The translations under genes were made by a program, and so were the position numbers. A stretch of DNA of 58,194 nucleotides, the filler included, from Sphacelaria rigidula (lineage: Eukaryota), in NCBI GenBank assembly GCA_964200075.2. It is 7 parts of 7 records of this genome, joined end to end, with 100 filler letters (N's around TTAATTAATTAA, not from the genome) between each part and the next. Parts side by side here need not be neighbours in the genome. Positions count along the whole stretch, not along the records: positions 33,315 to 41,542 come from CAXNAA020011852.1; 6 more parts are not named here. The stretch is one strand, 5' to 3'. Below, piece by piece: positions 1 to 58,194 of the stretch. Position 1 is the stretch's first letter. Each line of letters opens with the position of its first letter. Under the pieces are notes generated by a model that had not been told where the DNA came from, did no database searches, and saw nothing but the letters and a program-made list of their open reading frames with translations.

Positions 1-141
1 TGTTGCTCATCGCAGGGGTCTTATGACATCAACGGCAATACCCCTCACACATGAACACGCAACTACCTGAGGTAATAGTTATGGAATGAGGTGGAAACAA
101 ACATCGAAAAATGTGCATACATAGCGCTACTGATCAGCAAT

Positions 142-300
142 AGATATTTGTGGCCGCGATTCAGATTATATCGTGACGCGCAATAGACATTGGTGGGCGC
201 AATTTAGATCCTATTGTGACCACCAATATGTATTGGTGGCCGCGTGGCAGATCCTATCGTGAGTAGCACTAGACATTGGTGGCCGCAATTCAGGACATAT
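142..300. repeat. Degenerate ~43-bp tandem repeat, about 4 units
   Basis: Units like tagacattggtggccgcaattcagatcctatcgtgac recur at ~142, ~184, ~227 and ~270. Similar ATCGATAG-rich degenerate sequence occurs at ~860-1270. Confidence 0.6.
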
Positions 301-1534
301 CACCCAATAAAATGTATCGGCAGGCAACTTAGCCCAAACCATTGTCACGGCAATGATACATTCTGTCCCTTGTCCCGAATCTATTGTCGCCTACGATAGC
401 TATCGATAGAGATTGATGCCAATCGATTATGACTGACAATTAATATTGACAGTCAAAATTTCGGGGCTATTGCAGCGGTAATGTTCTATTACACAGTCTA
501 TTGTCCAGGGTATAGGCATATCTCACCCACCCACAAAAGTACTGTAAGCGCTCATGTCCATCAGAGGGACAATCGTAAGTACCAATACCAGACCAACAAC
601 AAAAGTTGTCAACTTTTGTCCACACATATTGCGGATTCCTGCAAAATACAAGCTTTCCAAAATTGTAGAAACGTGACGTCTTATATACACAAGGAGTATC
701 ATCATATACCCACTGCATGTTCACCTGCGGCTTCCCTACCGTACCTTAATGGAGTATAGTGTGCCCCATACGTGGTATGTTGCGATAAAGGTGTGGCAGT
801 AGATGACACAATACCTATCCGGTAGGCATTGTATACCACAGTAGGTTATGGTTTGTATCTATCGATATTCATTGTCGCCATGCATAGATTTTGTACGCAA
901 TTTTCAATAGCGATTGCCGTCATCGATAGATGTGGTATATCATTTATCAATAGCCATAATCGTCATCAATAGATTTGGCATGCTGTCTATCGATAGAGCC
1001 ATAGCCGTCATAGACTTGGAAAACTATCGATCGATACATTTGGACGACCGGAATAGATTTCGGTGTGGAGCCACCGCAGACTGCTGCTTGGACAAAAGAG
1101 TGGGAAACTGGTCTATCGATAGACATTGCCGACGACAATAGAAAGAGGAAATTGCCGATCGATGGCCATTGCGGGTGACAATATTGGCATCTACTGCAGC
1201 AGATTCTATTGTTATTGCAATAGATACCGTCTATTGTCCAGGGTGTGAAAAAAACGATGGCACAAGATCTTGTCACATCGTTTCCCAGGCGCTAAGTCCT
1301 AAAAACGCATGAACCAGTCAAGGGTTTCTGGGCCATTTTTCTGGGCCCAGCCTGTAGGACCACACCGCAAAACAAAGCGTTCTCGTGAGCGGCTTCTTCT
1401 GTTGTCAACCGACTGGGTAGCGCATCAAACATCCGGTCGTTTTGGAAGTGTGAGATCCCCTTCTCTCCGGCGTTTGCCAGCCACGGGCCAAACTATGCGA
1501 CCGCTCACGATCGTCGCGGAACTACTTTTGACGG

Positions 1535-1568
<34 letters not shown>
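1535..1568. repeat. (GATT)n microsatellite
   Basis: About 8 consecutive gatt units. Confidence 0.95.
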
Positions 1569-1571
<3 letters not shown>

Positions 1572-1882
1572 GTCATTTCGTGGTCACAAGATAGACGAAA
1601 CAAAACCGAAACGCTCCCTGAAAAAGAAAGGAGAAACGGAAGAGGTAGAACAGAACAGCAGAGTAGACTAAAGTAAAAAATAAATAAGCAAGAAGCAAGA
1701 AGCAATGGCCGGCCTCTGCCGCGTGACTTCGGTGGAAAAAATCGTGCGCAGAACTACGTTCATACCCAGGCTACTGTGATCAATTATACCACCGAATGTT
1801 GTCGTCTTACTTGCTATCTTTCCCCCGCCCCCGCCTCCCGCGTCGCGCTTTTACTCGCTTTGGTGTTGCCGGCCCTCTCGAG

Positions 1883-2006
1883 GTTCCTGAACCCTGCACT
1901 GTACAAGGCCAAGGCGGATAAACCCGAAGCGTTCCAAGCCGTGATTCCCAAGACCTACGACCTCTCCGGTACACCCCTGGAGGAGGTCGTGGGTGCAACC
2001 TACCAG
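1883..2006 (+). CDS. Internal exon of a sedolisin / peptidase S53 (tripeptidyl-peptidase I-like) gene
   Basis: Reads (G)FLNPALYKAKADKPEAFQAVIPKTYDLSGTPLEEVVGATYQ, matching the S53 GFLNPxLY...AF motif. Pyrimidine-rich upstream tract ending in AG (GAG, a less common acceptor) and a CAG|GTACGT donor in phase 0, compatible with the exon at 7074. Confidence 0.75.
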
Positions 2007-4083
2007 GTACGTCGTGGTCGCTGCGATTTTGTTTTGTTGGAATCAGAAGTACGGCATGGCGAGAACAGACAAATAATGATGGGCAGAAGAAGGCGACACT
2101 GTTTCGTCCACGTGATAGATCGGTATCGTCTTCACCACAAGACATGTCATGACTGCTAGACGAGGCATTGATGGATTTCCATCTGTGAGCGCTCAGAGGA
2201 CCGGCCGAGGGCGTTTCGAGTTTTCGAACGCCAACTCTCGTGTCGATTCACCGGTTGGATTCAAATCTTTTCAATTGGCCTCACTGTTGCACACTATCTG
2301 ATCCACCACACTTCGACTCTAGCTGTGGTTATATACAATATAGTTAAACCGTATAGATCCAAACAAACTTGAATATATTGACGAAGAATACTCGACGGTA
2401 TACATCGCGAAACGAGTGACTGGTTTTCGCGCACCCTTTTTTGTTTATTTTCTCCCTTACACATTGGACCCCTCCCCTTCCTCGAGAGCGCCGAAGTGTT
2501 GAAGGTGTCTCTATTAGGAGTAGGAAAGGTGCTCCGTCTCGAAAGAGATGCGTGGTNNNNNNNNNNAGGGACACTCGTACGAAAAGGTACCAGGGCCCTC
2601 GGACACACCACCCAAGGAAACAAAAAAGCAGAACTCCCCCCCCCCCCCCCCTCCTCGAGACGAATCCGTGATCTCAAGGGATCACCCAATCTCTTCCTCT
2701 GTGTACACCGTACATTCAAGGACAGGTGGAGTAGGAAATACCCGATGTTTCGGTAATTTGAGAAAATAAAGATCCGACGCATACCCACAGCAGCAGCCAG
2801 CCCAGTCCTGTTGTTCCCCGCTCTAACGCCCATACAAGTCACTGTGACTGACTTGGGCAGGTGATGTGCGACTTTATAAAAGATCACAATATTTAGGTAT
2901 ACCCAACCGACCTGCCCTTAGTACATTTTAGTATCGCATATTCGGTATTTTTTAGGCACTCACTCCCCTACGGTGTCAACTCCTGTCAAACAAATATCCT
3001 TGAGCTACGCACGTCCTCACGATTTCAACGACGGAAATCACGTACGTCCTCAGTCCAGTTAGTAAAGTCGAACGAAATCTAGAGCTCAAGATTTCCAGAA
3101 ATGGTCGATGAATGCCTGAAACAGGTTTACTACAGAAATGCACCTCCGAGCATTGAACGAAGCATCTTACCTGCTCTCGTGACTTGCCGCTAAAGCCTCT
3201 GATATCCCTGCTGTAAGGATACGACATTGTTACAGGCAACACACGCATACACATACACACACACACAAAACAAAAGTTGGTCAAGTTAGAGCCTACTATT
3301 GAACTACTCTCAATCAACTGCTGGACAGTGGATGGCATCCTCCAGGTACTCTGTGTTACTAGGCTGTGAAAATACTCTGGAATTTCAGAGTACCCGCGGT
3401 GTCATTACCCTATCTATCCCAAGCACTTTGAAAAGCCTTCGATGGTTTGGTCGCTGCAGTTTACGAGAAAATGGAAATACCTACCTTGTTTTTCCCGTAG
3501 GGGAGGTCTCCCACAATCTTGTGGTATACGAGTCATATGTTCGTAGCGCTCGGTGAGCGGATCTAGAATGCCTTTCGGCACGGCACCCCTAAGTTGCCTG
3601 TTGAAAGCGCCAGCGCTATCCCCACGGGTATGGCGTAACGGCGCCCCAATGACACTTCGGCCCCTCGTTTACGGCGTTAGGGTGTGTGCACCAGAGAGTC
3701 CATCGTGGTTGTGGAAGGTAGTGGGCGATTAATCGTCGAAATTTTGACTGAAAAGTGGACAACTCTGAAATATTCTCAAAAGAAATCCCCATTTTTCCCA
3801 CCAATATTCCCGAAATATGAGCCAGTTCGTCCCAGAATTCTCAACAGCTACGAGCTAAGCCATCCTAGAAGTTGTCATTCCTCCTGCACACGACGGATTT
3901 TCAACCTCAACGGATAAGCCGGATGTAAGCACATTGCTGTGAACTGCAGCCCAGCCTGCTGCTGAAACGCTCTACAGCTGTTCCATCGGCGACGTCTTGA
4001 GGATGATGTTATCGAGTACAGTACGCGTCCCAGATCGTCTCCCTCTGATACCCTGTTTTACGTATTATGGTTGGTGTATTTTC

Positions 4084-5241
4084 CAAGGGTAGGTCGAGTA
4101 GAGTATGTACTTTTGAGTACTCGAGTAAAATACTCGAGTATTTACTCCACTCGACGTTTGAGTAGGTCGAGTACGGCCTCAAATACTCTACTCAAATTTT
4201 GAGTAGATCGAGTACGGCCTCCGATACTCTACTCAGATTTTGAGTAGATCGAGTACGATCTCAAATACTCTACTCAAATTTTGAGTACGTCGAGTACGGC
4301 CTCAAATACTCTACTCAAATTTTGAGTACGTCGAGTATGGTCTCAAATACTCTACTCAAAATTGAGTAGATCGAGTGCGACCTCAACTACTTTACTCAAA
4401 TATTGAGTAAGCATTTTCAGTAATATTGAATGTATGGGCGAACGATAGCTATCAATTAGATGGGAAGCGTTGCATCACAGCCAACAAGCAGTTTGAGCGA
4501 ATGATGCCCATAAAAAAATAAAAAAAAGCGCCCAGGGCCCTTCGGCAATACCCCAACACTCATGCTACCCTTCTTTTGTACCATTTGGTTCTGATCCGAA
4601 TGTTTGCTGAAGTTTGACCTTGAATCAATACTGATCATGGGTGGACAACTTCAGGAATACCTCGGTATTTCCTCTACCCGAGTCTGAGTATCGTGCGTAC
4701 GAACTTGAATATTGAAGGTGAAGTTATAGGTTTTCGGTACATCGGATCCGGCCTCAGATACTCTACTCAAATTTTGAGTAGGTTGAGTACGGCCTCCAGT
4801 ACCCTATTCAATTTTTGAGTAGGTCGAGTACGACCTCAAATACTCTACTCAAATTTTGAGTAGGTCGAGTACGGCCTCCAATACTCTACTCAATTTTTGA
4901 GTAGATCGAGTACAACCTCAAATACTCTACTCAAATTTTGAGTAAGCACTCTCAGTAATACTTGAGTATAGAGTATCACTTGAGTACGACCTCAATGCTC
5001 TACTTAAATTTTGAGTACGTCGAGTACGGCCTCAAATACTCTACTCAGGTTTTGAGTACGTTGAGTATGGTCTCAAATACTCTACTCAAATTTTGAGTAC
5101 GTTGAGTACGACCTCAATACTCTGCTCAAATTTTGAGTACGTTGAGTACGGTCTCAAATACCCTACTCAAATTTTGAGTACTAAAAGTATTACTCTTCAA
5201 TAATACTGAGTGTTGAGTATACTCTACTCGACCTACCCTTG
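4084..5241. mobile_element. Non-autonomous hAT-type DNA transposon (1158 bp) with ~39-bp subterminal tandem repeats
   Basis: Perfect 23-bp TIRs caagggtaggtcgagtagagtat (4084-4106) / atactctactcgacctacccttg (5219-5241). Exact 8-bp TSD GTATTTTC at 4076-4083 and 5242-5249. Two arrays of gagtaggtcgagtacggcctcaaatactctactcaaatttt at ~4160-4410 and ~4750-5180. No transposase ORF. Confidence 0.9.
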
Positions 5242-5964
5242 GTATTTTCGTATGAGACCCATTCTCCCGTACCTGCGATCGCAAATCCATTTTTGGAACA
5301 AGACGTGAAATACGCTGCCGACTTCGAAGAATTTTGGGCCAACGCTTCACATAGACCTTCTAGACGTCAGGTTCTAACTCGTCAGTGAACGTTCCAAAGA
5401 TTTTCTGTTTTCTTGGTGGAGGTGTCGGAATTTTTGTTTTTTGTCAGATTTGTGCACCGATTCTAATGTGCCTTTTTGTTTCACGAAACGGACCGTTCCT
5501 GCCCGTGTGTTGATGGTACAAATCTTGAGTTGAAAATTCAGCTTCTAACCCCTAGAAATGAGCCATGCAAAGTTGGTTGAGCAAAATACGGCGCCGTCGT
5601 CTGGTCTATCGGTAAATCGTAGTGATCAACGGGGTCGATCGTACCCGCGATCGCAATTGCGCGTTGAGGTACACAAAATGGAGTTTTTAGCTGATACTAA
5701 TTTTACACGTAAGTAGCCAAAGATGTAAATGTATTTGTTGAGTTATGACGGGGGTTTTTTTCGGCAGAATCTCAAACTGGCTCCTGGTTGCATGTTTTTT
5801 TCTTGTTTTTGCTACTCCCATACGCTTTTGCATACTGATCACATACCTCTCGTGTCGAAAATTTCAGCTTCTAACCGATAAAAACGGACCGCTCAATAAT
5901 GTGTAACTCTCCCAGACGGGGTTCTTGGCTGGCTCAGTTGCTTGACTCATCTACTGTAATCTCG

Positions 5965-6695
5965 ATTTTTGGTTTCGGGATTCCGTTTTGCTGCGTTCGG
6001 TTTCCTTCGGAACCGGGATGGACTTGTTTCGTGCTCTTTCCTATCTCGGTCCCCTATCGTTTCAGTCCGGGCCGGCTCGATAGGTTTAGTTGTGTTTCGG
6101 CTCGATAGCTGTCGCTTCGATTCGATGCGGGTGCCGTTTCTGTTCGACATGTTTGGTGTCGTCGTGATTTCGTTTGGATCCGTTTGGTCTCGTATGTATG
6201 CTTCCGTTCCGGACCGATCCATGCTTCGAATTGGCTCGGTGTATTCTGTTGTTTATAGCCTCTGCCAGACGATCTGGACAAGAGGACTATCCACGAGGGA
6301 CTCCTCCAGTAGAACTGGCCTCGTGCTCAACAAGTCATTTCTTCTCACTTGTTATTATCATGGAGTAAACAGCTGCGGCCCGCCCCATCAGGCATGGGCC
6401 ACACAGCAAGAGTCATCATCCAACAGGATGCTCTTGTCCACTGGTCATCATCCAGATCCTACATGCTACATTTACTACGCCTTGGTGTATTTTGGCGACA
6501 TGTTCCGCTTCGGACTATGTTCTGATTTGGTTCGGTTTGTGCTTTGTTTCGGTACGGTGTATGCTGTCGTTCCGGTTCGATCTATGCTTCGATGCGGTTC
6601 AATCGATTTCGGTTCGGTTCGATCTATGTTTCGGTTCGGGTCAATATATGTCATATATGTCGCCGTTCCGGTTTGGCCTATGTTTCGTTTCGTTG
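5965..6695. repeat. Degenerate TTCGG/TTCGAT-rich repeat region, probably subterminal repeats of a decayed DNA transposon
   Basis: Dense ttcggttcg/gtttcgg/ttcgat motifs at ~5965-6240 and ~6490-6695, interrupted by a non-repetitive block. Confidence 0.45.
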
Positions 6696-7073
6696 TGAAT
6701 GGATAAATCGATTATTTCTGGAAATCTGGGAGTTTTGTATATCTGCTGATTGTCGAGGTCAATGCAATAAACATATATATATATATATTATATATATATT
6801 GGATTCATCCCACGGATAAGAGCTTTCCTTCGAGCTGCCACCCGCTTGGCTCGATAAAGTTTTCCTCACAAAACACCAGTCGATGAATGAACGAGGATGT
6901 CCTTTTCTTTGGGTTCTCGCTCTCAATCAAAACGCTAGACGTTTCAATCTGGCGAGAAAGCATGTTTGTACCGACCGGCGCGCACCGCAGGCCCGTTTGC
7001 TGAATGTATGCCTGTGTGTGCGTGTCTGTTTTAATTCGTTGCGTTTTGCTTCACTCCGTCCGACTCCCGACAG

Positions 7074-7181
7074 GTTGGAAGCAACCGTTGCACGCGTTTC
7101 AGCTGCTGCGAGGTGGGTTACTGGGGAGCAGAAGACGGAAGCTGGGACCCTGTCACCGGCCTTGGCACCATCAACTACGAG
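7074..7181 (+). CDS. Near-terminal exon of the same sedolisin / S53 peptidase gene
   Basis: CAG acceptor and GAG|GTAC donor, 108 nt, phase 0. Translates VGSNRCTRFSCCEVGYWGAEDGSWDPVTGLGTINYE, containing the S53 calcium-binding C-terminal signature WDPVTGLGT. This frame is not in the supplied ORF track. Confidence 0.88.
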
Positions 7182-8229
7182 GTACATGATACAAAGCACA
7201 GGGGAGTAGCGACCTGGTTTTTGCGTCATTTACGACAATGATACGCAACTCTGTGATGAGCATTTTACGCATGACATCATATTCCAGTGGTTATTTCTGT
7301 TTGGTATTTTGCGAACAGGGTACGGACCTCACACTCCCCCGCGGGGGGGGAGGGGGGGGGGGTGTACTCATGATCATGCATGCCATAGTCATGAGGGCAG
7401 GGGGGGGGGGAGGGGGGGGAGTATCTTCGTGTACAACTCCTGGCCATGGTAGTTGCTGCTGGTGGAAACGCACAGTGCCTAGCCGGGAAGAAAATAGAAC
7501 AACCCATTTTTTCGCGCAAAGAGTCCAGAACGCCGTTCCACCGAAAACATTTTTTTTCGCCAGATTGATCGTGTGTCGAGGATTTGGTTGAGTTTGGGCT
7601 CTTCAGCCCATTTAAACTTGAAACAGCATTGAAAAGTGATGGTGATTCCACGAGTGGGTACCTTCAGCGCTGAATATCCGTTTGTGGAATGGGCATCATT
7701 CTCACTTGAAAAGTTACTGCGTGACCCAGATCATGGACCCTAGCGGTCAAAGGTTTAACACTCCGAAGAGTTAGTCGTTGGATAGATATTCCGAAAGCGA
7801 ACATACACCACCGTACCATTCTTTGAGATCGCGGCGGGTTAATGTCTTCCACTCGCATTCAACGTATGAATCGAGAAACACATGGCTGGAATGTATGTCA
7901 TTATCTTCGACGTATAATCGGAACCTGCTTAATGGACAGTAGCGCGTTAATGAGAGAAATGCTGCGATGGATGATATCGCCATTCCCCTTCTTTTAATGT
8001 TCGGTTAAAATGAACGCATGGTTCCGCATTGATACTCGTCTAGCTAAGGACTCCGAGTTCAAAAGTGTTCCGCAACGTCACTCGTAGTATCCGTGTGGCC
8101 TCTAGGGTAGGTGACGCGTTGAATCGTCATCATTTACGTGATGTGCAGACATGATAAGTGTGCCATCCATTAACCCTTTTGGGACCGGGCCTCCAGAACG
8201 ACCAATGAGGCTGGTCAGGAATGACGTGT

Positions 8230-8329
8230 NNNNNNNNNNNNNNNNNNNNNNNNNNNNNNNNNNNNNNNNNNNNTTAATTAATTAANNNNNNNNNNNNNNN
8301 NNNNNNNNNNNNNNNNNNNNNNNNNNNNN
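8230..8329. other. Artificial contig linker (44N-TTAATTAATTAA-44N)
   Basis: Six-frame stop cassette. Identical linkers recur every ~8.33 kb. Confidence 0.98.
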
Positions 8330-11300
8330 TGCTTTATTTTGTGGTATCGCCACTTCCAGAGACAGCCATGGCTTTTACACTGCCTCGTGGGTGTCTAACC
8401 AGTTTAGGGGGCAATGCCTGTCAAGATTGATTCTTGAGACGACCTTGAAAGTTGCCCACCTACTAGGGCATCGAAAGGTTCGGACCCTGCACAGCATGAG
8501 AGCTTATGCAAAGAGACAGATTTCATTAACCCTGTGCAAGGATGGACCCTTCCCGGGTATAGGGAATAGTACCCTGACAAGGTTGCGTTTTTCACAAGAT
8601 CCCGATAGACCATGTCATCCACTAAAGTGTCCGAGACTGCGGACCGTGGACAACGTCGAACGCTGTGCCGGGTGAAAGATATACAGGAATCCTGATCAAG
8701 GGTAGACACTGTCGAGGTTATGCCGAAGTCGGGCCACGTGCAAGGTTGAGTCTTGTCCTTCGTAAGAACCACGGATGTCACTGACAACCCCAGAACGTAC
8801 ACAGTCCCCGTTTGGCGGACCATGAGCACTGTGAGACCCGGATATGGCAACCGCTGCTGAGACGTGCCGCCACATGCAATATGGTTGAGCCGTAGCTGTG
8901 TACGTTCATATATTTATATCCAATCATCTCCTGAATCACATATACACAAATATATATATATATATCAACTACGTGAGACAAGATGTATCACTTGCCGTGA
9001 TTTGTCTGTTCTACCATAACTACCCCCCCAACCCCCCCCAGGAAAACAAAATACCGCAGACTCTTTCTCCTGTAATCACTCTCGTAACGTTCGTCTGCTC
9101 ACACGTACAAAACCGTACAGCTCAAACACAAGATACCGATCGCGCAATACAGGCCTACGAGAACGCTCCATCGATCACATTGTACGATTACAGTTTGAGA
9201 ATCATTGTGTGAACCGTAGTACTACCAACAATTTCATGAAGCTCCGCAGCGCAAGAGGCACATGATCACTCGAACTCATAACATTTCACAAAGGCAGAAT
9301 ACTCGGGGCGCAAAACGTCTTGTCCCTCCCTCATTTGCAGGTCCCTAGATTTCGCCCATGAACCAAAATCGTCACTCGCTGAAGTCTGTCCTCGCCATTT
9401 TGAAAACATAGTGTGGCGTCGTAACGTTGCCACACTACTTAGTCCAGGCTGCTGACGTCGTAGAATGGAGGCGTTTTCCTCCGGGACGGCATGACATGTA
9501 GTTACTCTTGTGTGGCGTTATCAAGTGTATGATGTGGGCGTCGCTACAAGTATGATTTGTAACCAAGGTTATCTGTACTATACTGTGTTCCCTTGTCCCA
9601 AACAATAATAGTCCAAAACATCCCACCCCAACCCAACTCCAACCCTCATTCCGAAATATTGCATTATACATGATTTATAACCGCGCCTCGGATCAATTAA
9701 TTTTCAGGAATGTTTGAGTTTCGGGTTTGGAGTTGGGATTGAATGGGGTTGGATTATTATTTCTTGGAAAAAGCCAACACAATAGTATAGTTCTCGCGCC
9801 ATGCATACACCACCGAGAAAACATGATGAAAATGTGATGGCGTCTGGCAATAAATGTACGGAAACACCCGATATACAGCAGTCTCTGCCATAGGGCAAAC
9901 ACTGCAATACGTTTGTGATCTTTTCGCAGGTGGCATTTCACATGAGCTTTCACGCATGCCGCCGCTCATCCCAGAGAATATTTGATCCTCAAGTTTGGGG
10001 TTTGAAAGATACTATGCATCCACTTCACATTCTGAAACATCATATTTATACTCAATATTGAAAACCTGACGGCCTAAAGTGATATTGGGACACTGCGACT
10101 ACGAACTCGTAGCTTCTGAATCTTCAGTAGTTTTGCTCGATGGAAGCAATCTATGAAAGCAACCTCGACCGTTGTCGTGGACAAACGAAGCAGTGTTTTG
10201 GTCTATTTATACCTGATCTTTGCGCTAGAATCGAAAAACTTGGTGTTGTCGACCACTGACGGTTGACATCCCACGATAAACAAGGTGTTTACACGGCCCC
10301 ACCCCGAGAACAACTTGAGGATTGTGCTACGAGGGTGATCTGCTTCTGTTTCCAAACTCTCGATAAAAACTAGGAATTTCCAGATGTGAAATGATTCACC
10401 CAATACTCAGAAACTTGCCAAAGTACGAAAATTGCCGGACCGTGCAGAGCATAGCATAATTATCGTGACCGCTCTCGTGAACAAACTTGCAGATACTTTA
10501 CTCCGTAATAGCGTAGGCGGGGTATCATCACCGGGTGGACATATACTTTACTCCGTGATAGAGTGGACAGGACACCATCACCAGGGGGAGCATGTACTAT
10601 CTTGAGTGTGCAGGAGTTTACTACAGCAGGCACAGCTAGCGGGCAATGAACATATTGCGGCGAAAGTCGAGTCGCCCGCTGAGATGACGAATATTCATTG
10701 CGATCAAAACGCAATATACCGTCAAATGGGCGAACACCTGATTCACTTTGCAGCGCATCCTATCTCTTCTGTACTTGATGCAAGGAAATCAATTTAAAAT
10801 GCATTCCTTCGAAAACATAAATATCCGTGAGTTGCACACAGGAATGTGAAGGGGGGGTGGCAAACGAACCAGGTATATGGAATTTGAGTTTCAAGCTACC
10901 CACACTGTTAGAGCAGGAAGGACAGTACCGTTACCTACGATTATATGCCCCTTCCCTGGATGAGGGGGTCAAAGATCAAACACACCATCCATGTTACCAC
11001 TTGTGTGACGTGAAGCACCATCATCTGCTATCCACTCTTCCATTCCGCCCTGTACTCTGTCCTGATTACCATTCTCTGGTGAAACAAAGCAAGATTTCCC
11101 AAGTCTACATCACCTGTGTCAAACTTGAATACAGTTGCAGAGTGTGCCGTGCATCAATGCAGTAGAAGAGAGTGAACTGGCAGCGGGTGTAACATCGAAA
11201 GCGGGGAAAGTCGGGGGTAGCTATTTCTGTTGCTGTGGTTGACGTTGCTCCTTAAACTGCCCACGCTCCATTCCCGCGTGCACTCGTCTCGGTAATCCTC

Positions 11301-11389
11301 GTCGAAGTTGTCGTTGGTCTCCCCGTATACTTGCACGGCATTAGCCTCACCGTACGAGTGTGACCATGATGCATGTTGCGAGGGGTGGG

Positions 11390-12471
11390 CGTGTTGCCTG
11401 CGGTGCAATGGGCACTCAATACAGCGTATCGTCGTCGTTACCATAGTACGCCGTACCACGTGATGTTTGGTAGTGCTCCTCGGACGTCCTTCTCGGTGTT
11501 GGCGTCTTCGTCGGCGGGGGAACGGAAATGTGATGCTTTGAACGATGGTCAAACCAAGCGTGCATTGGAAGGAGGCCTGGACTTGCAAGAACGTTTCCAC
11601 GTTCAATTGCAGAATCGTGTTGCCGCTGAACGTGCGCGTAGACGTGAGGGGTCCTCGTCGGAGCTGGGACTGCCGAATTTTGAGGTAAGCGACTGTGTCT
11701 TGTATGCACGCGTGCGTCGTCCGGGCGTTACGCCCAAGTTGATGGCGACGTGAACTGATCCATGGAGAGTGGTTGGGGCTCACCACCCGTACGTGTCTGA
11801 GATTTAGAACATTGTTCCGGGTCGTGTTCAGACCGCCCATGTAGCTCGTTTGCGTTTTATTCAGACTCGCAGCTTAATGTTACGGCTGACGTTAAGGACG
11901 TGTTCCAGGATGCTTTCAATCAGGGGCAATTTCAGATGGTTGGTATTGTCCGAGTGGCAGAAGCAGATGATCGTCCGTTGATCGTGTTGGTCGACTGGGT
12001 TGGTTTTGAAGTGGAGGAGCGTACGTGGGAGCATTTCCAAGGATATTTTTGAGGCCGCTCCGGAATTTGTTACGGAGGAATTGCGTAAATTGCGCGTGAC
12101 TCGTGCCGTTGCTGCTCGCATTACGAGCGGGTTTGGTATTTACTTGTGACGTACTCATCGTTATGGCGTTTTCCATGTGTCAACCTTGTTGATCGATTTC
12201 GCCCAACGCGCTTTGGGGTTGCTGTGACGAAAATACGCCGTTGCGTTGAGTTTGTAGTGATGATCTGGGAAATGATCGTTAGTAGTGATGATCTGAATAA
12301 TGACTGGGGGTACGGGGATTCTGGGGGATTCTGGAAGGATTCTGAATAATGGCCGGGGACACGGGGATGATACGCTGTGTGTCTAGAAGGATGGTGCCTG
12401 GTAGGGCAATTCTGATAATGAGAACGTTGTAAAGGCTGACAACTAAATCTGAGGCCAGTTAGACTGGGGAG
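11390..12471 (+). mobile_element. Ty3/Gypsy (chromovirus-type) remnant: integrase C-terminus, chromodomain-like region, 3' UTR and PPT-like tract
   Basis: LPAVQWALNTAY...STPYHVMFG (end of integrase core), PKLMAT*TDPWRVV (GPY/F-like module with an in-frame stop), HVARLRFY, and LVDWVGFEVEERTWE (chromodomain-like), with frameshifts. Purine-rich agactggggag at ~12461-12471. Confidence 0.82.
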
Positions 12472-12519
12472 TCCCTCAACAGCAGTGATCCACCAGTTTT
12501 TCTTCTGGCTGGCGTCACA

Positions 12520-12889
12520 ACTCTCCTGGTCTGTTGCCGCTGTACTTGAGGGATGATGTACGGCACTGCACTACAAAACTCTGCTCGCGGACTATTCGTG
12601 CACTGTTGTCGCAATGCCGACTGTACCATCATGTACTACCATGCGGCATCATCATGTACTTACTACACGACTGTAGTACATGATGATGCCGTGTGGTAGT
12701 TCATGGTGGTACAGTCGGCATTGCGACAACAGTGAACAAATAGTGCGCGAGCAGAGTTCTGTAGTGCAGTGCCGTACATGGTGATGCCGTGTGGTAGTAC
12801 ATGGTGGTACAGTCGGCATTGCGAGAAGAGTTCTGTAGTGCAGTGCCGCACATCATCCCTCAAGCACAGGGGCAATAGACCAGGAGAGT
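12520..12889. repeat. Long foldback (palindromic) element
   Basis: 12520-12667 is the approximate reverse complement of 12672-12889, centred on tactaca-cgac-tgtagta. The right arm carries an internal ~70-bp duplication. A further copy of the right arm lies at ~15463-15665. Confidence 0.85.
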
Positions 12890-13750
12890 ACAGTAGCGTT
12901 CGTTATAGTGATACACATGGAGCGCAGCGCAGCATAAAAGTTTACCATCGCCACGGGGTGCGGCGTCAGCACTTCTTATTGTCCACTTGTCAGACCCCGT
13001 GGGAAGCTGCTTCAGCCGCTGGCGCGGGCAGGCACACGCTACGCTGTCACGAGACTGTCTTTTGCTGCCATTACGAAAATATCACACGCCTCGTGCCCTA
13101 CCATTGTACGTCAATGCACGTACGCTACCTCGAAAACATCGGGGGGAGTCACGCCTTGTTCGTTTGGCGGAAGACAAAGCAACCAACATACACAGACATT
13201 TTCGATAGTTGTAAACAGCACTGCGTGCCGACTAACATTATTTTCCAAGGTGATGTTCGGTAGGGTACAGTTTTGTGTATACCTGGGGTATTTGCCCGAG
13301 TATTAACCGGCAGCTCTCTGACTTCTGAGAGACCTTCGTACCGGTGCCCGACAGATCTGTGAACTCTCTAAGACTTTCATACCCTACCCGATAGTTATGT
13401 GAGTTCTTTAAGCCTCCCCTACCGTTACCGGGGGGCACAGGTATGCTTTTGATAGGATACCCGTTTGCAGATACGATATTCTGTGCAACCTCCGCACCCT
13501 GTCCGACAGTATCTGTCAGTACTGCAATCCTCCCATACCCTTCCCCGACAGTTCTGTGAGTTCTGCACAAAATATTTGTACTGATGGAGTGTCCTGCACT
13601 GTATTACCCTAGGGTACCAAGGTACCACAGTGTACTCGAAGGATAAGTCACCGCCTGCCTGCTCGTCGGTTTCATGCACGATTGCGCACTACCACACTCA
13701 TGTAGAACATAACCGTCTGTGTACAGAACCATTTCATAATTCTGCGATAA

Positions 13751-14131
13751 TGTCTGTGCCATGAAACGATCCCCCCGATTTTGAGTTCGCGAATTTGAGC
13801 CCCCCCCCCAATTGTTTCAAAATCATCCGAAGAAAATGGAGATTCGGTGCCATAAAAGCTGGTCTTAGTATCGGTGAATGACTAGTCCACGACATACACG
13901 CATTTCAGGCCCGCGGTCGGTGTTATCAGTGTTTTCACCCTGAATATTGCAGCAGGCCAGCATTAAGACTGGCGTGCCAACCTCTAAGGCGAAACATTAT
14001 GCTCAATTATGCTCCTGAGACCAAGTTTTATGGCAACGAATCTTGATTATTTCAAGACCCCGATTTGAAAAAACAGAGGGGACTCAAAGTCGCGAACTCG
14101 AAATCGAGGGGAATGTTTTATGGAACGGACA
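13751..14131. mobile_element. MITE-like element with ~55-bp imperfect TIRs
   Basis: tgtctgtgccatgaaacgatccccccgattttgagttcgcgaatttgagcccc versus ggggactcaaagtcgcgaactcgaaatcgaggggaatgttttatggaacggaca. No clear TSD. Confidence 0.65.
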
Positions 14132-15380
14132 GACAGTAGAGAGTTTCGGTAGATTGCTCTTTCCATCATAGAGTCAGAGTGCAGACTGAAAGCCTTGAAA
14201 TTTCAGAGTGGACGCTAAAACGTTCACAGCGAAAGCTGATGTGACGTGCCTTGATGTGGAGGTTTTTTTCGCAGTGACCCGCAGGCTGTGTCGCCAAATG
14301 TGCGATCAACCAGCGTGCAGTCCTAAAATACACAGGTCATCACAGCTTTGACTGTGCCATACCCTGCGGCACCGTACGTACCGTACGTACCGTACGATAC
14401 GCTTCATTGCACCTGCAGTACTTCAATCCACCATGGCACACCACAGGGCACTGTAGTGCCGCAGTGCTGTGCAGGGTAGAGTACAGCCAGTGCAGTACAG
14501 AGAGTGCAATGCAAAACTCTACAACAGACAGTACGTCGCGGTACGGTGAACTACAGCGATACCGTACGGTCAGTTTTACAGTACACTAGTACAGTACAAC
14601 AGTACGCAACACTTTTAAACAAAAGACAAAGCCGCATGGTGACGATTTCTCAAGATGGCACCTATAATGGTGGTGCAAGAAGTCATGACCTCTGACAGAA
14701 TGGCAACGTAGCCAGGTGTAGTACTATTTGTGCGTTGTAAACTACAAATCGTTCACACCGTCTTCTTACAGCTAAAGCTGGAAAATATGAGGAACTGCAC
14801 CCAAGGCAACGGCGTGTATCCGCCGAGCATTTGAATTTTCCCTCAGCGCAACCAAGCGAATGCTGATACCGTGGCAGCGTCAGGAAGGTTTTCTCATTGC
14901 GATGCAAAGCGTCTCTACTTCGTGAATGGTCCCTTGTGATGAGCATGACAGTTGTGGTGGATGTCTCACTTTGCTTGGTAGGGTAAATTGATTTTGAACT
15001 GGCTGAGATCATGATGATGAAGGTGGGCGTTCTTCTTCATTCCGCTATGAACCAAGAAGAGGCACGATGGTTCTCAGAGTGAAGTGATGCAAACGGCACT
15101 CTCCCACTCTGAAAACTCGCTCAAAAAAATACTCTATGGCGGAAAGTGCACCGTTACAGGCTATTTTTCCTTTCACACTGACTCGAAGATGAAAAAGACT
15201 TTTTCCGAATCTCTCTAGTATCACAGATTTATGAAATAGTTCTGTACACAGGCGGTCATTTTCTGCATGAATATATTTCTTGGGTACGTCTATCATGAGA
15301 CCACGGCTGGACCCCTGTGTGACAATCAAATGAAAAATCAAATCATGGTAGGGCGTACTCGTGTATGAAGCCGACGATCA

Positions 15381-15665
15381 TGCAGGCGGTGACTTATCCT
15401 TCGCGTACAGTGTGATATCTTGGCACCCTATGGTAATACAGTGCAGGACACCTCATCGGTACAGTACATGGTGATGCCGTGTGGTAGTACATGATGGTAC
15501 AGTCGGCATTACGAGAACAGTGAACAAACAGTGCGCGAGCAGAGTTCTGTAGTGCAGTGCCGTACATCACCCCTCAAGCATAGCGACAACAGACCAGGAG
15601 AGTACATTAGCGTTCGTTATGGTGATACACATGGCAGCGCAGCGCAGCATAAAAGTTTACCATCT
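15381..15665. repeat. Dispersed copy of the foldback arm, preceded by a segment inverted relative to 13578-13660
   Basis: 15463-15665 matches ~12675-12950. 15381-15462 is the approximate reverse complement of 13578-13660. Confidence 0.8.
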
Positions 15666-16558
15666 CCAAAACTGACTCTTGTAGTCTGAGCAACTGTGGC
15701 CTCCCTGTCCTCCCGCCAGGTATTAAAGAAGGACGAGAGAGTTTTTGCAACCGCATGAAATACTCGCGGGGAAACATATAGGTTCTCTTCCATGAGTTCC
15801 GCGTTTTCCAACCTGAAAATCGTTTAATGCCCATCGCTTTCTAATAATAACGTTAAACTGTCAATTTATGTTCCGTTGTGTACTGATTGCAGTATCCCCA
15901 TGTCAGGAACGTTTGGAATTAATTGCTGTTTTACAGTATCTTCGCACGTTTGAACGGTCACTTTCCCTCAGACCACAAAAGTCGTTTTAATCATGTTTAT
16001 GTAGTTGGGAAAACCGATTTGTTTTGTTTTCACAGATATTGAGAAATTTGGTACATGTTGCTACGCCGGGCGACCTCTGGGCAGACGCCAGCCAGTCCAG
16101 TAGAGCGACGAATGCTAGCTATGATCGGGTTTGCCTGCCGTACTGCCGCCAGCGTTGCATGAAAGCCACAAGACCTTTGCGGTTGGCGGTTGATGGCGTG
16201 GGTGTCAAATGCAACGACAACTGGTTGATCATAGAGCACCCTTGTTCTTCGTGGGTTCATATATCGCCCCAGGTGGTAATGCGTGATCTCTTCACACCGG
16301 AATTCATTCTCGAAAGCTTCTGTACCGAGGTATTCACGCAGCCAGCGCGTGCTCTAGATTGCAGCATGGACGCACTCCTCTGCACCACGCTCGCAACCGT
16401 TAGATCACTACCATAGGTATCCTTTTTCACTCCGCATATGTCCAAAAGGTCTCTACAAGTGTTTGATGTCTCATACCCCCCCCCTCCCCCCCGCCTGGTC
16501 CGGCGAAAACCCGGCGTGCTCCGTCCCGGCTTTGAAGGGATGCGAGGTCAATGGTCTG

Positions 16559-16658
16559 NNNNNNNNNNNNNNNNNNNNNNNNNNNNNNNNNNNNNNNNNN
16601 NNTTAATTAATTAANNNNNNNNNNNNNNNNNNNNNNNNNNNNNNNNNNNNNNNNNNNN
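16559..16658. other. Artificial contig linker
   Basis: 44N-TTAATTAATTAA-44N. Confidence 0.98.
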
Positions 16659-19399
16659 ACGAAGATTTTAATTTTCCGGGTTTCTCATCCCCAATAAATG
16701 ATCCGTCCCCAATTTGTAAGATCCTGTGTTAATGACTCGTGATAGTGCAGATGGTTGATACCTCGAATATGTGGAATGTTGAGGGATTTGAACCTTCGAC
16801 CGAGTCCCCACAAGTAAGAATCATCTCCGCGACCTCGCAGCGAGAACAAATTATAACACTGGCCCTAACGAAGGCATACTGAAAACCATGCGGCAAGGCG
16901 GGTGCCACGTGTTTCGTAGGCGAAGGGTGCGTTGCCAGACCTCGAATCGGCGCCTCAGGCGCCGATTTAGACAAGGACGCGTTCTGGGACGCTAGTAGAT
17001 TGCTGGGAGCTCAGCCCCCGTGAAAGATCCGGATTTCGGTTTTCACACCAAGATCAAGATTGACCGACTCACGCTCCCGCATGGGAAAGTACACTGCGCC
17101 AGGACGACACAAAGTCGTCGGCCCACTTTCGCTGAAGCCACATGGCACAGAAGCCCCAATCATGTCTTTCAGTGGACCCACCCATCTTAAGACACGCACC
17201 TGTTGTATAGACAATGGTGGGTGACGGACGACCGTTTCTTTTCATTCTTTCTTGTAAAACAAGATCTTTGGAGTTAGATCAACTCCCCTAGACCGTGAGG
17301 GTAGTCCATCTGGACCATACATACTTTTTTCAAGTGAAAAATGATGCCGATTCAGGATGTGACCAAACCGTCGCGGTCAAAGAGCTAATTAATATCATAT
17401 TCATCAAATGAAAAGCCATGCCCACGGAGCAACAAATGCACTTTGAAACGCGAGTCATTCGTCCGACAAAAGTTGTGGAATTATCGTAGGCGATAAATCA
17501 AGCTCCTCAAACCATGACGAGGTGGTGGACCAACACCCGCCCAGCCCACATTGCACACCGGGTGACTATTTGTACTCCACTTGTTTGTGTAGGGCCGTCC
17601 TCGTTGAAGTTCATCAGGATATATGACTTTGTCGCATGTTGAGCACATGATGTTGACCCAACTTCGATCCGCCCAAGAATGGTTCAGCTGCCTGGTTCCA
17701 CTTACCGGCGCTGGGCTACAAATGTTCATGGTTGATATGACTTGATTTGAGTGCGTACGACGAGAATCGGAATTTCAGTAGGGCTGACGGTCTTGTGTGC
17801 TCCTCGGGTGCGCACAACGCGTTTTCGTTGAAATCTGCGCCACAGAAGTCGATTTCAGGTCTACCAAGGCCTCACTTTCTTCAGAGAATGTATGTACCGC
17901 CCTTGCCCGAGTGTTCTCGGTGTGCGTTGAGTTGGTTCAACCGAATCAGCCTCCTTCCATGCCAGGGTATCGCAAGCGTGTACGAAAGGTGACGCAGGGG
18001 CAGGTAATATATGAGGAACAACGGAAATAACGGTAGGGTTCTGGTTTAGACGGCAGTCCACTTTTTTATATATGAATTTTGGATCCATGCCGTTCTCTTC
18101 CGATGACGTGAGGCCCATTTTACTCCACGAGCCTGGAAAATCCCCAAAAGTCGGTCTGTTCGTCGTGATATTGGTCGGTGACACTTTTTTTTGCCTATTT
18201 TGGGGGGTCAGGCGCGCCCATAACAGTACAGTACCCCATTCGAGGAATTCGGCGGTCTGGTTGGTGAAATACCATCTTTTGTTGCAATGGACTAACTACG
18301 TTGTTGCGATCAAGTGATGTGTCAAATTGATCGAGTATAGATGACAGCTTTCATTGAAGGCACCGCTTCACCAGCTGGGCGCATTACTCCTCGAGCTGTG
18401 GCGATGTCAAAATCGACGGGAACGTCTATTGTTTCGGGTCTCACTCTGAATCTGAAACTACCCTCTGAATCTCACGAATATGGTGTTTATTGTAGATTGT
18501 TGATAGCACCGCGACCAGTTTAGGCGCCGTGCTCGTCCTTTGAGGATTTCTTTTTTTTTACAGGGAGTCGGGAAAGGCACGACACGGATGTAGTTCGTGC
18601 GCAAAAAACATGGCACGGGCACGTTTCATCTCAACTCCCACCGGCGGGCTACTGTCATCTTCGATTTTCAGAGCTCACGTCACATTAGTTCAATTCTTTC
18701 ACTACATGAGTTTTTATCTCCGACCCGTGGTCACGGGGTGCAAGGAACTGACCACCGATGACCATAGAACCAAGAGTCGACAGAGGATGTCTTTGCACAA
18801 AAAACTGTGCACGAAAACAATCACCCCGCCAAAACCGATCGAGCAACGAGGAACACACTGCAAGCCAGAAAATTACCGGCGTGCGATCTAGACGACCAAA
18901 TTACCACCCCCTGCTGCATGTACATATAGGAACAGCAAACGCAGGAATCGACATGTCGCAGGCAGCGAGAACCACCCTGAGTAAGACTTGATAATATTAA
19001 AGAATATCCCAGGTTCATGGAAATTAGGTGAAAGCTTCATCGATGAAACATCAACTGACTTGGCTCAGCATCAACATCAAGTGAGTTGATCACCCTGATA
19101 TTAGTTCGGTGCAATTACCAAGAGCTAACCCAACTTCGAGAACCTCAAATCTACCTGCCCTTTTGTTTTCCCCCTCACACTTTCAATCCCCCCCGCCTCC
19201 TCGGAACGAGTCCGTGGTCTCGAGGGATCAACTCACCTCTCTCCCGGTACGCACCTTTCGTTTCGCTCTTGCGGATTAGGTCAGCACTTCCGCACCGCGT
19301 CAACCCACGTCACACAAACCCAGTCGACTAATATTGTTTACCGACGTACTTACGTTTTCCACGGTGGAAATCGTACATAACGAAGGAAAAACCCAACCA

Positions 19400-19468
19400 A
19401 TCGGGAATCGAACCCCCGTTCTCTCCGCCCCAATGGCAACAGTCGGACCAATACACCACCGGGGCGCT
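19400..19468 (-). mobile_element. tRNA-derived head of a probable SINE (second family)
   Basis: Minus strand gccccggtggtgtattggt...gggggttcgattcccg has a Pol III A box (TGGTGTATTGG) and B box (GGTTCGATTCC), but the acceptor stem cannot close. Confidence 0.6.
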
Positions 19469-22400
19469 AGAAGCAGATATTGCCGTGATGTGTCAGGAGC
19501 AATTTAGAACGAAGGCAATATAAAATTGAGGACACCCAATGACCCCCAATCCTGGCCCCCGAAAAGTACTGGGAAAAAGAAGTTGGTTTGACGACGTGAC
19601 TGTAAGACTACACAACGCCGAAAGAACCGGAGCCCAAAACGAGAAGAAACGACGCCGCTAAAAAGTCACAGAGACTGACGGAAGCTGACGTGGATGATGT
19701 CGGATCTGACGAAGTTCGTCACGTCCCGAGTGTAGACATCTGGTTTTGGAACGCAGCACGGTATCAAGAAGGTAGACAAGGGGAAGGTAAAGAAACGAAG
19801 AGACGTGAACAAGCGTGCAGGCTGAAGCGTGCGGGCTGCAGATTGCACTGAGGCATGTTGGAAGAAATTAATAAAGAAAAGTCTGGTACCGACGAGAGCA
19901 ATCATTGAAGGTGTCAGAGGGCAGAATGAAAATAAGACTACACATAGTTGAGAGGGAGTTGAACAGGGACAAGGAATGGCCACTTGTGGTAATTACCGTC
20001 AGCGGCGGTTTAGCTTCCAGCTCCGCTCCTGGTGGCCGTGGGTCGGCTACCTTGTCGGGTCGTACTGTTTTTCTTCTTTTCGAGGGGAGGGGAGAATTTA
20101 GTTGGTGGCCTGACGGGTTAGTTTCTGGGAGGGGACAGGGAATTATCACTGACCCGCGGTGCTTTGCGCGGTGTCGAATCGTCGTTTCTTGACGCATATG
20201 ACGTATTCTCTTCAACAAGTGCCGTTGGAAATCAGACAGGAGCGTGGCACGCGTGTCGTAGAAACAGAGGTCACACCTTGTGAAAGCTGGTTCGCCATCC
20301 CCCGCCAAGAGATCATAGAGTGTTTTTTGGGACAGGGTTGCTGTACATTCGTAACACGGATGAGTGCACTCCTCGGCCGCTTTCACGAAGGTTTTTACGC
20401 ACGCGCGGCCGTCCGCGTGGGCGTATACCCTGTCTTTACCGCCGATAGGATCGGACATGCGATGGTACGGGGTGCTGACCCCGAACTTGCCGCCACACGC
20501 TAAGCAGAGGAAGGGCAGCTGTTTCCTGGAGCCCTTCGGGACTAGTTTTGTATCCTGCGAGATAGAGATGTGGGTGTTGCAGGTGGAGCACCTGTCAATG
20601 CCGAACGATTTGGGAGGAGAACGAAGCGACGGTTGCGGAAAGTTCTGCGAGAAAATAGTACGGAAGGAAAGATAGTTGTACCGTGAGCGAATGCGCGACG
20701 AACGGGTGTTGAAAGCAACGATGTCAAGTAAGTTGAAAAGGGAGGAAGTGGGATAAGAAGTTGCCTTCGGTTATCAGGATACTTCTCAATGAACCTGCAC
20801 TGAGGAAACCACGGCCTCCACGTAAGTGTGGCATTCTGTACAAGCACGTCTAGCATGTAGGAGTGTATTATCACAAAGAAGGTAGGAGGTCCCCTCCTAG
20901 CGTCCCGTTCCCAATGTGTGTCGAATCGTGGGCTTGCAATGGTTGGCGCCAACTCCGGTGGGAAAGTACACCGAAAGCATCGAAGACATGGGCTGGGGAG
21001 TGAGCCAGTTAAAACTCTATATCTTCATTGCTATTACTGGAGTTCAACTGGAAATGGGTACGAGAGCGCCAGTTGTCCAGTTCATGTGGAGGTGTTGCGC
21101 CGCTTGTCTATAACAATTTCTATAGTAGTTCAATGATGGGGAATTTGTAAGGAAGAAACACTGTGCACGATTAGACTGTAAGGTTGAAGTCAGCAGTCTA
21201 CAGCAGTTCAGGTCCCAAAAACGTCGGTGGTACCCGGTTGTTCTGCAGTTTTTTTTATCGCCGACATCGGGTCGCTCGACGGCTGGTCAGTCGAATGAGA
21301 TAAACGAAGAAACGAAGAGGTGGGTCTCAGTTCTGGTGGGACGCTTGGTGCTCAAGTGCCGAACTCCATACCCCAATTCACAATTGCATGAAGATCGATG
21401 TGACCATGAAGCAGGAGATACTCACAATACGTCGAAGTAATGTAGCAGGTATGTACTTTATCCAAAGAAAACAAAATCCGGTTACGGGCGATCGCAAAAC
21501 GAACAAGCGTTCGATCGAATAAGCTGCGGTGAGGACCTGTTTACTTCAATTGCCCAAGGTACTGCCAGGGCGTGGCATGTTTGTTCCGATCCCCAGGTCC
21601 CCAAGAAGAGGGTTTGCTGCTGGATGGTGTAGAGAAATGATGTTCGAATCGCTACTACATACCGAAGACATGTCAGAGCAGTACGAGGCTCGTATCAGCT
21701 CGCAGTGAGTGGTTACATTATTCACAACCAATTACGGTTACCGCAGGGAAAAAATATCAAAACACGGAAATTTTCTGTCTTGGGCAACGCTCGTGAGCGG
21801 GACTCCCTACCAGCCGGGAGGGGCGATTAGCTGGAAAAAGTGGATGGAGTGGCAACTGGCGCGGCAAGTGTTGACGGAACTGAAGAGGGCTGCTTGTTCA
21901 CAGCCCCGAGAATAAATTTGAGTTTTTTTAGCGTTAAGGTGCATTGGGTAGGGTACGAGAGTTTTCGTGGATCATACAGAAGTAGGGAGTACCGATAAGA
22001 AATCGCTAGGAGGCCACGGAACTTGTCGGGTAGGGATAGAAGGCTTACAGAGCACTGGTGGTCTTGTGATGAAAAAGGGTTGCATAGAAAATAGAACATG
22101 CACCCGGATATTTGTACAAGGGTGTAGGGTTAAACCGTGTGTACAGAGAGAACATAACTATCTTGGAAGGATATGGTGGATCACAACAGTCACGCAACTG
22201 TCGTGGACCGGTAGGACAGTCTTCGACAAGTCACAGAACTGTCGAGGGATTAGGAAAGCGTTACTGAAGTCAAAGATCTGTCGAGTAGGGGTGTGCAAGT
22301 GACACTGAAGCCATAGAGCTATCAAGTGGGCAACGAAAGCCTTACAGATTTCACTGGAAACATCGGGTAGGCCAACCACAGTCCAAGAGAAGCGACAGAA

Positions 22401-23463
22401 CTGTCGGTTACGGGGATGAAAGTTTTCCAGAAGTCACCGAACTGTCGTATAGGGAAAATATATGTAAAGATACCCCGTGTATGCAACAAACCGGCCCCCA
22501 TACGAGATAGGGTTGGACACCATAGACCGATACCCTGCAAATTGATACCGATGGCGGCGCAGATGAAGGCCCCCAGTCGGTCCGATACCTGTTGATTATC
22601 ATGTTTCGCTTTCCCTTTCAACTCGTACCCTGTAACCCATCTGTTCCCCGAGCAGGAAAAAATATCTTGAAGGGTGTACGGAGTTGAATACCAAGGGGTG
22701 TTAGATGGATGGAGGTTGGGGAACAAGTGCGAGTTTTCAAAACAAAGGTAGAGATTGAGTTTAAAACTTCTCCCCTCCCGGGTAATACCCGCACTCTGCC
22801 TGCGTCGCATTTACGCACAAGGGTATATATGTTGAATCCGAGCCGGGATTACGGGAGGCTTACAGACCTTGCAGAGTCGTCGACCAAGGGTATGAGGCAG
22901 TTTCAGATAATAACAAACTGGCGAGTAAAGTCAAGACAGGTCTTACACAGCCTCTGCGTACCGGTTTGATAGTTTTACACGGTTGAAAGCACTGGACATA
23001 AGACAGCAGGAGCCAATCGCCCCGGCGAAGACGAGATTTTCTTGTTTTACCATATCATGACGACAAGGTGTACGTTAGTTTGAACCATACGTCGTACGAA
23101 TAAAAATACAGCTTGTTGACAGCACTGATGGCAGCACGCCGGAATTTGTGTTTCAGTGCGCAGCGATGGCACGATGAGCTGCGTCTTGCCGTTGATCCCA
23201 GTAAAGAAAAACAGCGCACATACATACCGGCTCTGCACGCAATTGGCTGCAGGGTCGAACTCAGTTACCAGTTCCCCGGTACATATGACAAATGTTGACG
23301 TGTTCATGAAAAGTATCTTGCGTAGCGAGAGAAGAGAAGTTCTAAATCTCCAATGTTGCGTCGTCGAACTCGATCCACCCACAGGGTGTGTCGTTGTCGA
23401 CCAGGGATGTGATGGACTTACAGCACATACAAAACTGTCGGATTGAGGACACACACAGCAGTA

Positions 23464-23690
23464 GCCGGTCGCCCCGGTGGCTCAGATGGTAATCTCGAAA
23501 CCTTCTGACGGTTAGGACGTGGGTTCAAATCCTGGGAAGGCCTGGGATTTTCTCTCACACCATGCCCAACAGTGGAGAGCGACTATGTCGTGAATACACA
23601 CAGTTCGACTTCACGGTCGACGAGGGAAGGGACTGCTGGACCATTCTCTCGGTAAAAAGAAAGGCAAGCACCGCAGAAGAAAAGTGGGGT
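23464..23690 (+). mobile_element. tRNA-derived SINE (family 1), 3'-truncated
   Basis: gccggtcgccccggtggctcagatggt (A box) ... gggttcaaatcc (B box), followed by a body (cacaccatgcccaacagtggagagcgactatgtcgtg...ggtcgacgaggga) shared with copies at 38.3-39.0 kb, 41.9-42.1 kb and 47.4-47.8 kb. Confidence 0.8.
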
Positions 23691-24169
23691 GCTCAAGAAA
23701 AAATTAAAAGAAGAAATTCCTGTATTAAGGCTACTTCTTATGTATCGAAAAAACTCTATCAGAAAACGCGTTTTCTGATAAATGACCAAAAACCCACTTA
23801 TTATGTGATCATAAAACGCGTTTTCTGATAGAAACCCGATAACATTTTCCGATAGCACAAAGTTATCAGAAAATCGTGATTTTCTGATAACCTTGAGCTA
23901 TCGAAAAACGTTATTGAAAAAGCGTTTGAAGTCGTTTGAAGACGTTTGAACACACATTACAGCCCGCTACAGCACCTGTGATGGCTTGTCTGACATAACT
24001 ACTAATGCTGTCGCCCGTGCTCGCGGGCATTCAGCGTGTTGCATCATTGTCCTTCACTCGCCAGTAGCGTGGTGGCACTTTACCCCATGAGAACAGCAGA
24101 GGGTAGGGTCGTCGATGACAAATGCTGTACAGACAGAATAGTCTCTATGCTGTATGTTGTCCCTACAAA

Positions 24170-24530
24170 ATATTGTAGCTCAGTTCATGTCTGTGCACGC
24201 GTGTTGCGAAGAGCCGTCGCAATGCTTTACAGGCTGCCCACGCACCCAAGCCTTGTAGAGACAGGACCGGACTGACAGAACACACAAGACTATGAGATAG
24301 GTAGTGCTACTACTGTAGTACATCCAACGCATACAACACAACAGTGGTGTCTGTACTGTTGTCTGTGGTGCCCGTACAACCGAGTTCTACAGTGCAGCGA
24401 ACTTGCAGCTCAGTTGAGGTCTGTGCATGCAGCTTGTTGCGAACAGACGTCGCTTTGCTGTACAGACTGCCTACGCACCCAAGCCTTGTAGATACAGGAC
24501 CATACTGACAGCACACACAGGACTATGAAC
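24170..24530. repeat. Diverged direct duplication (~120 bp, two copies)
   Basis: gctcagtt...gttgcgaa...acgcacccaagccttgtaga...ggacc...actgacag..cacac at ~24178-24295 and ~24408-24527. Confidence 0.7.
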
Positions 24531-24886
24531 AGTGGTACTGTTGTAGTACTACAGCCGATGCATGCAATGCAGCTCTGTTCTGTGTACTGTTGTCTGTGTT
24601 GTCATTTCAGTCAAGTACAACAGTACCGTGCAGTGAAAAAGCACAACCGTCACTTCTACAGTCAGTTGGTACAGCAAGGCCGTACTCGTATTCTTTTTGA
24701 TGGTCTTGCGTCACGCAGCCCACCATGTATTGCTCAGGCAATATATCACAGAAGTAAAGCCAGTCAGTACGGACCGTACACCACGACAGGACAGCAGAGT
24801 GCTGCGTCTCTCTTGCACGCCCCAGACGTTGAAAGTATGCCTGCACACCTCATAGAAAACGATGAACACTGCGTTTTCAATGTTGA

Positions 24887-24986
24887 NNNNNNNNNNNNNN
24901 NNNNNNNNNNNNNNNNNNNNNNNNNNNNNNTTAATTAATTAANNNNNNNNNNNNNNNNNNNNNNNNNNNNNNNNNNNNNNNNNNNN
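24887..24986. other. Artificial contig linker
   Basis: 44N-TTAATTAATTAA-44N. Confidence 0.98.
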
Positions 24987-26846
24987 CACAAAGGACGCGG
25001 GCGAGGAGCTTCCTCTCTGTCGTTGCTTCTCTGGTGATATCGTCATCGACACGCGTGTACACCGCATTCGTTAGGTGCACCTAGCCACAGCTGCTCAACT
25101 GCTGCGGACATATGGGAGGAGAAGGTGGCCTCGCTAGGTCGCTAGTGCGTCGCGTCTTCCCTGCAAAAGAAGAATGCCACTTCAACCCCATATTTTGTAT
25201 CAACCGCATTTTCTAGGATTCACTATTATATGTTGTCCAGATTCCAATGATGCAGCATAAAACATGCGTACATATTCCTCGTCTTCCATTTATATACGAG
25301 ATGAATGAAGTGTCCATATTTCCCACCAGTGCCCAGTACAAGAGCTGTGGTTAGTGCATACTGTGCATGTTAGAATAACTTGTGTCCGTAGCACTGTCCT
25401 TGCGATAGGCTAACTACCGTTCAGCGAACAGTAGTATGCAGAGGTTGCACCCTAGTTTTCAGACCAGTTGCGTCTGCAGCTCAGAATGAAATCGGTGAGA
25501 CAAATGGTTGATTGGGCTCTTCATTCGGCCAAGAAAAACAGGACGTATACTCTCCTCTCAAAACAGAGAACTGATGGTAGTGAAGAAGAGTGATCGTAAG
25601 GGGCAGTGAGGACCACCGATTACAGTTCTTTCAATCCTGGAACAGCAAACACAGCTCTACACGTACGTAGACTAAAACATATCCATGAATCTGACGCGAT
25701 GGTTTGCCAGCTCATAGACTGGATTCTTACTCAACCTACGACACCAACAAACACTGGCAGCACACTGACTTATCCCACGAGCTTACGTGGCAAGTCTGAC
25801 AAGATATTGAACTCGAGGATCCATATAGAAAACAGTACTTGCACCCTTGATCAACATTGGGAGCTCCTAGCTGAACCGGAACATGTTGTGCCGCTAGTTT
25901 GCTAGAGTAAAAACTCACGCACAGGGAAAAAGCAGCTAGACTGCTGGCTGTGTAAATTTCCAACAGTGCACTCTTCATTCGTGTGACATTACTTGGGGTG
26001 TACACATTACCCGTTCGTGATTCGTGCGGTACGACCTTGAACGTACAACTTTGAGCAATGCTACGGCAGGCGTACACGCTTTTCGCGAAATATTGTCTAG
26101 TTCAGGGGCTCTAGATGCACAAGAATATGGGTTAGGGCATCCCCGTTTGCAAATTCATTCGGGATATGCCCAGCACAGTGGAGTAGTAATCCTGGCGTAC
26201 TTTTACATATTTTCATAAGTGATGTTTTGCATGAGATCAAGCGCTCCTAACATTTCCAATCTCAGAAAATGTTTGTGCACCCTTACCGTAGTATCACTCC
26301 TCTACCGTTTGTGACCCGTACCGGATTGCTCTCGGGTATATGACAAGCATTCAGCATTCGTGGGGAGTCCAGTCATAGAATCTCTGGTTCGTCCGAACAG
26401 TGCCGTTCTGCATACTCATACTGAGGCAACGAAAAGGCTCCGACGTCGAGGTCTAAGTGAAAATCGCTGCACGTGCTGTTGTTCAGGGTTCAGATGGTGA
26501 TAACGACGTGTTGCACCTGGAAGAAAACGTTGGGCAAAAGTACGAATAACCCGCCGAGCAGAGGTGCCACGGTCGATCGGGGGGATGACTACGTTTGGCC
26601 AGCCCTCGGTGAATTGCCAGTAGAGCACACGGTTCAGCAGAAATAACAACCGCAACTCGACGAAAATTGGGTGGAGCGCGGCGCTAGGACCTCTGGACCT
26701 AACGGCCTTACGAAGTGCTCCGCAATAAAAACCAAAACCGTGCCAATCACTTGTCGTTCGAGACCCTTGATAATGTACGGAAGTACACACCAATACATAC
26801 CCCGAGCAATCTGAACAACGAGATTGCTACAAGGGATACGTGTCAA

Positions 26847-29326
26847 CTACCACGTATGAGATGCCCAAGGAGAAGGACTAGACGCTCCTAGCTCCAACTT
26901 TACGTTCGAATCCTTCCCTGCCTCTTTGAAAGCCACACCATCAAACATGCTCAGGCGTTTAGGTACCACTCGCGGCGAGCCCCAGAGCTGCCCCGTACTC
27001 CCACCACCACTGCTGATGAAGCTGCTCCTACCACCACCGCTGCTTCACCCATTCTAAGGGGCTGTGTGCTCGCAAAACTCCCTCACCCCATCGCCATCGT
27101 CTGTAGGAGAAGTGACTCTCAGCTCTACTTTCATTCCTGCTCCTGCTCTTGCCACCGAAGACATCTCATCATCTGCTCTAAAGGGTGAGTATTCCGGCAG
27201 CAACGGTGCCCTCGCATCCTGCCTCTCGCACACACCACGATGGGCATCAACACCATCGCTTAGGACAGAACCCGAGAATACTGTGCGCCTGCGTTTCGTT
27301 CCTTGCACGTCAGCAATGCTGCCCTAACCACCCAGCTTCGGTCTAACGCTGGGGATGCCCTCACCAGTGTTAAGATTCGCGGTGTCGGATATCGCAACTA
27401 TGTTGTGTGCAGAAGGATGTTGTCGGTCGGACGTTGCTCCATCAACATAGTTCTTGTAGATATCCCATTTGGAGCACCCCTCTTCACCCCACGTCTTGCT
27501 CACCGTACTCTCCATCCCCGCCCTGGCATGCTCAAAGCAGAACTCAGCCTTCTTGTTTTCAACTAAGCCATATGACGCCCGGATGAAGCAACATTCGTCA
27601 TCGCACTCGTCAACTTCACTCGCTACTTCTGCTGTGGCATGCTCGGAGCAGAACTGCACCGATTTGCTTCCCGCTACACACAAAGGAACACTGGGGCAGC
27701 CCTCGTCGCCGCGCTTATTCCTCACCACGCTCACCATTCCTGCCGTGGCATGCTTGGAGAGTAAAACCCCGCTTTGGTGCTACCCACTGCACCATACCAC
27801 GGTTGCGTGGAGCAACCCTCGTAGCGGCAGTTCTTTCTTCGTGCATTCCCCATCCTGCGCTGGCATGCCTAAGCAGCACTTTGCCTTCGTTCTACCTGCT
27901 ACACCATGCAATGCCTGTGTGAAGCAGCCTTCGTAGTCACACTTCTTGTTCTTCATATTTATCATTCCCGCCTGAGCATGCTTCAAGCAGAACTCCGCCG
28001 CTCTGCTTCCCGCTATCCCATACGATGGAGCCTTGGGGCAGCCCTCGTAGCCGCACCTTTTGTGTTTCACGTTCACCATTCCCGTCGTGGCATGTTTGGA
28101 GCAGAACTCCGCCTTCGCGCTTCCCGCTACCCCATACGACGGAGCCTCGGGGCAGCCCTCGTGGCCGCACTTTTTAGTTTTCACGTTTTCCATTCCCGTC
28201 GTGGCATGTTTGAAGCAGAACTCCGCCTCCGCGCTTCCCGTTACCCCATACGACGGAGCCTCGGGGCAGCCCTCGTGGCCGCACCTCTTGTTTGCCACAT
28301 TCACCATTCTAGACGTTGCATGCGTGAAGCAGAACTTCGCCGTTCTGCTTCCTGCTACACCATACGACGGAGCCTCCGGGCAGCCCTCGTAGCCGCACCT
28401 CTTGTTCTTCACACTCACCATTGCCGCCGTGGCATACTTGGAGCAGAACTCCGCCTTCGTGCTTCCCGCTAACCCATACGAAGGGACACTGGGGCAGTCC
28501 ACGTAGCGACACCTCCTCCTCACCACGCTCACCATTCCTGCCGTGGCATGCTTAGAGCAATACTCCGCTTTGGTGCTTCTCGCTGCGCCATACGACGGAT
28601 GCGTGGAGCAGCCCACGTAGCGACACTTTCTCCTACCACGTTCACCATTCCAGCCCTGGCATGCTTGACGCAGAACTCTACCTGATTGCTACCTGCTACA
28701 CCATACGATGGATGCGTGAAGCAACCCTCGTCGCTGCACTTCTTGCTTTTCACATTCACCATTCCTGCCCTGGCATACTTCCAGCAGACCTCCGCCACTC
28801 TGCTTCCCGCTATACCATACGACGGAAGCGTGGAGCAGCCCTCATAGCTGCACCTCTTGTTCACATTCACCATCCCCGCCATGGCATGCTTGAAGCAGAA
28901 CTCCACATTCGCGCTTGCCACTACACCATACGACGGATGCGCAGAGCAGCCCTCGTGGCCGCACCTATTGCTCGCTACATTTATCACTCCCGTCGTGACA
29001 TGTTCGTAGCAGAAATCTGCCTTTGCACCTTCGGCTACACAATGCGATGGATGCGTGGAGCAGTCCTCATAGCCGCACTTCTTGTTCCTCACATTCACCA
29101 TTCCCACCGTGGCATGCTTGGAGCAGAACTCTGACTCCGCGATTCCCGCCTCACCACATGATGGCTGCGTGGAGCAGCTCTCGTAGACGCAACTCTTTCT
29201 CGTCCCATTCACCATTCCCGCCGTGGCATGCTCGGGGCAGAACTCCGCCTGGCAGCCCTCTAACCCGTGGTATGGCGACTGGAGGTAGCCGTTGTCGAAG
29301 CCCTATTCGTTCGCGTGTCCGGCCAT
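26847..29326 (-). pseudogene. EsV-1-7-type cysteine-rich repeat gene (~16 x 38-aa C-x4-C-x16-C-x2-H units), disrupted
   Basis: Repeats such as CGHEGCPEAPSYGVAGSAKAEFCSKHATTGMVNVKHKR span ORFs 28529-29215, 27780-28616 and 27324-27737. Probable ATG at 29326 (MAGHANE) is followed by in-frame TAG at 29303-29305. A 1-nt deletion lies at ~28636, with further frameshifts at ~27870-27760 and ~27320. The tail frame continues through two stops (~27054, ~27045) to ...KDSNVKLELGASSPSPWASHTW*. No introns seen. Confidence 0.85.
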
Positions 29327-30071
29327 CAGCTCGTTTCGCGTGGTGATTCTACGAAAATCAGCTGCAAACGGTAGCAAAAACGGCAAAACGACAAAGAATA
29401 TTTCGTAAGCCATGAGTGAAAGCGAGTTGGAACGCTTTGTAGAACAACTGGGGCTGCTATTGCCGCACACTCTCCGGAAAAAAGCCGCTGCCAACGTTCA
29501 ATTGAGACGATGGTTCTTCAAAGCTGACCTCTACATCATTTTAGTAGGGATCGGAGGCGAATCAAGCACCAGTACAGTGCAATGAAAGGATGGTCGTGTT
29601 GAAGAAAACATGTGAAGCACAAAGCTAATGCCAAAATATGCCCAAACGTGACCGAGACCTAAGATTTTCACATATGCCAAGGATAACCCAGCGTTTGCTG
29701 GTCACACGGAGTGAGCAAGCTAAGAAAAATTGTGCGAAGTGAAGGGCCAGGCGACATAATCGACAGAGTGAGCGATCGCTATTCAGCATTGCAATCATAT
29801 TATACTCGGGTGCGCTTGGGGCCCCGCCAGCTTCCATGTACGCAGCACCAGCAGAAAGTATGTGCCATATCATGGATTGGAACAAAGATCACGGCCATGG
29901 AACATTGGACAGGACGACTCGAAACCGGGCGTGTATGTCATGTACCGCAGGTTTCATTGCGATGGCGTTCTGAGCTTTTACGTTGCATCAGCTGTTCGTC
30001 GGTGCTGCACACTCCGTGAGAACAATGATAGTACAGCACACGAGGACAGATGTCACCCTGTGGGGCACGTC

Positions 30072-30243
30072 TACAGGGTTCAGGGAAAGTGTACAGTGTT
30101 TCTCGCGGGGATTAGGCTGTAGGGTGTTTTGTTGCGCCACGCAGTACGCTTCACAGGGTTTCAGGAAGACTGTGCAGTGTTTCTCGCGGGGATTTGGCTG
30201 TGGGTTTTTCTTTCGTGCTGCACAGTACGCTTCACAGGGTTTC
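30072..30243. repeat. ~82-bp tandem duplication
   Basis: cagggtttcaggaa...cagtgtttctcgcggggatt.ggctgt.gg...cagtacgcttcacagggttt occurs twice. Confidence 0.75.
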
Positions 30244-32079
30244 GTCACCCCGAGTACTGTTCGTTGTTGTCAATATGCTGTACAGTGTTCATGTTAAGCG
30301 CACATACAATATACTCCACCATACAGCATAGGCATGGTACTGGCAGAAAAAAACGGTCGAGACATGACAGTAGTAGATATTGAACTCACACTCCCGTGCT
30401 CGGGAGATCGCCGAGGTATCTATTGAACTGCCCTATTTGTTCTTATTTGCGGAGAAAGTATCGTACTTCTAATCAATATCAAGCAAAAACCTCCATAAAC
30501 AAAAGCATGATAGATAAGGTGATGTTTTCTAAACATCATTTGGTTTGTCTTATTGGTAGACACTGGACCACGAGATTTTCGTGAACTATGTGTATTCGTA
30601 TGCGAGGTATACACCACCATTTCAGCATCCACGCCTGAAGCCAAAGCGTCGTATCTAAGCTCAGGCCTGTGGACATACACCCGTGATCAGTGTTTGAGAT
30701 TCGTATTCAGCAAAAGCTGTTGAGAATTCTATCCTTTGGCCCATTTGATATATATATATATTGAGGGCCAAGAGGGTGAATTATTTTCAACAATCTTTGC
30801 TACATCTCGGATCCCACCCGCTGATTATGGTGCAGGGTGCGGAACTTCCATAGTTGAGGCTGTTCGCAACAAGTTCTCTTTGTGCCCAATTTCCGGATGA
30901 ATCAGCGGGCAAAGTGAGGATTTATTTCGAGCTTCTTCTCTTGTATATATTCCAAAGATACCAGTGTGTATCGGATTTGTGGAGCAGATGAAGCTGTTTA
31001 AAGAACATCTCATTTTTGCCCAATTTATTTCATTGGGCAATAAAAGGATCTACTTTGAAAAGCTTGTCTATGGCACTTGTGTAGCAGATGAAGCTGTTCA
31101 AGATATATCCTTTTTTTGCCCAATTGAACTGGATAAAAAAAATCTGTTTCGAACAGCTTCTTCTGCTGTTCGAAATAGTTCCTTTTTTTGCCCCATTGCC
31201 CAATTGGAAATCGGGCAAAAAGAGGAGGTATTTTGGATAGCTTCTCAAAATAAATAAATGTAAAATATTTGTGACAAATTAGCTTGGAATTAACAAATTG
31301 GGAGTGCTTCTCCAGAGGGTTGCTTACAGGGTCTCGAGAAAAATGCTACACAAAATGCTGGTAGAGGTACTAGGTTTTGCAAATGCTGTATCGGGGTTTT
31401 CACAAAGACTGCGAAGAACCCTGTGCAGCACGTCTTACAGCGTGCTATCTGTCCACGTGTGAAGATAAGGTGAGAACGAAAGTTGACATCCGAATCATAC
31501 CTGCAAGGATGGGGTAAAAGATTCGTATCACATCGGCTGTGGGAAGACCTAAAACCGCTGAGCTAAAACCCATCCAGGGCATTTTGGGCTATTCATTATT
31601 CTGCGGACTCTGTCAAACGTTATAGAAATGTTCGACTTTTGAAGTGACCGTATCCCCTCGTTGAACATTTTTTGTTTTTTTCAGATTGTTGAAAAAACAC
31701 ACACCGAGATGGTGAAGAAGGTCAGAACTGAAATAGAACGAAGCAGTAGCTTTGAAACAAGAACAATATATTCGCCACATCTGGTTTCACAGTTTTCATG
31801 CACACTCCGTCTACACGGCATCATATACGACGACAACGCCGAGACACTACAGGGACACGAGTTCATGCATCGGTACCGGCGGGGGAAAGGTTCACCAGAT
31901 TCGCACCGGTGTGAGAAGACATGTGCGGGTGCATGGTCTGGACCAGACTTTTGTGTTCATCTTCGTCCTGACCTTTCTTGGTTGCATGCCGTAGCAGTCG
32001 TGTCCCGGAGACGTTGACAAATGTATCGCAACCTGATCAGTATCATGGGGTGGAGATGGCAACTGCGAGATGCACTATC

Positions 32080-32294
32080 TGTAATGCGTGAGAGGACCGC
32101 GTGCGTAGAGGACCGCATCGGAATTTGAAGACCCTTGTGGTTAGAGTTAGAGTGGGTTAGGGTTAGTGTTGGGGTTACGGTCAGGGGCGTAGTACATGCA
32201 GGGACTGGCCCGATTTGTTTTGAAAAACGTCGATCCTGAGGTGTTTTGAACTACGGCGCGATCCTCTAAGCACGCGGTGCTCTCACGCATTACA
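32080..32294. mobile_element. MITE-like element with 37-bp inverted repeats enclosing degenerate telomere-like (TTAGGG) repeats
   Basis: tgtaatgcgtgagaggaccgcgtgcgtagaggaccgc (32080-32116) versus gcgatcctctaagcacgcggtgctctcacgcattaca (32258-32294), 3 mismatches. Interior ggttagagttagagtgggttagggttagtgttggggttacgg. Confidence 0.75.
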
Positions 32295-33214
32295 CTTTCG
32301 GAATACGGTCGGTACGTTGGTGGTTTAGTTCCATCAGCTGCTCGCCGGCGTGAAAATGAGGCGTTTGGCTCCCGCCACTTCATGCGTTTCGGGTGTTGTT
32401 ACCGATTGAACATTATTTCGGATCACGTACTTGCTTCACAAGAGGCTATGTACACCAGGGCACCTGATCATCATCGAAAGAGTATACAGGTATCCCAAGC
32501 GTGTTGGGCGCATCTCGTCTAGAGAAGCGTGTCTTTAATCTAAGTCACTCACATGCGTTCTAAATAAACACATACCCTCCAAGAAACACGTCTATTTGTG
32601 TGAAGTAAACAGGCATTTTGCGTAGGCTCGACAGAAACGTTCGATAGAGAGTCTATGAGTCATATGTTGTACGTCTGAAATAAGCATGCATCCATACGTG
32701 TCGCGGTCTGCAATGGTCATTCGCGCAGTACAACACTGTGCGTACGTAAATTCGGGAACTTATTGTGAACCCAATACAGACAGAAGGAATAAAGTAGTGT
32801 GCTGCAGCTGCGCAAACTGTCAGTACAGTCGGGTGTGCTACACATAACAGGGTGTGTGAACGCCGCGGTAATGATAGGGAGGGGGATGTTTAGTGCGAGG
32901 GTTACGCCGTGAGGCACGAGACGCGTCCCGAATGTCGCAGCCCTATATAATACGGTACAATTGCATGCTCAATGTAGGGCGTGCCCATGGTGATAGTTTT
33001 GGGCGCTTTCGCTGTGACCGTTATTGCGCCGTGAAGGATGAGCCATGCATTCTATCGGAGCGCCCTGCTCCCCAGACGAGCCATGCGAAAAGTCGCCGCA
33101 AGTACCTCTGCATTGTGATATATCGCGCATGAAGGTGTGCAGAAGACATGAGTCATCCTACGATAGGGGGGGGGGGGGGGGACCCCTGATCATGCTTGCC
33201 CTAGACAAAAACCC

Positions 33215-33314
33215 NNNNNNNNNNNNNNNNNNNNNNNNNNNNNNNNNNNNNNNNNNNNTTAATTAATTAANNNNNNNNNNNNNNNNNNNNNNNNNNNNNN
33301 NNNNNNNNNNNNNN
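33215..33314. other. Artificial contig linker
   Basis: 44N-TTAATTAATTAA-44N. Confidence 0.98.
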
Positions 33315-34123
33315 CCCCCCCTCCCCTTGTCCAAGAACAGAAAAGCAAATAAACAATTACTTCGTGTATACAAACTTATCATTGTTACAATGTACATACT
33401 CCCCTCTTGTCTAGAGAGCAGCCAACCAATCCCCCCTGCTGTCGACACGAAGAACACATCTAATGGCACACGCATATGAACCATCTACCCACAAGCACGC
33501 AATGATCACCCCTCGGGGGGATGTCCAACGTCGAAGCTACATTATGTTCGTGTGAACAGAGTCGTTCATACGGAAGATCACATACCGGACTTCCCAGCCT
33601 ACCTTTAGACAGCGCCGGTTTTCTTCTAGTCTGAAGCAGCAAGCAAGCACAGCTACAACACGCGCTCTTTCGTCACATGCTAAATCATCAACGGACTCAG
33701 ACGGTCACGAATAACAGTCATCTGTGAATAGCGCCCGTACGTCAGTATCTTTAGCAAAGTATATCGCATTCCGCGCCTCGACCGCGCACCAACCTCCAGG
33801 TACCACCTACCGTGAACAATGTTTTCGTGAGATTGAGGGTGGAGGATGCGATTGTAAGTTTTGGGAATCGGTCTATCAATGAATGAATGTTTTCAGTTCC
33901 GAAATGCCCCTACACGAGGCCCGATGCGCTTCTGCAGTAGCTTGCCACTGAACCCTAAGACGGTAATCGGTCACAAAATCTCTCTTCAAGGGAAGAACAG
34001 TGCCCTCCGCCATCAACATCACAGAGCTAACGCGTCACCATCGGCCTACGAATGATGTCGACCACCACCTTGGTCAAGAGTAGCAGCAATAATCTGTGTC
34101 GCAGTCAAGCCAGACAAATGGTG

Positions 34124-36088
34124 CTAGGAAAGGTCAACCTCTGGCTTCACATTTGTCCCACCTTCGCATATCAGAATGGCTGCGGTAGCCGCGCTACGGG
34201 CGACTTGTGCCGGATCTAGTTCACCAGTCGCACGGGGTAGTTTGGTTCTTCTTGTTGTGCTGCTCCTCGAAAGCACAGCCTGTTCGGATTGATGCATCTT
34301 GCGAATGGGTGACCGTCTTGGATATCCTCCATTACCAGTCGATTGTTGCCCAGCTATCTCTAGCTTCACTTTTTTCGAGCGACTCGCCGATTTCTCAAGC
34401 CGACGAGCTGCTGGTCGGGCGTGGTTTCCACGGCGCACGTTCACCATCCCGTCCTCAGCGTGCCGTGAGCAGTACTCTGCCTTCCCAATTCCCGCCAATC
34501 CAAACGACGGATGTTTGGAGCAGCCCTCCCTGGAACACATTTTGTGAAATAGGTTCACCATGGTGTCGTCCGCGTGCTGTGAGCAGAACTCCGCCTTCCT
34601 GCTTCCCGCCAGCCCAAACGACGAACGCTTGAAGCAGCCGTCGCGGGAGCACGTCTCGTGTTGAACGTTCACCATCCCGTCTTCGGCGTGCTGTGAGCAA
34701 AACTCCGCCTTTCTGCTTCCCGCCAACCCAAACGATGGCCGCTTGAAGCAGCCCTTCCTGCAGCACGCCTTGTGAACTACGTTCACCATCCCGTACTCGG
34801 CGTGCTCTGAGCAAAACTCCGCCTTCCTGCTTCCTGCCAACCCAAAAAACGACCGCTTAGAGCAGCCCTCCCTGCAGCAAATTTTGTGGATCATGTTCAC
34901 CATTCCGTCCTCGGCGTGCTCTGAGCAAAACTTCGCCTTCCTGCTCCCCACCAACCCAAACGATGGCTGCTTGGAGCAGCCATCGCGAGAGCACACCTCG
35001 TTTTTAACGTTCACCATCCCGTCCTCGGCGTGCTGGGAGCAGAACTCCCTTTTTCTGCTTCCCACGAGCCCAAACGACGGCTGCCTGGAGCAGCCCTCCA
35101 TGGAGCACATCCTATCCTTGACGTTCACCATCCCGTCCTCGGCGTGCTGGGAGCAGAACTCCCTTTTTCTGCTTCCCACCGGCCCATACGACGGCTGCTT
35201 GAAGCAGCCCTCCATGGAGCACATCCTATCCTTGACATTGATCATTCCGTCCTCGGCGTGCTGGGAGCAGAACTCCCTTTTTCTGCTCCCCACCACCCCA
35301 TACGACGGCTGTCTGGAGCAGCCCTCCATGGAGCACATTCCCACCGACCCAAACGACGGTATCTTGAGGCGTCCGTCGCGGGAGTACGTGTTGTATTCAA
35401 CATCACCTATCATGTCGGCGTGCTGCAAGCAGAAATCCCGCTTCCTGCTTCCTGCCAACCCAAATAATGGCTGCTTGGAGCAGCCCTCCATGGAGCACAT
35501 CTTGTCCCGAAGACCAATCACCTCGTCCTCGACGTGCTGTAAGTAGAACTCCGCCTTCCTGATTCCCGTCAACCCAAACGACGGCCGCTTGGAGCAGTTC
35601 TCAGTGGAGCACACCTTGTGTTGAACGTCTACCATCCTGTCTTCGGCGTGCTGTGAGCACAGCTTTCTTTTTCTGCTTTCCACCAGCGCAAACGACGGTA
35701 GCCCAGAGCAGCCAGCCCCGGAGCACATCCTGTCTCGAAGATCAATCATCCCGCCCTCGACGTGCTGAGAGCAGAAATCCGCCTTCCTGCTTTCCGCAGA
35801 CGCAAACGACGCCTGCTTACCCTCCATGGAGCACGTCTCGTGAATCACAGCCATCATCTCGTCCTCAGTGTGCTGTGCGCAGAACTCCGCCTTCCTGCTT
35901 CCTGCGGACCCAAACGATGGCCGCTTCGAGCAGCCCTCCCTGGAGCATGCCTCGTTTTCAACATTCACCATCCCGTCTTTGGCGTGCTGTGAGCACAGCT
36001 CTGTACTGTGACTGCTTTCCAAGCCGCGAGACCGCAGCTTCAGACATCCCTCGTGAGAGCACGTCCTGTTTTCGCGGCCTATCGTCAT
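34124..36088 (-). CDS. Intronless EsV-1-7-type cysteine-rich repeat protein (654 aa from ATG 36088): 14 full-length plus 1 partial 38-aa C-x4-C-x16-C-x2-H units and a basic C-terminal tail
   Basis: Uninterrupted ORF (frame open from at least 36109). Unit consensus CSxEGCSKxPSFGLxGSRKAEFCSQHAEDGMVNVxxxx matches the EsV-1-7 cysteine-rich motif known from Ectocarpus siliculosus virus-1 and expanded in brown algae (e.g. IMMEDIATE UPRIGHT). Array spans 34424-36061. Tail contains SRSKKVKLE and NVKPE. Confidence 0.9.
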   Translation of the reverse strand: MTIGRENRTCSHEGCLKLRSRGLESSHSTELCSQHAKDGMVNVENEACSREGCSKRPSFGSAGSRKAEFCAQHTEDEMMAVIHETCSMEGKQASFASAESRKADFCSQHVEGGMIDLRDRMCSGAGCSGLPSFALVESRKRKLCSQHAEDRMVDVQHKVCSTENCSKRPSFGLTGIRKAEFYLQHVEDEVIGLRDKMCSMEGCSKQPLFGLAGSRKRDFCLQHADMIGDVEYNTYSRDGRLKIPSFGSVGMCSMEGCSRQPSYGVVGSRKREFCSQHAEDGMINVKDRMCSMEGCFKQPSYGPVGSRKREFCSQHAEDGMVNVKDRMCSMEGCSRQPSFGLVGSRKREFCSQHAEDGMVNVKNEVCSRDGCSKQPSFGLVGSRKAKFCSEHAEDGMVNMIHKICCREGCSKRSFFGLAGSRKAEFCSEHAEYGMVNVVHKACCRKGCFKRPSFGLAGSRKAEFCSQHAEDGMVNVQHETCSRDGCFKRSSFGLAGSRKAEFCSQHADDTMVNLFHKMCSREGCSKHPSFGLAGIGKAEYCSRHAEDGMVNVRRGNHARPAARRLEKSASRSKKVKLEIAGQQSTGNGGYPRRSPIRKMHQSEQAVLSRSSTTRRTKLPRATGELDPAQVARSAATAAILICEGGTNVKPEVDLS

Positions 36089-38303
36089 TTTGAAGACTTT
36101 CAGCGACACGGCTACGTCTGCTGTAGGCGGTGAGGGCTGGGGCGAAATAACTCAAGTCCGCACTGCCCGTCTCACCGAGTTTTCCGCCGGAGCTGAAGAA
36201 CTAGCCCGAACAGTAGTCAACGATCGCCGTTTCGTCAAACATTTGCTGTCCAGGGTGACCTGCTCTGCCGGCTGTTACGTCGAGTTCTCCACCTGACAGT
36301 ATTGCAATAACGAAAGTACCATGGTATCATGGCAGTGATTGCGGTGAGTGGGAGGCGCAGTCACACAATAGCATCTGCAGTGCAGAAACGGAGGTAATTA
36401 CGAAAAGGGTGTGCAGCTTAGTTTGCGACCAAAGCAATCGATGCGTCCCCTCAACTGTTGACAAGAATGTGCACCAGAGTTTTGCATCCAACACCAACTT
36501 GTTGAGTCCAGCCCGAACTTCAAATGCCCCTCGTCTAACTTCATTGCGGATACTCATGAACTTGGGGTTAAGGCAAAGTGTCTTTTCTGCTTCCTGTAGA
36601 AGGTTGGACATACAACCGATCCAACCTGCCCTTTTTCTTTCCGTTCCTTTCGCCGGAAATACGGTCAACCGAGTTACTCCGGGAAAAATGGGCCCTCGGA
36701 TGGGGACAACAGCACTCAGGTGCAGCGCCTGCTCAGATCTGCTTGTTTTGTAACCGTTCGGACAGCAGGGGTGCCGGGACTTGATGAGAACCGCGAACAC
36801 GGTCGACTCCCGGATCACTTCGAGCACTGGCAAACAGATGGACGGTGCGGTAGCAAATGGTGTTTCGCTGTTTCAGAGCGCACCGTTTCGGAGCAAAAAA
36901 CAGGCATTATTTCCAACAAGTTGGTCCACGCGCGCTTGTCCACTATTTCCGACTGGATTCGATTGGATCTTTATGGTCTACATGTATACAAACCAACAGC
37001 TATACGACGTCGTGAATATAACGGGGTCTTCATCTTGAGTACACGAAGGTGTTATCATCTCCACCCTTACGCCACTTCCACCGACATATCGGGGACCACA
37101 ACAGGTGCGATGTTGTGCCCAATTGTTTCGGCTACTCCGGCGTGATGCCAACGCAGCGTTCTCCCCCAACCAGATGCACACATCCATGCCTCTACTGAAA
37201 AACGGCATCATAAAGGTGCCATCACCACACGGCCACAAGTCACACGCGCAAGCAAACCACCATGGGAGCAAACTTGATTTCGCAGGAGCTTCTTCTAGAC
37301 TTCCGCCCCGTACGCGCCTAGACTGCCGAAACGCATGTACTCGATTCATTTTGATCCATGCACGATGGCGGGATAGAAATCTGTGCGATATCATGCACAC
37401 GAAAAACGCAGTGATACGGGGGATCCATGCGACTTCCGAACCAAGTGCGCACGACGCATATTTTTGTTGGTACGTGAGACTCTGCGCTGTATCTACTCCG
37501 TAAGTCGCAACGTGTAAGTCTTCGGACTCATGCAGATGGTTCCTTACGTGAGAATACTCATAGATATGAATGCAATACCAGACCTCCCGTCAACCGAGTA
37601 ACCGCGCGAGCACTCGTTCGGATTCCAGCTTGTCTCTCTACACGTGAAGGAGTTAGGTCCTGGTAACCCATAAGGTCTCCGCAGATTTACAGGATAATCG
37701 TAGGAGTCCGCAGAACGCCTGTCGATTTTACCCATAATCTGTACATCTACAGCACTTCCACTGACAGGGTGTGCGTGTTTGGCCCACACTGCAGTCAAGT
37801 GATCAGTGATTGGGCTGTTGTACCACATCTTACCGGTTCACCGGTATTCACTCATATCCAGGAGTTATGCTGAACCTGACGATTTTATGCTACGCAAGGT
37901 ACACTTGAGTCAAATCGGTTGGATTCATTATTCGCAATTGAATGAATCAAGTACGGGGCGGCAGTGCATTCGGAGGGTGAGTTTTGGTTCCACACGGGGA
38001 GGAGCAAAATATACGAGGTTGCCCATGACGCCATAACTCGACACCCGCGGGGATTATAAGGGTTGTCAGGTTCAGTCGATTGCCGTGACGAGGGCAATTT
38101 CTTGAGAGGCACTGATGCATAATTCTCGCATCAAAGCCCACATGTACTCGTTCTGTCTGCAAAAGGAACAGTCTGGTCGCGCTACTTGAGGCAAAGAGGG
38201 GTTACCCTGAATTTTGGCACGTGGAATGAAAAGAAAGTAAGAACATGAACATTTGAGGAGAGGCACGCATTCATCATATCGAGGTCATCATTGGAGTACT
38301 AGT

Positions 38304-39013
38304 GTGTGTTGTCGTCCTCTGGACGCCAGTCTACACCACTCGGTATATGTGGGCGCACCAGCCGGGGTCACACAGGAGGACGGCCAACACAGGAGTTTTT
38401 TTATGGTTTGTTTAAGTTCTCCACCTTCTGCGGTGTGTGTTGTGTGTTGTCATCCCATCTATTCTGGACACCGGTCTACACCTTTCGGTATATGTGGGCA
38501 TACCGGCCGGGGTCACACAGGAGGAAGGTCAAGACTGGTTCTTTTTTATTTATTTTTATTTGCTGTAATACCCCTTCTTCCTTCTGCGGTGTTTGCCTTT
38601 TATTTTTGATCGCGAGAGGGGTTCAGCTGCCCCTTTCCCTCGTCGACCGTTGAGTCGAATTTTGTGTGCCCACGACATAGTCGCTCTCCACTGTCGGGCA
38701 TGGTGTGGGAAAAACTCCCAGATCGCTCCAAGAATTGAACCCACGACCCGATCGTCTGAAGGTTCCGAGGTTACCAACTGAGCCACCGGGGCGACCGGTG
38801 CTTGCCTTTTACTTTTTATCACGAAAGGGGTTCAGCACTCCCTTTCCCTCGTCGATAATCAAGTCGAATTCTGTGTACCCACGACATAGCCGCTCTCCAA
38901 TGCTGGGAATTGTGTGAGGAAAAAAACCGAGATCGCTCCGAGATTCGAACACACGACCCAACCGCCAGAAGGTTTCGAGGTTACCGACTGAGCCAGCCAC
39001 CGGGGCGACCGGC
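38304..39013 (-). mobile_element. Tandem/nested tRNA-derived SINE copies (family 1)
   Basis: Two tRNA-like heads ending at ~39013 and ~38799 (gccggtcgccccggtggctcag..ggt; ggttc.a.tc), one full body (~38444-38799) and a duplicated 3' part (~38304-38435). Confidence 0.82.
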
Positions 39014-41149
39014 TTTACATGGTGTGTGAAATATTGAAAGCGCCCTGACGACGCATCATAGCGCTCGGTGCACTTGAGGTTGGCTGTAAGCTTGCAGGCA
39101 ACCTACTTGTGATACTCTGTGCTGCTCTTTGTCCTATTCGCGCCGGAGACACTTTTTAGAGTCAAGCAGGGGGACCAGCCCTTGGTGTAGGGCACGCCCA
39201 CCGCGTTCCACGGTTAAGCTGCTCCTGAGAATGCGATCGTGTAAAACGTTACTAGGATGATCATTTTTCAGTATCCGTAGCATCATAATCGCCATGATTC
39301 ACACCCTGAAAACCGGTTTCATGGAAAGCCCTACTACCGGGCACCATATGCTCCTAATAGGACAGGTCTTGGATCCTTGATGCCGGTGCCGCAACAACCA
39401 CAAACACCATCGAGCAGAGCCACCGCTGGAGGGGATAAGGTTCATTCTTATCGATACTGTTTTCTCGGAGACCTCTCAATTTTTCAGACATCTGAGACTC
39501 TGCGTTCGGGTGTCTCCGACAGTGAAGCAGCTTGATATTTCTCCGAACATTCTTTTTTGGACAGGTGTGGAAATTCAGGACCGCAGTCCAGCACTTCCAG
39601 GAGCTGCCCTGTGTGTACACCGTGGCGCCCAACAGCTTTCGAGTAGTCATCTCATGTCCGAAATTTTCGAAGATCTCTGGAAAAAACAGTGTCGATAATG
39701 ATGGGCGTAGTCTAATACAAAAGCCCAACTTTAAAGGTTGTACAGCTCGTCAGACCACCACAAGAAGTATGTCAGCATAACGAGAAGGAGCCGTCGCATC
39801 CACCGACACGCACGGGCAGACAAGACAACAAGCAGGGTACCCTTGACGAACGATGCTACACTAGGAAGCAGGCTAGTAGGGGAGTGGCGTTCATTCCGGC
39901 ACGTTCCGTCTAGCTATGCCCCTCCCGCAGCACCCGCACACCCGGCTGCTTCTGCGAGCAAGGCAGCCAGCCGCACAGCAGGCAACACAGGGGCAACTCT
40001 CAACGCGCCAACGGCGCAGTAGTATCTGGCCGGCGCAGAGGGTGTGGGGCGAAGCTCATGCCCCCAGTCAATTTGGGTACAACGCGAAAGTACCGTGGTA
40101 TATGTGCATCACACCGTACAGAATACACAAGGGTACAGGGAGATCCGCCAAAAATACAGTAAAGAAACGCCTACTGGTCATGAACAACCGCAAGAATACA
40201 GGTGGGGAGTTGAGATCGCCTTGTAAGCACGAACGTATTCGGATGATCCTCATGTTCATCGGCTCGTCGTGCATGACAAGCTTCATCTCCGTATGGTCAA
40301 GGTCCCGCATGCGTGAAAATTGCGGCACTTTTGAAATTGGAGGATGGTCAAGAGATGGAACGTACGCGAAAAAGCATCATGCTTCAAGGCCCTCTGTTTA
40401 ACCACGCACGCGGTCATACGCAACAAATACCGAAGACACGCGCGCAGTTCCTGCAGATATATTTTGAGCAAAAAAGACAAGTTTCACCGTTTCTTAGAGC
40501 ACAAAAATCTGCCCACGAAAATCCATCGCCGTGGTCCGCGGTGTCTGGATACTTTCCCCGGAGGCTGATAGAAGCATACGCTATGCTAAGGAGGTCAAAG
40601 ACTCGAACCTCTGAATTGATTCCCGCCCCTAGAGGGGAATTTCAACTCTTGGACACTCAAAAATTGCGAACTATGCAGCACTTCGTGGTGAAGACCTCAG
40701 AATGGTCAATATGCCCTCTTCTAATTTTTCCCTGCCTAGAGCGACGATTCAAGATATGGATATTCCTGGGGGCATGGGAATCATATACGTTGACTGTACG
40801 TGTTTCCTCCAGCGACTTCAGTTTTCACCGAGCTATCGTCGTTTTTGCCCAGGAGTCAGTTAGCATTGCCCACACCAAAATGTCAGCGCTACCGGACAAC
40901 GACGCAGCTAAGTTGAGTCTTGCACCCAACCTCCCCATACCCCCTACCCGAAGCTTGGAGGCCATGATTGGTGTGTCTGCACAGCGCGAAGTTATGGGGG
41001 TCCCCCAATGACTTATAAGAGCGCGGCCCGCAATCTGAGTCGGCTGCACGGTTGCAGTAAGTCGACTCGTGCTTTGCTGCTGTTCAAGCTGTTTGCCCCG
41101 GAGGCATGTTTTTGGTATGTCTTGTAGAAACCTTTCCCCTATGCTTGGC

Positions 41150-41542
41150 CTGTTTAGGCAAAAACTCGGCATGCTCCATCCCGGCTTTGTAGGGACGGAC
41201 CTATTACGCGATTGACGTCGGTTTTCAATGACGCTGGAAGGCACGCCACTCACTACCTAAGCTAGGCAACCAGGTAAGTGTTTTGTTTTGCGCGCTTGAG
41301 TTTCACTTGCGGTAACGATTATGGTGGTCAAGCTAGATAGTTTTTTTCGGAAAACCTCAAGTCCGCGCAAACGGTGACGATCACATTATGTAGTGTATAA
41401 GTGGTGAGACACCCATGACGCAGTGTGTAAGCCATGACTGTCTCTGAAAGTGGCATTACCAGAAAATGAAGCAACTCATTGGAGGCTGTCATCCAAATGC
41501 AAGATAATCGGTAAGCTTCGGGAGGGGGGTACTCACGATCAT
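41150..41542. repeat. High-copy non-coding interspersed repeat (G/C-tract family)
   Basis: aaaactcggcatgctccatcccggctttgtaggga...cacgccactcact...gctaggcaacc...ggtgagacaccc...atgcaagataa is shared with 57670-58194 and, reversed, with 8330-8400. Confidence 0.8.
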
Positions 41543-41642
41543 NNNNNNNNNNNNNNNNNNNNNNNNNNNNNNNNNNNNNNNNNNNNTTAATTAATTAANN
41601 NNNNNNNNNNNNNNNNNNNNNNNNNNNNNNNNNNNNNNNNNN
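41543..41642. other. Artificial contig linker
   Basis: 44N-TTAATTAATTAA-44N. Confidence 0.98.
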
Positions 41643-41914
41643 TGGGGAAAGCACTGTTTTAGGCTTGAGCCTCATCTCGAAGTTAAACCTCAATTCTCAC
41701 AATTTGTTGTTTTTTACATATCTATCGTATCCCCGTCCTGTTTCGCCGTCTGTGGCCACCATTGATCTCCTAGTATACTGTGGTAATCGTTTTCTCGCTA
41801 CTGTCTGACGAATCAAACGATTCCATGCTGTCTTCGTTCACGTCCCGCATTTCCCCCTCTAGCACAAGGGGCATTACAGACTGGAAAACAGTTTATACCC
41901 CCCCCTTCCAATTA

Positions 41915-42143
41915 AATTCGGCCTCACGGTCGACGAGGGAAAGGGATTGCTGAACCCTTCTGACGATAAAGGAAAAATAAGGGAAGCACCGCAGCAGAAA
42001 GGTGGAGAATTAAAACGAATGAAAAAGAAAAAACGCCTGTGTTGGCCTTCCTCCTGTGTGACCCCAGCTCGTGCGCCCATACATACCGAAACGTGTAGGC
42101 TGGCGTCCAGAACAGATGGGACGACAACACAGACACAGACACA
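41915..42143 (+). mobile_element. 5'-truncated SINE family 1 copy with (ACACAG)n tail
   Basis: ggtcgacgagggaaaggg...agcaccgcagcagaaaggtggag...cctcctgtgtgacccc...gcgtccagaacagatgggacgacaacacagacacagacacag. Confidence 0.75.
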
Positions 42144-42344
42144 GCAAATGCAGACGTTGCTCAGCCAAGGCTCCACGTACCCCTACCACCTGCCGTTCAG
42201 CCCCATAGCATACATAGCTTGTACACAAGCCTGGCACAAGCCGGGAAAAGTGGTTCATGCACGTGCTGCACAGTACAGTACCTACTATCGTCATTATCCA
42301 TCTGATCAGGGGGGTATCTACCCATCCAAAATGGGGTACCCCCC

Positions 42345-43760
42345 ACCACCACCCGTCGCCCAGAATGAGGTTTTCGGGAATCGGGGGCGGTGAATAATGC
42401 ATTCCAGTCTCTGCTAGGCCCCTTGCTGTCCAGCACGTCCCGTTCCTCCTTGTTGTACAGTATAGTTGACATTCTGCCAATATATGACTTCTGCTCTCTA
42501 TTCCTTTGCCAAACGGGCAGTTCTGCCCATCTACTTCCTCCTCCTTTCGACTACTGCATGCCTTCGTTTCAAGTGAGTATATTCCCAACTCTGCTCTCAA
42601 AACTGCATTATTACTCGTCGTTTTCGAGCATTTTTCGAGCATCCAAGGATTTTCTCAGCTGCTGCCATCAGTACTGTTTCCGACCTCTCAACCAATTTCA
42701 CGTTCCCCTCCCATACTTCTCCCGCATATTCCAGCTTTGGTACGATCACGTTCATCACGATACATCTCTCATTCCTAGTGTATAGGTGCGGGTCTCTGAG
42801 GATCACATCCTTCCTGCCTATCTGTGTCTTACCCTTTTCTATTACTTTATTTTATGTGTGCATCCCAAGAACATTTTTTCGAGATCTCTAGGCCAAGGTA
42901 TGTTTACTGGTCTACGATCGGCAGTTCCTCTTCTCCCCACTTCCACTTAAACTCTACCGGATTTTTCTTATCTTCGTTACAGACGAGTGCCGCGCATTTC
43001 TCAACGTTCGCTCTCACTCTTCATGTCCTAGTGTACTTGAGCGCCTTGTCTATCTGTGTCTGTAATCCTCGTGTTGTTCCTGAACTCCCCACAAAATCAT
43101 ATCTTCATCCACCTTGATCCCTTGCTTTGCTGCTTCTATTGCTATTATCGGGTCATTGAGAAGTACCTCGAACGAAGTGGGTGATAGCGTACATCCTCGT
43201 GCAACTCCTTGGAAGATATCAAAATATTCCGATAACTTCCCGTCTAGAATCATGGCACACGTTTGGCACATTCTGTCATCTTCTTCGCCATTCTCCACAT
43301 CTTTCCTCTGATCCCAGCTTCCCACAACTTTTTCCACAACCCATTTGTTCATACTGTGTCGTGAGCATTTTGCACGCCCAGAAAGAAACAGTACGTTGTC
43401 AGCCCGGCGTCTTTCCTACCTTGAATAATCTTACCTCATGTGTAAGATTGGTCTACGCAACTATGGTTTGGTCTGAAACCTGCTTGTCCCTTGCTGATTT
43501 TTTCTTCCTTTTCTAGCATTGTTCCTACTCTGTCGTTCAGAATATTACAGAGTGTTTTCCCTACCGTGCTCAGGAGCGTTATTCCTCTATAGTTTCCTGG
43601 GTCAGATTTGTCTCCTTTTTTGAGAAGATTGACGACTACTCCTTCTCTCCACCTCTTGGGTGTGTACTCGTTTTCCTAGATCCAGTTGTACAGCATAACC
43701 ATCACGGTAATCATTCCCTCTGCCCCGTACTTTGGAAATGAATTCACTATTCCGAGGGGA
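42345..43760 (-). mobile_element. Degenerate non-LTR retrotransposon (LINE) ORF2: RT, thumb and C-terminal zinc knuckle
   Basis: Across frameshifts: WREGVVVNLLKKGDKSDPGNYRGITLLSTVGK (RT N-terminal motifs), QGVARGCTLSPTSF (RT motif), IVPKLEYAGEVW...AVLRAELG (thumb), CPFGKGIESRSHILAEC (CCHC-like knuckle). Confidence 0.88.
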
Positions 43761-46091
43761 AGGGTGCGGGCGTAGGGATTTGCTTATTGTTGCATCACCT
43801 ATGGAACATATGAATAGACACGAAAACAACGCCAGTGCTTCCGGACCAAGCTTTCTTTGCGCTATACTCACCAGACTTGGTTTTTCTCAGTGGAGTATAT
43901 ACCTCAGTGATGAAAATAGTAGACAGTTTCACAAGCAAGTGCGTTTTTTTCTGCCGTTCTTCGCGTTTTGTGTTTCTTCTGCGCTGCGTGTGGAACCAAG
44001 AGGGGGCTTTTGACACTATCATCAATAGCACAGGCCGGGTTAGAGCTGCGGTCAGCCAACATCATCTAGGAGTGACTGTTCCCTTCATGGTAGTGGTTGT
44101 TAGAGATAATGGTTAGGTTTACTGTGCTTGTGACGATGGTAGAAGTTCTCCTCAGCGATCAGTTGATGTGTGAAAATCAATATAACCAGCCAAGCGACCA
44201 ATCAATCAAGATTACATGTCTTACGGAACCCATTTCGTCAGTTAATGTAAGCTTTCTACTGTTTGAAGCCGCAAGGACGTATCGAACCGTGGTTTTGGGG
44301 CCTCAGGGAGATAGATCCTTCCAGGCCTTCCCTCGGGGCCGTTCTCCGCCCAACGTTTTTGTCCGTCTGCGTTCATTTTTTTCTTTCTGCCTTCCACTGC
44401 TTCTTCGTGCTTGCTGTCTTGCCTTTATTGGGGGGGGGGGGGGGGATACTTCTTTTTTTTTTGCCTTCGTTTTTGTAACATTGACCCCCCCTCCCTTTTT
44501 GAGCGNNNNNNNNNNCTCATTTGTTGCTTGCCTTAGTCGTGTGACCATTGACCACGCATCCCTTTCGAGACGGAGCACCGTTCCTACTCTTTCTTGCCAT
44601 CCTCTCTATCTCTGTCTCTGTCTCTGTCTGTCTGTATATCTGTCTCTCATACCTTGTTCGAGAATAGTATTGTCTTATCATGTTGTTTGCTTTTCTACTG
44701 CAGTGGTGTTTGTATCCCGCCCCCCCGTAGAGGTTGTGGACGACAGTTCATGCCCACAGAAAGAGCGTGGTCTCCATATTGCTCCCATGTTGTTTTTCGC
44801 ACAGCCTTTTCGCCTACAGCCATGCTGTAGGGGCTCTCACCACCTTGTGTGTGCTCGTTTGTACTATATCTTTTTTTCCGTTGCTTTTGTGTTGGTCATA
44901 ATTTTTATAATTTTCATCTAAACCAGCTTTTCGTGTTCTCATTTCCTATTCGTTTCCCTTCCTATTCTGCATCTTTTGTCCCGCTCCGTTTGCCCTCCTA
45001 ATTTTGCTCGGTGTACTCCGCGTGTGTCATACTCCTTCCTTCCCTTATCTTCTCTCTTTCTCGACTTTCCTCCAAGGGGGGTGTATTTTCGTATTTGCGT
45101 TGACCATGGGTACCCTGGTCTATCTTGTGGATACTAGAGAGTTTCGGAAAACGATTTTTTTGTCATTTCAGAGTGCAAATATCTCAGGATCAAAGTGCAA
45201 AATAAAAAAATATAAACACCCCATCCAAAAGAAGTTAAGGGGATACCACATGTGATCGAGGGGGAAATATGTTTTCGTTACACTCTGATCCTGAGATATT
45301 TGTACTCTGAAATGACAAAAAAAAGCGTTTTCCGAAACTCTTTAATGACCACTGCTGCGTCCCTAGGGGATCGGCTCCTGTGCGACAACCAATCAACCAC
45401 CTTTACCTTCGGCACAACAAAAGTGACCATGGCTGGATACGCAGCGAGTCCGTGAATGTGGTACAAGCAACCAATCAAGCAATTAACCAGTCGATGTTCA
45501 TGGCTCACCTATTCAGGATGTGGTGAAGTTGATTTCTTGTATTCGAGCAGTCGACGGCGACCTTCGTTCATCACTTCTGAAGTCAATGAAAAATGAATTC
45601 ATGAGGACTTTAGGACGCCCGCGTTTTTCTTCGCTAGCCTCAAAATGTTTTCGGTGCATATTTCGCTGCTTCCATGCATGAATCAGCCTGATGTTACAAG
45701 AGTCCGGCAACAGGGGGTCTCCCAGAGCAGTCTCCGTGAGTGCCGCAGACATCATGGCCATGAGCGGCAACGCCGGCAGTAATGTTAGCGGCAACGGAAA
45801 GGTGAGAGTAGCAAAAGTAGTGTAAAAATGATGATTATGTTTATGATGATTCGGGAGAACAAATGTGTAGCAAAGAGACCATCGATGTACAAGTGAACAA
45901 CATTCATCCAATAACTTCTGTCTCCTGAGACATCGGTATGAAGAGCGCATGATGTTTGCCGGGTACACGATTGCTGCGAGTATCCGTGTTGTACATTCGG
46001 CTTCACATACAACGTGTCCATAGCTCATTCATCCAGCTCTGCTGCTGTTCATGGTTTACCTATACCCAAGCCATCGTCTTCTTTCACACGT

Positions 46092-46417
46092 ACGTGGGCA
46101 TTGCACTATTCAGAATGTGTAATCCCAACACCTGTGAGTCTGTATGTGAAGCTGGTGTCTGGCATCTGTACCACAAACGTTAAGCTAATCGTATGAAGTA
46201 GATATCACAGGTTGGTAATCAGCACAACGTGCTGTGTCAGGTTATTGTTCCCAACGTGGGCATTGCACTATTCAGAATGTGTAATCCCAACACCTGTGAG
46301 TCTGTATGTGAAGCTGGTGTCTGGCATCTGTACCACAAACGTTAAGCTAATCGTCTGAAGTAGATATCACAGGTTGGTAATCAGCACAACGTGCTGTGTC
46401 AGGTTATTGTTCCCAAC
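46092..46417. repeat. Near-perfect 162-bp tandem duplication
   Basis: acgtgggcattgcac...gttattgttccca starts at 46092 and 46254. One visible mismatch (gtatgaag/gtctgaag). Confidence 0.92.
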
Positions 46418-47447
46418 CCTATGAAAGACAGAAAATAGCGAAAACAAATGGTTTTCCTTGTGTGTCTACCTTGCTCCGGCTTGATACTACCAGTGTGACG
46501 TAGAGCGCGAAGTGTTTTCGTTGGACACTCAATACACACTTCACTCACCATACAAAGCGTAAGACGGGATTTCCCCTGCCGTTGCAATTCTGCAAAGTTT
46601 CAGGCGATCAACAGTAGCGATAAATGAACGGTGTGCTTCGTAGACCAAATACCACTCCATACACCCCTTGGTTCTCTGTCCTCGTGTGTCAGGTTGCTGC
46701 TCATGGTCTGAAATCCTTTTTTTGTAGTGCTGTTTTATGACGGCTGCCCCGTTTTTCTTGTGAAAGCGTGATGTGCTTGTGTGCACATTCTCGAGACATG
46801 GAAACTGGGCATCACTTTTTACTTACCCTCCGATGAGACGACGTACGAAACAAACCCGAATAATTTTATAAACAAACCTGCCACAATAGGTATTGTTGTC
46901 TACTGCATGAGGTTTTACGAGACCTCCCCCACTCATCCCCATGAGCCCGGAAAACAAATGCGTATTTGCACGCAGGTGGCGCCTTTCGACCTAGTGTTTG
47001 AGTACAACCACGCTGTCGAGGGATGGCAGGCCTTGAGCCGGCCCACGATCTCACGGCTCGGAGAGGTGGTACACACCATAGGTGACTTCATGCGTGAAAT
47101 GAGCAAGCTTCTGCAAAAGGAATACCCGAGGTGAAGCCTAAGATGTCCGACTGTACTCTCTCCGTGAATGCATTCGATGGAGTATCCCACACTGACTGAT
47201 TCTCTGCAAGCCCAGAATGATAAGTGGGGAGTTGATAGATATGCGGAAGGTAGGAAATGGGGGAGCACTCGGCACTGTAGGATCCTCGATTAGGAAGACA
47301 GAGCAATTGACCGAGAAGGAAACATGCATATATGTCTATACTGCATATGCGCCAATCAATGCGCCGATCAAGATGCTATATACTCGTTTTATATATGCGC
47401 TACATATAGCTCTGGAAATCAAGATACACGACATGCAAACGCGCACA

Positions 47448-47801
47448 GTGTGTTGTCGTCCCATCTGTTCTGGACGCCGGTCTACACCTTTCGGTATATG
47501 TGGACTCACCATCCGGGGTCACACAGGAGGAAGGTCAACACAGGAGTTTTTATTTTCTTGTTCGTTCATAATACCCCACCTTCCTTCTGCGGTGCTTGCA
47601 TTTATTTTTTATCGCGAGAGGGGCTCAGCACTCCCTGTCCCTCGTCGACCGTTAAGTAGATTTTTTGTACCCACAACATAGTCGCTCTCCACTGTTGGGC
47701 ATGGTGTGAGAACAAAATACCAGATCGCTCCGAGACTTGAACCCACAACCCGACTGTCAGACGGGTTCGATGTTACCAACTAAGCCACCGGCGTGACCGG
47801 C
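47448..47801 (-). mobile_element. Full-length tRNA-derived SINE (family 1), ~350 bp
   Basis: Head gccggtcacgccggtggcttagttggt...gggttcaagtc, shared body, tail ...cagatgggacgacaacacac. Confidence 0.82.
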
Positions 47802-48857
47802 TATAGTGTGAACAGAGCAATCGCCCAGGTGGGTATAAAACAGGCTGGATCCGTTTTTGAGGTTCAACATTTGGGTGAGGTTCAACTCGAAAACAGTGTT
47901 TTCCTTGACCTAAAAGTCATGACCAATGAATTTAATATGGACGACCTAGTGCCCCCCGACCTCCTTGAGACTATTTTTGGGGGTTTCCCGTCTTCCGTGT
48001 CCCCAAAGCGTATGTACGGAATCACCTTCTTGCCTCAATATCGTGGTCCAAAAGGGGACGTTTTTAGCCCGAAATTTGTGCTTTCGCTACGATGACGGCC
48101 ACGTCGGTGCTCCGGCCGTCGACTCTAGCGTTGTGGGTGTAGTGGGGGGCACACGAGTTCCTTATCGTAGCTATTAATAGTATGCCTCTTGTGAGGACCG
48201 AATGAGTTAGCGAGCTCCCTGACAATAGGAGAACACGCTTTTTGGGGCCTGTTAATGGGACCGAGATTGCCGAACCCGAAGAAGGTGAACAATCGTGCTC
48301 TTGACAACCGCTTCGTTTCAATCACACCTCCCATCCCCCGCCGCCGCCCCCCATCGCTTTTTCACGACCTGTGTACTTTGCCTTGGTACCGCTGCCTCAA
48401 CCGGCTGTCGATATCCACGTCGCATTGCTTTCGCGTCAATTCACATCCTGGACAGCCCGCCATTCCTTCACATGCCGTTGGACTTCAAAGATCTAGAAGG
48501 GGTGGGCATCGACAAGGAGTTGGTCGCCTTAACTTGCGGAGAACCGGCGCCGGGTGACAGCGCGGGATCCGCGATAGAGGTGCTGGGAAAAGCTGTTTTT
48601 GTCTTGTATTTTTCCTTTCGGTTTCGAAAAGTTGGACTGCAAGTCAGCGATCCTGCCGGTCGTGAGTCACAACCCTTGCGGTGATGCGGTTTATTATTCA
48701 TGCACGAATTGCATGCTCTTTCTGTACCATAACAAAAAGATCCCCCAAACCTACTCTATTAGAGCTCGGAAATCGTACCAGTTATAACTGGCCATTATCA
48801 TTATGTACACAAAGTCCGGGTTGAGCACGCTAATACAAGCTCCTATTGTGCGGCCGC

Positions 48858-48864
48858 AATATAC

Positions 48865-48900
<36 letters not shown>
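48858..48900. repeat. (AT)n microsatellite
   Basis: Interrupted AT dinucleotide run. Confidence 0.9.
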
Positions 48901-49579
48901 GTAGGTGTGTGTAGACAATGGACTCCGGGCATTCTATATATTTACCGCGGAGGTTTTCGGCGCAAACACACAGTGGTTAGTCGTTCAGTCGCGAGTCGTT
49001 TTATATACACCGCAGAGGTCTTTGGCGCACACAGTGGTTAGCTGGTTAGTCCCTCTGCTACATTTTATGCAAAAGAAACCTCACGCACACACCATCACCC
49101 GTGTACTAAAAGCAACTGCACGAAACGGAAACCTCGTCTTCGCATGTTCAACCGCCGACCACGTCTACCTCCCGTACGCCCCGCTGCGTACTTGTCCGCA
49201 TATTCCGCTCTTCCATGACGCAGGAGACTGACCGAAACACAGATGATATCCTGTCCAAGCCGAAGGGGGCTCCGAAGGACAAGCTCGCGCACTATCGGGT
49301 GGCCCCGTTTTATTATTTTCAGGCACGTGCGTTGTACTGTAGTAGTAGCAGGTATGCTCTGCTTGCTTTCTTGTGCACGCTTCGTGTGCGTGTGCATGTC
49401 GACGAGAGCCGACGGGCGGCGGGAGAGCGTACTCAATGTCTGATTTGAAATGTCTCGCGAAGGTGCAGCGGAAGAGATAGGTTGGCCCCTCCTGAGACTG
49501 AGGACTCGTTGCGAGGCGGGGATGGGCAGAGTGGGGGAGGGAGGAGGGGGGCAATAAAAGTATGAATATATACATATGT

Positions 49580-49633
49580 GTGTATGTATGTATGTATGTA
49601 TGTATGCATGTATGCATGTATGTATGTATGTAT
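49580..49633. repeat. (TATG)n microsatellite
   Basis: About 13 tatg/catg units. Confidence 0.9.
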
Positions 49634-49868
49634 ATTGGGTGTGTGCTTGAACGGACGAAAAGCAACGATACAAAGCAACACGAAGCGTATCGTGGTTTCC
49701 GCTCCCTGGCCTCCTTCGTCCAGTGAGGTACACGCGGCGTGCTCCATCCCGACTTTGTAGGAATGCGAAGTCTATGGTCGGATGACGACGATATATGCAA
49801 GATCATGAGTACACCCCCCCCCCCCACCACACCACCAACCCCACAAGCGAAAGACCAAAACACAAACA

Positions 49869-49968
49869 NNNNNNNNNNNNNNNNNNNNNNNNNNNNNNNN
49901 NNNNNNNNNNNNTTAATTAATTAANNNNNNNNNNNNNNNNNNNNNNNNNNNNNNNNNNNNNNNNNNNN
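49869..49968. other. Artificial contig linker
   Basis: 44N-TTAATTAATTAA-44N. Confidence 0.98.
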
Positions 49969-50416
49969 CGACTGATACTGCTTGATACATCTGTACATTG
50001 CCTGATGCGCACAACACCCGAGTTATAGTACAGACAGTTTGTACCTGAAAATAGATTGGATGAAACTTTCGGTCTTCATCTAACCCTGCCGTTACACACA
50101 TTCGTTGATTTTTAGCAACATGGAGTCACTGTCTGTTTCATGCATATGCAGGACACGTCATTCCTAACCAGCCTCGTTGGTCGTTCCGGAGGCCCAGTCC
50201 CAAAAGGGTTGAGACTCGGAAAATATAGTTGGAAACACCTCGTGATACAGATGAAGATGTCTATATACTTCCAATAGCAAGCCCTACGGTGTGCAAGTAC
50301 GTGTTATCGAAATAGTATATAAATATACAATCCGCATCCCTCAGATCTCCTGCTATGAACACAACGTACTCCATGCTACGAAGCGTTGGAGAAGTAGAAC
50401 TTGTGTTTCCATATTT

Positions 50417-50641
50417 GACTGCTGCCGAGATGCCCCCCCCCAAAAACCGGCCAAAAACGTGCACGGGGGCGATGATCATAACTGCCGTTAAAGCTAGTTT
50501 CGTGCTGCACGACGCGACTGATTTGGGCGCTATAGCTGATTTCGGACTGCTACACGCCTCTCATGTNNNNNNNNNNATCGCAGCCGGTTCGTTGGATGGT
50601 GCCGGTGCACTTTTTGTGGGGGGGCTATCTCGGCATTAGTC
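50417..50641. mobile_element. MITE with GAC...GTC termini and 4-bp TSD (ATTT)
   Basis: gactgctgccgagatgcccccccc / gggggggctatctcggcattagtc. ATTT at 50413-50416 and 50642-50645. Contains a 10-N gap. Confidence 0.75.
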
Positions 50642-51140
50642 ATTTCAGCATAGAGTTGGTTGAAGCCGCTCAAGACGAATCCAAACGATTGAGGGGCATT
50701 AGCTAATGAAAATCATTATGCAAATAGGGCGTACAATCTCCATTCCTTGCATCTGCTGACCTGAGCACAACGCACCCCATGCTACGAGGCGTTGAATAGA
50801 TTAGGCTTGTACCCCTAGATCTTCACACAGAGTTGGCCAGAGCTGCCCAAGACGTATCCAAGCGATTGAGGGGATTAGCTAAAAAAAATACGGTAATCGA
50901 TCACCATTAGTTTAAATATGACAGTCTGACGGTCAGTGTGGGAACCACCCTCTTCCCCGGGAAGCGCCTGTGGTCTCACTACCATATCTCCCAGGGTACA
51001 TACCTTGCATTTTTGGTATCGCAGATTGGAACAGGACTCCCGCACCATACGGATTGTTGTCAAATGACCGTTCTTAGCTACTCACGTTCTCACGTTTTCA
51101 ACAACGGAAACCATATACTTTTCAGATAAAAATCCGATTG

Positions 51141-51328
51141 GACACTTTCTACGATAGCCCCCCCCCAAAAAAAAAGTGCATGGTTTTGGGAGGCAAAATC
51201 TTCACGTGAATCGAAATGGGAAACGCCGAGCACCACGAGACGNNNNNNNNNNCATCAGGCGCTGTATGGCCATTTTTTTTGTGACACTTTTAGCTGGTTT
51301 TTTGGGGGGGGCTATCGTAGAAAGTGTC
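51141..51328. mobile_element. MITE with GAC...GTC termini and 4-bp TSD (ATTG)
   Basis: gacactttctacgatagcccccccccaaaa / ttttggggggggctatcgtagaaagtgtc. ATTG at 51137-51140 and 51329-51332. Contains a 10-N gap. Confidence 0.82.
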
Positions 51329-52479
51329 ATTGCGTCTACGAGGAATCGAATCCGCATCCTCCCAACCTAATCAGTGTCGGTTGTATAAGTTAGACTACCG
51401 GGGCGCGAGGTCATGCAGTCACGTTACAGTGAACATTATGCCGATTCAACAGATAGATGAGCCACCCTGGCGGCCAAACGGTTAAACTCAATTGCACTCT
51501 CGACCGCGGGTCTGAAGGAAAGCCGATGTGATAATTCGAACATGTTCGCTGTTTCGGAGCTGAACCTCACTTTTTGGGTTGGACCTAATTTTCGAAGATA
51601 CTGTTTCCCTTGCAAGACGAGGCGGGCTATCGAGAGACACGTGAAAAAGAAAATATGCAAATAAGGCTCGAGCTTTTCCAGAAAAACACCATATTTGGCA
51701 TTTACCCTTACAGTGCCCAGCCATCCAAGTGTGACTCTTGTTGTCGGAATATTTGTTGTACTGCAATGAGACACACGATGCCTATATGGAAACAGGCGGG
51801 TCTGAGTCCACCGGATCGTTGCCACGCACAAATCCGTGCCCTGGTCGGCACAGCTAGTAAAGCGCAGGATACGGAGCAATCTTTGCGGACTACGGAGGGG
51901 TTGCGAGTGCAACTATTATACTGAGGCAGTTTTCTGCAGTAACAGCTGCGAGTGTCATGCTCTGTGATACAGGCGCCCCAGTCCAAGCCACCCGCTCAAC
52001 TATGGACGTGGGTTTATACACTTGCCATCCTTGAAAAATGAAGTCTTTTTTTGTGTCTGATTTAGTGTCCGAGGGTCATCAAAAGTGCCATGAACACATA
52101 TAATTGCCATAGTCCATATGTCTGCGGGATTGTCAGACCCCGCCCTCGGAACAGAAAAGCCTTGATTTCTCCAAGAGTTGCCCTTGCGGCGCCCTCAGGT
52201 GGGCACCGACGTCTCAGTCATTTTTCAAGTGAATATGATGTCGATTCAACAGACGGGGGACACGTCTGGGTGGTTAAAGGGTCAAGAACAGATGGTTCAC
52301 TTAAGGACCTCACATTGATTTATATTCAACGTGATTTTCAACAATGCAATTCAGCATCTTCATGATCAAGACATTCAGCCTTGGCTCAATTTCGTGCCAA
52401 GTGTATAGGCTGGCCGCGTCTGCATGCCGTAGCTTGGTTTTAGTGTAGATCGTGCAACTTGAGATTCTTCAAGCGGGGC

Positions 52480-53215
52480 TTTGTCAACTCTGGGCTCGCC
52501 GTGAGTGTTTTGACCGTTACGGCCTGCCAATGCACACTAAGGTACTTCCGTCCAGGATGCATGGCTGGCTAGAGAAACATAAATTCTGCAATGCACCTGC
52601 AGTTCACGTGGCAACAGATATCCGTCTTTCTCCAGAACGAACACTCCGTACGCATACGAACAACTGATCATTACCCGTTGCTCTGCCCACGACCCATGCC
52701 TTTTGATATGCGAACTCATCATGCGAAAGCTTCATGAGCAGGACAAAAACCTGGATAAGGGATATCGAGCAACAGCAGCAAACGCAGGCGAGGGGGGGTC
52801 ACAACCGAGCCGGATTGTCGCACCCGTGCGCGCGCCGTCACCACCAGGGTCAAAAAGCCCTTCTACGCGACGACCGCTGGGTGGCTTCTTCAGACGAGTC
52901 CAGCGGCAACACGGAGGTGGCGCAGAGAGTTGCGGGAAAGAAAGGGGCGACAGCGGCAGCCCCAACGCGAACACAAAAGCATCAGCAACAAATCAAGACG
53001 GGCACAACAATGGCAGTGCCATGTGGGATCGCTGTGGTGATAGCCAGGACGGGAGCTGCTGCCGACGTGACGAAGAATATTTCCGGCGGCCCCCGACACC
53101 CACGATAGACGCAAAAGAAGACGATAGGCGTGCGGCGTGTCCAGAAGAGCAATCAGTTCGCCTGGTGGCCGAGTCTTTCGTAAGCACGATTTTTCAGGAT
53201 TGTTCACGAAAGTAG
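52480..53215 (+). pseudogene. Possible decayed 3' end of a TKL-like protein kinase gene
   Basis: GLCQLWARRECFD (subdomain IX-like), then across a frameshift VATDIR/PSFSRTNTPYAYEQLIITRCSAHDP...ELIMRKL (subdomain X-XI-like), running into a low-complexity tail (ORF 52703-53215). Key W and RP residues are missing. Confidence 0.35.
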
Positions 53216-56200
53216 TCACTGCTAGTATGCCTGACGTCCACGAGCCTCGGTATTAAAGTCGCTTACTATTGTACTGTGGGACGCTGACATTTCGAGGGGG
53301 GTTGTGGACTCGTTGCACTTAGTAATCGCCCAGGACATCGCAGCACTGGGAAATACGGACTACTGTTCTCTACTGGCGTGAAGACGCCGAAGTACATTTT
53401 CATGTTGGGGGGGTAACGACTTGGTATTCGAGCCCTCTAGCCGGGTACACACAACCTTCACACAGATACTGAAGTGGGCGTGGGCGTACCGGTCGTGCTG
53501 CGCGATACATGGACACGGAACTAGTGTTGATTTCGAAGAGAAGGCTTGGCGATCACCCGGTGTGAAAATATTAGAGAAAAAAAAAGGTCAGATTGTACTC
53601 GATCAAGCGTTCACTTTTTGGGAAAAGCAAGAAGCTGCCGCTGCTGCCTCTCGTGGAGAGCTTCGCAAAAGCTGTACGACTGAAACTTTCTCCGAAAAGC
53701 ACCCCCCCCCCCCCCCCCAAAAAAACCAGCACAACAACGTGTTTACAGCACACCATTTTGAGGCGGTAGCAAATGGATTTCTACTGGAGTTTCGCCAGAC
53801 CTTTTCAAGTTTTCCCGCATTATCGGGGGCCCCCAAGGGGGGCGGGGGGGACTACGCATGAGTTGCTTGCCTTACTCGTTTGACTATTGACCACGCATCC
53901 CTTTCGAGACGGAGCAAGCATATGATGGTGGTGGTGCTTCCCGACCTACAACTGGCAGGGTCCCTCGGGTTCTCTGCGGTGCCTCGTATGCTGGGGAATC
54001 ATACTCCAAGCCCTTCGTTTAGAATGCTCCAAACATGCGGCAGTCGTGTACTCCAGATGATCGAGCGTACCCTGTACTGAAAATAATTCGGGAACCCAGA
54101 GTGCGTGGACAGCCGTGCTCTATCCTGAGCACCGTTGGCAACAGCCGACATTCAAAACTTCGTCGAAGTTATATTTGTTGTCAAAAAACGAATACAGCGA
54201 CGAACTCAAGTTGAAGCCATCCATGTCGCGGTGTTGTGGAAACAAACGCACCAAGGGCGTGTTGGGTGGGGCATTTCCTACATTTGGATATTTTGAAAAT
54301 CATTCTCCAGCTACCCAGAACTTGGGTAGATTACTGCAATCGCACCAAACTCTGCTCAAAGTTTGTGTAGAGTTCGGAGATCGGACCATCGCAAGGCAGA
54401 ATTCGCGAGAGTAAATACCCGGGTTTTTACCCTATCCAACACACCCTTCAAATGCACTAAGCACATGACCACTGCGTACGTCGCAGAGCGCTGGACTCCC
54501 CCCCGCTCCACACGTCTTAGCCATATGTTCACGTCATATCAAACACCATAGTTTATCCTCCAAAAGTCATTCAGCGGCCACTTATCGTGATCGCGTCTTG
54601 GAGTTAACTTGAATCGTGTTTCACCGCACACAAGAGGTATGACAACAATCGTCAACAGCACGGGCAAAAGCGCTGGCGCCATGCGTCACATAATCATCTT
54701 TGCAACCACAAACACATGTGCGCAGCAGGTCCTGACCAGGTGTGCGGCGAGCCCACAACAAACGTCTCTCTGGCAATGCCGTACAGCAGCTACCTTTCAA
54801 AAGCCCAAGACTCGCATTCATTACGGCCTCCCTTTTTTCCTGCCAACACTCTTATCCGTGTCGGCAGACGCCGACGGGCACATCCAGCCTAACTTACTAC
54901 CGCGAACGCACACACCCTGTAACGAGCACCACAGGTTCACCACGCACCGTGTCCATACAATGCGACTCGGCAGGGCAAATATGAAAACAGCCAAATTTAC
55001 AGAGGTGTGGCTGCCCGAAGAGGAATATCTTCAAGAGAAGAATCATCTACCTACCCCACGATGCAAATTGCGTGTTCAGTCAAGACCAGGATACAGACAA
55101 CACAAGAGAGTTCTTATAATTTTCCGCATCTAACGAACGTCTTGGCGATCTTTCCCTTCTTCTCAAGCAGAGAGTACGTACCCAAGCGCGGCAAGATGGT
55201 CATTACCGGCTTGGCAAGACCCCTCCCCCGACCCCGTTAGTGAAGCGAGACGACATCGAACGAACTCAGTCAGCCTTGAAAGCGGGGGGAATCATACGCG
55301 TACGCAGTGATAAATTGACAGTAAATATATTTGGAAAAATTACTGGCAAGAAAAGTGTGTTCTACAGCGGCCACGGCAGAGGCCTTTGGTAGAATGGCAC
55401 TTGTTGGTACAAGACCCCGTTCATCGGTGAGAAACAGTACGCAAAACATCACAGTCAGAACGCGAGCCCTGTCAAGGACAACACCGTGTGCCAACCGCCT
55501 ATACCGGCCTGCAGACCTTTGGTTTGGTCCCTTGTGCTGACAACGACTTTCTGAGCACCTTGCACGGCTGTGCTCGCGCGACGAAGAGCCGAAACCCACT
55601 CGAGACTAAGCTCAAAACAACATATGGCGAGCGCATCACCGCGTACAGCTCACAACCTTCATCTTACAGAGAGCGTGTCCCCACTACTCTTACTTGTACA
55701 CAGCGGAACACTGACAAAAATACTTTCCCGGAGACCAACAGTAAGTAGGCCTCATCTATCATCGAAAAAAACCCCCCCGGGAAATGTCAACCGACCAGCA
55801 CCAATCACCACCACATCACGACCCGAACTCTCTGTAAGGCACAAAATAAGTAGCGAACACACCAGAGTCATGCACTCGAACGCTGAGTCCGGTGAGTATG
55901 AAGAAAGATCGTCTCTAAAGTATGTCATTTTTTTTCATCATAGCGCCACTTCGGCAAGACTTGCAGCGCCCTCAGAAAGGATTTCCAGCCCACGTTGCCG
56001 GCTTTTGGGACGCCCATATTGACACTTGGCCGGACTATCACAATCACACAAGAAAGCTCTTTCGGGTTCCCTCCAAGAATCAAATAAGCTCCGACTCCCT
56101 GACTTGCATTAGGCGATGCTGGTCCCACCATAAGCAAGGCAGCGTATAAATTCTCTTGGAGAGTGCAGCAAGCATCTCAGAGGCAGCACCTGCCGAGCCT

Positions 56201-56323
56201 CCATTCGGGAGAAAATTGGCGCCGAACCGCCGGAGGCGGCGTTTTTCCTTAGAGATTTTTTTCGTCATACCCACGTGAAGCCGCGAAACCACTCCCAAAT
56301 GCAGGAAAGAAAAAAAACTGAGG

Positions 56324-56539
56324 CTACTTGAACAGTTTACGAGGAGCTGGTCTCGCGCGTCGTCTGGTAGGGGTTGGGGCCACCAGCGAGCCCACGGCTA
56401 TCCGCATGAACAGCAGTAAGCCACCAAACACAAAGCACAAGATGCCTATTCCGCTCATCCAGCGCGAGAGTTTGATGTCCAGCTTGTCCGATTGTTGTCT
56501 CACGTACGCCATGATTTCGTTTACCGTCCCACGTGCTGT
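56324..56539 (-). CDS. Probable terminal exon encoding a C-terminal transmembrane helix (unknown protein)
   Basis: tctcAG acceptor, then 72 codons to TAG: TARGTVNEIMAYVRQQSDKLDIKLSRWMSGIGILCFVFGGLLLFMRIAVGSLVAPTPTRRRARPAPRKLFK*. Hydrophobic helix followed by a basic tail. Confidence 0.45.
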   Translation of the reverse strand, partial: TARGTVNEIMAYVRQQSDKLDIKLSRWMSGIGILCFVFGGLLLFMRIAVGSLVAPTPTRRRARPAPRKLFK

Positions 56540-57669
56540 CTGAGAGACCGTTCCATTTTTTTTGTCGGTTGCACAGAACAACGGCATCAAGAGATGGGGA
56601 AGAACGGGGTTGGTATCAAGTAGGAATGGTGAGGGTTGACGGCTATTCATTTGTGCGTTGCAGTTCTGCTCTCTTCCAATCCCGACAACCATCGTCACCG
56701 GTATGTCACGGGTCAAAACGGTAGATAACAGCCCCCTACGCGCATTTTGGGAGGGCATGAAATGGTTTCAATCGGTAGGAGGGGGGGGGGGGGGGGGGAA
56801 AAAAGTTTGTTTATTGCATTAAAAAATTTANNNNNNNNNNTTTTTTTTTCTTTTTTTTGTGTTTTTTTGTGGTTTTGTGTTTTGTTTTGTGTGGGGGGGG
56901 GTGGGGGGGGTTGTTTTTGCGTACTCATTTGTTGCTTGCCTTAGTCATTTGACTAATGACCACGTATCCCTTCCGAGACGGAGGGGGGAAGAGGTGATAA
57001 AACTTTAGTGTAAGACATGGCGGTCTTGGTGATACCTTCCTCATCTCCATCGTTATTCGTACACTCTACTGGCCTAAACGTCAGATAACATCCCCAGAGA
57101 TGAAGAAGAGGGGCTCATTAATCATCAGGGTTGTGTGTGGACATTCTCGTGATACGTTTCGCGTCTCCAAAGGCATCGTCGTCCGTACGGTACAGGTCGA
57201 ATGGTTGATAACACCCCCCGTAAGACCATGGACGGGAGGGGATGGACTTATTTTGTTCCCTCGGTCGGGGCTTTTCCCTTTTCTCCACCAATTTTTTTTT
57301 TCATCTTTCACTTTTAAAAAGCCACCTCTATTACGGTCGGAGTCACCGACATCACTCTCCAATAGGGAAAAATTGTAGATATGAGTGAAAAGCAACGTTG
57401 ATGAAGTTGTATTTAGCTATAATAGAGGTTGCATGGCGAGGCAGTAGAAGGGATAATCACTCATGTCTATCTTTTATCTGATAAAACATGTAATATGTTG
57501 AACCGTGATGAACAAAAAGTGGTCCATTTGATCGTATATTCGTCCCCGGGGATTCATTTTTTGTGGATGACAATAGATACAACTGCGAAATCATGGGAAA
57601 CGTCACTAGCATGCATAGTATCCCCCCACTCTCGTCCTGGAAGGTTTGGCGTCGGTTGGCAAGACGCTG

Positions 57670-58194
57670 TAGAACACGCCACTCACTGCGCAAGCTAGGC
57701 AACCACGTTACCGTTTTTTTCACGCTCGCATTTTTTCGCGGTAACTATGACGGTCGAGTTGGATCACAATGTGTGGGGTGAGAACCTCAACTCCGAGCAA
57801 AGGGGCTGGCCGTATTAGGCAGTATTCAATGGTGAGACACCCTTGAGGCGGTGTAACCCGTGGCTGTCTCTGGAAGTGGCGATATAAAAAAATGAAGCAC
57901 CTCATTCGAGGCTGGTCATCCATATGCAAGATAACTAGCACGGTTCGGGCCGACCAACCTCAACCAGGATGCAGATCACCCCTCATCGACTCGCCGCACA
58001 CATCACTGGGGCTTCGCGCTTGTGATTGATTGCGAGCCTTGTCCGGCGAAAACTCGGCGTGCTTCGTCTCCACTTTTAAGGGATGTGAGGTCAACGGTCT
58101 TACAACCATGACATACAAGATAACGAATACACCCCCCTCCTGGTCCGGCGAGAACCCGGCGTGCTCCGTCCCGGCTTTGTAGGGGCGGACCCCC
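57670..58194. repeat. High-copy non-coding interspersed repeat (G/C-tract family), internally tandem
   Basis: Homologous to 41150-41510. The module gtccggcgaaaactcggcgtgct occurs twice (~58041, ~58143), separated by ...aatacacccccctcc. Confidence 0.8.

What the first reader, a model, noticed from the sequence alone, without database searches (positions are those of the whole stretch)
34124..34423. Shared effector-like tail: basic NLS-like patches plus two psi-K-x-E (SUMO consensus) motifs in both EsV-1-7 genes
Seen: the intact gene ends ...SRSKKVKLEI...TRRTK...GTNVKPEVDLS*. The pseudogene tail, read through two in-frame stops, has TKRRRTV...AGMKVELRV...PKRL...DSNVKLELG. The tails are otherwise unalignable by eye, yet each retains two psi-K-x-E motifs, the last as NVKxE near the C-terminus. 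Known: paired psi-K-x-E sites are SUMO acceptors typical of transcriptional repression modules. Inference: recognition array + NLS + SUMO tail parallels KRAB-ZFP architecture.
Basis: partly seen in the sequence, partly recalled or inferred. Interest (0 to 1): 0.7.

Follow-up and report, generated by a model that had tools for sequence, protein, structure and literature searches.

The report
SUMO-site tails on algal zinc-repeat proteins
A large brown-algal family of zinc-repeat proteins of unknown function keeps SUMO-attachment sites, and often a nuclear-import signal, in otherwise drifting tails, placed where giant-virus relatives carry a DNA-cutting domain, which suggests virus-derived DNA-targeting arrays turned into host gene regulators.

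Summary
The motif observation is real and family-wide. The intact gene (675 aa open frame, EsV-1-7 array) ends with VKLE and VKPE; the broken copy has MKVE and VKLE. In 79 paralogous tails from this genome psi-K-x-E occurs 134 times against 10.2 in shuffles, and 60 of 79 have two or more. In the largest tail family the tail drifts (omega about 0.75), yet the K and E of both motifs and a K-R-K basic patch are 7 of the 9 least-changed columns. All 13 intact tails of the focal gene's family keep both sites. The excess holds across 111 unrelated segment clusters (52 vs 9). It is absent from 86 nuclease-bearing homologues and from 20 FNIP genes. Those 86 homologues, mostly giant-virus-like, end in a Vsr/EDxHD-type nuclease fold instead. 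SUMO and Ubc9 exons are in the genome. Best reading: nuclear, probably DNA-binding zinc arrays with SUMO-acceptor tails, probably repressive. SUMOylation, DNA binding and repression are not shown. It is not a KRAB-ZFP. TRRTK and PKRL are not conserved, and the two genes lie on different contigs.

The parts
34124..36151 (-). Intact single open frame of the EsV-1-7 gene (675 aa stop to stop; first ATG at 36088 gives 654 aa)
   Evidence: Pfam PF19114 E 1.4e-196, 14 stretches
34436..36061 (-). Tandem EsV-1-7 repeat array, 38-aa period, C-x4-C-x16-C-x2-H
34124..34435 (-). Non-repeat C-terminal tail, 103 aa plus stop (tail family C, 13 intact members found in G000)
34358..34369 (-). psi-K-x-E site 1, VKLE (K596 in stop-to-stop numbering); K, L and E invariant in 13 of 13 family members
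34364..34375 (-). Basic patch KKVK, K-[KR]-x-[KR] NLS-like, overlapping site 1; pattern kept in 10 of 13 members
   Evidence: (counted by eye on the printed alignment)
34139..34150 (-). psi-K-x-E site 2, VKPE (K669); K and E invariant in 13 of 13, x is S, P or A
34241..34255 (-). TRRTK, proposed NLS patch; not conserved in the family
26845..29302 (-). Broken EsV-1-7 copy on another contig (frame changes in the array; stops at 27782, 27326, 27056, 27047), tail family A
27285..27296 (-). KRRR, the family-A basic patch (K-R-K columns among the least changed)
27123..27134 (-). MKVE, family-A site 1 in the broken copy
26892..26903 (-). VKLE, family-A site 2 in the broken copy
33215..33314 (.). Artificial 100-base linker between contigs C11851 and C11852; the two genes are not shown to be neighbours

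Best explanation
The gene encodes a nuclear protein whose tandem Cys3His repeat array binds nucleic acid, most likely DNA, and whose low-complexity tail carries SUMO-acceptor lysines (psi-K-x-E) that Ubc9 modifies. SUMO on the tail would recruit SIM-bearing chromatin factors and dampen or silence the bound loci. The array descends from the targeting part of giant-virus array-plus-nuclease proteins; in the alga the nuclease is absent and a disordered tail with an import signal and SUMO sites stands in its place. Shown: motif excess, selection on K/E and on a basic patch, nuclease fold in homologues, SUMO and Ubc9 exons in the genome. Inferred: SUMO conjugation (about 0.8), DNA binding (about 0.65), repression as the output (about 0.5), direction virus to host.
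For: 134 motifs vs 10.2 +/- 3.2 in 79 tails, maximum 24 in 2000 shuffles; psi-K-x-E has the highest ratio of 400 psi-a-x-b patterns, psi-R-x-E is not enriched (13 vs 16.3). One representative per cluster, 111 clusters: 52.4 vs 8.7 +/- 2.9. Family A, 53 tails: tail omega about 0.75; motif K/E omega 0.05-0.21; other K columns 0.75-0.98 (outside the basic patch), other E columns 0.36-1.2; psi swaps among M/I/V. Family C: 4 of 8 invariant columns in 103 are the motif K and E. Negative controls: 86 nuclease-type tails 27 vs 30.3; repeat arrays 15 vs 57.6; other five frames 0-16 vs 134; FNIP ORFs 1 vs 4.0. K-[KR]-x-[KR] in 62 of 79 tails vs 13. Nuclease-type homologue folds with pLDDT 86; best matches Vsr (Z 8.1, rmsd 3.1, 106 aligned) and homing endonuclease I-Bth0305I (Z 8.0, rmsd 3.2, 96 aligned). 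Repeats carry net charge +2.9 with variable polar positions. An Ectocarpus mariner transposase has an N-terminal EsV-1-7 domain (PMC12477816, passage). SUMO and Ubc9 exons in G000.
Against: No experiment on conjugation, localisation, binding or repression. Paired sites are mostly a feature of this genome's families: outside it 46 of 96 non-nuclease tails have one or more sites, only 8 of 96 two or more, and 60 of 119 proteins have none outside the repeats. Positions +4 and +6 are hydrophobic in 48% and 54% of sites vs 19% background, which plain SUMO recognition does not require. Variable repeat positions 9, 35, 36 have omega 1.0-1.2 with intervals reaching 1.0, so no clear diversifying selection. 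Z near 8 is at the level the tool calls common. Cys3His fingers often bind RNA (recalled). H3K9, H3K27 and DNA methylation are largely absent in brown algae (PMC13076208, passages), so the animal-type output is missing.
Confidence: 0.5

Rival explanations
1. The sites are true SUMO acceptors, but SUMO controls the proteins' own turnover, solubility or nuclear-body location, or tempers an activator, rather than recruiting a corepressor.
For: All motif statistics speak to SUMO acceptance, not to its outcome; site 1 of the focal gene overlaps its basic patch, which would suit control of import.
Against: Two sites at a near-fixed 65-85 aa spacing in 56 of 60 multi-site tails recall paired synergy-control sites of DNA-bound regulators (recalled); no conserved acidic or aromatic activation block is evident in the family A or C alignments (by eye).
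Confidence: 0.2
2. The tail sites are SUMO acceptors but the array binds RNA or proteins (for example viral or host proteins) rather than DNA, so the family is not a set of transcription regulators.
For: Cys3His ligand set; no solved relative of the repeat by profile; an earlier scan note reports a single repeat fused to viral RPB2 (e1-5558943, unchecked).
Against: 86 of 222 homologues fuse the array to a nuclease-type domain with E-x-D-E-x(1-3)-H in 84 of 86 and a Vsr-like fold; transposase fusion (PMC12477816, passage); basic repeats.
Confidence: 0.15
3. V-K-x-E-psi-x-psi is an unmodified docking strand for an unknown partner (EAR/LxLxL-like or PxVxL-like), and the match to the SUMO consensus is secondary.
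For: Hydrophobic residues alternate at 0, +4, +6 across unrelated clusters; VKLELGV resembles LxLxL repression motifs (recalled).
Against: K and E are the most constrained positions and x is free (T, V, A, S, L, R); K-to-R is seen in only 2 of 53 at site 1 and 0 of 53 at site 2; EAR and PxVxL motifs fix the hydrophobic residues instead (recalled).
Confidence: 0.12
4. The motifs are neutral relics inherited through recent duplication, or a compositional accident.
For: 66 of 79 tails fall in one BLAST cluster at E 1e-4.
Against: Excess remains with one sequence per cluster; site-specific omega 0.05-0.21 in a tail at 0.75; synonymous codon changes at the invariant K and E; frame-specific.
Confidence: 0.03

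Closest known systems
EsV-1-7 cysteine-rich repeat family (Pfam PF19114; Ectocarpus IMMEDIATE UPRIGHT)
   Same: Same repeat; large, lineage-expanded brown-algal family described as a possible new zinc finger and developmental regulator (10.1101/2024.02.19.579948 and 10.64898/2026.04.27.720984, passages).
   Different: The passages read describe no function for the non-repeat parts; neither text holds 'SUMO' or 'KRAB'. This genome's genes carry long single-frame arrays (median 14, up to 28 repeats in 73 closed ORFs).
KRAB zinc-finger proteins and other tandem-ZFP repressors
   Same: Many paralogues, long variable zinc-repeat arrays, a small attached effector part, broken copies; SUMO takes part in the silencing route (recalled: on KAP1).
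   Different: No KRAB domain, Cys3His 38-aa repeat rather than C2H2, effector is a linear motif at the C-terminus, SUMO would sit on the array protein itself, no clear positive selection at variable positions, no H3K9me3 output in most brown algae.
SUMO-dependent repression / synergy-control motifs of transcription factors (psi-K-x-E in disordered regions; recalled)
   Same: psi-K-x-E in low-complexity sequence, often paired, K and E fixed.
   Different: Here V dominates psi (42 of 52 weighted sites) and hydrophobic residues follow at +4/+6; host protein family is virus-related.
Vsr-like EDxHD homing endonucleases (I-Bth0305I, PDB 3r3p; PMC3239194, abstract) and giant-virus EsV-1-7 array nucleases
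   Same: The viral-type homologues have repeats followed by a C-terminal Vsr-like nuclease fold.
   Different: The algal genes examined have no nuclease domain (0 hits among ORFs of 93 loci); the tail is unrelated to it.

Membership tests
EsV-1-7 family (PF19114) | Tandem PF19114 repeats above the curated cut-off | tested here: met
   636 bits vs cut-off 25, 14 stretches
Canonical SUMO acceptor site | psi-K-x-E consensus above chance | tested here: met
Canonical SUMO acceptor site | Selective constraint on K and E with free x | tested here: met
   x at family-A site 1 is itself fairly conserved (V in 48 of 53)
Canonical SUMO acceptor site | Located in an unstructured, accessible region | tested here: inconclusive
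   Composition rich in G, S, A, R and near-neutral drift; no disorder predictor or fold of the tail was run
Canonical SUMO acceptor site | SUMO and Ubc9 encoded by the organism | tested here: met
   Exons matching SUMO and UBC9 (best E 1.5e-15, next E2 class 2.8e-6); full genes not assembled
Canonical SUMO acceptor site | Covalent SUMO conjugation at the lysine | not testable with these tools
   needs assay or proteomics
KRAB-ZFP | N-terminal KRAB domain | tested here: not met
   No KRAB hit in the Pfam scan of P0001; the array starts about 10 aa after the first Met
KRAB-ZFP | C2H2 zinc fingers | tested here: not met
   Repeat is C-x4-C-x16-C-x2-H, 38 aa; no C2H2 Pfam hit
KRAB-ZFP | Positive selection at DNA-contact residues between paralogues | tested here: inconclusive
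   omega 1.09 (0.92-1.29), 1.02 (0.85-1.22), 1.16 (1.00-1.36) at positions 9, 35, 36
KRAB-ZFP | Sequence-specific binding to transposons and corepressor recruitment | not testable with these tools
   needs DAP-seq/ChIP and interaction data
Giant-virus EsV-1-7 array nuclease (Vsr/EDxHD-like) | C-terminal nuclease domain with E-x-D-E-x-x-H | tested here: not met
   Nuclease profile hits 86 of 223 proteins but not P0001 nor any ORF of the 93 G000 loci
Classical monopartite NLS | K-[KR]-x-[KR] conserved in the tail | tested here: met
   62 of 79 tails vs 13 expected; family-A K-R-K omega 0-0.26; import itself untested

The most novel reading that the evidence does not exclude
Brown algae, which have lost PRC2, DNA methylation and most H3K9 methylation, built their own counterpart of the KRAB-ZFP system from a giant-virus selfish nuclease: the DNA-targeting repeat array was kept and multiplied into hundreds of specificities, the nuclease was replaced, possibly more than once, by disordered tails with SUMO sites, and the SUMOylated proteins guide silencing (perhaps DOT1/H3K79 methylation) to transposons, endogenous viruses or stage-specific genes.
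Probability: 0.22. Interest if true: 0.92.

Novelty: new variant of a known kind. Interest (0 to 1): 0.68.

Why it matters
EsV-1-7 proteins form the largest orthogroup of brown algae and include the developmental regulator IMM (10.64898/2026.04.27.720984, passages), yet their molecular function is open. A conserved SUMO-acceptor plus import signal gives a concrete, residue-level handle: two lysines per protein to mutate. It also offers a candidate for the sequence-specific guide that brown-algal silencing needs after the loss of PRC2 and DNA methylation (PMC13076208, passages), and a case of convergence with animal tandem zinc-finger repressors from a viral nuclease-targeting module.

Tried and rejected
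Single-sequence fold of four focal repeats failed (pLDDT 34.5) and was not used. A profile of 70 diverse repeats found no solved relative (best E 0.75); the fold search of the whole viral-type model barely tested the repeat part, so the repeat fold is unassigned. ESM Atlas without PF19114 clusters gave no usable hit for the array. The precomputed zf-MIZ label on P0030 is not a SUMO-ligase fusion: the sequence shows only repeats there (by eye). Searches of G000 for zf-MIZ and KRAB found nothing, but nothing rang in the controls either, so they show no absence; Ulp/SENP hits were weak (best E 5.8e-5). No RNA holder on record was listed; three runs guessed as RNA have no cover at 36340-38264 and 39090-41014 where a DNA-like run goes on, at most a weak hint, and X1 and X8 look like one data set. 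Transposon-cargo or retrocopy origin: flanks of the focal gene match paralogues at only 67-74% over up to about 1.9 kb upstream and 0.7 kb downstream and no terminal inverted repeats flank the gene, which fits old segmental duplication. Twenty other long ORFs of the window have no Pfam hit. The original IMM paper was not held. Complex prediction was not used: Ubc9 with a consensus peptide is a textbook pair. No proteome-wide background for psi-K-x-E in brown-algal nuclear proteins could be computed.

Full report
Observation. The window holds an intact open frame at 34124-36151 on the minus strand (675 aa stop to stop, first ATG at 36088) with 14 Pfam PF19114 stretches, followed by a 103-aa tail (34124-34435). 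The tail has VKLE at 34358-34369 and VKPE at 34139-34150; a broken copy at about 26845-29302 has MKVE and VKLE. The window is a string of unrelated contigs joined by 100-base linkers: the intact gene is on G000 C11852, the broken copy on C11851, so their nearness means nothing. The broken copy has stops at 27782, 27326, 27056 and 27047 and frame changes in its array; its tail is 45-49% identical to a large tail family of this genome, so its motifs are inherited.

Is it more than chance? A family search of G000 gave 4575 first-look repeat candidates, of which 150 were scored. These fell in 93 loci, all fetched; the set is biased towards canonical repeats. I dropped 14 loci (9 open at the 3' end, 5 with tails under 60 aa), leaving 79 tails. 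They hold 134 psi-K-x-E motifs against 10.2 +/- 3.2 in 2000 shuffles (maximum 24); 60 of 79 have two or more, 13 one, 6 none. Spacing between the last two sites is 65-85 aa in 56 of 60, and the last site lies within 35 aa of the end in 67 of 73. psi-R-x-E is not enriched (13 vs 16.3); psi-K-x-D (27 vs 7.5) and inverted E-x-K-psi (22) are also present, partly through relatedness. Most tails are related (66 of 79 in one cluster at E 1e-4), so relatedness had to be removed.

Independence. From 222 homologues I set aside 17 labelled Sphacelaria rigidula, whose tails resemble this genome's families. Among the 119 remaining proteins without a nuclease domain, 96 tails of 40 aa or more hold 55 motifs against 7.5 +/- 2.7, and 50 heads hold 13 against 3.6; 46 of 96 tails have at least one site but only 8 have two, and 59 of 119 proteins have a site outside the repeats. 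Ten tails labelled Ascophyllum, Pylaiella, Scytosiphon, Laminaria and Hapterophycus give 6 against 0.6; Ectocarpus gives 4 against 1.2 in 10 tails and 7 against 1.8 in 14 mostly related heads. Many unlabelled proteins are of unknown origin. With 230 segments collapsed to 111 clusters and one drawn per cluster, the count is 52.4 against 8.7 +/- 2.9, in 43 of 111 clusters against 8; psi-K-x-E is by far the top of 400 patterns (z 14.5, next 3.4); psi is V in 42 of 52, x is free, and +4 and +6 are hydrophobic in 48% and 54% against 19%. So one site is family-wide; the pair is mainly a feature of this genome's families.

Controls. Tails of 86 nuclease-bearing homologues: 27 against 30.3. Repeat arrays of G000: 15 against 57.6. 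The five other reading frames of the tail DNA: 0-16 against 134. Twenty ORFs of the FNIP family, another putatively virus-derived repeat family in this genome: 1 against 4.0.

Selection. In tail family A (53 of 59 tails long enough; median pairwise identity about 39%) parsimony counts on a tree give omega about 0.75 over 208 columns. The least-changed columns are R and K of the K-R-K patch (0, 0.10, 0.26) and the K and E of both motifs (0.16, 0.05, 0.05, 0.21): 7 of the top 9. Other K columns give 0.75-0.98 and other E columns 0.36-1.2. These are rough estimates and depend on the alignment. The focal gene's family C has 15 matches, 13 intact; all 13 keep both sites at median identity 53%, and 4 of the 8 invariant columns in 103 are the motif K and E, with synonymous codon changes. 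KKVK-like patches persist in 10 of 13; TRRTK does not, nor does PKRL in family A. Families A and B are homologous (hhalign 96%); A and C align only weakly (9.9%, mostly through motifs and spacing), so deep homology and convergence both remain open.

What the array is. The repeat is C-x4-C-x16-C-x2-H with a 38-aa period and net charge +2.9; positions 3, 9, 35, 36, 38 are highly variable (1246 canonical repeats). Omega at 9, 35, 36 is 1.0-1.2 with intervals reaching 1.0 (286 pairs): relaxed, not clearly diversifying. In 86 of 222 homologues the array is followed by a conserved domain with E-x-D-E-x(1-3)-H in 84; the Atlas places its look-alikes in Nucleocytoviricota. A model of one such protein (pLDDT 86) matches Vsr (Z 8.1, rmsd 3.1, 106 aligned) and the homing endonuclease I-Bth0305I (Z 8.0, rmsd 3.2, 96 aligned), with nearly all further rows being PD-(D/E)xK nucleases or RAP-like domains; the Z values alone are middling. 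Viral matches named Endonuclease appear. No ORF of the 93 loci has this domain. An Ectocarpus mariner transposase carries an N-terminal EsV-1-7 domain (PMC12477816, passage). This points to DNA targeting by the array but does not show it. Earlier scan notes reached the same view of the viral proteins; they are not independent evidence.

Machinery and expression. G000 has an exon matching SUMO (C1675) and exons matching UBC9 (C2780). Contigs of three runs guessed, not recorded, as RNA cover the tail and last repeat in one piece without differences (33891-34601); DNA in those runs cannot be excluded.

Mechanism. Most likely the protein enters the nucleus, binds DNA through its array, is SUMOylated by Ubc9 at the two tail lysines, and thereby recruits SIM-bearing chromatin factors that dampen the bound loci (0.5). 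Rivals: SUMO governs turnover or location (0.2); the array binds RNA or protein (0.15); the motif is an unmodified docking strand (0.12); chance (0.03). That psi-K-x-E is the Ubc9 recognition site and that such sites often repress is recalled knowledge.

Comparison and novelty. It is a member of the EsV-1-7 family and not a KRAB-ZFP (no KRAB, no C2H2); it may work like one. KRAB-ZFP features were taken from passages of PMC4592553. Brown algae lack PRC2 and DNA methyltransferases, mostly lack H3K9 methylation and use H3K79 methylation for repression (PMC13076208, passages), so any silencing output must differ from the animal one. A full-text search for 'EsV-1-7' found 11 papers and none held both 'EsV-1-7' and 'SUMO'; word searches in the two main preprints found neither 'SUMO' nor 'KRAB' (passages only, supplements closed). 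The original IMM paper (Macaisne 2017) was not held, and subscription papers are not searched, so prior mention cannot be excluded. Other papers seen: PMC12993054 and 10.1101/299784 (passages), PMC3239194 (abstract and outline).

Verdict. Observation confirmed and extended to the family; interpretation partly supported. New variant of a known kind; interest 0.68.

Noticed in passing
window 8230, 16559, 24887, 33215, 41543, 49869: 100-base linkers (N runs around a six-frame stop spacer) join unrelated contigs of about 8.2 kb sorted by length; neighbourhood across them is artificial.
   Followed up: yes
tails and heads of non-nuclease homologues: The motif extends to V-K-x-E-psi-x-psi: hydrophobic residues at +4 and +6 in about half of unrelated sites, perhaps a lineage-specific SUMO-site extension or a reader/E3 docking strand.
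   Followed up: partly
P0022, P0093, P0123, P0145, P0162, P0189 (Ectocarpus-labelled): Where the array is C-terminal, V-K-[EK]-E sites with acidic followers sit in the N-terminal disordered part instead.
   Followed up: partly
repeat unit, e.g. window 34436-36061: Cys3His spacing C-x4-C-x16-C-x2-H equals that recalled for the first zinc site of the plant SBP DNA-binding domain; one homologue (P0016) had a weak SBP hit (E 0.02, below cut-off); no solved SBP chain matched the repeat profile.
   Followed up: partly
fold search: Ectocarpus virus EsV-1-115 aligns to the array-plus-nuclease model over 487 columns, EsV-1-7 itself over only 241, so the namesake protein may lack the nuclease while another gene of that virus has it.
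   Followed up: no
window 30983-31244 and 32080-32294: Cluster of nested 33-37 nt inverted repeats, and a 46-nt inverted pair at 85%, possibly small foldback elements.
   Followed up: no
window 38265-39089 and 41015-41542: Very high-copy repeats by summed contig depth.
   Followed up: no
G000, L163-L192: A large family of long single-frame FNIP-repeat genes (822 first-look candidates; 20 contigs examined), without SUMO-type tails.
   Followed up: partly
G000 C2780 and C27108 (L157, L160-L162): Two loci with Ubc9-like exons; only C2780 was checked against solved structures.
   Followed up: partly
G000 C20944 and C16901 (L128, L129): Long frames (516 and 456 aa) each with two tandem SUMO/ubiquitin-like domain hits.
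   Followed up: no
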